A stretch of 64,000 nucleotides of DNA from Spirochaetia bacterium (GTDB lineage: Bacteria > Spirochaetota > Spirochaetia > DSM-16054 > Sediminispirochaetaceae), in NCBI GenBank assembly GCA_034520965.1, contig JAXHMY010000008.1:1-64000 (forward strand). Reading direction: 5' to 3'. Made by a program: the position numbers and the translations under genes. Of the stretch, positions 1-64,000 are shown piece by piece. Positions within the stretch are counted from its first letter, which is position 1, and every line of letters begins with the position of its first letter. The notes beneath the pieces were generated by a model. It saw only the letters and a list, made by a program, of their open reading frames with translations, was not told the DNA's origin and searched no databases.

Positions 1-3
1 CTA

Positions 4-31
4 AAAAGAGTACACCCGGTGGGACTCTTTT
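4..31. terminator. Hairpin AAAAGAGT...ACTCTTTT, probable bidirectional intrinsic terminator; 3-26 recurs inverted at 19028-19051
   Basis: 8-bp inverted arms with A/T tracts; exact 24-bp inverted copy at 19028-19051. Confidence 0.5.
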
Positions 32-222
32 ATGCTGGACAACAGAGGTATGAGGGTTTAGTCTAAGGGTTATTCAGCCTTCTAGTATTATGTTATGTAG
101 CTATTTGGCGGTTTTATATGGTAAGGAATCAATGTTTATTGCTTCTGACTAATGATGAGCTATCATTAACCCTTTTCTGTCGATTATAAATATTAAGTTG
201 ACAAAATATTTGAGGAAAGTAA

Positions 223-1314
223 ATGGAAGAATTTAATAATGAAGACCATCTTTCAGCTGCTAAAACAGCTCATATGGCATTTAATAACTCAGAAATGCTT
301 TTAGCCGCAAAATCAGCTCAAATAGCATTTAATAACTCAGGCATGCATTCAGCTGCTAAAGCGGCACAAAAAACCTTTAATAATTCAGGTATGCTTTCAG
401 CTGCTAAAGCGGCACAAATGGCATATAATAACTCAGGCATGCATTCAGCTGCTAAAGCGGCACAAATGGCATATAATAACTCAGGCATGCATTCAGCTGC
501 TAAAGCAGCACAAATGGCCTTTAATAATTCAGGTATGCATTCAGCTGCTAAAGCAGCTAAAATACTTTTGACGAACTCAAATATGCTTTTAAGTGTAAAA
601 GCAGCTCAATTTGAAATTACAAATTCTATTGCTTTCAAAGCAATTACACAAATTAATAGCAATATTTACTATCTTAATATATATAAATCTGATTTTCATA
701 ATAAAATATATGATGATGAGCCAATAACAAAAACATTAATTGATATTGAAAATAAAATATTATTAAATTACAAAAATATAAACAATAGTAATATTGAAAA
801 TACTTTTAGAAACGCAAGTATTAAAGATAATAATATTTCGGAAGAAGCATTAATAAAACAATTAAATATAATCGAAAATAACTTGATTGAATCAATAGAA
901 AAAAGTAAGCCAAGTGTAATAAGTATCGAAGGATTTTTAGGAATTGTTTTAGCAATAGTGTTCTTTATATATTCTCAAATATCAACTACATCATCGATGG
1001 ATATGGTTGATACTCAATTTGATGAATTAGAAAAAAAGACAGACATTATTTTAGAATATCAGGAGAAAATAAACCAAAATATAATTGAGAGATTGTCGTC
1101 GAATGAAAATGAAGAATTGAGATTTATTGGTACACGTCCTACAAAAAGCAAAAGTAGACCTTCAAATAAATCTACTACTATAGCAATATTACCTCCTGGT
1201 TGTAGAGTCAAGGTAAAAGAACACAAAAATAAATGGATATTAGTAATATACTTTGATTATTTAGATGAAGTAATTTATCAGGGATGGATTTTGAAGAAAT
1301 ATAGTAAAAAATAA
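223..1314 (+). CDS. Cassette 1: protein with N-terminal 16-aa tandem repeats, one TM helix and a C-terminal SH3b-like domain
   Basis: Repeats (L/H)SAAKAAQMAxNNSGM; hydrophobic GFLGIVLAIVFFIYS; C-terminus RPSNKSTTIAILPPGCRVKV...W..V.Y...GWI is SH3b-like. Confidence 0.7.
   Translation: MEEFNNEDHLSAAKTAHMAFNNSEMLLAAKSAQIAFNNSGMHSAAKAAQKTFNNSGMLSAAKAAQMAYNNSGMHSAAKAAQMAYNNSGMHSAAKAAQMAFNNSGMHSAAKAAKILLTNSNMLLSVKAAQFEITNSIAFKAITQINSNIYYLNIYKSDFHNKIYDDEPITKTLIDIENKILLNYKNINNSNIENTFRNASIKDNNISEEALIKQLNIIENNLIESIEKSKPSVISIEGFLGIVLAIVFFIYSQISTTSSMDMVDTQFDELEKKTDIILEYQEKINQNIIERLSSNENEELRFIGTRPTKSKSRPSNKSTTIAILPPGCRVKVKEHKNKWILVIYFDYLDEVIYQGWILKKYSKK
250..633 (+). repeat. About 8 x 48-bp in-frame tandem repeat
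   Basis: Units such as ttcagctgctaaagcggcacaaatggcatataataactcaggcatgca recur every 48 nt. Confidence 0.9.
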
Positions 1315-1328
1315 TTGCTCAACATGCA

Positions 1329-1463
1329 ACTTAACAACCACTTGGAGTTGTCCTGACCGTAAATAGGTAAAAGTGCATGTTGATTTGAAAAACCGGGTGT
1401 ACACTGGTTACAGAATTTGAGTTATAGCGTAACAGCGCCAGGCAACTCAAGTGAACGTTATAT
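1329..1463 (+). other. attC: attC site 1 (135 bp, intact)
   Basis: R'' ACTTAAC, R' GTTATAT; CACTTG(G)AGTTG(T)CCTG pairs with CAGGCAACTCAAGTG leaving two extrahelical bases. Confidence 0.88.
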
Positions 1464-1507
1464 GGTATTAGTTGCCTAATAATTGATAAAGGGAAAACTC
1501 TAAAGAA

Positions 1508-2674
1508 ATGGGATCAGAAAGTAGACTAAAAGTTAACAACATAACAATCTCCTATAGTAAAAACTATTTAGATGACCACACTGCTTTATTTTATCCATCA
1601 GAAAAATGTCAAATAGAGTATGAATATGCTGATAAAAATATTGAACTACTACCTGGTTATAAAAAGAACCTAGAGTTAAGTAAAATAACAATGGATCTTC
1701 TAGGTTATGGAAGAGACAAGACAAAAGAAAGAGTGGAAAATATATTAAAACAAAACAATGAAATAATAGATTTTGATCAACTAATATTGCTTCTCAATAG
1801 AATAAATATTGATCGTACAATATATGATGAAACTGTAAATAGTTTCTTTACTTCTGATTTTGCAGAAAAAGTTGTAATAGAATATAATAAAATTTAATAG
1901 TTATATAAACAGCAATAACAAAAGATCTGAATTAGTGTTTGTCTTAGCTGAGATTTGATCCTTATGATATAATTAGTCTATTCGTAAATTATTACACTGA
2001 TATTAAAAAAGCATATCTAACATGGGAATACTATGATTTAGTACAAGGTGGATGGATTGAAGAAAAGCATATTGAAGAACTATTCCAAAACAGGGATAGA
2101 TTTCTAATAATTACAGAAGGTACAACAGATACATTTATAATAAAAGAATCAATGAACTACTTGATGCCAGATATTGCAAATTTATATGAAATTCATAGAT
2201 ATGTCAGAAAACTATCCCTTTACAGGTGTAGGGAATATGCTAAATTTTTACAACGGTTTGCTAAAAATCAAACCAAACAGAAAGATATTATTTATATTTG
2301 ATAACGATACTGCAGGCAATGAGGCTTATGACAAATGTGTTATGACAAAACAAAAGAATATTAAAGCAATAAAGTTACCTGTAATGGAAGAGTTCAATCA
2401 GATACAATGTGAGGGGCCATATGGTATTATTTCGGATAATATTAATGGAAAAGCAGTCTCAATAGAGTTATTCTTAGATTTAGAATTTAGAAAGAAAGAA
2501 AAGCCTATGGTTCTTTGGCTTTCATTTAATAAGAGAAGCAAAAAATATCAAGGTGAATTAATCAAAAAGGAATCCTATATAAAATTTTTCAAAACTGCGA
2601 TAAGAAATAATGATAAGAATTATAATTACAAGAAACTGAGAGAATTATTAGAATACATCATCAGAAGAGACTAA
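1508..2674 (+). CDS. Cassette 2: HEPN/Toprim-associated N-terminal domain plus Toprim domain (frameshifted)
   Basis: N-terminus MGSESRL...SKNY..DHTALF; Toprim motifs IITEGTTD (~2110) and FIFDNDTAG; split over ORFs 1508-1897 and 2174-2674. Confidence 0.7.
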
Positions 2675-2684
2675 AGAAATTGCC

Positions 2685-2819
2685 ATATAACAACCGCTTG
2701 GAGTTGACTTGGCGGTAAATATGTAAAAGTGTTTGTTGATTTGGATAACTGGGGTTAAAATGGTTAAAGAGAATGTTCTATGGCGTAACGGCGCCAGGCA
2801 ACTCAAGTGAACGTTATAT
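2685..2819 (+). other. attC: attC site 2 (135 bp, intact, same family as attC 1)
   Basis: CATATAAC...GTTATATG perfect R''/R' pair; GCTTG(G)AGTTG(A)CTTGGCG pairs with CGCCAGGCAACTCAAGT; colinear with attC 1. Confidence 0.9.
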
Positions 2820-2867
2820 GGATACTAAAATTATTAAATATGTGTTTTAGACAGGAAGAGATTTTAA

Positions 2868-3849
2868 ATGGCTGAAGAATTAACTTCGTTACAATTACAT
2901 TGTTTCATCGCATCTGCATTTGGATATTCCGATATTGATCAAATTTATGATAATGGGATAACTAAAGCACTATCAAACTTAAATATAATACCTCATAGAG
3001 TTGATAGAGAAAACCACAACGACGACATTGATGACAAAATTATTGAATTGCTAAATACATGTGATATTTGTATTGCTGATTTAACATATTCTCGACCTTC
3101 AGTTTATTATGAAGCAGGATATTTTAAGGGGTTAGGCAAACAAGTTATTTTTACTGTTAGAAGAATCCGTTAAACCAAATCCTGATGATAATTATGGGAA
3201 TTTTCGGGTACATTTCAGACTCTTCAGATGAAAAATATAATTTCATGGAATGGTGAATCACATTTATATAATTTTATTGCTCAAGTAGAAGAAAGATTGA
3301 AATTAATTGCAGAACCTTTGCTTGTTAGACATAATAATGAAAATCAGAGACTAAGAAAAAAACAGAACAATTTGGAAAACTATCTCCTGAAGAAAGAAAA
3401 AATGCAATCTATAAAATTGCTAAAAGTACGTTCGAAAAAGATGGTAAAATATTAGTACCACATGTTTCCGGATATTTACAGCCTAGAGGTTATTTGGCTG
3501 TTAAACATAAGAACAAATTAACTACATTTTTTATTACTCAATCCGCTACAAAGGCCTTTTTAAAATATATTTCTGGAGAAAGAATTCTTGAACAAAATGC
3601 TAACAGCATCAATGATAGAGATACATTACACATAATTATTATTAGTTTAAGAAATGTTCCTATTTTCAAGAATGAGAGGATTTATATTCAAATTACCGAA
3701 TAGTAAATGATCAAATAATCAGTCTCTTCTCAGCTTCAAAAATAGAAGTCTACAATAAAAAAGAAGTAGATTCATATATACATATTTTGTCTGGGCTATA
3801 TAATCTTGATGAGTATGAAACTAGATTGAAAATGATCTTTGATATTTGA
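2868..3849 (+). CDS. Cassette 3: nucleoside 2-deoxyribosyltransferase/TIR-like N-terminal domain protein (frameshifted)
   Basis: CFIASAF...RVD...IDDKI...CIADLTYSRPSVYYEAGY...LGKQVIF signature; continues through ORFs 3228-3455 and 3494-3703. Confidence 0.7.
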
Positions 3850-3869
3850 AACCTACAATATATCAGTGA

Positions 3870-4011
3870 TGCTAGCGACCACTTTGAAGTTGACCTGGCG
3901 GTGAATATGGCAAAGCGATTGTTGAATTGGGGAACTGGGGTTACAATGGCTAAAGTGAGTGGGCTAAATCAAAAAATTGCAAGCTCAACAAAAAAAGATG
4001 TTTAGTTATGG
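3870..4011 (+). other. attC: Degenerate attC site 3
   Basis: 5' part ACCACTTTGAAGTTGACCTGGCGGTGAATATG...AACTGGGGTTACAATGG is homologous to attC 1/2; R'' mutated and 3' arm decayed. Confidence 0.65.
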
Positions 4012-4021
4012 TTAAGACAGT

Positions 4022-5061
4022 ATGTATAGGACCCATCTAATAATTTCAAATGGAACAATCGAGAAACTCGAGCGACTTGATACATCGATTGCCTTATGGG
4101 TTCAAATTTAAAGCGACCCTTCTTCACAATACTATGAAAGAAAAGGTTTTTCTGGACGTAGTCAAATTATAAGGCGGCATGACAATATCAGTGAAACAGA
4201 AACTAGAAATCCACTGGATATCCCACAGAAAGAAATATTAGTTAACCCGTCAATGAAATAGAAGCTAAGAATTTCCAATCTATTATACTCGGTATAAAAG
4301 TACTTTTAAGAAGCGAAATTGATCCATACGAAATTCCAGGTGAAGTTTGCAAGTATCCAGATAGTTTTGATAGAAATCTGTCTCGGGAATCCCTTCATTC
4401 GCTAGTAGATACAAATTTCTTGAACGATCCGAACTGATATTTAGAATATTGGAGAAGTTGCGAAGAAGATCAGAAAATCGGTTCATGCTGCAGAAAAATA
4501 TAGACTTAGCATCAGAGCTATCATCATGTTCTATCTTTTCTCTTTCGCCGAGATATGGCAATGTTTTAGCTCAGGATGAGTATTCAACGCGTTACTATGT
4601 ATCTGGTGCTTTCGCGATAAATTGTGCTTACAGTGTTGTTGAAGAATTGGAACTATTTATAAAAAGTAGCAGTTCTAAACCAAGAATTTATCCTTAAATA
4701 AAGAAACAGGCGAGTGGAATCCTGAAGTATTGAAAGATATGGAAACAAGATTAAAGCAAATTGGTATAAATAATAATGAAAAAATTGATTGGTTAATACG
4801 AGGGCGTTACCATCAGAACTTGAATCGAATACTTAAAACCAAAATTCGACGAGGTATCTTGGAGTTCAATTAAGGAAGTGAATGATATTCGCACTATCCT
4901 TTCCAGAGGCTATTCATTATGCTTCCTATCTAAGAAATTTCGTCACGGCCCATAGATTAAGAAATCTCTCATGTAAACTTTCCCCGTATCTAATATTTAA
5001 TGTACAGTTCCTTGCAAGAAAATTGATATTAGAGAAAATTGGAATGTGGGACAAGCTGTGA
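4022..5061 (+). pseudogene. Cassette 4: hypothetical protein, multiply frameshifted
   Basis: Coding-like fragments (e.g. ORF 4449-4697) fill the interval between attC 3 and attC 4. Confidence 0.45.
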
Positions 5062-5071
5062 TAGTGAAGGC

Positions 5072-5193
5072 ATATAAAAGACTTGGCGCTGTAGGGTAGT
5101 TAAGTGTTTGTGTTATTGAAAAAGGGGAGTTACAATTGAATAAGAGCTTCTTTGTTTCCAAAACACGACAGGCAACTATAGTGAATGTTGTAC
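5072..5193 (+). other. attC: Degenerate attC site 4 (L'' arm deleted)
   Basis: CATATAAAAGACTTGGCG equals attC 2 minus about 13 bp; 3' end CAGGCAACTATAGTGAATGTTGTAC retained. Confidence 0.7.
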
Positions 5194-5293
5194 GGTAAAG
5201 ATATTGTGCCCGTGTTTAGAATATCCGGAAAAATGACACTTGTTAATTTTCAATGAGAACGGAAAACTTGATAATGATTGAGGAGTTTAACCA

Positions 5294-7144
5294 ATGAAAT
5301 TGACGCACTTCAAAGTGACTAAATACCGAAATGTCTGGGATTCTGGCTGGATTGATATTGGTGATATCGCCGCATTCGTTGGCCAAAACGAGTCCGGAAA
5401 GAGTAACCTTTTCGAGGCCATCTGCCGAATCAAGCCCTTCGCACCAAACGAAAACTACAACATCGACGAGGGTTTGGCCGTGCGAATGACTGGGGTAACA
5501 AGGATCCATCTACAATGGTTTGCCAGGCGAAATCCGCCCTTACACAGGCAGAGATAAAATCACTCTATGAAGAAGCGAAACACCCGGAGCCGGATCCGGC
5601 ACAAGTAAGTGAAAAAATGACTGAGAGAGGTGAAGTAGAGGAGGAAGGCGTTGGTGACGAACAGCCGGAAGAGCTTACACTGATAGGTTCGCGCTCCTAC
5701 AACGCTGAGCCGGGATCCGCAGGGTGGAGGCGGAACATTCCGTGGATTTCATTGAGGCAGAGGTCGATGTTTTGAGGACAAAAACGAAGGCGCCCAAATT
5801 CGTGTTAATTCAGGATTACGGTCTCAGCGGTACACAGATCGAGCTGAACCAGCTCGCCGAGCGCCTAAAGAGCGTCAATTGGCACCAACTCAAGAATGAA
5901 GAGCAAACTATCAAGATCGTTCTTGATCTTGCCAAGATCGATATTGACGAGTTTATCAAGAAGGGCGCAACAGCTGAAGGTCGCACTGTTACGCTCCTTC
6001 GACAAGAGGGCGGCATCCTATTACCTCAGCAAGCAGTTTCGCGATCTCTGGACGCAAAGAGAGGGTTTGATTACGACATTGAGATTGACGGGACTACCCT
6101 TAACATCTTTGCGGAAGAGGAAGATGTGGGTATGCCGGTGCGGGTCGACCCGGCGACCTATGGTCGGTTTTCGGTGGCATGTATCCTTTATGCTGGCAAA
6201 ATTACGCACGCAAGCCAGGGCCAGTACAAAGACTGTATCCTGCTGCTTGAAGAGCCCGGCATTCATTTGCATTATTCAGGGCAGCGTGATCTACTCGAAG
6301 TTTTTCAGCGGCTCTCAAAATACAACACGATTCTTTACACCACCCATCTTGCCTCGATGGTTGATCCAGCGTATCCCGAGCGCGTGCGCATTGTCGAGAC
6401 CAAGGACAACCACGCTACCTTAAAAAAGGGAGTTGTGAGCAGTCAGCGTGCGCCTATGGCCGTGATCGAACTTGCTCTCGGGCTGACCGGTGATATGAGT
6501 GGTCTGCTTGGTACACGCCAGACTCTGATCGTCGAAGGTGGTGACGATGCTCTTATCCTACACAAGCTTTCCGGAATTCTACGAGAGGACGGAAAAGCAC
6601 ATTTGTCGGACCGTATCTATCTCTGGCCCGCTCGCGGTGCACAAAAGACGCCTATGTACGCGGACTTTGCTGCTTGGCATAAGGCTGGGACTCTGGAGTT
6701 CTCCTTGATACTGACGCCGAAGGCCAATCCGCAAAAAAGAAAATTGATGAACTAATTCTCAAGGAACAGGCTGACGAACAGAAGGCACAATTCCGTGTGC
6801 TCATGTTAGGTAATGCAGCCAACATTAAAAAGACAGATGCCGCCATCGAGGATTTGTTCGATGATCAGTTCTATATAGAATGTGTGAATGCCGCCTTCGG
6901 TATTGCCATAAAGGAGACTGACCTACCAGAGGACGGCTCCGATATGATCACAAAGCGTGTGGATACAGTCATGAGGGAGCGATATGGTCATAAAGAACTT
7001 AAAAAGCGACGTGTAATGGAAGAGATCCTGAGGCGATTCGATAATTGGGAAAAAGTCTCGGACATCCCGGGGGGTACCGTCGCCAAGACCGAGAATCTCT
7101 TCAATGCAATCAACAGAGCCTTCGAATCTGAAGCAGAGAGTTGA
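5294..7144 (+). CDS. Cassette 5: OLD-like ATP-dependent nuclease (ABC ATPase plus Toprim), frameshifted
   Basis: Walker A VGQNESGKS; LLLEEPGIHLH; YTTHLASMVD; Toprim LIVEGGDD; AIEDLF; ORFs 5294-5557, 5515-5775, 5724-6755, 6797-7144. Confidence 0.8.
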
Positions 7145-7175
7145 TGTAAATGATGAAAGTGTTCTTTCCGCAAGC

Positions 7176-7236
7176 ACTACCGAACAATAGCATGTAGAGG
7201 ACGATACAAAATGCCTACGCTAATATTGTGCGTAGT
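7176..7236 (+). other. attC: Short degenerate attC-like hairpin (different type)
   Basis: ACCGAAC-AATAGCATGTAG...CTACGCTAAT-ATTGTGC imperfect hairpin directly after the OLD gene; R' reads ATT instead of GTT. Confidence 0.45.
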
Positions 7237-7487
7237 ATAAACCATTGTGAATTGGCATGCCTTCGATGGATGGAACAATTAGGAGGTTTGTACAATTGCT
7301 ATTCAATTTTCAGGCCCTTGATCCAACATTCGATTATATCTAAGAATAGATCATAGCAATTTACAGTTCTATTAGATGGAAAGAGCTGTTAGAAGCAAGG
7401 TTCAAGATAATGCGCTTAGAACGTCTAACACAATAGAATCGCAACTGGTTCAAGTTGTATAACATCTATAACAATTGGAGTTAAACA

Positions 7488-8027
7488 ATGGCCAAAGATG
7501 CAAATTGGGAATCGCTCATTGGATTAGTATCTGAGTTGAAAAAATGTGATGAAATAGGATTGATAACTGCCTCTGTGGCTATGGCATTTATCTGTATAGA
7601 TACATTCTCTAATCTTACTCGCCCAATCGATAAATCAAGAGGAACTCGTCACAGACTTTATTAAATGGGTAGACCTATATCTAAAGGCACATCCTGACCA
7701 ACCTTATAATTATAGGGGAAAAGATGTATATGCCGCACGTTGTGCCTTTTTACATGCTTATGGCTCAGAGGCCCAATTGCATGAAGAGGATACAACAATA
7801 ATAAAATTTGGATATCATAATGGAGGAAGACATGAATATAACGTTGACATAGATCCAACAATAGCATTAATTGGAACAAGGTCGTTTATTAACGATGTTG
7901 TGAATGCTTGTAGATCTTTTTAGGAGCGTGTAAAGACGATTCATCACTACGAAAGCGGGTAGAGTTACGATTACAAAACATCCTTCAAACATTTCCACTC
8001 AATAAATCTATAGATGGTGATCATTAG
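7488..8027 (+). CDS. Small HEPN-like protein (frameshifted)
   Basis: ATG 7488 with GGAG RBS; reads AFICIDTFSNL...KWVDLYL...VYAARCAFLHAY, containing an Rx4H motif. Confidence 0.55.
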
Positions 8028-8132
8028 GTGTCGAAAAGGAATCGTACACTATACCTATTCTTTTAGCCTGGATATGAGAATTATTGGATAGTAAGATAAT
8101 TGTACTATACTAATTTATGGTGAGATACAGAA

Positions 8133-9026
8133 GTGAATATAATAGATGAAGCAATAAGTATTCTAAAGGACGCTGAACACAACGAAGATTCTTATTTGCA
8201 AAAAAAGTTAAACATCCTTAATGAAAGGTAAAAAGCTACACGATAGTATAGGTTCACTTAAGAGATACAGAAATGAAACGACTTCTGAGATCAAGAGAAC
8301 TAGAAATATGAAATTTCAGCAATTTCTTTTCTTAATTGAATATTGGGAAGAGTTGAGAGATTTTATTGGTGAAAATTGGAAAGTTGATGAAAAGAAATCT
8401 AAGGTTCAATATCGAATAAATAGCACAACAAAACTGTATAATAAATCAGATTCAAATTTGTTTAGATGAATTAGCACTATTTGAAAAAGGTCGGTTTACT
8501 ATCAACCTTCATAATATGGCGAACTCTATACGAAAATTATGTTTTAATCCTTTTTCTGCTAAAAAGTGAAGAAATAATATCAAAGCAATTCAACGAACAT
8601 ACTAATAATGAAAAAAACAACATATTAGGTCTACAAAATAGTGATGATAGACCAAAATTTAATCAGTACGGATGGACATATGTCAATGATGGGGAAAAGT
8701 TTAATAGCTTCAGTGATATAAGAAAATTTGTTGAAGAGACAGATTATGTTCAATGGTATAAACTAACATCACAACTGCTACATCCTTCTTCTTTCTCTGT
8801 CAACAATCCAATTATCAGAGAGGGAGGTTTGTCGAATACAGATATGATAGGCATTTATAAAGAAGGATTGGAAATACCATTTAATTTAACGATCACAATT
8901 ATGGAAGAGAAGACAGAGGCTCTAATTGATTTTTTTATAGATGGAGACTTAAAGAGAGTAATACTTCTGGTTAATAAAATGCTTCATGAGAGTATTATGT
9001 TTCCAAATGAAAGAAAGAGCGAATGA
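8133..9026 (+). CDS. DUF5677-like (HEPN-related) protein, frameshifted
   Basis: WRTLYEN...YGW...WYKLTSQLLHPSS pattern; ORFs 8221-8469 and 8481-9026. Confidence 0.55.
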
Positions 9027-9119
9027 TTTACTCTCTCAATATAGTTGTTATGGTGATATAGAGATCGTAACTGGACAACTCTCAGATCATGCCTTATCCT
9101 AAAATGAGGAGAAAGTAGT

Positions 9120-9268
9120 ATGAATGAAGAGAAGTTAAAGCCATATGTTGATGAGTATAAGAAAGTCATATCTGAAGGTAACACTGACGAAAGGTACAAA
9201 TTGGAGGCTCTAAAGAACTTTCAAGATAATTGGAATATAGAGGCTGACGATTTTAAGAGGATGTTTGA
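9120..9268 (+). pseudogene. mcrB: mcrB 5' fragment (interrupted by transposon)
   Basis: Removing 9269-15924 joins ...FKRMFD to RSLQAESDNLWASMQYYP in frame with ORF 15965. Confidence 0.85.
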
Positions 9269-9463
9269 TGTTCCCCGCCAGGAGAAGTTTCCGATTTTAA
9301 GCTAAACTTGCCGATACTCATTTCCGTAGGCTGACAGAAAGTTTTTCTCCCTCGTCTGACCTGAAAGAAAAAAGAGGGCACCCCCTGTTGGCAGCAGGTT
9401 AACGGGTGCCCGGAACTGTGATTAGGCACAGTCATCTATAGTGTAACTTCATTCGTACAATAT

Positions 9464-10099
9464 TTGCAACTCCTCTACCGGACCGAACCGTGTCCTTTAT
9501 GCGGAGAAGTGCATCCGCTGGTGATTCACAGTTATCCCTCCCGCAGTTACCGTGACCCAGAGAGCCAGGAAGATGTGTGGATCAAAATCCCTGTTCGCTA
9601 CTGTGGCGAGGCAAAAGCTCTCGGCCGGCAGTACACCAAGCGGCTTCTTCCCGACTTTCTCATTCCCTTTGCCCGGATGCGGCTTGATACGGTGATAGAG
9701 GCGGGCCGTAGCAAAGAGAGCGGAAGCAGTCTCGAGGAGTGTTGCCGGATACTCGGCTGCATAGATCTGCGTACTGCGCGGATGCACCTGAGGAGGCTCG
9801 AAGAGGCGGTAAAAACGGCGGCCCTGACTTTGGCCGAGAGGCAAGCTGCGACGGTACACCTTCATGAACCGGGCTACCACCCCCGTCCGCTCGCCCCTCT
9901 CAGACGGCTGGAAGAGCTGCTGGCCCGGCAGGAAGCAGCGCATCTGAGAGCCGGCGGCGGTAGGAGCCGGTCTCCAACCCTGCGGACATTTCTGCAGGCG
10001 GTACTGTGGAAAAACCGGGGGAAAGTTTTAATGAGTTATGCCTCACGCCCTCCACCCGACTCGTGCTACACCTCCTTCAACAGCTTTCAGGAGGAGTGA
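9464..10099 (+). CDS. DUF6431-like zinc-finger accessory protein of the transposon (start uncertain)
   Basis: PCPLCG...IHSYPSRSY...RYC...LLPDFLIPF. Confidence 0.65.
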   Translation: MQLLYRTEPCPLCGEVHPLVIHSYPSRSYRDPESQEDVWIKIPVRYCGEAKALGRQYTKRLLPDFLIPFARMRLDTVIEAGRSKESGSSLEECCRILGCIDLRTARMHLRRLEEAVKTAALTLAERQAATVHLHEPGYHPRPLAPLRRLEELLARQEAAHLRAGGGRSRSPTLRTFLQAVLWKNRGKVLMSYASRPPPDSCYTSFNSFQEE

Positions 10100-10101
10100 A
10101 A

Positions 10102-10809
10102 ATGGAAAAGACCGATTGGAGAGACATCGATGAAAAACACCTTGAGGCCTACCGGCGCAGAGTGGCGCTGATCGAAACCTTACTCGATGAGAGCATCGAC
10201 GAGGCGGACCGGCATCAGGAGAGACGCAGGTACATCGAAGAGCACGGGGTAAGCGAGAGGACGATCCGTAACTACCTTCGCCGCTACCGGGAGCAGGGAG
10301 CCGAGGCTCTGCTGTTCCACAAACCGAAAGGCCCTTCTTCGCCACGTATACACGAGAGGCAATTGCGAGAGAAGATCCTTGAGCTGATCGAACAGCGGCC
10401 GAGCAGGACCGTTCCGCAGCTTCGCAGGCTCCTGAGCGCCGACAGCGAGCTGGCCGAGGCGGTGGGACAGGTCTCCGACAGGAGCATCTACCGATTCCTT
10501 GCAGAGGCCGGCCTTACCCAGAAAGCCCGCAGGGAGAAGAGCCTCGGGGCGGGAAAGAGGAGCTACCACAAGTTCGAGGCCTCCTGCTCGATGGAGTTGG
10601 TGCAGGGGGACGCCAGGGACGGCATCTGGCTGCCGAAGGCCCCCGGCGATGAGCAGGTGCGAAAGACCTACCTCTTTGCCTGGGTCGATGATTACTCGAG
10701 GAGGATTCTCCACGCCGAGTACTTCTGGGACGAGAAGCTCCCAAGGATGGAGAAGACCTTTAAGACGATGGTCCTACGGTGGGGAATTCCGAAAAAGTGT
10801 TACCTCGAT
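10102..10809 (+). pseudogene. DDE transposase, N-terminal part (HTH plus integrase core), interrupted by RIT
   Basis: GVSERTIRNYL HTH; LVQGD; WVDDYSR; ends KCYLD; GGAG RBS. Confidence 0.88.
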
Positions 10810-10966
10810 TATGCCGAAGAAAGCGTAATGCCGAAAGCGATGTGCTTCTACTTTCTTTGAAACGAAATAGCCGCAAAAACTTCGGCATAATGTTTTTCCC
10901 TGATTGAGACCCTTCTATAATGTTAGCTGGACATACCGTCCACATACATTCAAGGAGGACAATCAG

Positions 10967-12208
10967 ATGGAAACGAATTCTTTACTATCCAGTGACCTTT
11001 TTCAGGGAGTACTCGAACGACTACCCGAACTCGGGCTGTGTACCGGATCAATTTATCAGTATGAACGGGCATTCGCACGAATTTGGTGCTTTTTCGAAAT
11101 GGAGGAAATGAGTTCTTACACCGAGACGATGCATGAACGTTTCATGGAGCACGTCGAGGAATGCTACCAAAAGGGACAATATGGGCGTTCACGAAGAAAT
11201 CACCTGAGGCGGGCCGCTTTCATACTGCGGGATTATGCCGCATCGGGATCAGTTGCATGGCCTAAATACGGTGGTTTGGCGGTTCCTCGAGGGCCGGAAG
11301 CGGAGGAGTTCGTCCTGCTGTATTCCGAATTTCTTGGTGATCTGCGGCAACGTGGCAAGAGCTCAAACACGATACAGTCATCAAGAAACATCATACGGCA
11401 GTTCCTCATGTTTCTGGAAAATAGCGGGTACCACAACCTGTCAACGGTACCTCCTGCTTCTGTACCCCTATTCTTCCGACATCTACTGGCCACCTACCAA
11501 TCTACAAGTATACGGACCGTCGCCTCACACGTTCGTTCGTTTCTTACATACGCCGAAGATGAGCCGCGTCTTGTCCGCGCGGTTCCATCACGTTGTGTCA
11601 GGAAGAATCCGATCGTACCGATTCTTTCGGAAGAAGAAAATTCAGCTCTCAAGCGTCTATTGCAGACGGATATGGTGTCGCTACGGGATAACGCCATTAT
11701 CACATTGGCACTCCGTACCGGCTTGAGGGCGATCGACATCGTGAATATGAAATTGTCGGATATCGAGTGGATACACGAAAGCATCGTTATACCCCAGGTG
11801 AAGACTCGGAAGCCTTTCCGGATTCCATTGACCGTCGACGTCGGGAATGCGCTCAGTCGTTATATTCTCGAAGAGAGACCCCAAGTGGACAGCCGGCATG
11901 TATTTCTTCGTGTCCAGGCGCCGTTCAGACCGTTATCCGGTCATTCACCGTGCTACGCTATAGTGCGCAAGGCCTTTCACCAAGCGGGAATCAGACTCGG
12001 TTCCGAGAGAAAAGGGATACACCTGATCCGTCATTCCGTCGCCTCGAGACTGTTGGCGAAAGGGGTAGCGGTAACGACTATAGCGTCAATGCTTGGCCAT
12101 TCCAACAAGACATCTACCGAAGTATATCTATCAACGGATCAAAACCGCTTACGAGAGTGTGCGCTTAATCTTGCCGGGATTCCACTGTCTCTTGGAGAAC
12201 TGAAATGA
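10967..12208 (+). CDS. ritA: RIT tyrosine recombinase A
   Basis: RTGLR, HLIRHSVAS, LGHS, TEVY motifs; AGGAGG RBS. Confidence 0.9.
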   Translation: METNSLLSSDLFQGVLERLPELGLCTGSIYQYERAFARIWCFFEMEEMSSYTETMHERFMEHVEECYQKGQYGRSRRNHLRRAAFILRDYAASGSVAWPKYGGLAVPRGPEAEEFVLLYSEFLGDLRQRGKSSNTIQSSRNIIRQFLMFLENSGYHNLSTVPPASVPLFFRHLLATYQSTSIRTVASHVRSFLTYAEDEPRLVRAVPSRCVRKNPIVPILSEEENSALKRLLQTDMVSLRDNAIITLALRTGLRAIDIVNMKLSDIEWIHESIVIPQVKTRKPFRIPLTVDVGNALSRYILEERPQVDSRHVFLRVQAPFRPLSGHSPCYAIVRKAFHQAGIRLGSERKGIHLIRHSVASRLLAKGVAVTTIASMLGHSNKTSTEVYLSTDQNRLRECALNLAGIPLSLGELK

Positions 12209-13167
12209 GCCCCCGGTATTGCAGTGTTTTCGCCTCCGATCTTAAGGATTTTGTCGCATTGAAACGAGCGGCAGGATACCGCTATGAAAGCGCCGAGTAT
12301 TCGCTGTGGCGGTTTGATCGATATGCGTGCAAGCATGCGGAAGACGGATGTTTTTCCCGAGAGCTGATCCTTGTGTGGGCACAAGCTACAAACGAAAAAC
12401 CGGCATCCCACAAAGTACGGATATCACCGGTACGAGAGTTCGGCAAATACCTCCAATCGATTGGGATTTCCGAAGCGTTTGTGCTTCCCACCGGGTTGCA
12501 CCGTAAAACTGCGCGCTATGTACCGCATTTCTTCACCAAAGATGAGATTTTCTCATTTTTTCATGCCTGCGACAGTTTGAAACCTCACGGTTCGTTCCCC
12601 ATTCGACATTGGGTCCTGCCGGTCTTGTTCCGACTGCTGTATTGCTGCGGTTTGCGCACGTGTGAAGCGCGAACGTTGCGGGTCGAGGATGTTGATTTAC
12701 ATCTCGGGCAGATCGATATCGTTGCTTCGAAACAAGAACGAAGCCGTCGAATACCAATAGGTCGCGATCTCCTGGAACTCTTGCAAACGTACAATACGCA
12801 GATATCGACCGTATACCAGGACAGAATCTTCTTTTTCCCCACGACACCATCGCGCTGCTATGCGCAATCAAGTCTGGGTATAGCGTTTCGGAAAATCTGG
12901 AATACGGCAGTGCCTGGAGGCGGGTACGGGAATAAGGCTCGTGCCTATGATTTCAGACATCACTTTGCACTCACTAATCTGAATAGATGGGTAGTCGCCG
13001 GCGCCGATCTCAATAGCATGCTTCCCTATCTCAGTACGTACATGGGGCACGCGTGTCTGCAGAGCACCGACTACTACCTTCACCTCGTACCCGAGTTCTT
13101 CCACACGTTTCGCGAGAAGCTGCGAAGTACAGAAAATCTCATTCCGGAGTTTCGCCATGACCAGTAA
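12205..13167 (+). CDS. ritB: RIT tyrosine recombinase B
   Basis: CGLRTCEA, YDFRHHFA, LSTYMGH, TDYYL; ATGA overlap with gene A. Confidence 0.9.
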   Translation: MSPRYCSVFASDLKDFVALKRAAGYRYESAEYSLWRFDRYACKHAEDGCFSRELILVWAQATNEKPASHKVRISPVREFGKYLQSIGISEAFVLPTGLHRKTARYVPHFFTKDEIFSFFHACDSLKPHGSFPIRHWVLPVLFRLLYCCGLRTCEARTLRVEDVDLHLGQIDIVASKQERSRRIPIGRDLLELLQTYNTQISTVYQDRIFFFPTTPSRCYAQSSLGIAFRKIWNTAVPGGGYGNKARAYDFRHHFALTNLNRWVVAGADLNSMLPYLSTYMGHACLQSTDYYLHLVPEFFHTFREKLRSTENLIPEFRHDQ

Positions 13168-14187
13168 TAACAGGAAATCTGAACGGCAATTTTGGCAGTA
13201 TGTTCGTTCGTACCTTACCGTCTATCTACCCAGAATCCGTTGCCTCAGCCCGAAAACATCCGAATCATACAGGCAATCGATCGCAACGTACTGCACGTTT
13301 CTCAAGGAGACGTGCCAAACCGAATTCTCTGCTATCTCGTTCAGCCATTTCGACAGAACGACAGTCGTTGAGTTTCTCCAATGGTTGCGCCGACGAAACT
13401 GCCGATCAACAACGTGCAATCTCAGACTTTCTGCGATCAAGTCGTTTCTCAAGTACTGTGCCGACGAGGACCTGCGTCTATATTCCATGTATCTGGAGAT
13501 CAAAAGCGTTCCCATGATGAAGGTTCCGAAGTCGACGATTCAATACTTGTCGGAACCGGCAATGAAAGCCATATTGGCACAAGCAAGTGGAAAAACCACG
13601 AAGGCTGCGAGAGACGGAATGTTGTTGATTATGCTATACGACACTGGATGTAGAGTGCAGGAGCTTGTGGACCTGAAAGTTGGGATCTTAACCTGGCAGT
13701 AGGCGATCCGTTCGTGATCGTGACGGGAAAAGGAAACAAACCAAGAAGCATCCCCCTTATGGACAAGACCGTTTCACACTTGAGGAAGTATATAGACCGG
13801 TTCCATCCTAACGAGGTGTCTGTAAACTCTGCTCCACTATTCTATTCCATACACCGGGGTAATCCGCGCTCGCTGTCTACCGATGCGGTTAGCGTAATAC
13901 TCAAAACGTGTGGTGAAAGGGCCGCGAAAACATGTCCGGATGTTCCTGATAGAGTTAACCCGCACCTTATCAGGCACACTCGAGCGATGCACCTTTATCG
14001 CGCCGGCATGCCGCTATCCTATGTCGCGGAATTTCTCGGACACGCAAGTATTACCACTACCGAGATTTACGCTACCGCAAGTACCGACATGCTCCGCAAC
14101 GCACTGGAAACGGCTGATCCTGATATCGCCGGTGAAGTGCCGTCATGGAAGAACGAGGAAACCTTGCGGAGGCTGTGCGGATTATAG
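13157..14187 (+). CDS. ritC: RIT tyrosine recombinase C (frameshift near 13690)
   Basis: YDTGCRVQEL; GKGNKPR; PHLIRHTRAMHL, LGHA, TEIY. Confidence 0.88.
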
Positions 14188-14312
14188 CCACAAAACATTA
14201 TGCCGAAGTTTTTGCGGCTATTTCGTTTCAAAGAAAGTAGAAGCACATCGTTTTCGGCATTACGCTTTCTTCGGCATAATCGAGGTTATCCCGAATTCGG
14301 GATAACCTTGAT

Positions 14313-14990
14313 AATGGCCATGTGTACATCGCTTCTCACTTCGCCTTCATCCTGGCGCAGCTGGGAATCAAAAAGATCCACCATGGTCCCTACAGAAGTT
14401 GGGCCAAAGGCAAGGTGGAGTCGGTGATGAAGACGATCAAACGGGACTTCCAGGCCGAGGCCCAGCGGGCCGGATTCAAGACCCTCGAAGAACTGAACAG
14501 CGCCCTGTGGGCATGGCTGGAGGTGGAGTACAACCGCCGAAACCACTCATCTACCGGAGAACCACCGGCGGGGCGTTTTGAAAAAGGCCTTCCTCCGGGC
14601 CATCGTCGGGTGCAGGACCTCCAGTGGTTCGAGAACCTCTTCTTGCTGTATGTGTATCGAAAAGTCGCCAAGTGGGGCACCATCAAGTTCGAGGGCAACC
14701 AGTACCACACCGAAGCGGCCGCCGGAAGCACTATCGAAGTGCGCTACAACCCCTTCGACTTGCGGAAGGTATGGCGCTTTGAGGACGGGAAGAAGGTCGA
14801 AACTCTCGGGCTTAAGAAACTGGTCAACCCCGCCGTGGAGAAGCTTCCCGAAGAGCGACAAGCAGCCGAGCGGAAAGTCAGCGCCGAGGCGGCCGGCTAC
14901 TTCGCCTCCCTTCGCCAGCGGCAGGCCGAGCTCGACCGCCGAGGCGCGGCGGTCAACTATCACAAACTCAAAGAGGAGGGGCGGGGATGA
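14313..14990 (+). pseudogene. DDE transposase, C-terminal part (Mu transposase C-terminal-like)
   Basis: Resumes NGHVY...KGKVES...YNRRNHSS...VRYNPFD; joins YLD|NG in frame to give about 461 aa. Confidence 0.88.
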
Positions 14991-15772
14991 GAGAGGCAAT
15001 ACTGAACCACTACGGGTTCTCACGGCTGCCCTTCGGCAAAGACATAGACGGGGAGAAGATTTTTCACACCGAAGAGCTTAGCCGTACTGCTGCAATGCTC
15101 GAGCTCGGCATCGAGAGTGAAGACGTGATGCTCTTAAGCGGTCCGATCGGCTGCGGGAAATCACTGATCATCCGCCACGGCCTTGCCGGACTCGACACCA
15201 ATCGCTACCAGCCTATCTACCTGCGCGGCAACATCTCCGGCGAGGGGGAGCTGGTGAAGGCGCTGCTGCGGGGGATGAAGATCGAACCACCACACTCGCT
15301 CGGCAAGGCGAAACCGGCCTTCTTTTCTGCGGTCGAGGAGAACCCGCGCAAGCCGGTGGTCGTCCTCGACGACGCCCAGGATATTGCCGAAGAAGCGCTC
15401 GTGTCGATCAAGGCACTGACGAACTTCGACTCCGACTCACGGAACCGAATCACCTTCATCCTTACAGGCCAGCCGGAGCTGCGGACCCTTCTCAGCTACT
15501 CCCACTTCGACTCCCTTCGCGCCCGCATTCGCCTCTCCCACCACCTCTCGCCGATGAGCCTGGAGGAGACCGCCTCCTACATCGACCACGGTCTCGAGGT
15601 TGCCCATCGTAAAGAAAAGCTTTTCTCGGATGCGGCGAAGATGGAAATATTCAAACGAACAAACGGAATTGCCAGACAAATAAATCGGATTTGTTACAAC
15701 GCTATCGTCACCGGTACAATACAGGAAAAGAACCTAATTGACTCCTCGGACCTCCCGGCCGATGAGTTGTGA
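14987..15772 (+). CDS. ExeA-like AAA+ ATPase (transposition helper)
   Basis: GPIGCGKS, VVLDDAQ, ILTGQPEL, TNGIARQIN. Confidence 0.9.
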   Translation: MREAILNHYGFSRLPFGKDIDGEKIFHTEELSRTAAMLELGIESEDVMLLSGPIGCGKSLIIRHGLAGLDTNRYQPIYLRGNISGEGELVKALLRGMKIEPPHSLGKAKPAFFSAVEENPRKPVVVLDDAQDIAEEALVSIKALTNFDSDSRNRITFILTGQPELRTLLSYSHFDSLRARIRLSHHLSPMSLEETASYIDHGLEVAHRKEKLFSDAAKMEIFKRTNGIARQINRICYNAIVTGTIQEKNLIDSSDLPADEL

Positions 15773-15802
15773 GCTTCTCTCGTTTTGGGTTTGTCGATGG
15801 CT

Positions 15803-15834
15803 GGAATTACCGCAGGTAACCCTGCGGTAATTCC
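15803..15834. terminator. Perfect 14-bp-stem hairpin after the ATPase gene
   Basis: GGAATTACCGCAGG-TAAC-CCTGCGGTAATTCC. Confidence 0.55.
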
Positions 15835-15924
15835 GCACATTTACAAGGGGAAAGCTATTCTGTCAAGTTGAGGAAATTGCCTCAGACAAGTTGGGGAAAC
15901 TTCTCTTGGCGGGGAACAGTTTGA

Positions 15925-17831
15925 CCGAAGTCTTCAGGCTGAATCGGATAACCTTTGGGCCTCTATGCAATATTATCCAAAAAAGATGATGATTGAGTTT
16001 ACTGAACTTGATCAGGAATCCGTTCGCAGTATGTTTCGTTCGCTCTTTGATGAGAATAAGTCTTTAGAGGAGAGAATAAATACCTTTATCGAAAAGAGTG
16101 ATGAGTTTCTGTCTTATCTGAACAAAATGAAGCCACAAGAAAAAGAAAGAAAACAGCATTATCACAAAGATGTAAGGGCAATTGCACTCTATTTAACCTT
16201 CCGTTACCCCGGAAAATACTACCTCTACAAATTCCGAGAGACAAAACAATTCCTCTCTCAATTCACCAATCAAACTCTATCAATGGGATGGGAACCAGCG
16301 GAGAAGTATTCTTTCTATCTACGCAATGCTAATGAACTGAGAGATATACTCACCGCAGATAAGAGTCTAGTAGAAACTTATGAAAAATGGTTGAAGGATA
16401 ACGACTTCATCGATCCAAACTATACCTTTCTCACTCAAGACTTTCTCTTCCAAACAACTTATAAAGACTGGGCAGAGGAGATAGAAAAAACATCTGTTAA
16501 GATTGAAACAACTAAGAATGAAGCAGTTGAATTACCTTCAAAGAATGTTATCTATTATGGTCCTCCAGGTACAGGGAAAACATATTTTCTCCGTAATCAA
16601 CTCATCAAACAATACTCTGAAGAGAGACCAATAAAGAGTAAAGAAGAGCAACTACAGACGATCGCTTCTAAATATTCATGGTGGCAGATAGTAGGCGCTG
16701 CCTTATTAGAACTTGGAAAAGCACATGTCGCCGAGATTGTAGTACACCGATTAGTGCAATCTAAAAACGAGATTTCAAATCAAAAGAATACTCGTGCTAT
16801 GGTCTGGGCAATGCTACAAATGCACACCGTCACCGATTGCGAGCATGTAAACTATACGAGAAGAGCTGAACCACTTTTCTTCTACAAAGAGAAGGACTCA
16901 GTATGGAGTATACGTGAAGAGATTGTTAAGACAGAAGTTCCAGAGTTGTATCAAATATTGGAGGAAGAGGAGAAGTCTCAAAATGAAGAGATACAAATCA
17001 ATAGATACGATTTTATTACCTTCCATCAAGCCTATTCATATGAAGACTTCGTTGAAGGCATTAGACCAATGCTCTCACAAGATTCCGATGAACAGGTTTC
17101 GGGAGAACTTGGATATGTCATTAAACCCGGTATTTTCAAACAAATAGTGGAAAAAGCAAAACAGGATAAAGATCAAAAATATGCGCTGCTCATTGACGAG
17201 ATAAACAGGGCTAATGTATCTGAAGTATTTGGAGAGTTGATTACCCTTATTGAAGATGATAAGAGACTTAAACAGTCCAACTCAATGCAGGTGAAATTAC
17301 CATATTCGGAAGAGATGTTTGGGATACCCAATAATCTCGACATAATAGGCACAATGAATACCGCTGATAGAAGTGTTGAGGCTTTGGACACCGCTCTAAG
17401 GAGAAGATTTTCATTCATTGAAATGGAACCTGATCCAACTTTACTCGCGGAATCTCCTCATGCAGTAGAAGAAATTGAATTGGATAAATTGCTCTCAACT
17501 ATAAACGCTCGGATAGAAAAATTATTAAATCGAGATTACCGTATTGGGCATGGGTATTTCACAAACATCTATGAACAAGAAGAATTGGAAGAGGGCCTAC
17601 GAATAATTTTTAAGCACAAAATTATCCCCCTTCTGCAAGAATACTTCTATGATGATTGGGGTAAAATTGGACTTGTGTTGGGAAAAGACTTTATACGAAG
17701 AGAACATGAAGACATTACCTTCGCTGAATTTGATGATGATACTTATGAATATTTTGAAGAAAAGTCTGTCTACCGGATACACTGATCCATCTACATGGTC
17801 ATTAGAATCCTTTAAAAGTATCTATGAATAA
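15925..17831 (+). pseudogene. mcrB: mcrB 3' part: McrB-family AAA+ GTPase
   Basis: YGPPGTGKT, TFHQAYSYEDFVEG, IDEINRAN, MNTADRS, ALRRRF; small frameshift near 17785. Confidence 0.9.
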
Positions 17832-19029
17832 TAGACGTGTCATTACCGTTTACGAGCACCAAGACCTCAAAATACGTAACACCAGTCTACGAGAGAGAGG
17901 ATGTACAATTACTTTTCAGCCCATACACTTAAAACGAGAGAACAATTCTTCCAGGTTCGCTACTCTTCGATAAATTTTCCAATTACGTTGGGATTATTAA
18001 AGTTGGTAACGTCATAATCGAGGTACTTCCAAAAATAGACTACGTCGAAGGGGAGAACAATTTTTGGAGATCCGTACTAATAGAAATGCTCCAAATTTCT
18101 AGGCTTTATTCCAAAAATATTCAATGATCGAGTGGAGATTTCTTCTTACACCTCTTCACTTCTCGATATTCTTTTTCTCCACTATCTGAAAATGGTTGAA
18201 AATATTGTTGAGAAAGGACTCTTGAAAACATATGTTCATAAAGAAGAAAATAAAAATGCGATAAAAGGAAAAATACTCATTGGGGAGAATATTAAGAAAA
18301 ATTACGCTCATAAAGAACAAGCCTATTGCGATCACTCGGTTTTTACCTCCAACAATATCTACAATGGAATAATTAAAAAAACTTTATCGCTTATTTCAAC
18401 GACCACAACACAACCGATAATTTCTTCAAAATCACGATCTTTACTCCTACATTTTGATGGGATTGATGATGTGAAAATTGCATCAGAAAAAATATTTGAA
18501 AAAATGCCGGAGGGGAGAAAATATCAATACTACCGGGATGTGATGGCACTATCATAACTTATACTTTTTGGAAATAGTATTACCCTCAACAAAGGTCAAA
18601 ATAATGTATTCTCAATGTTTTTTGATATGAACCTGCTCTTTGAAAAATACATAGGAAAAATGTTTAAGAGGGCATTGGGGAGGATGGTAAAACTGCAGAG
18701 TGGAAAATACTTTTGGGAGTATAAGCGGATAAGACCTGATATCATCATAGAAGACGAGAGAAATATCGCTATTGATACAAAATGGAAGATTAGTGGACAA
18801 GGTCCAATCGATGCTGATCTGAAACAGATGTATGTCTACAATAGATACTTCAATGCTGATAAGGCCATTCTTTTCTATCCCTACCATACAAACTTCAGTA
18901 GAACAGGGTGGAGCGTTTCGAGATGGTAGTGGTACATGTAGCCTAATGAGCATCAACATCTTCAATGAGAACGGCCGTTTGAAGAAAGACTTAACAGAAG
19001 AGATTGAGACTATGGTTGGCGAGAATTAG
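17824..19029 (+). CDS. mcrC: McrC-family PD-(D/E)xK nuclease subunit (frameshifted)
   Basis: ITVYEH start; FDMNLLFEKY; RPDI...IDTKWK...ADLKQMYVY. Confidence 0.85.
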
Positions 19030-19351
19030 TCCCACCGGGTGTACTCTTTTTCATCCGGGACAAGTGGCTCAATAGAAAATAGTACATATCAAACACAATT
19101 GTTATATTTTTTGCAAATGTATTGATTACAGCCACTGATGCAAGCACGAGGATCACACCAGAGAGCTTCAATTTGCTTCGATATATTTTCATACATCTTT
19201 GAATAGAAAAGCTCGCCACAGCTTCTCACGAATTTCTGAGATGATTTTTACACTACCTGTGAGAGTGCACAATCACATGTTTTTATGAAGTGTAGAAAGG
19301 AAAATTTCTTCACCACTGTATAAATGCTTGTCTCGAATTCACTTACCTAAC

Positions 19352-19554
19352 TTATAAACAACTTATTAACAAGGATGGTAAAGATTCTTTACCACCTCAA
19401 GATTTTATCTCATCAAGTGGTAAAGTTTCTTAACCAGTAGTGGTAAAGTTTTTTTACCACTCCGCCTCAAAAGTGGTAAAGATTCTTTACACTATTAAAT
19501 ACATTAATAAATACAAAAATACAGGGAATCCTCAAAGCAAAGACTTGTGGATAA
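19352..19554. other. Putative replication origin: four palindromic iterons plus DnaA-like boxes
   Basis: TGGTAAAGATTCTTTACCA-like units at 19376, 19418, 19441, 19474; consensus DnaA box TGTGGATAA at 19546-19554; TTATAAACA/TTATTAACA at 19352/19363. Confidence 0.55.
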
Positions 19555-19754
19555 CTTCCCATTATTCAGAATCACGAGAATCACTTCTGGGCGCTTCAAA
19601 TAAATTCAATGTGTTTATATACAAATTTACACCAAAAACTTCACCTCGGCTCTCCTCGTGTCTCTGGAGTAAATTCTGTGCAATGTCTGTAAGTTTAGAG
19701 ATGCAGAAGATGAATATACTATTACACATAAAGCCTGATGTGAGGATCAACTTA

Positions 19755-20327
19755 ATGAGTTTAGAAATTGCTTTCCACGATTTACTTTTTCAATACATCA
19801 ATGGGTATGTACTCTTCCCAAACTACCTTGTAGACATCATACAACCAATCTGTAGCTCATCAACCTGGAAGGTCTTATCTGTGGTTTGGAGAGAGTTGAT
19901 TGGAAGACAAGTATGGGAAGACAATATATCGTTGAGAAAAATACAGAAGCATACAACAATATCGCGCCCGGTGATAATTGCATCTTTGAATCAGTTGGAA
20001 GAGTATGAAATCTTAATCATTCAAAGAAACTATTCTTCTCATAAAGGGGGCAGGCCGAATACATTGAAAATAAACAAAACAACTTTATACCTTTTATACC
20101 AACTCGAGAAAGAAGGCTACCATCATTTATCGGTTGAAGAGTATTTTTCAGTTCTAAAATACAAAGAAGATAATTCAGAAGAGTTGATCACTATCACTCC
20201 AAAAATGTGGGAAGAATTATTACAGAAAATTGGTAGTAAAAAATCCTTGTCAAAAAATTCTGAAGGTTATACTATTAACAACAAGGAGGGAGAAAATGCA
20301 GGCGAAAATAATTCCCTTTCCGAGTGA
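19755..20327 (+). CDS. Phage/plasmid replication-initiator-like winged-HTH protein
   Basis: FPNYLVD...WKVLSVVWRELIG...ISLRKIQKHTTISRPVIIASLNQLEE; GAGGA RBS. Confidence 0.6.
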   Translation: MSLEIAFHDLLFQYINGYVLFPNYLVDIIQPICSSSTWKVLSVVWRELIGRQVWEDNISLRKIQKHTTISRPVIIASLNQLEEYEILIIQRNYSSHKGGRPNTLKINKTTLYLLYQLEKEGYHHLSVEEYFSVLKYKEDNSEELITITPKMWEELLQKIGSKKSLSKNSEGYTINNKEGENAGENNSLSE

Positions 20328-20450
20328 AGAAGAAGATCCTGAAGAATACATCACGATTACTGTTTTTGGTGAAGACTACCACATTAAGAGAAAATATCAC
20401 GGAAAGTTTTTTGCTCTTGTCGATAGCCTACTCAAACACCTCAGAAAAAG

Positions 20451-20759
20451 TCAGCTGGTATAATATAATTCTTGATATTCTTCTGTTATCAACTCACCAT
20501 TTTCCGCTACAAATACCACTATTTCAGTTTCTTCAACCTCCATTTCCAAAGAGATTTTACCACCTTCAGAAACTTTGACTAATTTATCAAGAAAGTAGGT
20601 AACAGTTGGAAAAGAGAAATAACTGTGTAAGTACCGATAGCCCTTCTTTTTCTCTACTGGATGATCGTCCACAAACTGATCTAAATAGGTATCCACCTTC
20701 TCAGCAAAACCTTCCTCTTCTGACTCAAAATTAAGATGCATGTAAATCCCTGCGCCCAT
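20451..20759 (-). CDS. Hypothetical protein
   Basis: ORF with AGGAGG RBS. Confidence 0.5.
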   Translation of the reverse strand: MGAGIYMHLNFESEEEGFAEKVDTYLDQFVDDHPVEKKKGYRYLHSYFSFPTVTYFLDKLVKVSEGGKISLEMEVEETEIVVFVAENGELITEEYQELYYTS

Positions 20760-20929
20760 GTAATCCTCCTTATAAATTGTTGTAATCCAAATACTTGTAC
20801 TATACTATTCTATCTTTTCCTTTTCAAATCCACAGTATGTTTTTATATTAATTGGTTTTGAAGTTCTATCAATTTTGTACCGTTTGAGCAAGTATTTTTC
20901 CATTTGGTCATGATAGAAAAATATTAACC

Positions 20930-21388
20930 TTAATTGTTTTTACTTGTATGAGGTTTTTTCTGTTCGATGCCGATGTGTAAGGTTATAACCAATTCTGAAG
21001 TGTGAATAATTCTATTAACTTCTGTCTGGTCTAATGAACTAATAATTATTCTTCTAATTTCAAAGCCACGATATGTCCATCCTTTGATTGTTCTTGAGGT
21101 TCTATATAAGTTGTACTCTTCGAAAACTCTATCTGCTCTTTTGAGAATCCTTGTCAGACTTGTTTTTGTGATGCTCCTATCTCCATAATAGTGAGCATAC
21201 TCATTCCATAGTTGATCATTAGAAAGAAATATAGAATCTCCTATCTCTTTGTCAGATAATTCTGAACAATATTTGTGGTATACATAATCAATAAACTCTT
21301 CCAATCCTAACTCCTTGTTTTTATATTTATATATGCACAGATGGTTACAGGTTACACAAATAGGGTATAAATATTTTAGTCTGATCAA
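20930..21388 (-). CDS. Small protein paralogous to the primase C-terminal domain
   Basis: IFLSNDQLWNEY...KTSLTR...GWTYRGFEI resembles primase IFKTSEEITNKY...KASVAR...GKTYRGFEI. Confidence 0.55.
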   Translation of the reverse strand: MIRLKYLYPICVTCNHLCIYKYKNKELGLEEFIDYVYHKYCSELSDKEIGDSIFLSNDQLWNEYAHYYGDRSITKTSLTRILKRADRVFEEYNLYRTSRTIKGWTYRGFEIRRIIISSLDQTEVNRIIHTSELVITLHIGIEQKKPHTSKNN

Positions 21389-21540
21389 TAATAAAACAAC
21401 CTGAACATCTTAATATATATAAGTGTAACTTATGTAACTATGTAACTTTTAATGTTTTTTAACTCTAAGAACAAAAAAAGCATCCCAAATGACGTTTTTT
21501 TAATAAAAAAGTGTAACCTAAACAGTGTAACTTGTGTAAC
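21344..21540. repeat. TGTAAC iteron cluster in AT-rich DNA downstream of the primase (candidate ori)
   Basis: TGTAAC at 21424, 21433, 21441, 21512, 21526, 21535; inverted GTTACA at 21344 and 21351. Confidence 0.65.
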
Positions 21541-23678
21541 TATATTTTGTAGATTTCAAAACCACGATAAGTTTTACCACAAATTTTCTTAGCAGACTTT
21601 TTTACTTTATATTCTTCAATTCCCATAGATACATTCTGAATCTTCCGAGCTACGCTCGCCTTAGTGGCATTAGGTGTTTTATAGTGTTCTCTATACTTAT
21701 TTGTAATCTCCTCACTGGTTTTAAATATTTCATCGCTATGAGCATCAATAAATAGGTCCTCTAAAAACTCTTTCATCATCGTGGTTTCTGTAGACAGTTC
21801 CTTATCTCCGGTTGAGAGGCCAAAATCAAACTCTTCTACGTCCGGGAAAAAAGTTGATACCAACTCAGATATTGTCTCTGCCCATTTCGGGAATTTAGGA
21901 GGAGCAACATAAGTATACTCTTCCTTTAATTCATTAACGTGCTCTATATGGTAGAGGATGTCTGCCAATACTTTCTTCCTATTCTTCTTAATTACGTCCA
22001 ATGATTTGGCAATCTTTTTCTTCTCCTCACTATCTACACTATAGGTATCTCGCATACGAATAGTAAGTATACGATTGAGAATATCATCATTGAAGGCGTT
22101 CTCATCATTGAATGTGGCAAAATAGGTTTTATTGTTGCGAACTCTGCTGTGGGAGATGTTCATAAACCATGCAGGGATCTCTACATCGGTAACAGTCTTA
22201 GTGATATTGAGCATCTGATTGTGAGTTGTGTATTGAAGGTTATCATAGAGAACATACTTATTCGCAAGGGACCTTATTCCGCTAATTTGAGCCTCATCAT
22301 TATGTCCGTCAAACTCTATATTTTGAACTCCTTGGATAATTTTAGTAAGGGCTCTTACTGCCTGGGACTTACCACTTGATTTGGTTTGTGCAATCACAGA
22401 GAAAAGTGGTTTCTCTCCGTCAAATCTACTGTCCAAGAAGGCAGATAAAAGTCCTGCTGCGAAGCGATAACGATCTTTCTCCTCTTCGACTGTAATAAGG
22501 TCCAGTGCTTTTCTAAACCATCCATTGTTCTCAGCGGTTATATTCTCGGGAATATAGACCGTATCGTTCATATTTTTAATTTCAGGCAGGTAGGAAAACC
22601 TTCTGTAGGACTCGATACTATGTTTAAACCAGGTCATATACTTTCTCTCAGTGATGTTGGTAGTTGACCTGAAATCGAGTGTATAGCCTTCTTTCATCAA
22701 CTCTACATAAAACTCCTCAGAGGAGGAAATGAAAGTCTCTGGCTTTTCTTTCATAAAGAGAAATCTCTTACCACTTCCATCTATAAAAGTAGAGAATAGT
22801 TTCTTCGGCTCTTCCATATCCTGGGTAAACTCGAGGTAGGGATATTGTTTGGTGAAGGTTGTGACAGCACCACTTTTACTTGTGGTCTGAAACTCCTTCT
22901 CATAATAATTTTGAATGGTTTTATTCTTTGGGAGGGTCTTTGCCGGTCCATTTGCTTCATTCTTAAAGGCACTCTTTATACACTTTTCGACCTGATCTTC
23001 AGATAGAGGGGCATCAATACTGTTGTTGATGGAGTGTAGGAGTGTTCGAGTCTCCTCTTCGGTATTCCCACCGTTTCTTAAAGAGCAGGCGTACCGATAA
23101 ATTTGATCATCTCTATTTCCGGTAGTGATCTGATTTACCGGCAGCATTTCAGATTGTCCTTGATTTACCTCCACATCATAGAGATCCTGCTTTATTGACT
23201 TACCCCTATTGTGGATTACTTTGGCATTTGGACTGCCAAAAAAAAGCCGGGAGGCATCCTTTACCTGTGGGTCAAAAAATCTATACTTTGTAGTTAGTTT
23301 TCTTAGCCAAAGTTCCAATTCTTCAGCACTACTAAGAGGTTTTACCGGGAAGTAGACATGAAATTTATCCCGTGGTTTAGCTCCATTCTTCTCCTTCTGG
23401 TGAGATTTAGAGGTAACGAGATAGTATTCATATTCGTGAAACAGTGTGCGAAATCTCGATATAGTCACCCACTCGCTTTCATCTTCTGAATGGGTATTAT
23501 CAATATCTGCGTAGAGAACATCACAATACTCAAAGTTGGCTTTCTTACGATACCCGCTGGTAAACTTCACCATTGTATGGTTGTACTGTACTACCTCTTT
23601 CAATCCCTCTTCACTATCTATATTCACTTCTTTATCGAAGGTAGTGATATCTGATTTTTTGTTATAATATAATTGCAT
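21540..23678 (-). CDS. Primase-helicase (AEP-like, PriCT-1, P-loop NTPase)
   Basis: YADIDN, TSKSH, KFHVYFP, FDPQVKDASRLFF; PriCT GNRDDQIYRYACSL...PLSEDQVEKCIKSA; Walker A-like KSSGKS. Confidence 0.8.
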   Translation of the reverse strand: MQLYYNKKSDITTFDKEVNIDSEEGLKEVVQYNHTMVKFTSGYRKKANFEYCDVLYADIDNTHSEDESEWVTISRFRTLFHEYEYYLVTSKSHQKEKNGAKPRDKFHVYFPVKPLSSAEELELWLRKLTTKYRFFDPQVKDASRLFFGSPNAKVIHNRGKSIKQDLYDVEVNQGQSEMLPVNQITTGNRDDQIYRYACSLRNGGNTEEETRTLLHSINNSIDAPLSEDQVEKCIKSAFKNEANGPAKTLPKNKTIQNYYEKEFQTTSKSGAVTTFTKQYPYLEFTQDMEEPKKLFSTFIDGSGKRFLFMKEKPETFISSSEEFYVELMKEGYTLDFRSTTNITERKYMTWFKHSIESYRRFSYLPEIKNMNDTVYIPENITAENNGWFRKALDLITVEEEKDRYRFAAGLLSAFLDSRFDGEKPLFSVIAQTKSSGKSQAVRALTKIIQGVQNIEFDGHNDEAQISGIRSLANKYVLYDNLQYTTHNQMLNITKTVTDVEIPAWFMNISHSRVRNNKTYFATFNDENAFNDDILNRILTIRMRDTYSVDSEEKKKIAKSLDVIKKNRKKVLADILYHIEHVNELKEEYTYVAPPKFPKWAETISELVSTFFPDVEEFDFGLSTGDKELSTETTMMKEFLEDLFIDAHSDEIFKTSEEITNKYREHYKTPNATKASVARKIQNVSMGIEEYKVKKSAKKICGKTYRGFEIYKI

Positions 23679-23930
23679 ACCTTTACTCCTTATAAATGCT
23701 TTATTGGGGGAGAATGTGTAAAGATATGTGTCTCTTATGTGTATACGTGTTTAGAAGACTGGATAGCATCTTCCTTTGATGTTGTCAGTGTCCTTATCGT
23801 AATATGTATTGTAACCTTCCATTTCAGTCTATCCAAAACTCACAATCAGATTCCTCATCAAATTGTGTTTTTGTCTCTTTCACCTCCTATAAAATATTTC
23901 TGTTCCTTTTTTTGATCCTCCTTTTTCACA

Positions 23931-24038
23931 AAAAAAGACCAATAAATCTGCCACCTCGTTAGAGGTCCGTATCGACAGACTATTGGCCTTTGGTAAAGGT
24001 ATGTAGGTCAATGATACGGAAACTAACCTATATACCTT
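23931..24038 (-). ncRNA. Candidate structured leader RNA (two hairpins, loop-bulge pseudoknot, terminator) upstream of the primase
   Basis: Minus strand: 15-bp stem with loop UCCGUAUC; second stem with bulge GAUACGGA ending in a U-tract; G-U pairs favour the minus strand. Confidence 0.55.
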
Positions 24039-24456
24039 GTTTAAATTATTTCTATAAAAACATGCTTCTCTTTTAGCATTTCTAAAAAATGCCCACAGAA
24101 GAAGTGGATATGTTACCTTTAGATAAGCATGCTTCCGGTCCTTGTTTTATTAAAAACTTATCTTCTGACCCACTTTTCTTATGTCCAAGTACATTTCCAT
24201 ATACCACTCTTAAATATCTTCTTTTTCAAAATTGTACATAGAAACCTATATGTGAAGAAAAAGCGCTTAAAGATTTCAGACTGAATTAAGAGTGTTTGGT
24301 TCATATGTTAGGTAAACGGTTTATTCTCTATGAGCTCCTCCTCAACCTGTATTTATCTTCTAGAAATATGCTTTAAAGGTGTAAAAATTTGAAAAAAAAT
24401 CAAAAAGTTTTGTATTTTTTAGGAGAGTCTAAAAACCTACTATCATATGTATATGA

Positions 24457-24825
24457 TTGAATACTTGTTGCTTTTACTTTGCCTTAAAAGAAGAAGCAAA
24501 ACTGATAGCCATTCACAATGAATTGATGTTGGCAGAAGTTAGAGAGGGAAGGAAGTTCACTGAGGCGTCAGAGATACACATTGATGCGCATCTCCCGGCC
24601 AGTTTATATATCCCAATTGGAAAGCACCTTGAAATACATAATAAAGGGCTAAAAGTGATCAGCTGTATGCCCAGCCCTTCAGAAGTAGAAGCAGAGACAA
24701 TTAAGGAAACATTTAATGAGGTGTTACAAGGTAATCTGGAGCATTGGAGTGGAATGTATGTTGGGAAAATAACTATGAGACAGATTGCCTCTGTGGGGGT
24801 ATCGAAATCTGTAAATATGCAATAG
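24457..24825 (+). CDS. Hypothetical protein
   Basis: ORF only. Confidence 0.4.
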   Translation: MNTCCFYFALKEEAKLIAIHNELMLAEVREGRKFTEASEIHIDAHLPASLYIPIGKHLEIHNKGLKVISCMPSPSEVEAETIKETFNEVLQGNLEHWSGMYVGKITMRQIASVGVSKSVNMQ

Positions 24826-24867
24826 GAAAAGACAAATGCTGTTTCTAAAGAGATCGTAGTATTAGGT

Positions 24868-25356
24868 TCAGTCTAGTATATCGGGGTAGACGGATGTTAG
24901 AGGCCTAAACCAAATGGGCTCAGTGTCCCGGTAAGAAATTTTGATGTATTGGGACGGGAATTGGTTTTTCTGTAAGATAAGAAGGAGGGATAGCAAAGTT
25001 TGAATCCCTCCTATGATAAAGAAGGTTATATGGAGATAGTGGACAGCCCATAGCATGTAGCATTGAATTACTATCCATGCTATTAAGACTCCACCCATGA
25101 AACCACTGTAATAACCCTAATAATTCCATTTTCTGATTGCAGTGATGCCTGCGGCTATATTCATCAAGCCGATCACTATGAAGAGGAATAGACCAGGTAT
25201 GAAAAAATCATCAAACGGAGCATTTTTCAGCATTTTAGAAGCCTCTGCATCCATTGATGCGAGTGTAGGATCAGGCATACCTAAATAGCCTCCGGCTAAG
25301 GCTCCAATGCCCACAAAAAAATGTATGATTATCAGTAGAGTTATTACTGGTTTCAT
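24868..25356 (-). CDS. Small multi-pass membrane protein (frameshifted)
   Basis: FVGIGALAGG...PFDDFFIPGLFLF...GGVLIAWIVIQ across ORFs 25117-25356 and 24868-25098. Confidence 0.65.
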
Positions 25357-25365
25357 GTGCTGAGA

Positions 25366-25650
25366 CTATTCTATGCGTTCAATTTTATTCCAGCGGATAG
25401 ACTTTGGCTTACCTTTTACAGTAACTCCGACAGATTTGGTACTAATCTTCTCAACTTGTGCTTTCTGTTCTTGTCCTTTCTCTTTCCATACGGCAGTCGA
25501 ACTGAGAGTAGTGGATTTCATGAGTTCTTCTAATTTCTCATTTTCTGCTTCCTGCTCGAGTTGTTGCTTCTTTTCCGTAAGTTCTTGAATCTGCTGTTCC
25601 AACTCTTCTAATTGTTGTTGTTTGGTTTTGGCCATTACCTTGTCCTCCAA
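25366..25650 (-). CDS. Hypothetical coiled-coil protein
   Basis: Q/E/K-rich N-terminus; GGAGG before internal ATG. Confidence 0.55.
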   Translation of the reverse strand: MEDKVMAKTKQQQLEELEQQIQELTEKKQQLEQEAENEKLEELMKSTTLSSTAVWKEKGQEQKAQVEKISTKSVGVTVKGKPKSIRWNKIERIE

Positions 25651-25794
25651 TAATAAGATTTTATACTCAATGATAGTATGGATTGAGAGTTTTGACTATA
25701 ACTTTTTTGTCAGGAAAGTACTTCTATATTGTAATATTTAATTTAGCTAATAGCAGTTAAAAAACTATCAATAAAAAAAAATATAACATTTTGC

Positions 25795-26476
25795 TTAATC
25801 TGCTGTTTCATCAATAACAATTTTAGCTCCTTCAGTACTATATCGTGCTTTTGTAATTTCGATGTTATCGGCTAGTTTTCTTATGATAGCCTCATTTTTA
25901 TCAGATATTCTATTGCCTAATATTATCCTTGAGATTTTATTATCTAACTGATAAAAAATTTCATTATATAACAATCTGTATTCTTGCTCATATTCCCAGT
26001 CTTTTGTTTTCCTAGTAAATATTCGAAACGCGATCTCTTTATTTATTTTTTCAGAAGAAACATTCTTTAGTTCAGGTTCATATTTAATCTTATAGAATTT
26101 ACCATATTCATACTCTCCATTTTCTGCGATCAGATGGTCGGGTATATCAAATTCTATAGTAATACCCTTATGTCCATCAGCATACAAGGACCACATAACA
26201 ACATTGTCACCGGTTGAAGATAAACTACAAATTAGTATTTCTTCGCCATAGTTACTAATAGCAGATAAATTATCTCGATATGAATTGGGTTGACCTACGA
26301 TAAATGGTATGACCCGTGGCAGTGTGCTCCCTTGACCATTATTAAGTATTTTATTGAATTGCCCTTCGAATGGATCTATTAAGTTTAGAATAGCGAGCAC
26401 AATATAGTTTGTTTTCTACTAAGATGTCATATATAAATTCATAATTTGCTAAAGTCCGGTACTTATATAGTTTCAT
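25795..26476 (-). CDS. DUF2971-like protein (frameshift near 5' end)
   Basis: LYKYR start; CSLS...VMWSLYADGHKGITIEF; KTKDWEYEQEYR. Confidence 0.75.
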
Positions 26477-26555
26477 ATGTAATTTCACCTTTGGTCTTTA
26501 TTATTACTAAAAGCATATAGAAAATTATTCACCTGTTGATGACTCATATTTTAGA

Positions 26556-27929
26556 CTATTCAAACCTCATATCATTGAGTTTCCAGTATATATCAGTATT
26601 CTTAAGGTCTTCGTTTTCCTGAATCAATTCCCAGGCATTTTTACCTTCTTTATTTGTGACACTTGGATCTGCACCTGCAGAAAGTAATGTCTCAACAACA
26701 GAAGTGTTAGAATTATGCTTAACCGCTTCTAGAAGTGCTGTATTGCCATTGTCCGCTTTTTTCGATAGATTTGCCCCATTGTGAAGTAGTATATTGATAA
26801 TCTTTGGACTATCTGTACTTCTTGCAGCAACAATAAGGGGAGTGTAATTGTGATAATCTCCTAATGAGATTCTCACGCCGTTATCTAATAGGGTTTGTAT
26901 AATTTTCGGATCATTAGTACTTCTAACAGCAGTAACCAATAAAGGAATACCTGGCATAACAACAGCAGATGATACATCTGCACCTGCTTCTAAGAGTGTT
27001 ATAATTAGATCATAGTTTTCATTATAAACAGCCCAATATAGTGAAGTTTCTCTTGTAAATTTTTCATATGCATTTACATCAGCACCTTTTTTTATCAATA
27101 ACTTAGCTATTTCAACATTCTGATTATATTCAGCGGCAACCATCAACGCTGTGTAGTCATCAGCATTTCTTGCGCTTATATCTGCACCAGAATCAATAAG
27201 TAAGCTTATTAAATTTGGATTATCAGTCTTACTTGCGGCTAACATGAGAGGGGTATCGCCATCATTATTTCTTGCAGAGATATTCGCTCCTGATTCCAAC
27301 AAAGCTTTTACTATACCAATTTCATCATTATTCAGAATTGCAAGCATTAGGGATGTGGTTCCATTCTCAAGTCTGTCAGTAACGTTCGCACCATTATCAA
27401 TAAGTAGTTGAATTATATCCGGATCAGTTCTATATATTGAAGCAAACATCAATGGCGTGTATCCATCGTTATTCCTATCGTTTATTTTTGAACCTGCGTC
27501 TAATAACAATTTAATTATTTCTGGATTTTTATTATCAGTTATTGCATACATTAGAGGAGTCATCCCAAACTGGTTTTTCTTTAAAAAATCTGCTCCTAAG
27601 TTGAGTAATAAATCTATAACTTCAGGTTTTTTATTACTCATAGCGGCAATCATAAGAGAAGTACTCTCAAATTTGTTTTCATAATTTATATCAACCCCTT
27701 CTTTGATCAGTGTTCTTATAATCTGCACTCTACTAACCTTAGAGGCATACATAAGAGGGGTATTTCCATTTTTATCTTTTGCCGATACATCATTTTCTTT
27801 CAAATATTCTGTTAAATTATCAACCGTCATCTTTTCCCAGGTCTGTAAATCCAACTTTGGCCAGCTATCATTAGCATATATGTGCATGGTCAAAGAAAAC
27901 AGGATTACTACAAATAACATTTTTTTCAT
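26556..27929 (-). CDS. Secreted ankyrin-repeat protein
   Basis: Signal peptide; about 11 G.TPLM.A...LL..GAD repeats. Confidence 0.9.
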   Translation of the reverse strand: MKKMLFVVILFSLTMHIYANDSWPKLDLQTWEKMTVDNLTEYLKENDVSAKDKNGNTPLMYASKVSRVQIIRTLIKEGVDINYENKFESTSLMIAAMSNKKPEVIDLLLNLGADFLKKNQFGMTPLMYAITDNKNPEIIKLLLDAGSKINDRNNDGYTPLMFASIYRTDPDIIQLLIDNGANVTDRLENGTTSLMLAILNNDEIGIVKALLESGANISARNNDGDTPLMLAASKTDNPNLISLLIDSGADISARNADDYTALMVAAEYNQNVEIAKLLIKKGADVNAYEKFTRETSLYWAVYNENYDLIITLLEAGADVSSAVVMPGIPLLVTAVRSTNDPKIIQTLLDNGVRISLGDYHNYTPLIVAARSTDSPKIINILLHNGANLSKKADNGNTALLEAVKHNSNTSVVETLLSAGADPSVTNKEGKNAWELIQENEDLKNTDIYWKLNDMRFE

Positions 27930-28291
27930 GCTGGAACTCCAATTTAATAATACTGTTGGATCAGTGTGTTAGTTTTTTATACATACAGTACAACGTTTAA
28001 TGTGGGTAGTTTAACATTGAATATTTTAATAGGATAGCTAAATTAGGATAGAAATAGAAATTAAACCAGTTGCGATTTTACATGGTTGTATAATACTTGT
28101 AACTATCCGAGCCCACGGTCCCAGTCGGAGAAGTTTAAAACCATATCTCATCATTTGCGTATAGTCTATAAGAGACAGTATAACTACGGGGTTTAGGATC
28201 GACAAAAAACCTGATTAAAATACTTTTATTCTTCCTAAGGGCGTGTTATTCTGACTGGTTTGCTGCTCAAACCGTAGGGAGATACAATTGA

Positions 28292-28768
28292 ATGAAAAGC
28301 TATGCCTATCATGAAGCTGGACACACGATAGTGGCACAACACCTCGGATTGCCAGTGGAATATACTACGATTGATGAAGAGGTTTCACCATTAGTAGCAA
28401 CAAAGACTATACGGCTGAACGATTACTTCGATGAAGATGCATTGATGATTGGTAGGCTAAAAGCAAGAGGAAAAGAGTCCCTGGAAAGAGAGGATTATAG
28501 AATGTTCTATTCCATGCTTCTCTTCAAACTTGCCGGGTATGTAGCAGTAGAACTGGCTGATGAGGAGATGGTCAACGAGAAAAAGCACTATGATGAAGAT
28601 CGGGTGTTTGCCTTTAATATACTCAATCATCTTGAGAAGGGAATTGCCGAAATAAGGTATGAGAAGATGCGAAGGATAGCCGAGAAGATTCTACGACACA
28701 AGTGGGAAGAAGTTGAATCCTTGGCTAAGAGGCTTATGGAAGAGAGGACAGTCTATTTTTCAGATTGA
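28292..28768 (+). CDS. Stand-alone M41-like HExxH metallopeptidase domain
   Basis: AYHEAGHTIVA...LAGYVA...WEEVESLAKRL. Confidence 0.65.
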   Translation: MKSYAYHEAGHTIVAQHLGLPVEYTTIDEEVSPLVATKTIRLNDYFDEDALMIGRLKARGKESLEREDYRMFYSMLLFKLAGYVAVELADEEMVNEKKHYDEDRVFAFNILNHLEKGIAEIRYEKMRRIAEKILRHKWEEVESLAKRLMEERTVYFSD

Positions 28769-28820
28769 GCATAGCGAACTGAATTGATAATATGGAGTAA
28801 ATCTACAAGGAGATCGTGAA

Positions 28821-29057
28821 ATGCGATACGTGGAACTGAACAACAAGTATGAAATAAAAGTAGTGATCGAAGAGATAAGGAATAAGTATAAAGACCTATC
28901 GAAAATATTGATCCCAAGTGAACGGGAAACCACGGTAAGGGGGGATTTAGTTGTTACTCTCTACTACAATTTCGAACCGTCTATGAAGGTAGAAGGTGAG
29001 GGAGATGTAATCAATCAATTTATTGAGCGGTTAGAAGAGGAGAAGAAAGGGTATTGA
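28821..29057 (+). CDS. Hypothetical protein
   Basis: ORF with AGGAG RBS. Confidence 0.5.
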   Translation: MRYVELNNKYEIKVVIEEIRNKYKDLSKILIPSERETTVRGDLVVTLYYNFEPSMKVEGEGDVINQFIERLEEEKKGY

Positions 29058-29067
29058 GCCCTTGGAC

Positions 29068-29430
29068 TCATTTGACCAATTCTACTTCGGGATGAAAGAG
29101 AGTGGTAATGAATAGCCTTTTGATGGCAGAGGTAGCCTTTTCAACTTTTACATATTCAAACTCATTATCCTCCGGCTGCTCTATTGCTCCCTGTGCGTTC
29201 TCCCATGTCAGATGAGTCAGACGCTTGTCTATGATTTCTACATAGTGGGATTCTAATTGCTCTAATGGATCCTTCAACTTCGGGAGGAATCCATAGATTG
29301 ATATTATGAAATCGGGTCTTTTCTCTGAGAGGTGATAGAGGGTAACATCTGCCTGTTCAGATCCCTCCATCGGTGTTCCTTCGTGTATATATACCATGCT
29401 CATAGAATTATCTTTCCTCTTCCTCGTCAT
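29068..29430 (-). CDS. Hypothetical protein
   Basis: ORF overlapping the integrase end. Confidence 0.5.
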   Translation of the reverse strand: MTRKRKDNSMSMVYIHEGTPMEGSEQADVTLYHLSEKRPDFIISIYGFLPKLKDPLEQLESHYVEIIDKRLTHLTWENAQGAIEQPEDNEFEYVKVEKATSAIKRLFITTLFHPEVELVK

Positions 29431-30567
29431 TTGTATTGTTTGAGAAAAGGTTTTCTACAATAGTGGCTTGATCTTTGAGATGTTCTATCTGCCAATGGGT
29501 ATAATTATCCTGTATAGCCTCTCCACTCCAAACCTAATGCTGCTCTAATCTTAGCAGGATCTTGTTCCGGCATTACGGAGTAGGGTATTGAGGGTATGAC
29601 GGAATGAATGGGGTTTTAGGTGGCGTTTCTCATAGTCAATTTTTGCTCTGTCCATAGTATTTCGAAACCGTTTCTGCCACCATGTCCCTCCAAATCTCTG
29701 GCCATTGGCATAGCAAAATACGAGATCATCATCTTCTTTGGTATGTGATTCCTCCTTCAGTTTTAGAAGACTATCTTTGGTACGGTTGGAGATAGGAACA
29801 ATACGGGTTTTATTCCATTTGGGTTTACCGATTTCATCTCTGTCCTTCCATGCTTCTAATATATTAATGAAGGATTTATCAAAGGAGATGTTTTTCCATT
29901 TGAGAGCCAAAATCTCACTACGTCTCATTCCTGTAGTTGCTGCCAGTAGGAAACAAGTATAGTCATAGATGTCTTTCCATGGACCGAATGAATCAGGAGG
30001 GAATAGGTCTACAATTTCTTCCATTGTGAAGATACCGGTCACAGTAGATTCATAGCTTACCATTCCTATACCTACAGTAGGATCTCTCTCAATGTCCTCT
30101 CTGAGCAATGCTTCTTTAAAAATGGTTTTTACTGCTTTCATGACCTTGTTTGCGGTTGCTTCACTTAGCTTGATAAGAAGTCGTGAGCGGTAGTCAAGTA
30201 AATCTTTTCTCTTAATTTCCGCAAGTGTCTTTTGAGCAACTGGGTCCTTTAATAAATGATTTTCAATTCTGTTTCTCTCATTCTTCGCGTGATACTTTGT
30301 TACGCTCTTTTTCTCGTCTCTTAATCTACGTAAATGTGGACACTTATCCCAAATGAAGAAAGGAGCAGCATAGTCCTTAAGTGTTAAGTTTTTCGGGAGG
30401 TCTATGCGAGTATGGAGAATTTCTTCTGCCTTTTGTTCTGCTTGCCATTTAACCGTTTTACCGGTAGATTTTACGATTCGTTTACTACCTTCCCAATAGT
30501 AGAAATACCAGTAAGTTGCCCTTTTCTTTTCCTTTTAAATGAGAACGTAATCTTTTCGTGGAGCCAT
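29408..30567 (-). CDS. int: Tyrosine integrase of the island (frameshifted)
   Basis: N-terminal YWYFYY...KSTG arm domain; TTGMRRSEILALKW; KPK; PHSFRHT; IRAALG...NYTH; adjacent to tRNA 3' end. Confidence 0.88.
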
Positions 30568-30590
30568 TTCTAAACCTCTGCTCCACATTA

Positions 30591-30612
30591 TGTTGTAACT
30601 TTGTTGTAACTT
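30591..30612. other. Tandem TGTTGTAACTT x2, probable integrase arm-type sites
   Basis: 11-bp direct repeat between the integrase start and the tRNA. Confidence 0.45.
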
Positions 30613-30689
30613 CAAGTATTTTAGACATAAAAAAGACCACCCGTTTATTAGGATGGTCTATAATTATATATAATATAAGTAAATAAAAT

Positions 30690-30763
30690 TACGTCCAGCC
30701 CGACTCGAACGGGCGACCTACGGCTTAGAAGGCCGTTGCTCTATCCAGCTGAGCTATGGACGC
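30690..30763 (-). tRNA. tRNA-Arg (TCT); likely island integration site
   Basis: GCGTCCATAGCTCAGCTGGATAGAGCAACGGCCTTCTAAGCCGT...GTTCGAGTCGGGCTGGACGT cloverleaf. Confidence 0.97.
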
Positions 30764-30909
30764 ATAAAATTCGTTAGTTCAGCCCGATAAGCCCCTGAGC
30801 GAGACCCGACCCCCACAGAACACACTAAGTTGAATAATCCGCCGGGCCGAACAGCAGATTCAGCTGAAAGCCATTCCGGTAGAATAGCACGCAAGGGCAA
30901 TCGGAAAAA

Positions 30910-30982
30910 TCGGGGTGGCCGGACTCGAACCGGCGGTCTCCTGCTCCCAAAGCAGGCGCCTTAGCCACTAGGCTACACCCCG
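30910..30982 (-). tRNA. tRNA-Pro (TGG)
   Basis: CGGGGTGTAGCCTAGTGGCTAAGGCGCCTGCTTTGGGAGCAGG...GTTCGAGTCCGGCCACCCCG. Confidence 0.97.
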
Positions 30983-30997
30983 TAATAGGTGAGGCTT

Positions 30998-31026
30998 AGT
31001 ATATCTATTTCTAAAATGCTGGTCAA
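30998..31026 (-). promoter_or_regulatory. Sigma70 promoter of the tRNA-Pro/Arg operon
   Basis: TTGACC-17 nt-TATACT on the minus strand. Confidence 0.75.
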
Positions 31027-31083
31027 GATAGGCTTTTTGTCGACACAGGAATTCTGATTGAGCGGTACGAACTCGAAGATCCG

Positions 31084-31452
31084 GTGGCCGATGAATCCTC
31101 TGCTGCCCGGGGAAGCTACCAGCGGGAAGAGTTTGAAGTACTCTATTCCGATTTGACAGAGCGGGGGCTGGCATCTTATCAGGCTGCTCTTGAAGTTGGG
31201 GCTCTCATCGAAGACCTCGATATCGCCGATCTGCAGAAGCTGATTTCAGAGAGCAGTAACGCGGATGTAAAGGTGGTGTATCAAAACCTGGTGAAGGGCT
31301 CCCGCAATCATCTGCGCGCTTTCACCCGTCAACTGATGCGCTATGACGGAGAATATGTCCCGCAGTATATCACCAAAGCCGATTATCAGAAGATTATCAC
31401 CACTCGCAATGAAGCCGGGCTTATCACCGACCCGGACTTCTCCTTCGAGTAG
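31084..31452 (+). CDS. DUF2202-like ferritin-fold protein, apparently 5'-truncated
   Basis: ALEVGALIEDLDIADL...VYQNLVKGSRNHLRAF. Confidence 0.65.
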   Translation: MADESSAARGSYQREEFEVLYSDLTERGLASYQAALEVGALIEDLDIADLQKLISESSNADVKVVYQNLVKGSRNHLRAFTRQLMRYDGEYVPQYITKADYQKIITTRNEAGLITDPDFSFE

Positions 31453-31816
31453 CACGGCGGATTTTCGGCATTTGCCGGAATACTGCGACCTTATGAATTG
31501 GGGCCTGACCGCGGCTGAAATCGAAAAAATTATCGGCAGGCCCCTCGGACAGCCGACCCAGGCCCTGCGCGACTATTTTATAGAAAAGGGTATAGAGTTT
31601 TCAGAATACAAGAATGAGCTGCAAAGTCTCATTGATGCGTAGCAGTAGACCGGGGCGCTTGAAAGCACATTGGCTGACGGGATTGTGTGATATACCTTTC
31701 CGGTACTGCAAAAAAAAGTTGCGACGTCGCAACTTCTACTTAACAAATGTGGAGTGCAGGTAGTGTGTATCGCCGGGCCCCACTCAGCGGGCCCATTCGC
31801 CTATTTGCTTATTAGC

Positions 31817-32290
31817 TTACCCATTTTCAGGCAGCTTGGTTCCTTCATCATCCGGTTTGATAATTTTGCTCCACCCTTTGCTGTTGTATGTTTTATCAAG
31901 TAGTTCTGTTTCTGTAAAATGGGTAAGGTGTTTGAGACGCCGGGCAATTTCCGGGGAAATTACGTGTTCAATCCGGCAGGCGGTATCCTGTGCCTCTTCT
32001 ACCGGCAGGCAGAGAACTTTGTGCAGAAACCCGGCTACGGCGAAGTGGCGTTCAGTAACCGATTTAGCAATTTCCATGCCTCTTTCAGTCAGGACAATAT
32101 ACGAGTTTTTCTCATAGTTGACCAGGCCGCGTTCCTTAAGTGCCTTTAAGGCCGAGGTAACCGAGGGCATCTGTACATTCAGGGCGGCAGCGATATCTTT
32201 TACACGGGCTACCCGATTCTGTGTTTCCAGGGTGAGGATTGTTTCAAGATAATCTTCCATACTCGGTGAAAGTGGTACATCCGGGGTCAT
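31817..32290 (-). CDS. DtxR/MntR/TroR-family metal-dependent regulator
   Basis: SMEDYLETI...RVKDIA...PSVT...ACRIEH. Confidence 0.92.
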   Translation of the reverse strand: MTPDVPLSPSMEDYLETILTLETQNRVARVKDIAAALNVQMPSVTSALKALKERGLVNYEKNSYIVLTERGMEIAKSVTERHFAVAGFLHKVLCLPVEEAQDTACRIEHVISPEIARRLKHLTHFTETELLDKTYNSKGWSKIIKPDDEGTKLPENG

Positions 32291-32499
32291 ACTATTTCAC
32301 TATACCCGACTTTGAAGTTTTCAGCAATGAGCATTCAACATATCAGAATTGACATTCTCTTATACTCTCTTATAATAAAATAGAGGAGTGAGAAATACTG
32401 CGAGATGTTTCTCTCCCATGTGATGTGCCGAATTGGTTCAAGCCGCACGCAGAAAAGCGCGGAAAAGCGCAGCAACAAGCGCAGAAAAGGAACAAGTAG

Positions 32500-34179
32500 T
32501 TGGAGTTATCCGAAGAAGTTAGAAGGCAATTAACTGCTCTCAGCGACGATTTTACTCATCAGCTGCCCAGCCGTGTAAAAGAGCTGCAGAAAGCTCTTTT
32601 AACACTCAAAGAAACTGCCGATATAGAGGATATGAAGAACTTTCGACTCATGGTACATAAGCTTGCCGGCTCTGCCGCAACCTTTGGGCACGAGAACCTT
32701 TCACTTGAAGCGAAGGAATTTGAGGCATATCTTGAAGGTTTTATTGAGGATGCGAATGCTCCCGCCCACAGTGAATGGGAAAAAGTTGAGCGGTATTTAG
32801 AGCAATTGAAAACTGAAATCGGGGACGTTGATGATCTGGAGGAGCTGCAAGCTCCGGAGGAGTTAGAAGAACCTCTTACGACAGATCAAGAAGTTCAAGA
32901 ACTATACTATCCTAAAAACATCTATCTCTTTGGTTTTTCAATCGATTTGGTGGTAGATCTCTCCAAACAGTTGGGTTTTTACGGGTATACGGTAAAAGTT
33001 CTCCCTGGGCTGGAAGAATTAGAAAAGGCCCTGGAATCCGGCAGTTCTCAGCTCATTTTTGTCCATACCCGGCAGTTTGGAGCGGCTGAGTGGTTTCAGA
33101 ACCGGCTGTCGCGACTTAAGAAGCGGTTTGTAAAAGAGCTGTATGTGGTGTTTATCTCAGAGGAAGATACTTTTGATCTGCGTCTATGCTCGGTCCGGGC
33201 CGGAGGAGATGCCTTTTATGTGCTGCCCCTGGATATCGGCCAGTTGATGGATAAAATTGAATCGCTTGTAAACCATGAAAAAGAGAATCCCTACCATGTG
33301 TTAATTGTAGATGATGACCAGGAGCAGGTTGCCTACTATGCGCTTTTACTGCAGCAGGCAGGTATGATCACTTCGGTGGCCTCCGACCCTATGAAAGTAT
33401 TAAGTGTTTTGGTGGAATCCAAACCCGACCTTATCCTTATGGATATTTATATGCCCGGCTGCAGTGGCACCGAGCTTACCCGTCTGTTGCGCCAGCATGA
33501 TGCGTTTATCACCATTCCCATCATTTTTTTAACCTTCGAATCATCAAGGGAGCGTCAGCTTTCGGCCATCCGGCAGGGGGGCGACGATTTTCTCACCAAG
33601 CCTATTAAAGCCGAGAACTTAATTTCGGTGGTAAGCCTGCGAGCCCAGCGTAATCGAAACTTGCGTTACTTTATGGAGCGGGATTCACTCACCGGACTTC
33701 TCAATCATTCCAACCTAAAAGAACAGTTGCAGCGTGAGGTAATGCGCTGCAGCCGTACTATTTTGCCCCTTAGCTTTGCAATGATCGATGCCGACCATTT
33801 TAAGAACGTAAATGATACCTACGGGCATCTTACCGGAGATCGTGTACTTAAATCGCTGGCGCGTATTTTGCAGGATCGGCTGCGGAGGACTGATATCCTC
33901 GGGCGTTACGGCGGTGAAGAGTTTGGGGTGATACTCCTGAATACCGATGCTGAGAAAGCAGTTGCGATTATGGATGAAATTAGGGCCAACTTTTCTCGGG
34001 TTATTCACCATGCAGAAAACCAGGAGTTTAGTGTCACCTTCTCGTGTGGAATAGCCTCTTTTCCATCAATAAAAAATGCGGCACAACTGAACGAGGCTTC
34101 CGACGAGGCTCTTTATGCCGCCAAAGAATCCGGCCGTAACCGGGTTATGCACTTTGATAAAATCTCAAAGCTCACTTAA
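32500..34179 (+). CDS. Hpt-REC-REC-GGDEF diguanylate cyclase
   Basis: HKLAGSAATFG; LIVDDD/LMDIYMP; RRTD I-site and GGEEF. Confidence 0.92.
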   Translation: MELSEEVRRQLTALSDDFTHQLPSRVKELQKALLTLKETADIEDMKNFRLMVHKLAGSAATFGHENLSLEAKEFEAYLEGFIEDANAPAHSEWEKVERYLEQLKTEIGDVDDLEELQAPEELEEPLTTDQEVQELYYPKNIYLFGFSIDLVVDLSKQLGFYGYTVKVLPGLEELEKALESGSSQLIFVHTRQFGAAEWFQNRLSRLKKRFVKELYVVFISEEDTFDLRLCSVRAGGDAFYVLPLDIGQLMDKIESLVNHEKENPYHVLIVDDDQEQVAYYALLLQQAGMITSVASDPMKVLSVLVESKPDLILMDIYMPGCSGTELTRLLRQHDAFITIPIIFLTFESSRERQLSAIRQGGDDFLTKPIKAENLISVVSLRAQRNRNLRYFMERDSLTGLLNHSNLKEQLQREVMRCSRTILPLSFAMIDADHFKNVNDTYGHLTGDRVLKSLARILQDRLRRTDILGRYGGEEFGVILLNTDAEKAVAIMDEIRANFSRVIHHAENQEFSVTFSCGIASFPSIKNAAQLNEASDEALYAAKESGRNRVMHFDKISKLT

Positions 34180-34208
34180 GCTGCCGGCACTAAGCTTAAC
34201 TATACTAA

Positions 34209-34934
34209 TTAAACTCCATATCCTCGTTTGAGCTGAATTTTCCACTCCAAAGTCCACTCCACATGCTCCCACCATCGGCGAAAATCCGGGCTGCAGCGCA
34301 GCGAGTACATTCCAATTCGTGTAGATTCCAGGCTTCTACCAGGTGAAAAATGCAGGCTGAGCTGTGCTATCTGCTGTGCGGCAGTCTGCAGCATATCGGC
34401 CCGCTCCCTGTCTTCAGACTCAGCTCTTTCCCCTTTCGCTTTTTCCGGTTCATTGGCCGCCAAAAAAATTCCCTCCGCCGCCGGAATCGGAGAAGCTCTC
34501 TCCGGAATGGGGGGGCCGGCTCCCTCTATAATCGTGGAGGCCGGTACCGGTGTTCGCCCCGCGGCATTAATCAGTTTCTGGAGCAAGTTCTCCGGCTGTA
34601 CAACTACACTTATATACAGGTGGCCGGCCCACAACTTTACTTCTCCAAACTCAATCCGAGGTGTATCGGGCGTCTGTGGTGCTTTGCCTGTGCTTTTCGT
34701 CACGGCATTATCCAAACCGCCGGCCCCGGTAGAAAAGCGGGCATACCCGCCGCTGTCTAACGGGCTATCGAACCAGGCCAGAGGAATCACCGGCTCAAAT
34801 GCCAGGGCGGAGGCCAGCCCCTGCGTCTGAAACAGCCGCTGCCGCAGGGCCTGCAGCTTCAGACGGGTCTGTTGATTGGGAATGATGGAAAGAAGGTAGA
34901 ATTCCTGCGTCATTATTTGCAAAAGATGACACAA
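34209..34934 (-). CDS. Hypothetical protein
   Basis: Long ORF in core-GC DNA. Confidence 0.55.
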   Translation of the reverse strand: MCHLLQIMTQEFYLLSIIPNQQTRLKLQALRQRLFQTQGLASALAFEPVIPLAWFDSPLDSGGYARFSTGAGGLDNAVTKSTGKAPQTPDTPRIEFGEVKLWAGHLYISVVVQPENLLQKLINAAGRTPVPASTIIEGAGPPIPERASPIPAAEGIFLAANEPEKAKGERAESEDRERADMLQTAAQQIAQLSLHFSPGRSLESTRIGMYSLRCSPDFRRWWEHVEWTLEWKIQLKRGYGV

Positions 34935-34961
34935 TAAATTACATTGGTCAAATAGAAGGAG

Positions 34962-35100
34962 CTATTCTCATTTTGGATAGTGTAATTACACTATCCAAAA
35001 TGAGAATGCCTCCAAACGTTTAGATATATAAAAGTTTGCAAAGAAATTGATGCGAATTTTAAATTTGGAAGTCAGAAGACTTCCAAATTTAGAATCGCTG
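34962..35100. repeat. Hairpin repeat element, copy 1 (two palindromes), flanked by 12-bp direct repeat AAATAGAAGGAG
   Basis: Perfect 44-bp palindrome 34964-35007; second hairpin 35060-35091; direct repeats at 34950-34961 and 35101-35112. Confidence 0.8.
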
Positions 35101-35121
35101 AAATAGAAGGAGTACTGCTCG

Positions 35122-35892
35122 ATGAAAAGAAAAGTTCAGAGGATATCCAGTTACATCACCGATCAACTGCAAATGATCGACGGCGTGGTTGCCATCACTC
35201 TGCATGAGTCAGCCGAAAGTGATATAAACGATCCCTATTTTTTCCTGAGTCTGGATGTCTATTACCAGGGCGCTCTGCCGGACGCCGGTCGGCGTCAAAG
35301 TCTGTTTGAAGATGCCGGAGGCTTTGAAACCTCCTCCTACTCGACGAAGGACCGTTTTTTTATGGAAAAACTGCCCGTACGAATAGAATATAAGCATATC
35401 ACCCGGGTCGAACATCTGCTGCAGAACGTAGACGAGAACTTATGGGCCTTTCGAGAAACCGGTACCTATATGTTTTACCGGCTGGCCAAGGGTGCGGTCT
35501 TGTATGAAAACGGCGACTGGCTCAATCAAATTCGGAGCCAACTCAGTCAGCTGCCGTACAATTTTTGGGAAGCCCTGCGGGAGGCCTACTTTTACCGCGC
35601 CGAGCACTACCTGGTCGATCTAAAATCGGCGGTACTGCAAAAGGACGACATGTTTTATCTTATCTCCCTCTCCGGATTCATAAAAAGCATCTGTAGTTTT
35701 CTCTTTGCCCTGAACCGCCGCTTCGAGCCCTCGGGCCGGCAGCTGTTTCAGCAGACCCTCGCCCTCGATACCCTGCCGGAGAATTTCCGCGGCCGCTTTC
35801 ACAGCATTCTGCGGGAAGACCCCGAGTATCCCCCCGAGCGTAAGCAGGAAATTGCGGAGCTCATGACTCGCAGTATGATAAACTTGATGTAA
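35122..35892 (+). CDS. Nucleotidyltransferase-like/DUF4037 domain protein
   Basis: DPYFFLSLDVY...FLFALNRRFEP. Confidence 0.6.
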   Translation: MKRKVQRISSYITDQLQMIDGVVAITLHESAESDINDPYFFLSLDVYYQGALPDAGRRQSLFEDAGGFETSSYSTKDRFFMEKLPVRIEYKHITRVEHLLQNVDENLWAFRETGTYMFYRLAKGAVLYENGDWLNQIRSQLSQLPYNFWEALREAYFYRAEHYLVDLKSAVLQKDDMFYLISLSGFIKSICSFLFALNRRFEPSGRQLFQQTLALDTLPENFRGRFHSILREDPEYPPERKQEIAELMTRSMINLM

Positions 35893-35902
35893 GGGGTCCC
35901 AG

Positions 35903-37645
35903 GTGAAAGCCTACCAATATCTTTTTATAATAATGCTCTTACTCAGCCTTACGGGCTGTCGGGACCATACGGTCCAGAGCATCGCTCTGGGCTTGGACCT
36001 GCCCGTGGGGCAGGGCGCGCTCCGCTTAATGCAAACGCCTATCGTTCCGGCCGAGCAGGAAGGGCAGCTCCTGGATATAGAGGGGCGCCTCCAATCTCCG
36101 GTGTACGAAGTGGAATATCCGGAAGATTTCTCCGCCCCCTCCACTGCGGTAGCCCTGCGCCTCGAATACCGCTCCGCCATCGACCTGCAGTTACGCCTTG
36201 CCTTCGAAGCAGGGGAGACCCAGTACAACACCCTTCCCTCCGGCGACGGAAGCCCTGTAATTGCAGTAGTGCCGCTGGCCGCCGGCCTCCCCCGGCAGTT
36301 TCAATTCCAAGCGGCGGGCATCGGCACCCTCGACTCCGCCGGTACACGCGAAAAAGGCACCGTCGGCGAACTCTTTCAGGTAGAGGACCTTGCATTGCAT
36401 GAACTCCCTTCACCCGACAAAGATGTGCCGGGCCTTGAAATCTCTTTGCCGGATCCCGGCGGGCAATCGCCCCTGTACCAGCACCGCTACCGCCTCGATT
36501 ACAGCTACCGGCGCGAAGTACTTCCCGCCGGCGCTTCAAGCAGCGCGGGATCCGCCGGCAGCGGCCAGGTGGAGCAGGGGGAGCCGTCGGAGCAGATTTC
36601 CCAGGAGCTAGTTCCACTTCAGGTAAGTACGGCGGAAAACTCGGCCTCTTTTCGGCTGTTTGCCAAAGAAGGAAACCACTCTATCTATTTTTACTCCCAG
36701 GACCTTGAGTTTGACCCCACAGAGTTTACTGTTCAGACCAACCTGCCGGGGTTTCAGCTGCAGCAGGTATCCCGGCAAAGGGTATCGCGAGGGGCGGCGG
36801 ATACGCCTCCTCCGATTCCGGCGGATATGGGCACCATTCTGCGGTACCGACAGCAGGCCTGGCGTCGCAGCGATTGGGAGCTGTTCTCGTGGAACCTGTT
36901 TCCCTCAATTCTCTTGTTCGATTTTAGGGATTACCAAATCCAGGCGGCCTTTCTGAAACGCCTGGCCTTTTTTGTAGAGAAAAAGGGCAGCACCGGCACT
37001 CTCTTATCCAACCGGGTGCTTGAGCCGCTCCACGGATGGAATGCCCATGACTACCGTGCGGCGGATCTGGCAGCTTTTTTTCAGACAGCCCGGGAACAGA
37101 GCTTTTCTCTGAACCCGGAAGAACAGCTGCTGCGGCGTATTCTGCTGGAGCAGGGCGTAATTCGCGAGGTAGACGGGGAGTTCCGCCCCGGAACTGGAGG
37201 CTTCATCTCCCTATCCCGGCAGAGCAGCAGCCGGCTGCGCTACATTTTTGCCACCCACGAGGGCTACCACGGCCTCTATTTCGCCTCCTCCCGGTATCGT
37301 CAGGCGGTTCACGAGGTATGGACTGCACTTAGCGAGGATGAGCGGCAGTTCTGGAAACTGTTTTTAGACTGGAAAAGTTACAATACCGAGGATGCCTACC
37401 TGCTGGAGAACGAGTTTCAGGCCTATCTCATGCAGCAGCACCGCTCTTATGTGGATACCTACTTTAAAGAGTACATTATACCGCGGTTTCTCTCGTTTTA
37501 TCCGGAGTACCGGGAGCAGGCGGACTACTTCTTCAGCTCACTATGGGGAACATTTCAGCCGTTCCGCCCGGTTAATCGAAGAGGCTGCCCGGTCACTGGT
37601 TGGAATTTCCGCCGGAGACCTGGTCTGCATCCGGGAATCGGATAA
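35903..37645 (+). CDS. Hypothetical lipoprotein (likely C-terminal frameshift)
   Basis: Lipobox LTGC; HEGYH motif. Confidence 0.65.
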   Translation: MKAYQYLFIIMLLLSLTGCRDHTVQSIALGLDLPVGQGALRLMQTPIVPAEQEGQLLDIEGRLQSPVYEVEYPEDFSAPSTAVALRLEYRSAIDLQLRLAFEAGETQYNTLPSGDGSPVIAVVPLAAGLPRQFQFQAAGIGTLDSAGTREKGTVGELFQVEDLALHELPSPDKDVPGLEISLPDPGGQSPLYQHRYRLDYSYRREVLPAGASSSAGSAGSGQVEQGEPSEQISQELVPLQVSTAENSASFRLFAKEGNHSIYFYSQDLEFDPTEFTVQTNLPGFQLQQVSRQRVSRGAADTPPPIPADMGTILRYRQQAWRRSDWELFSWNLFPSILLFDFRDYQIQAAFLKRLAFFVEKKGSTGTLLSNRVLEPLHGWNAHDYRAADLAAFFQTAREQSFSLNPEEQLLRRILLEQGVIREVDGEFRPGTGGFISLSRQSSSRLRYIFATHEGYHGLYFASSRYRQAVHEVWTALSEDERQFWKLFLDWKSYNTEDAYLLENEFQAYLMQQHRSYVDTYFKEYIIPRFLSFYPEYREQADYFFSSLWGTFQPFRPVNRRGCPVTGWNFRRRPGLHPGIG

Positions 37646-37757
37646 TGCGACCGGAAAAATTAGTCTCCGCCCAGCTAATGTCTTTACACTCTTGTACTAA
37701 TCTGCTATGTTTGCCATACTTCACTGCAGAGTAATAAACTGAAGGTAGGAATCAAAT

Positions 37758-37985
37758 ATGGCGCGAAGATGTGAAATATGTGGAAAAGGAACAGTAGCGG
37801 GACATAGCGTACCCCGAAAAGGACAGCCAAAGAAACAAGGCGGTGCAGGACAACATATAGGTGTAAAATCCAAACGTGTGTTTCGACCCAATATTATAAA
37901 GGTAAAAGCCCTAGTTGGAACACAGAAGCGGACAATCAATGTATGCACACGCTGCCTGCGAGGCGGGAAGGTTGTCAAAGTCTAA
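37758..37985 (+). CDS. rpmB: 50S ribosomal protein L28
   Basis: MARRCEICGK...GGAGQHIGVKSKRVFRPNI...VCTRCLR (spirochaete-type insertion). Confidence 0.97.
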   Translation: MARRCEICGKGTVAGHSVPRKGQPKKQGGAGQHIGVKSKRVFRPNIIKVKALVGTQKRTINVCTRCLRGGKVVKV

Positions 37986-38003
37986 ATCCGAATAAGATCG
38001 GAT

Positions 38004-38034
38004 AAAGAGCCCTTCCAAAGGGGCTCTTTTTTTT
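38004..38034 (+). terminator. Intrinsic terminator of rpmB
   Basis: AAAGAGCCCTT-CCA-AAGGGGCTCTTTTTTTT. Confidence 0.85.
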
Positions 38035-38102
38035 GCTGCGCCCTTTTAGGCGCCGCCTCGTAAGGGGCAAAACATGTTGCTACATATGTAAGGAGAGACG
38101 TT

Positions 38103-40577
38103 ATGAAGCGCTGGACGGTACACGCTTTCGAGGGAACTTCATGTTGTTCTGCCGACGGGATGGCGAATATTCTGGAGGTGTTTCGGCAGCACCGCAAGGG
38201 CCCGGTGTGTGTGGTTGTCTCGCCGAAAAACGATATACCTCCTGCGCTGCTTTCGTTGGTCGACCAGGCGATTGTTCGTGAAGAATCGCTCTGGGGTACC
38301 ATGGAAGCCCTCAGTCAGCAGATGTCGAGTTTAGCGGACCAACTTGTACCGCCGGACTACCGGCAGGATCTTGAGGCGGCCATTCGTGAGGATTTCCGAA
38401 ATATAGAAGATATCCTCAGAGCAGTATGGCTGGTTCGTGACTCTTCTCCCCGTACCCGTGAGTATATCAGCGGGCTTGGAGCGGTGTGGATTGCCCAGGT
38501 TTTTCATTCTCGCCTTAAGGCGGAGGGGTATTCCGCAAAATGGCTGGATACCCGCAAAATTATCAGCGTCCAACCCCAGGATTATGGAATCGAGGTGCAG
38601 TACGAGGATACCGGTCGTGCCCTCGGAGAGGTGTTTGATCAGGACAGCAATGAGGACTTTCTAGTGGTCACCGGAGGCCTCGGCCGGACTCTCGAAGGTG
38701 CGGCAACCTCCCTTGGCAAGGACGGCGCCGAACTTACCGCTACAATACTTGGAAACCTGCTCGATGCCGAAAAAATTACCCTGTGGAAAAACGTCGACGG
38801 GGTGATGAGTGCGGACCCGCAGAAGGTTCCCGGTGCCGAAATAATTCCGGAGCTCACCTATCAGGAAGCCACAGAGCTGGCCTATTTCGGTGCGGAAATA
38901 CTCCATCCGCCGGCCATGACACCGGCCATGATGAAGGGGATACCCCTGGCAATCCGCAACATCGACCATCCCCAGGCTCCTGGCACGGTTATCTCTTCTA
39001 AGGTAACATCATCCTCCAATAAGCCTGTGAAGGGCTTTTCAATAGTAAATGAAGTCTCCCTGCTGAATATAGAAGGGGCGGGAATGATCGGGGTGCCCGG
39101 CATATCCTCCCGTCTTTTTGCCTCGCTAAACAAGCAGGGAATCTCTGTAATCCTCATTAGTCAGGCATCTTCGGAACATTCGATTTGTTGCGCCATACCG
39201 GCCCATCAAGCCCGCCGAGCGCGGCAGATTGCCCGTGAGGCCTTTGCCGCCGAGCTGGAAAGTTACCGAATTAACTCGATCGAAGTAGAAGAGGAGTGCG
39301 CAATTCTGGCGGCGGTGGGCGACCAGATGTCCGGAATACCCGGTATTTCCGCCAAATTTTTTGGAGCTCTCGGAAAAGCCGGAGTGAATGTCCGGGCGAT
39401 TGCCCAGGGCTCCTCCGAACGGAATATCAGTGCCGTTATCGGCGCCAAAGATGCTGCCCGGGCACTGCGGGCGGTGCATGCCGGATTTTACCTGTCCAAC
39501 CAAACCTTGAGTATCGGAATCATCGGCCCGGGGCTTATCGGCAGCACCCTGCTCGATCAAATAGCCGGAGAATCCGAGCGCCTCAACCGCGAGTTCGGTA
39601 TCGATTTACGAGTGAGGGCTATCACCGATTCTAAAAAAATGACCCTGGCGAAAACCGGTATCGATATAGTCGACTGGAAGAAGGCCCTGACCGAGCGCTC
39701 CGAACCAACCCGTATGGATGCCTTTATCGCTCACGTAGATGCCGAGTATTTTCCCCATTCGGTGGTGATCGACTGCACCACCTCCGCCGACCTGCCCAAG
39801 TATTATGCGGGTTGGCTGCTGCGCGGCCTGCATATAATCACTCCGAATAAGAAGGCCGGCACCGCCCCTATGCCTGAATACCGGCAGATTATGAGCGAGG
39901 CAAAACAGCGGCAGCGTCATTTCTTATACGAAACAACTGTGGGGGCCGGACTCCCGATCATCGGGACCCTGCGTGACCTCATACAAACCGGAGATAAAAT
40001 CAAGCGTATAGAAGGGGTGTTTTCAGGAACCCTGGCGTACCTGTTTTGGAAGTTTAACGGAAGCGCTCCCTTCAGCGGCCTGGTTCAAGAGGCCAAGGAC
40101 TTGGGCTTTACCGAACCCGACCCCCGGGATGATCTGTCCGGAATGGACATTGTCCGTAAAACCGTAATCCTGGCCCGTGAGATTGGCTGGGATGTAGAGG
40201 TAGACCAGGTTCCGGTGCACAGTCTGGTTCCCAAAGAGCTGGAAGATGTGCCGGTTGAAGATTTTTTGGGAAAACTCTCCATGCTGGATGAAGAGATGAA
40301 CCGACTGTACGCGGAAGCTGAAAAAGAGGGCAATGTGCTCAAGTACGCCGGCATTATTGAGGCTGACGGCAGCTGCAAGGTAGAACTGCGCCCGTACCCC
40401 AAGGATCACCCCTTCGCCCGGATTACCGGCAGTGACAACATTGTGGCCTTTACCACCGAGCGGTACAACTCCCAGCCCCTGGTAGTGCAAGGGCCCGGCG
40501 CCGGACCGCAGGTAACTGCGGGAGGCGTGTTTGCCGATCTGCTCCGGCTGGCCGCCTACCTTGGGGCAAAGCTGTGA
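38103..40577 (+). CDS. thrA: Bifunctional aspartokinase/homoserine dehydrogenase (AK motifs degenerate)
   Basis: AK-ACT-ACT-HSDH layout; GPGLIG, YETTVGAGLP, TEPDPRDDLSG, GPGAG. Confidence 0.92.
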   Translation: MKRWTVHAFEGTSCCSADGMANILEVFRQHRKGPVCVVVSPKNDIPPALLSLVDQAIVREESLWGTMEALSQQMSSLADQLVPPDYRQDLEAAIREDFRNIEDILRAVWLVRDSSPRTREYISGLGAVWIAQVFHSRLKAEGYSAKWLDTRKIISVQPQDYGIEVQYEDTGRALGEVFDQDSNEDFLVVTGGLGRTLEGAATSLGKDGAELTATILGNLLDAEKITLWKNVDGVMSADPQKVPGAEIIPELTYQEATELAYFGAEILHPPAMTPAMMKGIPLAIRNIDHPQAPGTVISSKVTSSSNKPVKGFSIVNEVSLLNIEGAGMIGVPGISSRLFASLNKQGISVILISQASSEHSICCAIPAHQARRARQIAREAFAAELESYRINSIEVEEECAILAAVGDQMSGIPGISAKFFGALGKAGVNVRAIAQGSSERNISAVIGAKDAARALRAVHAGFYLSNQTLSIGIIGPGLIGSTLLDQIAGESERLNREFGIDLRVRAITDSKKMTLAKTGIDIVDWKKALTERSEPTRMDAFIAHVDAEYFPHSVVIDCTTSADLPKYYAGWLLRGLHIITPNKKAGTAPMPEYRQIMSEAKQRQRHFLYETTVGAGLPIIGTLRDLIQTGDKIKRIEGVFSGTLAYLFWKFNGSAPFSGLVQEAKDLGFTEPDPRDDLSGMDIVRKTVILAREIGWDVEVDQVPVHSLVPKELEDVPVEDFLGKLSMLDEEMNRLYAEAEKEGNVLKYAGIIEADGSCKVELRPYPKDHPFARITGSDNIVAFTTERYNSQPLVVQGPGAGPQVTAGGVFADLLRLAAYLGAKL

Positions 40578-40767
40578 ACCCCGGCAGTTTTGGAACCCGG
40601 AATTCCTAGCGCGGAGCGACCACACTTCAGAAAACACAGCTTTTTTTCCTAAAACCGCCGGATTGGTATAGACCTTTAGGCAAAAAATTGAAAAAGTGTT
40701 GTTTGACAGCGGTAAATTCCGTTGTACAATGAACATTGTTAAACACACTAAAAAAGGAGTGGGTAGA

Positions 40768-41871
40768 ATGAAGAAAGCTCTAACAGTTTTACTTGTTTTC
40801 ATGCTTGCATTTTCACTATTTGCAGGTGGTCAGCAGGAAGGTGCCGGTCAGGGCACAGATGGCGGTGATGAACCGTTTAAAGTTGCGTTTGTGTATATTG
40901 GTATTCCCGGAGATCTGGGATGGACCTACGAACACGATCGTGGTCGAGAATATATGGTTGAACAGCTTGGTGATGCAGTTGAAACAACCTATATTGAAAA
41001 TGTACCCGAGGGTCCAGACGCTGCCAGAATCATGCGTCAGTATGCCCAGCAAGGCTACGACATGATTTTTGCGACCTCCTTCGGATATATGGATCCAATG
41101 CTGGAAGTTGCCCAGGAGTTTCCGGATGTATACTTTGAGCACTGCTCTGGATATAAAACTGCCGACAACATGTCCACCTACTTCGGTCGCATGTATCAGC
41201 CGCGCTACCTCTCCGGACTGGTTGCCGGTAACGCTACCGAGACCAACGTTATTGGTTATGTAGCCGCCTTCCCGATTCCCGAAGTTATCCGCGGTATAAA
41301 TGGTTTTACCCTGGGCGTACAGGAAGTGAATCCCGATGCAACTGTAAAAGTTGTATGGACCAACACCTGGTACGATCCGGTTAAAGAGCGTGAAGCTGCG
41401 GTTGCACTGCTGGACAGCGGTGCCGATGTAATCGCCCAGCACCAGGATACCACCGAACCACAGAAAGCAGCTGAAGAGCGCGGCGAAGTGAGTATCGGTT
41501 ATGATTCGGACATGGGTCAGTTTGTGGGTGATACCGTGCTGACAAGCCCCGTTTGGAACTTCGGCCCCTATTATACCCGTGTAGTGAGAGAAGCCATGAA
41601 CGACGAGTGGGAAACCCACCAGTTCTGGGGCGGAATTAAAACAGATGTAGTTCAACTTGCCGAGATGAGTTCCATGGTTCCCCAGGATGTACGCGATCTG
41701 GTAGATGCCGAGCGTGAAAAAATCGTAAGCGGCGAGTGGGATGTATTCTGGGGTCCGGTTAAAAACAGAAAGGGCGAAGTAGTAGTAGCAGAAGGCGAAA
41801 AAATGACTGATCAGGAAATGCTGAACATGAACTTTTTTGTCGAAGGCGTTGAAGGAACCCTAGACGAGTAG
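40768..41871 (+). CDS. BMP-family nucleoside ABC substrate-binding protein
   Basis: DLGWTYEHD, ATSFGYMD, WYDP, AQHQD. Confidence 0.92.
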   Translation: MKKALTVLLVFMLAFSLFAGGQQEGAGQGTDGGDEPFKVAFVYIGIPGDLGWTYEHDRGREYMVEQLGDAVETTYIENVPEGPDAARIMRQYAQQGYDMIFATSFGYMDPMLEVAQEFPDVYFEHCSGYKTADNMSTYFGRMYQPRYLSGLVAGNATETNVIGYVAAFPIPEVIRGINGFTLGVQEVNPDATVKVVWTNTWYDPVKEREAAVALLDSGADVIAQHQDTTEPQKAAEERGEVSIGYDSDMGQFVGDTVLTSPVWNFGPYYTRVVREAMNDEWETHQFWGGIKTDVVQLAEMSSMVPQDVRDLVDAEREKIVSGEWDVFWGPVKNRKGEVVVAEGEKMTDQEMLNMNFFVEGVEGTLDE

Positions 41872-41969
41872 CATACTCGCCCGGGAATAGAACACTTAGT
41901 AATCATATAGCCCGGCCAATCGGCCGGGCTGTCTTAAAAGTCAAAATCTTTATAATATTGAGTACACAT

Positions 41970-43534
41970 ATGGAAACCGAAAAGAAGCCTATTTTGGAGA
42001 TGCGCGGTATAACTAAGCGTTTTCCCGGAGTAGTCGCCAATGACCACGTAGACCTTGAACTCTTTCCCGGTGAAGTGTTGGCACTACTCGGAGAAAACGG
42101 GGCCGGCAAAAGCTCTCTCATGAACGTATTAGCCGGATTGTACCGCCCGGATGAAGGGGCCATTTTTATCCGGGGAGAGAAAGTACAAATTGATTCACCC
42201 CGTGATGCCATGAATCTGGGCGTCGGTATGGTGCACCAGAACTTTATGGTGGTTGATACCATGACGGTGGCGGAAAATATCATCCTCGGATTAAAAGAGG
42301 TTTCAATGATCCCGGATATGGGAAAAATAAGTGAACGTATTCGGGAGATTTCCTCACACTACAATCTGAAGGTGGATCCAGACGCCTATATCTGGCAGCT
42401 TGGAGTAGGCGAGCAGCAGCGGGTTGAAATTCTGAAGCAGATCTACCGGGGTGCAGAGATTCTTATTCTCGATGAGCCCACCGCCGTGCTTACCCCGCAA
42501 GAGTCGGAGGAACTTAACAATATACTCCGTCAGATGACAAGCGAAGGAAAAGCAGCCGTATTTATTACCCATAAAATGGAAGAGGTTATTGCCTTTTCCG
42601 ACTGGGTCCGTGTATTGCAGGGCGGAAAGTTGGTTACGGTAAAACGAACCGCTGAAACAAACCCGCAGGAGCTTGCCCGTCTGATGGTCGGCCGCGAAGT
42701 GTTGTTTAGAATAGACAAGACACCGGCAGAGCCGAAGGACGTCATTTTAGATGTAGAGAATGTAGAAGCCAACGACGAGAAGGGTATGCCGGCACTGAAG
42801 GGCTTTCCCTGCAGGTTCGGCAGGGTGAAATAGTGGGTATCGCCGGAGTCGCCGGAAACGGGCAGCGGGAGCTGACCGAAGTAATCACCGGGCTTCACCC
42901 TGTCTTGAACGGAAGTATTAAAATAAACGGAAAAGATATGACCAACCGCTCTCCCCTGGCCATTATCCGCTCGGGAGTAAGCCATATACCCTCGGATAGA
43001 ATCGCGATGGGAGTTGTCGGTGATATGAGTGTGGCCAATAACCTGGTGATGAAGGGTTACCGCCGTGCACCAATTACCCATGGAGGGTTGCTCGATCCGC
43101 GCCGGATCCTCGACTTTGCAAAACGAATGATTGATTCCTTTAAAATTGCAACTCCCACCCCTGCTACTCATGTAAAGTTTTTATCAGGGGGAAATATCCA
43201 AAAGACCATTTTGGCCCGCGAAATTGACTCCTGCGGCGGGGTACTGGTAGCTGCATATCCCTCCCGCGGTTTGGATGTGGGGGCAACCGAGGCGGTGCGG
43301 AACGAAATGGTGCGGCAGCGAGACAGGGGCAGCGGGGTGCTGCTGGTCTCGGAGGATCTGGATGAGCTTTTATCGGTGGCCGACAAAATTGTGGTAATGT
43401 TTGAGGGGCAGTCCATGGGCGAGCTTAATTCCGCCAATGCGGGTGTGGAGATGCTCGGATTGATGATGTCCGGGGTAAGCAAGAGCAAGGCTGAAAAAGA
43501 GTATTACGGGAGTGATCATGCAACTGGTGTTTGA
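41970..43534 (+). CDS. Nucleoside/sugar ABC ATP-binding protein (frameshift near 42810)
   Basis: GENGAGKS, LDEPTAVL, LSGGNIQK. Confidence 0.9.
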
Positions 43535-44618
43535 AAAACGAAAAGCTGTATCGCGTCGGGCTATAGTTCTGGTGCCGATACTCTCTTTTATAGTGTCTCT
43601 GATATTAACGGGTTTTTTACTGATGGCATTCAAGGCAAACCCCTTAAGAACATACATGGCTATGTTCATAGGCGCCTTCGGAAGCTGGAGCAATTTTACT
43701 GAAACCCTGGTGAAGGCAACTCCTCTCATGTTTACCGGCTTAGGTGTGACCATCGCATTCAAACTGCGGTTCTGGAACATCGGTGCTGAGGGGCAGCTTG
43801 TCTTTGGCGGCGTGGCTGCAGCTTGGGTTGCTCTTTTCTGGTCGCCCTTTTTGCCGGCCTGGTCACTGCTACCCATGGTTATGCTGGTCGGAATGATGGC
43901 CGGGGCCATGTGGGCCGGCATACCGGCGCTGCTGAAAACCCGCCTGAACGTAGATGAAACTTTAGTGACCCTCATGATGAACTATATTGCCATACTGTTT
44001 GCCGAAGGGCTCTATTACGGAGCATGGCGCGACCCTGAGGGCTATGGGTTTCCGGGTACGAAACTCTTTCCTGAGGCGGCCTGGCTGCCGCGGTTTTCCG
44101 GGCGTGCCCATGTGGGACTGTTTATAGCAATCGGTATAGGTCTGCTCTTGTGGGTGGCGATGAACCGTACTAAATGGGGCTTTGAGCTGAATATGATCGG
44201 AAAAAACCAGAAAGCCGCCCGCTGTCTTGGGGTGAATGTGAAGCGGAATATACTGGTAGCACTGCTTATCTCGGGGGCATTGTCCGGCCTGGCCGGAGTA
44301 AGTGAAGTTACCGCCATCTCCCACCGCCTTCAACAGGGATTGACGATGGGCTACGGATACACGGCAATTATTGTGGCCTGGCTTAGCCAGCTTAACCCGA
44401 TTGCCGGCCTGTTTGTAGCTATATTAATGGCGGGGCTGCTGGTAGGCGGCGACCAGGTACAGATGATGATGGGGCTGCCGGCTGCGATGGGGCTGGTACT
44501 GCAGGGAATGATACTATTTCCGATGCTCGCCGGTTCGCTGTTTACCGAATACCGCTTAAAGCGCATCGATCCTAGAAACAGTCGAGTAGCAGAGAGTAAC
44601 GAGGAGCTTTCCGTATGA
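43512..44618 (+). CDS. ABC transporter permease
   Basis: WNIGAEGQ; GYGYTAIIVAWL. Confidence 0.9.
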   Translation: MIMQLVFEKRKAVSRRAIVLVPILSFIVSLILTGFLLMAFKANPLRTYMAMFIGAFGSWSNFTETLVKATPLMFTGLGVTIAFKLRFWNIGAEGQLVFGGVAAAWVALFWSPFLPAWSLLPMVMLVGMMAGAMWAGIPALLKTRLNVDETLVTLMMNYIAILFAEGLYYGAWRDPEGYGFPGTKLFPEAAWLPRFSGRAHVGLFIAIGIGLLLWVAMNRTKWGFELNMIGKNQKAARCLGVNVKRNILVALLISGALSGLAGVSEVTAISHRLQQGLTMGYGYTAIIVAWLSQLNPIAGLFVAILMAGLLVGGDQVQMMMGLPAAMGLVLQGMILFPMLAGSLFTEYRLKRIDPRNSRVAESNEELSV

Positions 44619-45568
44619 TACCACTTATTACTTCAATTATTGCGATAACCTTGAGTGCGGGTACTTCACTGGTCTATGCCACCATCGGCGAAATTTATAC
44701 CGAGCGGTCCGGGATTCTTAACCTTGGTATTGAGGGTATGATGCTCATGAGTGCCGTGACCGCCTTTGCCACCGCCTTTCATACCGGAAGTCTGCTGTTG
44801 GCGGTACTGATGGCGATGCTGGTAGGAATGTTGCTGGCTCTGATTCACGCCTTTCTGTCGATTACCATGCACGCGAATCAAGTTGTCAGCGGTTTAAGCA
44901 TTACCCTGTTCGGTACCGGATTAGCCAGCTTCCTCGGGCAGCGTTTAGGCCCGGAGAGCAATGGATTTAATTTGAGCGGTATGAGTGCGGTTAAGTTTAC
45001 CCGTTTGCAGGTTGAAGGGCTGGGAGACATTCCTCTGTTGGGAGCGGTTTTTAACCAGGATCCGCTTACCTATATCGTGTACTTGCTTATACCGGTGGCC
45101 TGGTACTTTATGTATAAAACCAAATTCGGCCTTAATCTGCGTTCGGTGGGTGAGAACCCGCAGACGGCGGACGCCATGGGGCTGAATGTGACGAAAATTC
45201 GCTATCTTTATACCATCTTTGGTGGTATGCTGGTAGGAATCGGGGGGGCACACCTGTCACTTGCTTATACCCCCGGATGGTCGGAAAACATTACCGGCGG
45301 GCGCGGCTGGATCGTAATCGCACTGGTAATCTTTTCCATGTGGAATCCTTCCAGGGCTATACTGGGAGCGATTCTGTTTGGTGGAATAAATGCGGTGCAG
45401 TTCAGGCTGCAGGCCTCGGGAACCGATATCCCCTCTGCATACCTGAATATGGCCCCCTACGTAGCTACCATCTTGGTCTTGGTGTTGGTAACTGTGTGGG
45501 AATCCCACAACCGGAAGGTTGGACCTCCCGCTGCGCTGGGCACTTCGTACATGCGCGAAGACAAATAG
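44615..45568 (+). CDS. ABC transporter permease
   Basis: ERSGILNLGIEG; GRGWIVIALVIF. Confidence 0.9.
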   Translation: MIPLITSIIAITLSAGTSLVYATIGEIYTERSGILNLGIEGMMLMSAVTAFATAFHTGSLLLAVLMAMLVGMLLALIHAFLSITMHANQVVSGLSITLFGTGLASFLGQRLGPESNGFNLSGMSAVKFTRLQVEGLGDIPLLGAVFNQDPLTYIVYLLIPVAWYFMYKTKFGLNLRSVGENPQTADAMGLNVTKIRYLYTIFGGMLVGIGGAHLSLAYTPGWSENITGGRGWIVIALVIFSMWNPSRAILGAILFGGINAVQFRLQASGTDIPSAYLNMAPYVATILVLVLVTVWESHNRKVGPPAALGTSYMREDK

Positions 45569-45625
45569 GCGAGGGGTTCACCCCAAAAGGAGGCACAGGT
45601 CTTCGCTTTTGCGAAGACCTGTTTT

Positions 45626-46745
45626 TTATAAGTGTCGAATATAGCAGCGCCGCCGTTTGTTAAGGCGGGTTTCAAAATTTTTCATAATCGTAATGATGTT
45701 TGAATTATCTTCCAGCTCGCCGCAGGTTTGTACATACTCTATGCCGTAGTCTATACACTCCCGATAAAGTTCCGAAAGGAGAATTGCATTCAGTCCTCGG
45801 TTTTGGTAATCAGGGCGTGCACCAATCAGGTAAAATACCAATTCCTCCGGCTTTTTAAGGGTTTTGAGCAAATGCAGAAAACCGAATGGAAACAGCCGGC
45901 CGCCGGATTTTTGCAGAGGCTTCGTAAGGCGCGGCAGGGCAATTGCAAAACCCACCACCTCGTCGTTTTGATTGCTTAAGAGTTTTATGAAATCGGGATT
46001 TGTAAAAGTTAAATACTGTTTTATATAGCTCGTCCACTTGTGCGTCGGTAAGCTCTACCACCCCGTATAAGTCTGCGTAAGAGGCATTCAGGGCATCGAA
46101 GATCCCCTTCCCATAGGGCAGTGCGTCTTTCATACGATCAAAATGCAGCAGCTTAAGCTTATTCCGTTCTAACACCAGGTCTTTCATCCGGGTAAACTTT
46201 TCCCCTATCTGTTCCGGCACCTTAATTTCAAACTGCAGCCAGTCGACATCCTTTCTATACCCAAGCTGTTCTATAAGAGTCGGATAATAGGCATGGTTAT
46301 AAATCATCGGAAGCGTCCCCCGCTCTTTGAAGCCCTCAACCAATAATCCCTCTTTATCGAAATCGGTAAAACCCAAGGGCCCATGAACGGCTTCCAGCCC
46401 CTGCTCTCCGGCCCATGTCTCTACAGCTTCAAACAGGGCTTGGACTACATCCTGACGATTGACCGTATCGAACCAACCAAAACGCAGATATTTTTGCTTC
46501 CACTTTGCAATAAATTTATCATTGCGAATAGCTGCAATTCTGCCTAGCACTTGCCCATCCTCATAGGCGAGCCAATAGCGAGCTTCGCAGTGCTCAAAAG
46601 AGGGATTTTTGTGTTTCGAGAGGGTGTTTATCTCGTCAAAAAAAAGCGGTGGAACCCAATAGGGGTTATCTCTATAAAGAGAATAGGGGAATTTTACAAA
46701 AGTTTTAAGGTCACGGCGGCTTACAACCTCTTTCAGCTTTACCAT
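45626..46745 (-). CDS. GNAT-family protein similar to bacterial ceramide synthase bCerS/YghO (frameshift near 46000)
   Basis: FVKFPYSLY...WVPPL..DE...KNP...GRIAAI...RFGWFD...GPLGFTDFDKEGLLVEGF...YNHAYY; C-terminus YQNRGLN...ELEDN. Confidence 0.75.
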
Positions 46746-47011
46746 AGAACGTTTACCTACTTGCAGTGCACATATGCAGAATCATTAAGTCCGTAATAGT
46801 ATGCAATGGAACCTGGTGGAGTGTCTATCTTTTTTTTATAAATAAATATACATGAACAGGCCACAAAGCTGTATAAATTTCCATAATCATTATCCTGCTT
46901 ATTGACCAAATAGTGCTAAAAGGGTAATTTTTTGCATAGAGTACAAGGTGTGGTAGTCCCTTCAGCGGACCTTCTACCTGCTCTGAATAAATTTTAAGGA
47001 AGGACAAATTA

Positions 47012-47829
47012 ATGACATTTCGAAGAAGCTTTCGCATTGCAGTGTATAGTATCGCTCTACTTCTGTTGACCACGGGAGTCTGGGCCGGAGGATCTCAGGA
47101 ATCGGACCAGACCACTTTAGCTAAAATCCAAGAGCAAGGCAGTTTTGTACTTGGTCTTGACGACAGTTTTCCTCCCATGGGCTTTCGCGGAGAGTCGGGT
47201 GACATTGTTGGATTTGATATTGATCTGGGTCGTGAAGTAGCCAAGCGGATGGGGGTAGAGCTCGAATTGCGCCCGGTTGACTGGGACGGGGTTATTCTTA
47301 GCCTGAACAAGGGCGATATCGATATGATCTGGAACGGTATGACTATTACCGAGAGCCGACAGGAGAAAATCGATTTTTCTAACCCCTATCTGGCGAACCG
47401 GCAAATCATAATAGTTGCGGACGATTCAAATTTGACTTCGAAAGCGGACCTCGCCGGCAAAACCGTAGGAGTTCAGATGGGCAGCAGCAGTGAAGAAGCT
47501 ATTAGCGGTGAACCCGAGGTGAGAGAAAGCTTCAAGGAGCTGACAAAAAGTATGCAGATAACGTAGTGGCTCTGCTGGACCTCAAGGCCGGACGCACCGA
47601 TGCGGTTGTGGTGGACGAAATTATGGGCCGTTACTACATCGGCAAAAGGCCCGGTGAGTACAAGGTGCTGAACGAAGACTTTGGGCGTGAAGAATACGGA
47701 ATCGGCTTCCGTCAAGAGGATGATGCCTTTCGCAAGAAAGTGGATGCAATTTTAAAAGAAATGAATGAAGATGGAACCACCGCTGAAATATCAAAAAAGT
47801 GGTTTGGCGAAGACATCGTTCTAAAATAA
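47012..47829 (+). CDS. Polar amino-acid ABC substrate-binding protein (frameshift near 47545)
   Basis: GLDDSFPPMGF, GFDIDL, IWNGMTIT. Confidence 0.9.
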
Positions 47830-47849
47830 GCTTCAAAAAGGAAAACTGA

Positions 47850-48491
47850 TTGGATTATATCCTCTCAATAACGGGCCACATCCTTGAGGGATGTGGCCTT
47901 ACTCTACAAATTTATTTTGTTACAATAATTGGAGCAGTTCCTTTAGCCATCCTGTTTGCTCTTGGCCGGACATCCGGCCCTAAAGCGCTGGATAGAGCCC
48001 TGGGAATCTACGCCTGGATCTTCAGAGGCACTCCTCTGCTGCTCCAGTTGTTCTTCTTTTATTATGGTTTAACCATCTTTGGTATTTCACTACCCCCCTT
48101 CGGAGCTGCTGCACTGACATTTATACTTAATTATGCCGCCTACATGATGGAAATTTTTCGCTCCGGTATTCAATCCATCGATAAGGGGCAGTATGAAGCC
48201 GCCCATGCACTTAATTTGAGTTACTGGCAGACTATGCGGCGTATTATTCTGCCCCAGGCACTCAAGAGAACCCTGCCCCCATCGGCCAACGAGGCGATTA
48301 CTCTGGTAAAAGACACCGCCCTGGTGGTGGTAATTGGAATGGGTGAGATGCTGCGTTCGGCAAAAGAGATTTTTACCCGAGATTTCAGCATTACCCCCTT
48401 TGTAATAGCTGCTATTTTTTATCTACTGCTGACTAGCGTTGTTATCAATGTGTTTCGGACATTGGAGAAAAAGCTGGAGGTGTACGACTAA
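47850..48491 (+). CDS. Polar amino-acid ABC permease
   Basis: [21 protein letters not shown]. Confidence 0.92.
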
Positions 48492-49249
48492 TGGTAATAG
48501 TGAAGCTAAGCAATGTTCACAAATATTTCGGAGATATTAAAGCGGTGGATGGGGTAGATCTCGAAGTGAAGGCCGGTGAGGTTGTTTCAATAATCGGTCC
48601 CTCCGGTTCAGGAAAAAGCACCCTCCTGCGCTGTATCAATCAGCTCGAGTCGGTAGACTATGGGCGGGTAGAGATTGAAGGGCAAGCCGTAGTCGAAGTG
48701 GATAGCAGCGGAAAGCGCAGTCACCTGGATAAAAGTGAAGTTCTGAAGGCCCAGAAGAAGCTGGGAATGGTATTCCAGCACTTCAACCTCTTTCCTCATA
48801 AGACGGTTTTGGAGAATATTATCGAAGCCCCAATGCTGGTTAATAAGGAGCCGCGGAAAAGCGCTGTCGAGCGGGCGGAGAAACTGCTGAAGCAAGTGGG
48901 CTTGGCGGATAAGCACAACGCCTATCCCTCCCAGATTTCCGGCGGTCAAAAACAGCGGGTTGCAATAGCTCGGACTCTGGGAATGGAGCCGGATATACTG
49001 CTCTGCGATGAACCTACCTCAGCCCTCGATCCTGAGCTGGTGGGAGAGGTTTTAGCGGTACTGCGGGACCTTGCCAAGGCGAACATGACCATGCTGGTGG
49101 TAACCCATGAGATGGCCTTTGCCCGTGAAATATCCAACCGGGTGATTTTCATGGACCAAGGAAAGGTGTTGGAAGACGGAAGCCCTGAGAAGATATTCAA
49201 GACCCCCGAGCACCCCCGTATCCGAGATTTCATCAGTAGGATGATCTGA
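48491..49249 (+). CDS. Polar amino-acid ABC ATP-binding protein
   Basis: [25 protein letters not shown]. Confidence 0.93.
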
Positions 49250-50528
49250 TTAATGGTTCAAACCATGGGGAATTGAAGCAGGGAGTCGAATTACCCCCTC
49301 TATTAGAGTGTACCCACACTTTATTTTAGAGGAGGCCTGCCAATGCTTATCCCCCCATTTTGTCCCCATTCCGAATGTGAATATCACACCCAGCCACCTG
49401 ACCACGGGCGCTGGTACTACACCAATGGCAGCTACGAGACCCTGGCCCATGGCTCGGTCACCCGATTCAAATGCCTCGGATGCGGAGGAGGCTTTAGCGA
49501 GCAAACCTTCCGCCTGGACTACTATGTAAAGAGAAAGCTCGACTATCAGGTTATTTTCGATCACCTGACCAATTGCGGAGGAGTGCGTAAAACCGCCCGT
49601 ATAATGGAGGTCAGCCACCAAGCGATCATCAACCGCTTAGGCCGCCTCGCCCGCCAGGCCATCGCGCTGCAGGCCGATGTCCTCCAGGACTATGTTCCCT
49701 GCGAGGACCTGGTCACCGACGGGTTCGAGAGCTTTGTCAGCGATCAGTATCCAGCCGAATAACATTCACATCCTGGCCGGCAAGCGTTCACAGTTCTTTA
49801 TCACCTTCGACTATGCCCATTTGCGGCGCAAGGGAAAGATGACCGAGCTGCAGAAGGACGAGCGTGACCAGCGGGAGAGGCACTACATCCGCAAGAGGAT
49901 ATCCATCAGTCAGTCCTTCCTGCAGATTGTCGATCTGATCGAGCAATACGCACAGAAGCGGCGGTTTACCTGCCTCTACAGCGATGAGAAGCTTAGAGTA
50001 TCAAAGATTGGTCATGGGTTCGGATGTGCTCCAGAGCCTAAAAAGCGAGGGGAGGTTTGAGCATGTGAGAATCTCCTCCCTTTTGGCGCGCACCATCGAC
50101 AATCCACTTTTTTCTGTCAACTATCTGGACAGGCAATTCAGGAAGGATAATGCCAATCATGTGCGCGAGACGGTGCGCTTCTCCCAGAATGTGAATAACT
50201 GCCTTGAGCGCATGGCCGTCTACCAGCTGTATCAAAACTATTTTAAGCCCTTTCGCATCGGAGATCCATTTCTTCAGAACTTCTCCCATGCCGAGGTGGC
50301 CGGTGTGCCACGGGGTAAAATCGCAAGAGGGCTGCGGGGCATCTTTACCATGCGCAAGTTCTACACGCATGTAAAGCTCAACTGGTCGCAGCTGATGGTG
50401 TGGGCACGGATGACCGGAACCCTGGATAAGTTCGACGGGATGTACTGGCCCAAATATGTGTGGATGTAACCTCCCTTACTCGCAGCCGGCGTGTGGAAAT
50501 TCGCATCCCCCATGGTTTGAACCATTAA
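49250..50528 (+). mobile_element. Insertion sequence, IS1-like
   Basis: 21-bp perfect inverted repeats TTAATGGTTCAAACCATGGGG at 49250-49270 and 50508-50528; outer TTAA or TA may be the target duplication. Confidence 0.85.
49343..50469 (+). CDS. Transposase (zinc ribbon, HTH, DDE-like), frameshifted
   Basis: FCPHSEC...RFKCLGC; GVRKTARIM; DGFESF; YSDEK; ORFs 49343-49762, 49677-50060, 49984-50469. Confidence 0.75.
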
Positions 50529-50628
50529 ACAATCTTTACTAAAATTCTCGATAATTACTTGCCTCTGCTTAGGTGAGATTACTATATTTCATAGAGACAG
50601 TAAGTTCTTATATGAAAAGGAGTCTAAA

Positions 50629-51177
50629 ATGATAACGAAGAAGATGGAAGCTGCCCTGAACGAGCAGATTAACAAGGAAATGTATTCCGCCTACCTGTAT
50701 ATGGCGATGTCCGCCGATGCCACCGAGAAAGGTTTGGACGGCTTTGCCCGCTGGTTTATGGTGCAGTACCACGAAGAAATGTTTCATGCAATGAAGTTCT
50801 ACCAGTATATAGTCGCTCAAGATGGCAAGGTTGTCCTGAAGGGAATTAAGGAACCGCCCGCCACTTTTTCAGGTATCCAGGAGATGTTTGAGAGTACCCT
50901 GGAACATGAACAGTTTATCACTAAAAGCATCAATGAGTTGGTCGACCTGGCTATCGCGGAGAAAGACCACGCCACTCACCACTTTTTGAACTGGTATGTG
51001 GAAGAGCAGGTTGAGGAAGAGAAAAACGACCACGACATTCTGGCAAAACTGGCAATGCTTTCCGATTCCAAAAAGGGACCCGGAATTTATATGTTGGATA
51101 AGGAGATAGGATCTCGAGCTCTTACAATACCTTCAGACTTTAGCGTTGAAGGCTTTGCAGAGGGCGTAGAGTCCTAG
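50629..51177 (+). CDS. ftnA: Non-heme ferritin
   Basis: LNEQINKEMYSAYLY; EEMFHAMK; EQVEEE. Confidence 0.95.
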   Translation: MITKKMEAALNEQINKEMYSAYLYMAMSADATEKGLDGFARWFMVQYHEEMFHAMKFYQYIVAQDGKVVLKGIKEPPATFSGIQEMFESTLEHEQFITKSINELVDLAIAEKDHATHHFLNWYVEEQVEEEKNDHDILAKLAMLSDSKKGPGIYMLDKEIGSRALTIPSDFSVEGFAEGVES

Positions 51178-52856
51178 GAATCTTTTTGACAAATATAACC
51201 CCGCCGTACACCGCGGCGGGGTTTTTTCAGGCTCCCCGCCGCCTCAAGACACTTCACCGCCGCTTTTACCTCATCCTTTGACCACTCCCGCATGCTTCCG
51301 AAACCGAAAAAATGCCTGTATCCCCGCCGCAGCTCGCCGATAGAGTTTTCTCCGCACAGAATTTCGGCTGCCTCACCGCAGTTGAACCGCCGCGGATATA
51401 CATGAAAGAAGTTGAGGATCTCCCGAAAGCCCATCGGCTCCGTCGGGCGGCTATGGAGGCAGGTATCACATCCGCTGCAAGCCGGAGCCGGACTTCCCAT
51501 GGCCGCCATCAATGCCTCCCGCACACATGCATGGCTATTACTCAAGGCTTCAAGCAGCCGGCTGTAACGCCTGTCGCTGCTTCCGGCCGCAGCTGCTGTA
51601 TCGTAGGCATCGTACAGCACCACGGAGTAGGCCGGTTTTGTATCACGTCCGCCCCGGCCGGATTCCTGCAGAAACGCCTCCACCGACCGGCTGACATTAA
51701 AGTGAATTACACTCCGTACATCTGCTTTATCTACCCCCATTCCGAAGGCATTTGTCGCTGTAAGGATTCCATCGTCGGAGTGGAAGAACCACTTTTGAAT
51801 GCGCTGTTTCTCCTCCCGCTCAAGCCCGGCGTGGTAAAAGAAGATCTCCCCAGAGCCCAGCGATCGGCGCAGCTGCATGGCACAGCGCTGAGCCTGCTTA
51901 CGGGTAGCACAGAAGACTATAGCCGGCCGGGGCAGGGCATAGCGGTACTCCGGGTCCAAAAGGCGGCGCAGGTCGTGCATTTTGCACAGGCTCTCGATTA
52001 CATGATAGCTGATATTCGGCCGGTCGGGATTGGCCCGGATAACGTGCAGGGGCAACGCATCCACGGTTTCCTTCGGATCAGAGGCGGGGTGAGCAGCAGT
52101 TTCGGGCCCGGCAAAGAGGGCCTGTAAATCGGTCTCTATTTCCTCCGAGGCGGTAGCGGTAAAGGCACTGACTATGTGAGGACGGCAGGCTTGGATAATC
52201 TCGGGGACCCGCAGAAGGGACTCTCTGAACTGTACTCCCCAAGTGGGAATAGTGTGGGCCTCATCAAGCACCACATGGGCTACCGGGAGGGCGCGCAGAT
52301 GCTCGAGACTCCGGGGCTGGATCAAGGTCTCCGGGTTGGACAGCAGGAATTTTAGCTCCCTCCCCGCCGCCCTCCGCCAAATTTCCTCTTTTTCCTGGCG
52401 GTCCTGCCCTCCGGACAAAAGAGCGGCGGGGATTCCCTGCTCATCCAGACGGCGCAGCTGGTCGGCCATGAGGGAGAGAAGCGGAAATATGAGCAGGGTG
52501 ATATCGGCCAGCAAGACCCCGGGCAGCATAAAGCAGAGGCTTTTTCCGGCCCCCGTGGGCAGGACCACCAGTTGTTGGCGGGGAGGGCCGTCGGTAATCT
52601 CCTGCTCTTCTTGATCCCCCTGTTCCGGGAGTTCCTGTGCCTCAAAATAGCCGGCCGCCTCCAACACGTTACTGATAACCAGCCGCTGGTAGGGGAACAG
52701 GTAGGGAATGCCGAAGTGCTCCCGGGCGGCTTGGCTTACCGGGTCTTCCCACTCAAGGTTTTGTCTGCCTGCGGCGCGAGAATCTTGGTGTAAGGCTTTC
52801 ATACTTAGAGAGAGAAGAAAAATACAGCTGTGCTTCAGGTTCTGTACTTTTTTCAT
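51174..52856 (-). CDS. RecQ-family DNA helicase
   Basis: PTGAGKSLCF, DEAH, AFGMGVDK, QESGRGGRD, Cys zinc motif. Confidence 0.9.
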   Translation of the reverse strand: MKKVQNLKHSCIFLLSLSMKALHQDSRAAGRQNLEWEDPVSQAAREHFGIPYLFPYQRLVISNVLEAAGYFEAQELPEQGDQEEQEITDGPPRQQLVVLPTGAGKSLCFMLPGVLLADITLLIFPLLSLMADQLRRLDEQGIPAALLSGGQDRQEKEEIWRRAAGRELKFLLSNPETLIQPRSLEHLRALPVAHVVLDEAHTIPTWGVQFRESLLRVPEIIQACRPHIVSAFTATASEEIETDLQALFAGPETAAHPASDPKETVDALPLHVIRANPDRPNISYHVIESLCKMHDLRRLLDPEYRYALPRPAIVFCATRKQAQRCAMQLRRSLGSGEIFFYHAGLEREEKQRIQKWFFHSDDGILTATNAFGMGVDKADVRSVIHFNVSRSVEAFLQESGRGGRDTKPAYSVVLYDAYDTAAAAGSSDRRYSRLLEALSNSHACVREALMAAMGSPAPACSGCDTCLHSRPTEPMGFREILNFFHVYPRRFNCGEAAEILCGENSIGELRRGYRHFFGFGSMREWSKDEVKAAVKCLEAAGSLKKPRRGVRRGYICQKDS

Positions 52857-53037
52857 GCTAATCCGTAACCAATGACCGGTTACCGGGCTGACCTGGGGCT
52901 GACTCGATGGCGCTGCAGCACGGCGCAGGAGAACTGGGCTCTGCGCCCGGGGCTAATAGAAGTGCATTTTTTATAGGGTATTGACACAGCATTGCTAAGC
53001 CACTAGTCTACACAAGTTCTTAATAGGAGAGGCAGGG

Positions 53038-53883
53038 ATGTATAAGTTTGCATTTCACAACGCTTTAATCACCGGCGGGTCCAGTGGAATCGGTTTGGCA
53101 ACGGCGCAAAAATTGGTAGAGAGCGGGGTGAATGTAATGTTGGTAGCCCGGGATTATGAGCGGCTTGGGGCGGCCAAGAGGCGGTTAGAGGAACGTGCGG
53201 CCGAGGGAGCTGAGGTTTTAGTTGTGGCGGTGGATGTGTCCGACCGAAAAATGCTAGAAAATGTGCTGGCCCCGCTAATAATGAATGGCATCCCGCCGGA
53301 TTTAGTGGTAAACTGCGCAGGGATGGCGTATCCAAACTATTTTGAACAGATTGACTCCGAAATTTTCGATAAAACAGTGCAGATTAACTTAACGGGTACC
53401 TGGAATATCCTCAAATGCGTGGTTCCGACCATGGGGCCGGGGGGCCATATTGTGAATGTATCCTCGGTGGCCGGTTTGGTGGGTACCTTTGGGTACACCG
53501 CCTACAGTGCGAGCAAGTTTGCTGTAATTGGGCTGAGTGAGGCTCTGCGGAACGAGCTGTCCCAGAAGGGTATTGGCGTGTCGGTGCTGTGTCCGGCAGA
53601 TACGGATACCCCTCAACTGGAGTTTGAAAACCGTACCAAGCCGCCGGAAACCCGGGCTATTTCCGGGAATGCCGGCGTGATGAAGCCTGAACAGGTGGCC
53701 GAGGCACTGCTTGCGGGAGTGCGGAAGAAGAGATTCTTAATTGTTCCCGGTGCGCAGGCGAAGCTGGTGTACCTGGCAAAACGCTTGGTTCCGGGATTAT
53801 TATATAGAATAATGGATCGGGAAGCAAAGAAATCGTTAATAGTTTCGCATGCCGCTGTACGGCATGCGAAACGACGAAAATAG
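53038..53883 (+). CDS. KDSR-like SDR (putative 3-ketodihydrosphingosine reductase)
   Basis: TGGSSGIG; NCAGMA; YSASKFA; KDSR-type PxDTDTP..ENRTKP.ETR.IS...KPEQVA. Confidence 0.8.
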   Translation: MYKFAFHNALITGGSSGIGLATAQKLVESGVNVMLVARDYERLGAAKRRLEERAAEGAEVLVVAVDVSDRKMLENVLAPLIMNGIPPDLVVNCAGMAYPNYFEQIDSEIFDKTVQINLTGTWNILKCVVPTMGPGGHIVNVSSVAGLVGTFGYTAYSASKFAVIGLSEALRNELSQKGIGVSVLCPADTDTPQLEFENRTKPPETRAISGNAGVMKPEQVAEALLAGVRKKRFLIVPGAQAKLVYLAKRLVPGLLYRIMDREAKKSLIVSHAAVRHAKRRK

Positions 53884-53925
53884 CCGTATCCGGCTATTTT
53901 CTTAAAAGCATAGGAGTGGGTGCAT

Positions 53926-55154
53926 ATGGAAAACAAACAGCAGGTTGCTGAGATGAACAAAAACATTTTTGACAAATGCTACGACTTTAAGGAAGCTGCA
54001 GAGGCACGTACTTCGGGTATTTATCCTTTTTTTAAGCCGATTGAGCGCAGTCAAGGGACAAAGGTGTATATTGAAGGCCGCGAGATGTTAATGGCCGGCT
54101 CAAATAACTATCTGGGTTTGGCCAACGATCCCCGCCTAAAAGAGGCCGCGGAGAAGGCGGTGGAGCGCTACGGAACCAGCTGCTCCGGTTCTCGCTTTAT
54201 GAACGGCACTTTAGATTTGCATGAGCAGTTTGAGGAGAAGCTGGCCGAGTTTGTGGGAAAAAAGTCGGCGGTCTGTTTTACCACCGGATATCAGACGAAT
54301 TAGGGGCGATATCCGCGTTAGTGAATCGGGGAGAACATGTGATCACCGATAAGCTGAACCACGCCTCTATTATGGACGGGATTTTTCTTACTTTTGGTAT
54401 TCATAAACAGGTAAACCTGCACCGCTACAAACATAACAATATGGAAGAGCTTGAAAAAGTTCTTAGCAAGATTCCTAAGGAAGAGGCAAAACTCATTGTC
54501 ACGGATGGTGTCTTTTCGATGGAGGGGGATATCGTACGTCTGCCGGAGATGAAACGGCTGGCCGATAAGTACAATGCCGGGGTGTATCTGGACGAGGCCC
54601 ATGCAATCGGTGTGATCGGGAAGAGCGGCCGGGGGACCTGTGAATACTACGGCGATTCCGACCTGGCGGATTTGATTATGTGTACTTTCTCTAAATCCTT
54701 CGGCTCGATCGGCGGCTTTGTGGCCGGAGAGCCTTCGGTAGTCGATTACATTAAGCATTTTGCTCGACCTCTGATTTTTAGCGCCTCCATGCCGCCGGCC
54801 AACATTGCCGCGGCAATGCAGGCACTTGAAATTATGAAGATAGAGCCCGAACGGATTCAACGGCTGCAGGTAATAGCCGACAAAATGATCTCCGGCTTCC
54901 GGTCCCTCGGTTTTAATGTGGGAACGGCGGAAACCCCGATTGTTCCGCTTATTATAGGCGACAATAACAAGACCTTTGCCTTCTGGAAGGTACTCTTTGA
55001 GCGGGGCATTTATGTGAATCCGGTGATTAGCCCGGCGGTACCACCCAACCGTTCGCTGATTCGCACCTCCTATATGGCCATTCACTCGGATGAGGAGTTG
55101 GACTTCTTTCTAGAGGTGGCCGCGGAGGAAGGCAAAAAACTGGGAATAATTTAA
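53926..55154 (+). CDS. spt: Serine palmitoyltransferase-like PLP enzyme (frameshift near 54300)
   Basis: [49 protein letters not shown]. Confidence 0.8.
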
Positions 55155-55209
55155 ATTCCTGTTGTGATAGATTTTGTAAACAAGAATTATTGGAGTTAGT
55201 GAGGAAGAG

Positions 55210-56397
55210 ATGAGTGAAGAATTATCGTATATTTTAGTAAGCCCTTATACAATTGCTAAAAGCCGGACCGGAGGAGTTATTTCGAGGCTTCTCTCCCGCC
55301 TTGATTTAGAACTGGTTGGAGCCCAGATGTTTGCACCGACTAAGGAGTTAGCAGAAGAGTATGCGGAGCTTATCCGTACCAGCGGTACCTTTACCCGTAA
55401 AATAACCGGTGAATTGTTAAGCAACTATGTACTGGAAAGCTTTTCCCCTTCTACCCGGCGACACAGAGTGCTGATGCTGCTGTTCCGAGGAGAGAACGCG
55501 ACTCGGAAGCTTTCCGATATCGCCGGAGCAATTTATCCGGAGAACCGCGGTGTCGAGTCGCTCACCGGTGAAACGATCAGGGATACCTACGCCGATCTTA
55601 TTATGGATCATGACGAGCCCGATAAGGTGCGCTATTTTGAACCGGCTGTGCTTACTCCGCGAACTCAAGAAGTGGCTCTGCGCAACATGAAGCTGTTTGC
55701 CGACTTTATTAAAGATGAACCAACAATAATTCATAATATGCAGTATCCGGACCCGAAGCAGATAGAGCGGACTCTGGTTATTATTAAACCCGACAACTGG
55801 CGCTACGCAAGCTCGAGGCCGGGGACAATTATCGATATGTTCAGCCGCACGGGGCTGCGTATTATCGGTGTGAAGGTACATCGGATGTCGGTGAGCGAGG
55901 CTCTGGAGTTCTACGGTCCGGTAAAGAACGTACTGCGGGACAAGTTGGCACCTGTATTCGGGAAAAAGGCGGGGGAATTGCTGGAAAATGAGTTTGGATT
56001 GAAACTCAGTGATCAGACTGTCCGTTTTCTTACCGAGTCTTTCGGTGTTGAATACGCTGAAGATCAGTTTTCTCAAATAGTTGAGTTTATGTCCGGCCAT
56101 AAGCCCGAGGAGGTGCCGGTTGATGAGCTGAACGAACATGGAAATGTAAAGTGTATGGCCCTGATATATGAGGGGGAAAATGCTGTCCAGCGGATACGCG
56201 AGGTTCTTGGACCTACGGACCCAATGAAAGCTCCCGGTGGAACGGTACGGCGTGAGTTTGGACGGGATGTGATGGTAAATACAGCCCATGCCTCTGATGC
56301 ACCGGAAAATGCACAGCGGGAAATGAAAGTTATTAAGCTGGAGCAGAACAGCTGTTTTCAGATTCTAAATGACTATATTAAGAGCCAAGAAGCTTAA
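55210..56397 (+). CDS. ndk: Long (two-domain) nucleoside diphosphate kinase
   Basis: RTLVIIKPD; LGPTDP..APGGTVR; NTAHASD. Confidence 0.85.
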   Translation: MSEELSYILVSPYTIAKSRTGGVISRLLSRLDLELVGAQMFAPTKELAEEYAELIRTSGTFTRKITGELLSNYVLESFSPSTRRHRVLMLLFRGENATRKLSDIAGAIYPENRGVESLTGETIRDTYADLIMDHDEPDKVRYFEPAVLTPRTQEVALRNMKLFADFIKDEPTIIHNMQYPDPKQIERTLVIIKPDNWRYASSRPGTIIDMFSRTGLRIIGVKVHRMSVSEALEFYGPVKNVLRDKLAPVFGKKAGELLENEFGLKLSDQTVRFLTESFGVEYAEDQFSQIVEFMSGHKPEEVPVDELNEHGNVKCMALIYEGENAVQRIREVLGPTDPMKAPGGTVRREFGRDVMVNTAHASDAPENAQREMKVIKLEQNSCFQILNDYIKSQEA

Positions 56398-57677
56398 TGG
56401 AAATTTTCGATGTAGTAATTGTGGGAAGCGGACCGGCAGGTTTAGGGGCCGCTTTCGCCCTGCTTGAGAAACGCCCGGGTTTATCTATTTTGATTCTCGA
56501 CCGCGAACAGTACTCTACCGGCGGTTTGCGGAATGACTGCAAGATGAACTTTACCTTTCCAATTGGCTTTCCCCAGGAAAATTGGGAGCGGGAAGAGGCT
56601 GAGCACTACCTCGAACTGGTCAAAGCGGTACTGAAACCGAATATTTTGCCAAAAAAGAATCTACTCACCTACCAGAAGCGGGCGGAACGGCTTGGGGTTG
56701 AGCTGCTGAATGTACAGCAAACCCACCTGGGTACCGACGGAGGCTTGGAACTGATAAAGCAGCTTACCGCCCGGCTGCAGGAAAAGGATGTGAAGTTTGC
56801 CCTGAAGGAGGAGATGCACGGGATTTCCGAGTCGGAGCACGTAATTCACACCGATACACGCACTGTTGGATTTAAGTCGCTTATTGTTGCCCCCGGCCGG
56901 CAGGGCTTCCGCTTTCTGCAGAAGGTTATGGATGATCTGAACGTTTCCTATGTCGATCATATTGTGGATATCGGAGTGCGGATAGAAACCCGGGTCGAGC
57001 ACTACCCGATAGTCACCGATTATTACGATCCGAAGTTTATGTTTCCCGGCAAGGTGCGCACCTTCTGTACGAATAGCGGGAACGCGTATGTGGTCCAGGA
57101 GCGCTACCACACTCAGCATAACGAGGTGTATCACTCGGTAAACGGACATGCCTACTCAAAAAAGAGGGGCAGCGGGAACGGGCTTGCTAATTTTGCTATG
57201 CTGAAGACGGTGAGGCTGACCGAGCCCTTGGCCAGCGGTCAGCAGTTTGCCGAAATTCTGGGTATGCAGGCGGATGTACTGGGCGGCGGGCGCCCCCTGA
57301 TGCAGCGGGTCGGCGATTTTCGGCTTGGAAAACGCTCGAAAGAGAGTACCTTCAACGGTGACCTGTACGACTATCAGCCGACCCTGAAAACAGCCTGTCC
57401 CGGAGATATAAGCCTTGCAATGCCCTCGAAGATTCTGCGCGGCATTTGGAAGTCGATGAAGCAGCTGGATACCATTATTCCCGGGATTCTGCATCCCAGT
57501 ACCATTATGTACTACCCGAAGATAAAACTGTATGCCAATAAGCCCCAATATATGGATAAACATTTTCAGGTAGTAAAAGATGTCTATTTTGCCGGAGACG
57601 GGGCAGGGACCAGCCGCGGCATCACCGCCGCATGGGCCAGCGGGATACGGGTGGCCGAAGGTATTCTAAGTAAATAA
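56397..57677 (+). CDS. FAD-dependent oxidoreductase
   Basis: VGSGPAG; RTFCTN; VNGH; AGDGAGTSRG. Confidence 0.85.
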   Translation: MEIFDVVIVGSGPAGLGAAFALLEKRPGLSILILDREQYSTGGLRNDCKMNFTFPIGFPQENWEREEAEHYLELVKAVLKPNILPKKNLLTYQKRAERLGVELLNVQQTHLGTDGGLELIKQLTARLQEKDVKFALKEEMHGISESEHVIHTDTRTVGFKSLIVAPGRQGFRFLQKVMDDLNVSYVDHIVDIGVRIETRVEHYPIVTDYYDPKFMFPGKVRTFCTNSGNAYVVQERYHTQHNEVYHSVNGHAYSKKRGSGNGLANFAMLKTVRLTEPLASGQQFAEILGMQADVLGGGRPLMQRVGDFRLGKRSKESTFNGDLYDYQPTLKTACPGDISLAMPSKILRGIWKSMKQLDTIIPGILHPSTIMYYPKIKLYANKPQYMDKHFQVVKDVYFAGDGAGTSRGITAAWASGIRVAEGILSK

Positions 57678-57694
57678 CTCAGAGTATGTTATAA

Positions 57695-58201
57695 TCAGCT
57701 TTTACTGTACTCTTTGGCCAGTTCAATATATTCGGCCGTATTGCGCCTAATGGCATCTACTTCTTCCTGGGTGAGCTCGCGGGCGACTTTGGCCGGAGAG
57801 CCGATCAGCAGCGAACGAGGAGGAAACTTTTTGTGCTGAGTCACCAGTGCCCCGGCCCCTACAATACTTTCTTCTCCAATTTCCGCCCCGTCGAGCACTA
57901 TCGCTCCCATTCCGATTAGGCAATTATCGCCGATGCTGCAGGCGTGGATGATCGCATTATGACCTATAGTTACATTATCTCCAATTTTAACCGGAAGATC
58001 ATCGGCCACATGCAGCACAGTATTGTCCTGCACGTTGCTGCCCTTTCCAATGTATACCGGAGCCAGATCACCGCGAATTGAAACATGAAACCAAAATGAA
58101 CTGTCCTCCCCGGCATAGACTTCTCCGGCAATTTCAGCACTTTCGGCCACAAAGGCGGCCTGCTTTAGATTAGGCGTGTGTTCCTTATAAGTGTAAATCA
58201 T
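57695..58201 (-). CDS. Gamma-carbonic-anhydrase family protein
   Basis: SNVQDNTVLH; TIGHNAIIHAC hexapeptide repeats. Confidence 0.92.
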   Translation of the reverse strand: MIYTYKEHTPNLKQAAFVAESAEIAGEVYAGEDSSFWFHVSIRGDLAPVYIGKGSNVQDNTVLHVADDLPVKIGDNVTIGHNAIIHACSIGDNCLIGMGAIVLDGAEIGEESIVGAGALVTQHKKFPPRSLLIGSPAKVARELTQEEVDAIRRNTAEYIELAKEYSKS

Positions 58202-58284
58202 AGCGATGCTCCTTTTCAGTGTTCATTTTTTTGGCTTGACAGTGTGTACTGTAATATACAAAATAACAAAAACCTTGTGGAGAA

Positions 58285-58373
58285 TTCGCATCAAATTCTT
58301 TGCAAATTTTTATATATCTTAACTTTTGGAGGCATTCTCAATTTGGATAGTCTATCCAAATTGAGAATTGCTG
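58285..58373. repeat. Hairpin repeat element, copy 2, flanked by 10-bp direct repeat TTGTGGAGAA
   Basis: Reverse complement aligns over about 90 bp with 34961-35058; direct repeats at 58275-58284 and 58374-58383. Confidence 0.8.
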
Positions 58374-58389
58374 TTGTGGAGAAAAAAGA

Positions 58390-59529
58390 ATGAAAATTTT
58401 AATAGCTCCGGATTCTTTTAAGGGCAGCAACAGTAGTTTGAAGGTAGCGGAAGCAATTGAAGAAGGCGTGTGTCGTGTGTTTCCCGAAGCCGTGGTGGAA
58501 AAGGTTCCCATTGGCGATGGCGGCGAGGGGACAGTGGACGCTTTGGTTGAAGCAAATGAGGGCGAGATAATTACGCTTCAAGTGAACGGGCCCTTGGGCC
58601 ACCCGGTAGATTCCTTTTACGGGATTGTGGATGAGGGAACAGCGGTAATAGAGATGGCCGCCGCCTCGGGCTTAGATCTGCTGCCGGAACATCAGCGTGA
58701 CGTACTCCGAGCCTCCACCTATGGAACCGGTCAGCTTATTATGCATGCCCTTGAACAGGGAGTTGAAGAGATAATCCTGGCGATCGGCGGCAGCGCTACC
58801 AATGACGGTGGTACAGGGATGGCTGCCGCTTTAGGGTATCGGTTTTTAGATGACAAGGGCGAAGAACTGCCCCCCGGCGGGGCGGCGCTACAAAAATTGG
58901 CGAGTATCGATGACTCCCGGGTTGATCCACGGGTCCGGAAGGCTCGATTCAGGGTTGCTTGTGATGTAAATAATCCACTGTTAGGTGAACGGGGAGCCAG
59001 CGCAGTGTATGGTCCTCAGAAGGGGGCCGGACCCCAGGATGTTCAGACACTGGATGCGGCACTAAAGCAACTATCGAAGGTTGTGGAGCTGCAATTTGGG
59101 CAGAAGGTAGATGAGACTCCAGGAGCCGGTGCAGCCGGGGGCCTGGGATATGGACTGCTAGTATTTTGTGGTGCCACCCTAGAGAAGGGTATTGATATTG
59201 TACTCGATGCGGTAAATTTTGATGAGCGCTTAGAGAATAAAGATATGGTCATTACCGGCGAAGGTAAAATCGACGGCCAAACCGCCTATGGTAAAGTTCC
59301 CATAGGAATTGCATATCGGGCAAAGCAGAAGGGCGTACCGGTTCTGGTGATAGCAGGCGACATCGGAGATGGCATAGAAGCGGTGTATGATAAGGGTATC
59401 GATGCAGTTATGAGCACCGTCAATCGCGCCATGAGCCTTGAAGAGGCGATGGGAAACAGCAGGGCGCTGCTGATTGACGGTGCCGAACGTGCCATGCGAA
59501 TGATACGGATGGGCATGGACCTCTGCTGA
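58390..59529 (+). CDS. Glycerate kinase
   Basis: APDSFKGS; DGGEGT; GGSATNDGG; TGEG. Confidence 0.95.
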   Translation: MKILIAPDSFKGSNSSLKVAEAIEEGVCRVFPEAVVEKVPIGDGGEGTVDALVEANEGEIITLQVNGPLGHPVDSFYGIVDEGTAVIEMAAASGLDLLPEHQRDVLRASTYGTGQLIMHALEQGVEEIILAIGGSATNDGGTGMAAALGYRFLDDKGEELPPGGAALQKLASIDDSRVDPRVRKARFRVACDVNNPLLGERGASAVYGPQKGAGPQDVQTLDAALKQLSKVVELQFGQKVDETPGAGAAGGLGYGLLVFCGATLEKGIDIVLDAVNFDERLENKDMVITGEGKIDGQTAYGKVPIGIAYRAKQKGVPVLVIAGDIGDGIEAVYDKGIDAVMSTVNRAMSLEEAMGNSRALLIDGAERAMRMIRMGMDLC

Positions 59530-59563
59530 ACGCTGCTATGGCTTGTTCAGCTGCTCAAGCCGT

Positions 59564-60454
59564 TCAGCTGCTAAGACCGTTTAGCTGTTCAAAAACTTTG
59601 TAAAGGCCTTGGGTCCCTAGGTTTTCCAATCCCAACGCCATCGCACTGGTATAAAATTGCTGTGCCAGTGCGAGACCCGGCAGGGCAATGCCCATCCGCC
59701 GTGCCTCATCCAGGGCGATACGCATATCCTTCACGAAATGTTTGATAAAAAAGCCTGGGTCGTAATTTCCGTCGGCAATTCTTGTTCCGAGATTGTTAAT
59801 AGACCAGGAAGATGCTGCGCCCTTTCCAATAACCCCGATTACTTCGTGCAAATTCATACCGGCTTTGTACGCATACAGAAGCGACTCTACAACCCCAATC
59901 ATTGTACTGGCAATGAGAATCTGGTTGCTCATTTTGGTATGCTGTCCCTTTCCAGGGCCGCCCATATAGGCGATATTTTCTCCCATAATGGCAAAAAAAG
60001 GTTGTACCTTATCGAAATTAGCTTGTTCCCCGCCTACCATAATGGCTAAAGTACCCTTGCGAGCGCCGACATCGCCGCCTGAAACCGGAGCATCCAGGGT
60101 ATAAAGTCCCTGCTTGACTGCAATGTTGTGTATATGCTCGGCCAGGGCGGGGGTCGAGGTAGTCATGTCGATAATGTAGCTGCCTTTCCGGGCGTTTTGA
60201 ATAACTCCTGATTCTCCCAGCATTACCTCTTCGAGATCCTGTGGATAGCCCACAATAGTAAAAATGTAATCGCTTTGTGCAGCCACCTCAGCCGGACTAC
60301 TGCACCACTGTGCTCCAGCATCCACTAATCCTTTGGCTTTCGCTTGAGTTCGGTTATATACATTTACATTGTACCCAGCCTGGAGCAGGTGTCCGCACAT
60401 GCTGCTTCCCATTACTCCTGTTCCTATCCATCCAACTGTTTCCTTTTTGACCAT
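59564..60454 (-). CDS. Beta-hydroxyacid dehydrogenase (tartronate semialdehyde reductase / 3-hydroxyisobutyrate dehydrogenase family)
   Basis: WIGTGVMG; DAPVSGG; K..NQ. Confidence 0.92.
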   Translation of the reverse strand: MVKKETVGWIGTGVMGSSMCGHLLQAGYNVNVYNRTQAKAKGLVDAGAQWCSSPAEVAAQSDYIFTIVGYPQDLEEVMLGESGVIQNARKGSYIIDMTTSTPALAEHIHNIAVKQGLYTLDAPVSGGDVGARKGTLAIMVGGEQANFDKVQPFFAIMGENIAYMGGPGKGQHTKMSNQILIASTMIGVVESLLYAYKAGMNLHEVIGVIGKGAASSWSINNLGTRIADGNYDPGFFIKHFVKDMRIALDEARRMGIALPGLALAQQFYTSAMALGLENLGTQGLYKVFEQLNGLSS

Positions 60455-60620
60455 TTTGAACCTCCAAAATCATATTTACTCTGTAATAGTTTTGCATGCC
60501 CCTTTGCGGCATGCAAACCGACGAAAATAGCCGTATTCGACTATTTTCTTAATATTAAATTTGCTATAGTCTATATTACTATATTATCTTACCACGTTTT
60601 GAGAGCCAAGGGGGGGGAGC

Positions 60621-61031
60621 ATGGAAAAAATTACTCAAGAAATAAGAAAAGCGCATATGCTGGCAGTAGAGGCGCGTGGTCATGCATATGCTCCTTACTC
60701 AGGGTTCCAGGTAGGCGCCGCACTGATAGCAGAAGATGGAACGGTGTTTACCGGCTGTAATGTTGAGAATGCAAGCTATGGTGCTACTATCTGTGCTGAG
60801 CGGGGAGCAGTAATGGCTGCACATGCAGAGGGACAGCGGCGGTTCCGCGCCCTGATTGTAGTGACCTCTGCAGTGCCCCCTTCAGTCCCGTGTGCACTTT
60901 GTTTACAGGTTTTAGCTGAGTTTTGTCCGCTTGATTTTCCGGTGTATACCGCCGGAATTGAAGAGATAGGCAACAAGGTAACATTGGGCGAACTACTTCC
61001 ACATCCCTTTAACGAGGTCCCTTCTAATTAA
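60621..61031 (+). CDS. cdd: Cytidine deaminase
   Basis: YAPYS; NVENASY; CAER; PCALC. Confidence 0.95.
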   Translation: MEKITQEIRKAHMLAVEARGHAYAPYSGFQVGAALIAEDGTVFTGCNVENASYGATICAERGAVMAAHAEGQRRFRALIVVTSAVPPSVPCALCLQVLAEFCPLDFPVYTAGIEEIGNKVTLGELLPHPFNEVPSN

Positions 61032-61036
61032 GCTGT

Positions 61037-62569
61037 ATGGATAAATTATTAGAGTTCTTTGAGACACTGCTTTTATATGTGATCTACCCAAGGACAGAAG
61101 ACCGTGATAGGCGGTTGGAGCTGCGAAGAATTTGGCGTGAGCTTCGCTACATGAAACTTGACTATATTGATCAACACGGGAAAAAGATAGGCTCAAGCTA
61201 CGCCTCAAAACAATATTCCCTTTACAAATTAATTAGCACCCTCAGAAAAACTCTACAGCTTCCTGCTCAACGTCAGGAATTGTTGCAGGAATCTGATCTA
61301 TTGGAATACCTAGTCTTACATCAATGCGATCCTCAAATCCGGCGAGGGCTGAACGGTTTCTCCTACGAGTCGCTTTTAGACCGAATCACTCATGCCTCAG
61401 ACCGTGAAGCAGCATGGAAATCGGTGGAGCGGGAGTGGGCTGAAATTGTAAGGCATATCTCCGGGCTTGCACAGCAGAAGCTTAATAATGATCTTTTTCA
61501 GATGGAACTCCTGTATGGATTGATGGAGTTTGATTTTCCATCCCTTTTTAAATTGTTTGACTCGTCCTTTGGTGAAGGCCAGCCTCAGCAAATCCCCAGG
61601 TTTAGCGATGTTTTAGCGGCATTGCTGAATCAATACTTACTTGATTTCTATTTTATCACTGCCCATTTAAGGGTTACCCCGAATTTACGAATGTTACTTA
61701 TTAACCTGTTTGAGTATTACAATGAGGAAGAAACCAGCCCTCTATCGGCAGTGCGGGAGAGCATTGACTACATTGAACTACTCTTTGAAAACGAACTCTC
61801 TGAAAGTACCCACCGCTCACTCATTCAACTAAGTCAGCAAGATACAGATTTCGAACCGGAGGCGGCATCTGTAAGTCATAATTACGTTGAAGAAGTACAG
61901 ACAAAGCTTAGAAAACGTTATGAAAGTAGTCGCGACCTTGTAAAAAGGGAATTGGCCGAAGCTCAGCTCAAAGACAGCATCGGAGATTTACTTTCGGGCC
62001 ATGCTTTAGTTGATCTTCACGGATACACCCGTGAGAATGAAGAACCTTTTCTTGATCTCGGGCTGAATGGCTTTCTATATACGCTGCCTCTACAGGTAGT
62101 AAAAACATACTACCTGTCCATCTTTTCAAAGGGGCTGCTTGGTTCACTGCGGAAAATCTATGAGGATGGACATTACGAAAACAGGGAGTTTCAGCAGGGA
62201 TATGGCGAAGCTCTTCGAGAGTTTTCTGCAGTTGCGAGTCGGATAGATCACTTTGAAACTCAACTTCAACAGCAAAGCGGTGCATCCATTGAAGGTATGC
62301 AAAAAATGGCCCGCCTTAGTGGTTCTTCTTTACAGAATTTTGAGGTGATAGAGACGTTTTTAAATGACGTGAATCGGAAGGCCGTAAAAATACTGGTCTG
62401 TACCGGAAAATCGGCGGAAGAACTCCACAGGCGAATAGGAGCGATTATCGGTGACCATCGGTCTGCAAATCCCAAGTTTATATCCAACATAAGGGTAATC
62501 GGCGGTGACAGAAATCGTGATATTCTCATCCGGGTAGACCAAGCGTACCAAGAGCTGGGCTACTGCTAA
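61037..62569 (+). CDS. Spirochaete-type conserved hypothetical protein (DUF5312-like)
   Basis: Long helical ORF, FDF..LF.LFD and ISNIR motifs; possible 3' frameshift. Confidence 0.55.
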   Translation: MDKLLEFFETLLLYVIYPRTEDRDRRLELRRIWRELRYMKLDYIDQHGKKIGSSYASKQYSLYKLISTLRKTLQLPAQRQELLQESDLLEYLVLHQCDPQIRRGLNGFSYESLLDRITHASDREAAWKSVEREWAEIVRHISGLAQQKLNNDLFQMELLYGLMEFDFPSLFKLFDSSFGEGQPQQIPRFSDVLAALLNQYLLDFYFITAHLRVTPNLRMLLINLFEYYNEEETSPLSAVRESIDYIELLFENELSESTHRSLIQLSQQDTDFEPEAASVSHNYVEEVQTKLRKRYESSRDLVKRELAEAQLKDSIGDLLSGHALVDLHGYTRENEEPFLDLGLNGFLYTLPLQVVKTYYLSIFSKGLLGSLRKIYEDGHYENREFQQGYGEALREFSAVASRIDHFETQLQQQSGASIEGMQKMARLSGSSLQNFEVIETFLNDVNRKAVKILVCTGKSAEELHRRIGAIIGDHRSANPKFISNIRVIGGDRNRDILIRVDQAYQELGYC

Positions 62570-62655
62570 AAATTATGCGAAGCTATACAGTCATAGGTGA
62601 AGTACCTTTAGCAGATGACACCTGTGAAAGAAGTGCGTAGTTCATTCTTCTTTTA

Positions 62656-63651
62656 TTAAGAAAATATTTTAGCCACTGATGTAACCGCTGAAGTATCAAT
62701 GGATCCCCCCAAATTGGAGAGAACAAGACTGCTTCCATATGCGGCAGCTTCGGCGGCTGTTCTGTCTGTCGTTCCATGCAGTATTCCCGACAGATAAAAA
62801 GCTGCGTACGCATCACCGGCACCGGTAGAGTCAAGTACCTCGGTTTTATGAGGGGGTATCTCCAGAAAACCGGTCCTATGATAGATGGAAGAGCCCGCAG
62901 CCCCTTTTTTTACTACAAGAGTACCATTGGCAAGTTTCGACCTAATTTCCTCGTACCCTATTTCCAGGGAACCAATTTCTTCTTCAGTACCGAATAAGTA
63001 GGTAGTATGTGGGAGCACCGTGCTTACTATAAAGTCTCTGTTGTGCCTTACCAGTGGCGGAGCCCCTAAATCTACTGCTATCGTTGCTCCCGAGTAACGC
63101 TGCCAGTCACATACCTCTTGCAGCAGTCGGTGCCGTGGAAGCAAAAATCCTTCTACATATATGAGATGCGGATCTAACTTTTTCAGTAAGCCCTCCTCAG
63201 GGTCCTGCAGTTTTACGGCTGCCGCTGGATTGACGATTAACAACCTCTGTGCACTCTGGTAGAGGTATAGGCTGCGTCCGCAGGGCTGATCATTATAAGT
63301 GTGGGTGTAATCAATAATCCCATGGTTCTTCATCTCTTGATAAAAAAATTCTGCTGTGAGAGGGGGGGTATGTAAAATAGGAGTCTCTCTACCGCCTAAA
63401 GCACCGATAAAACCTGCGGAATGACCAAGTTGGGTTAAAATACGGATTGTATTAAAGGCACCTCCACCGGGAATAACCAGTTTGGGCTTTACGCAGGTGA
63501 GAAGTTGTTCAAACACCGAATCTTCTACATGGAAGGTTTGGCCCCAGGCAGCAGAGTCTACGTAGTGTCGTATACAGGATAGTTGCCGATTATCAATAGA
63601 GGAATACATATCAAAGATCGGATTACCTATACCGAGTAGTGTAGTGTTCAT
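62656..63651 (-). CDS. PfkB/adenosine kinase family
   Basis: GIGNPIFD; GGGAFNT; DSTGAGDAY. Confidence 0.9.
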   Translation of the reverse strand: MNTTLLGIGNPIFDMYSSIDNRQLSCIRHYVDSAAWGQTFHVEDSVFEQLLTCVKPKLVIPGGGAFNTIRILTQLGHSAGFIGALGGRETPILHTPPLTAEFFYQEMKNHGIIDYTHTYNDQPCGRSLYLYQSAQRLLIVNPAAAVKLQDPEEGLLKKLDPHLIYVEGFLLPRHRLLQEVCDWQRYSGATIAVDLGAPPLVRHNRDFIVSTVLPHTTYLFGTEEEIGSLEIGYEEIRSKLANGTLVVKKGAAGSSIYHRTGFLEIPPHKTEVLDSTGAGDAYAAFYLSGILHGTTDRTAAEAAAYGSSLVLSNLGGSIDTSAVTSVAKIFS

Positions 63652-63726
63652 CTTGCCTATTATAGAGTTCCTTTTCTTTCTTGACCACAGGGGGCAAACT
63701 CCCGTACTCTAACACAGGAGGTGAGT

Positions 63727-64000
63727 GTGGGGGACTTAAAATATTTTCAGGAAATACCGACCGAGCGGCTTAGAGAGCAGATTGTAGAGCAGCTCAAGCT
63801 TCACTACGCACATGACAACTTATCGGTTGAGGAATTTGAGCAGCGGCTTGAGCGTGCTTCCGCGGTAGAAGAAAAGTTGGCCTTGTTGGAAATTGTAAAT
63901 GACTTACCGTCAATTTCGGAGAGCAGCTATACTGCCGAAATGAGCGGGGAGAGGTATGCCTCCCTAAATATGGGAGAGGTTCGACAGCAGCAGAATCTAG
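63727..64000 (+). CDS. DUF1707-like protein, runs off the window end
   Basis: REQIVEQLKLHYAHDNLSVEEFEQRLERA; GGAGG RBS. Confidence 0.65.
   Translation, partial: MGDLKYFQEIPTERLREQIVEQLKLHYAHDNLSVEEFEQRLERASAVEEKLALLEIVNDLPSISESSYTAEMSGERYASLNMGEVRQQQNL

Follow-up and report, generated by a model that had tools for sequence, protein, structure and literature searches.

A KDSR-family SDR gene next to a probable serine palmitoyltransferase gene in a spirochaete: a candidate sphingolipid pathway

In the genome of an uncultured spirochaete (assembly GCA_034520965.1), the gene of an SDR of the KDSR family lies directly ahead of the gene of a PLP enzyme, which is most likely a soluble, Bacteroidota-like serine palmitoyltransferase (SPT) using L-serine and a long-chain acyl-thioester. 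Together with a GNAT acyltransferase encoded about 6 kb upstream, both enzymes would probably form a pathway in the order SPT, SDR and GNAT, with putative activities leading from serine and acyl-thioester to ketosphinganine, sphinganine and dihydroceramide. According to this proposal, SPT would condense L-serine with long-chain acyl-CoA or acyl-ACP to 3-ketosphinganine in the cytoplasm, the adjacent SDR would reduce the C3 ketone with NADPH to sphinganine, equivalent to the second step of the eukaryotic route, and the bCerS-family GNAT would N-acylate sphinganine to dihydroceramide, which would probably become a membrane component in a cell where no lipid A pathway was detected. The identity of the genes, their family placement, their synteny and the lack of any CerR match are shown here; the substrates, the order of the steps, the product and the membrane role of this spirochaete module we infer from sequence and context.

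The window, meaning the whole stretch of 64,000 nucleotides analysed here (contig JAXHMY010000008.1), belongs to a genome of 3.35 Mb in 9 contigs that is 86% complete. Both genes of the pair are located on the plus strand at 53038..55154 (Table 1), and the gap between the stop of the SDR and the start of the PLP enzyme is 42 bp (ATG, 53926) or 36 bp (GTG, 53920), in agreement with the two co-oriented genes about 40 bp apart described in the first-pass annotation of this DNA. The motifs quoted there were all found again, namely TAYSASKFA, CPADTDTP, ENRTKPPETRAIS and KPEQVA in the SDR as well as an 18-letter motif and TFSKS in the PLP enzyme. Neighbouring genes are syntenic with Sediminispirochaeta-labelled and Spirochaetia MAGs (56-100% identity), with flanking genes at about 90% DNA identity to Sediminispirochaeta-labelled MAGs and a Spirochaetia MAG; the assumed spirochaetal origin of the contig is therefore borne out. 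The same SDR-SPT order is found in three Sediminispirochaeta-labelled MAGs (SDR 66-70%, SPT 88-90% identical to the window), where the PLP enzyme is intact (409 residues). Upstream of the pair, the promoter-like site is absent from the listing of a promoter scanner (second hexamer 3/6 only). The two-hairpin REP-like repeat occurs at 33 places in the genome, including 53835-53905 and 60484-60552, and its insertion, missing from relatives, accounts for the last ~15 residues of the SDR and for the greater part of the space between the two genes; in this region, 53835-53899 is skipped by one contig of run X1. The nucleoside-diphosphate-kinase-like gene downstream, present in 9 of 80 SPT loci, all from the closest relatives, probably has no part in the pathway. 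Its product of 395 aa carries repeated nucleoside-diphosphate-kinase domains and has about three times the usual length. Two side observations are added. An insertion-sequence-like element at 49250-50535 of the window, with transposase ORFs in pieces, occurs in about 10 nearly full-length copies across the genome (86-96% identity) and is absent from relative L010. Furthermore, a cluster at G000:C2:512137-516194 resembles an archaeal-type pantothenate route, with products that we take to be GHMP kinase-like, phosphopantothenate-synthetase-like and PanB-like proteins and a group II PLP decarboxylase.

Table 1. Features in and around the gene pair (positions refer to the window)
Feature	Position	Strand	Basis
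bCerS/YghO-family GNAT acyltransferase, candidate N-acyltransferase	45626..46745	-	sequence
Promoter-like site: perfect TTGACA, 17-bp spacer, weak -10 TAGTCT	52981..53009	+	by-eye reading
Shine-Dalgarno-like site preceding the SDR start	53025..53032	+	sequence
KDSR-family classical SDR (281 aa), predicted NADPH-dependent 3-ketosphinganine reductase	53038..53883	+	sequence, family tree
Two-hairpin REP-like repeat over the SDR 3' end	53835..53905		sequence
SPT, N-terminal 125 residues, premature stop from a one-base deficit at ~54300	53926..54303	+	sequence
SPT, C-terminal 284 residues: HAS, DEAH, TFSKS (PLP lysine), C-terminal arginine	54300..55154	+	sequence
Nucleoside-diphosphate-kinase-like gene, downstream, co-oriented with the pair	55210..56397	+	sequence

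The SDR is predicted to reduce 3-ketosphinganine to 2S,3R-sphinganine in an NADPH-dependent manner. In an alignment of 65 homologues the triad S143-Y156-K160 and R38 are invariant, as are G13, G17 and G19 of the Gly-motif, which follow the TGxxxGxG pattern of classical SDRs, and the predicted model has a Rossmann fold (pLDDT 93.8). Human KDSR/FVT-1 reads PPDTDTP ... KPEQVA, and the substrate-loop motif of KDSR/TSC10, P-x-D-T-x-T-P...E...K-P, is present in the SDR; the loop PPDTDTP...E...KP is common to the SDR and to cnidarian, crustacean and plant KDSR domains, with an equivalent in Cryptococcus TSC10. The latter (8JAT) was also the best PDB match of the C-terminal half, which contains the substrate loop, in an ungapped alignment with identical ENRTKP. 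In whole-length searches TSC10 was tied with FabG-like and clavaldehyde dehydrogenases, and Foldseek/VIA-align gave near-tied SDRs with HSD17B13 at the top and 8JAT not among the matches listed. Identities to animal and plant KDSR domains were 36-43% for six and 32% for a seventh; these domains came from a search among long proteins and were cut from chimeric animal and plant gene models, one of them named KDSR by UniRef. In the proposed tree of the SDR against KDSR/Tsc10, run twice with IQ-TREE (LG+G4, no mixture model; hand-chosen rows, 70 of 119 in the first run and 65 in the second), the prokaryotic members and the seven eukaryotic KDSR domains formed one clade with a support of 98/96 and 98/97. 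The eukaryotic domains were monophyletic and nested among prokaryotic members; the supported subclade in which they lie also holds Chloroflexota, Actinomycetota, cyanobacteria and proteobacteria and does not include the window SDR. An eighth eukaryotic match (Aplysia) without the motif was placed outside the clade. The window SDR thus belongs to a broad family of prokaryotic proteins to which eukaryotic KDSR belongs as well, and it is not sister to the eukaryotic clade. Since the eukaryotic KDSRs nest inside the prokaryotic family, apart from the window SDR, an import from eukaryotes is not indicated, and neither tree gave a sign of such a transfer. Of the earlier description as a eukaryote-like reductase, the KDSR family stands by motif and tree, but it is the eukaryotic KDSRs that nest within a large prokaryotic family.

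No transmembrane segment was detected in the SDR (maximum 19-residue hydropathy 1.33), and no signal peptide either, as the protein opens directly with a Rossmann strand. Because the ER transmembrane anchors of eukaryotic KDSR (FVT-1) are missing, as expected of a bacterial member, we call the SDR a member of the family and not a eukaryotic KDSR. Some of its homologues are already auto-annotated as '3-dehydrosphinganine reductase', and in the literature examined we found no measured activity for any member of this prokaryotic family. An identity as BT_0972-type KdsR was rejected, as the window SDR reached 91 bits on NF049977 (cut-off 400), less than the FabG-like SDR of the same genome.

For the synteny check across Spirochaetota suggested earlier, the 80 closest SPT loci were compared: in 35 of them (33/75 where at least 1 kb of upstream sequence is present) the SDR gene immediately precedes SPT, and in the other 45 no SDR is adjacent. 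In four of the 80 loci the same slot, between the same flanking genes, is taken by a GNAT together with an epimerase resembling CerR, which scores 172-198 bits on an HMM built from seven CerR homologues, and these four genomes have no family-level SDR (best 146 bits). Conversely, in 12 genomes where the SDR-SPT pair is present, CerR-like matches do not exceed 69 bits in 11 and reach 160 bits in the twelfth. Six genomes have no reductase beside SPT; of these, three encode a CerR-like orthologue at another locus (263-276 bits), a fourth has a weak match, and the remaining two have no match. This alternation is to be read as a pattern and not as a statistic, because the genomes are kin and mostly incomplete MAGs. 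Across 401 spirochaete genomes, an SPT-like gene (at least 45% identity; 86 weaker ones lie beyond) was found in 72 among the matches listed, the SDR in 62 and the GNAT in 131. Among the matches listed, the SPT-bearing genomes have the GNAT in 66/72 and the SDR in 24/72 cases, with all three in 20, and an SPT-like gene at 45% is missing from 38 of the 62 SDR-bearing genomes and from 65 genomes with the GNAT. Seen from the SDR, an SPT-like gene lies directly downstream in 18 of 87 loci (Spirochaetota, Chloroflexota, many of them, and deltaproteobacteria). In 5 more the SDR gene comes after an AOS gene; a PKS was confirmed for the Rhizobium locus and also found beside AOS-SDR in a Sinorhizobium record. 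Most SDR loci have no SPT nearby, and many copies adjoin an epimerase-like gene or a lyase/kinase pair, so that the family has other uses.

Several arrangements of KDSR-family SDR genes are recorded here in their own right. Nine of 70 long homologues are natural AOS-SDR fusions of ~740 aa (P0126, P0127, P0129, P0130, P0139, P0143, P0148, P0150 and P0154), one-protein candidates for both steps, and the AOS domains of six scanned fusions were ambiguous (BioF, KBL and SPT models all 300-350 bits). In deltaproteobacteria and spirochaetes the SDR is fused to or located beside an extended-SDR epimerase-like protein distant from CerR (P0128, P0146 and ~35 similar proteins; L004-L006, L098, L100-L102). 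At L007:7983-12084 and L112 it adjoins an FGGY kinase and a group II PLP lyase or decarboxylase, which presumably resembles sphingosine-1-phosphate lyase and may point to sphingoid catabolism. An operon at L088 and L089 (G183, G258) combines two GT4 glycosyltransferases, an LPG-synthase-type membrane protein, a PMT-like protein, GNAT, SDR and SPT and is a candidate glycosphingolipid pathway. In family f41 (L092-L094) the SDR gene, the closest relative of which is a Promethearchaeum copy (L435), is divergent from genes of an acyl-AMP ligase, an AOS outside the SPT clade (GGS replacing GSR) and a GNAT. Cyanobacterial SDRs at L397, L399, L401 and L433, which a cnidarian KDSR domain matches best by BLAST, adjoin AOS genes, some with PKS or acyl-AMP-ligase genes.

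The first-pass annotation had ended the pathway at sphinganine; with the bCerS-family GNAT 6 kb upstream it probably continues to ceramide. This GNAT is 27% identical to E. coli YghO (E 3e-47), yghO being a homologue of the Caulobacter N-acyltransferase aca/bCerS (PMC9386255), and 28-31% identical to alphaproteobacterial copies near spt, and represents a divergent subfamily of bCerS homologues. Its position is kept in relatives L002, L003 and L010, and in other spirochaetes it is found in one operon with SDR and SPT. Sediminispirochaeta smaragdinae also encodes this GNAT (61% identity). A CerR was not detected: the best match in this 86%-complete genome reached 41 bits compared to 408-463 for the training set, a spirochaetal CerR-like query gave no match either, and nothing exceeded 61 bits in four close relatives. 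LpxC was found in none of the six genomes searched, including this 86%-complete one, and a dedicated ACP or acyl-ACP synthetase was not found near spt. The order of steps could also be that of Caulobacter, with the GNAT acylating 3-ketosphinganine first and the SDR reducing the oxidised ceramide in place of CerR. The accessible part of PMC11087976 describes bCerS as acylating the keto base in Caulobacter, the GNAT accompanies SPT in most SPT-bearing spirochaetes as counted above, and the SDR and the CerR-like gene alternate in one syntenic slot, although this shows the same job and not the same substrate. Nevertheless, we regard this order as unlikely and favour reduction first, because the SDR is kin of eukaryotic KDSRs, which act on the free base, because it has no signal peptide, whereas CerR is periplasmic as far as described in PMC11087976, and because three near-complete genomes with the SDR-SPT pair (G030, G094 and G230) have no bCerS match even by HMM. 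Free sphingoid bases or another N-acyltransferase are possible in the latter.

For the PLP enzyme, the best PDB match of the C-terminal part was the SPT of Sphingobacterium multivorum (275 bits), followed by dual AONS/KBL (193 bits), Sphingomonas SPT and KBL (188 bits), and then by cysteate acyltransferase (153 bits) and BioF (151 bits). NF047600 (SerpalmtaseCFB) was the best NCBIfam model, on which two intact orthologues reached 512-514 bits compared to 369-389 on KBL and BioF models; they stay below its cut-off of 640, which was also reached in none of 41 genomes of a Bacteroidota sample, and KBL-type proteins score ~350 on this model. In a FastTree of 113 rows, the proposed tree against SPT, KBL and AONS, the enzyme formed a subclade of its own, mostly spirochaetal, and grouped with the SPTs of E. 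coli and alphaproteobacteria and with Bacteroidota SPT-like proteins (0.998; the Bacteroidota rows are uncharacterised and include no experimentally proven SPT), apart from KBL, BioF, ALAS and PKS-linked AOS enzymes. HAS, DEAH, TFSKS, with the lysine that we take to hold the Schiff-base position, and LIRTS align with SPT references. The corresponding PLP-site residues are numbered His159, Asp231, His234 and Arg390 in the accessible part of PMC6148460. As these motifs are common to other AOS enzymes they are a necessary criterion only, and the GSR-x-x-NG motif agrees with SPT rows and not with KBL or BioF. The pair might make another amino-alcohol, i.e. a 1-deoxy base from alanine or glycine, a capnine-type product from cysteate or a short-chain product. 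Such a reading draws on the score below the curated NF047600 cut-off, on the poor readability of AOS specificity from sequence, on the pairing of the family SDR with other AOS clades and on the abundance of 1-deoxy and other odd sphingolipids in anoxic waters, as given in the accessible part of PMC11334938. It appears quite improbable, as the S. multivorum SPT is far above cysteate acyltransferase, KBL and BioF as a match and GSR-x-x-NG fits SPT.

In this assembly the SPT gene is split into two frames at ~54300, with 125 + 284 aa adding up to the 409 aa of intact relatives. The first-pass annotation had suspected an artefact, and the frame break is probably an assembly error, an explanation far more likely than decay. 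The gene is unbroken in all 80 of the closest SPT relatives, both halves are still 86-90% identical to intact orthologues, and contigs of run X4 keep the frame at 54305 and at 46031, close to the single extra base (~46032) that splits the GNAT gene (372 aa intact in relatives). In a genome-wide test, 259 ORFs taken from 400 kb of a relative's sequence were compared; 134 orthologues were well covered, and 19 of these are split (14%; 0.16 events per kb), including pyruvate:ferredoxin oxidoreductase (in four places) and aconitase. At this rate a gene of 1.2 kb is expected to break in ~18% of cases. By a hand count, 3 of 16 distinct genes around the locus that are comparable with relatives are split. 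One neighbour, an amino-acid ABC substrate-binding gene at 47012-47829 of the window, is split by two extra bases at ~47543-47549, and this break is an assembly error, since an otherwise identical X1 contig lacks the two bases. If the breaks were real, the strain would have lost a pathway kept by its relatives, with SPT and GNAT as pseudogenes. Two of the three pathway genes are indeed split, and, among the matches listed, near-identical run X1 shows no insertion that would restore the frame at the SPT break; in view of the genome-wide rate, the X4 contigs, the X1 contig at 47543 and the conserved SPT halves, we consider such a loss very unlikely. A housekeeping KBL or BioF beside an unrelated SDR is finally a most improbable reading, for although KBL and BioF models still give the bits mentioned above and pairwise BLAST rates E. 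coli KBL (241 bits) about as high as E. coli SPT (232 bits), the genome holds a separate KBL (59% to E. coli KBL) and no match to BioB, the FastTree separates them, and the SDR-SPT coupling is conserved in the relatives and across phyla, so that the earlier choice of SPT over KBL or BioF holds.

More tentatively, and with the odds somewhat against it, the prokaryotic SDR family might be the source of eukaryotic KDSR, and SPT plus SDR, with or without bCerS, might constitute a widespread third bacterial route in which the SDR is interchangeable with CerR at the same slot. If the family is the source of KDSR, the first two steps of the eukaryotic reduce-first synthesis would be a bacterial inheritance. 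On the same reading, sphingolipids would serve in the outer sheath of free-living spirochaetes that lack lipid A. The position of eukaryotic KDSRs, nested within the bacterial family, is relevant to the question of where eukaryotic sphingolipid synthesis originated. The SDR is a testable reductase candidate for many SPT-bearing bacteria without CerR, a gap noted in the accessible part of PMC11334938, and with this family, relatives of human KDSR that are small and soluble become available for structural work and assays. Spirochaetota can be added to the likely sphingolipid makers, with SPT-like genes in 72 of the 401 sampled genomes among the matches listed. According to the accessible part of PMC11334938, 38 phyla contain SPT-like genes, in many cases with neither bCerS nor CerR in the vicinity, and 'spiroch' is absent from its main text and that of its preprint, as far as accessible. 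Our literature search, with most subscription journals outside its scope, gave no paper on spirochaete sphingolipids; reduction first is already known from Bacteroides with another SDR, and a reductase like eukaryotic KDSR has been proposed in Pseudomonas.

Among known systems, the S. multivorum SPT (PDB 3A2B/8GUH) is the best solved relative of the window SPT and likewise a soluble single-gene AOS with HAS, DEAH, TFSKS and a C-terminal Arg. In B. thetaiotaomicron, the classical SDR BT_0972 was shown to reduce 3-ketosphinganine in a bacterial reduce-first route (PMC9278070, accessible part); it is of a different lineage (NF049977 KdsR), and according to the same part of that source spt and BT_0972 are unlinked in Bacteroides, whereas the window spt follows a reductase gene. 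With eukaryotic KDSR/FVT-1/TSC10 (8JAT) the window SDR shares the substrate-loop motif, a supported clade, the NADPH-type Gly-motif with Arg38 and the proposed reaction; it differs by the missing transmembrane anchor, an identity of 32-43% and its position in the tree, which is not sister to the eukaryotic clade. Several SDRs with 21-27% identity to Tsc10p reduce ketocapnine, as stated in the accessible part of PMC11211663. The pathway of Caulobacter and E. coli B (Spt-bCerS-CerR), with acylation first in Caulobacter (PMC11087976, accessible part), is similar in SPT and the bCerS/YghO-family GNAT, but here a cytoplasmic KDSR-family SDR is found instead of a CerR match. E. coli BL21 encodes a reductase and an acyltransferase of its own (PMC9386255). 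In Pseudomonas fluorescens MYb115, PfSgaA-B-C contains an AOS with proven SPT activity adjoining an SDR, PfSgaC, described as a homologue of eukaryotic KDSRs, the activity of which is only proposed, within a PKS sphingolipid cluster (PMC12134224, accessible part). Rhizobial PKS-AOS-SDR capsule clusters carry the family of the window SDR (37.6% identity), and we infer that PfSgaC belongs to it as well; in contrast to the window, the acyl chain is supplied by a PKS in these clusters and their AOS belongs to a different clade (34% identity). The gene pair is also found in many bacteria other than this one.
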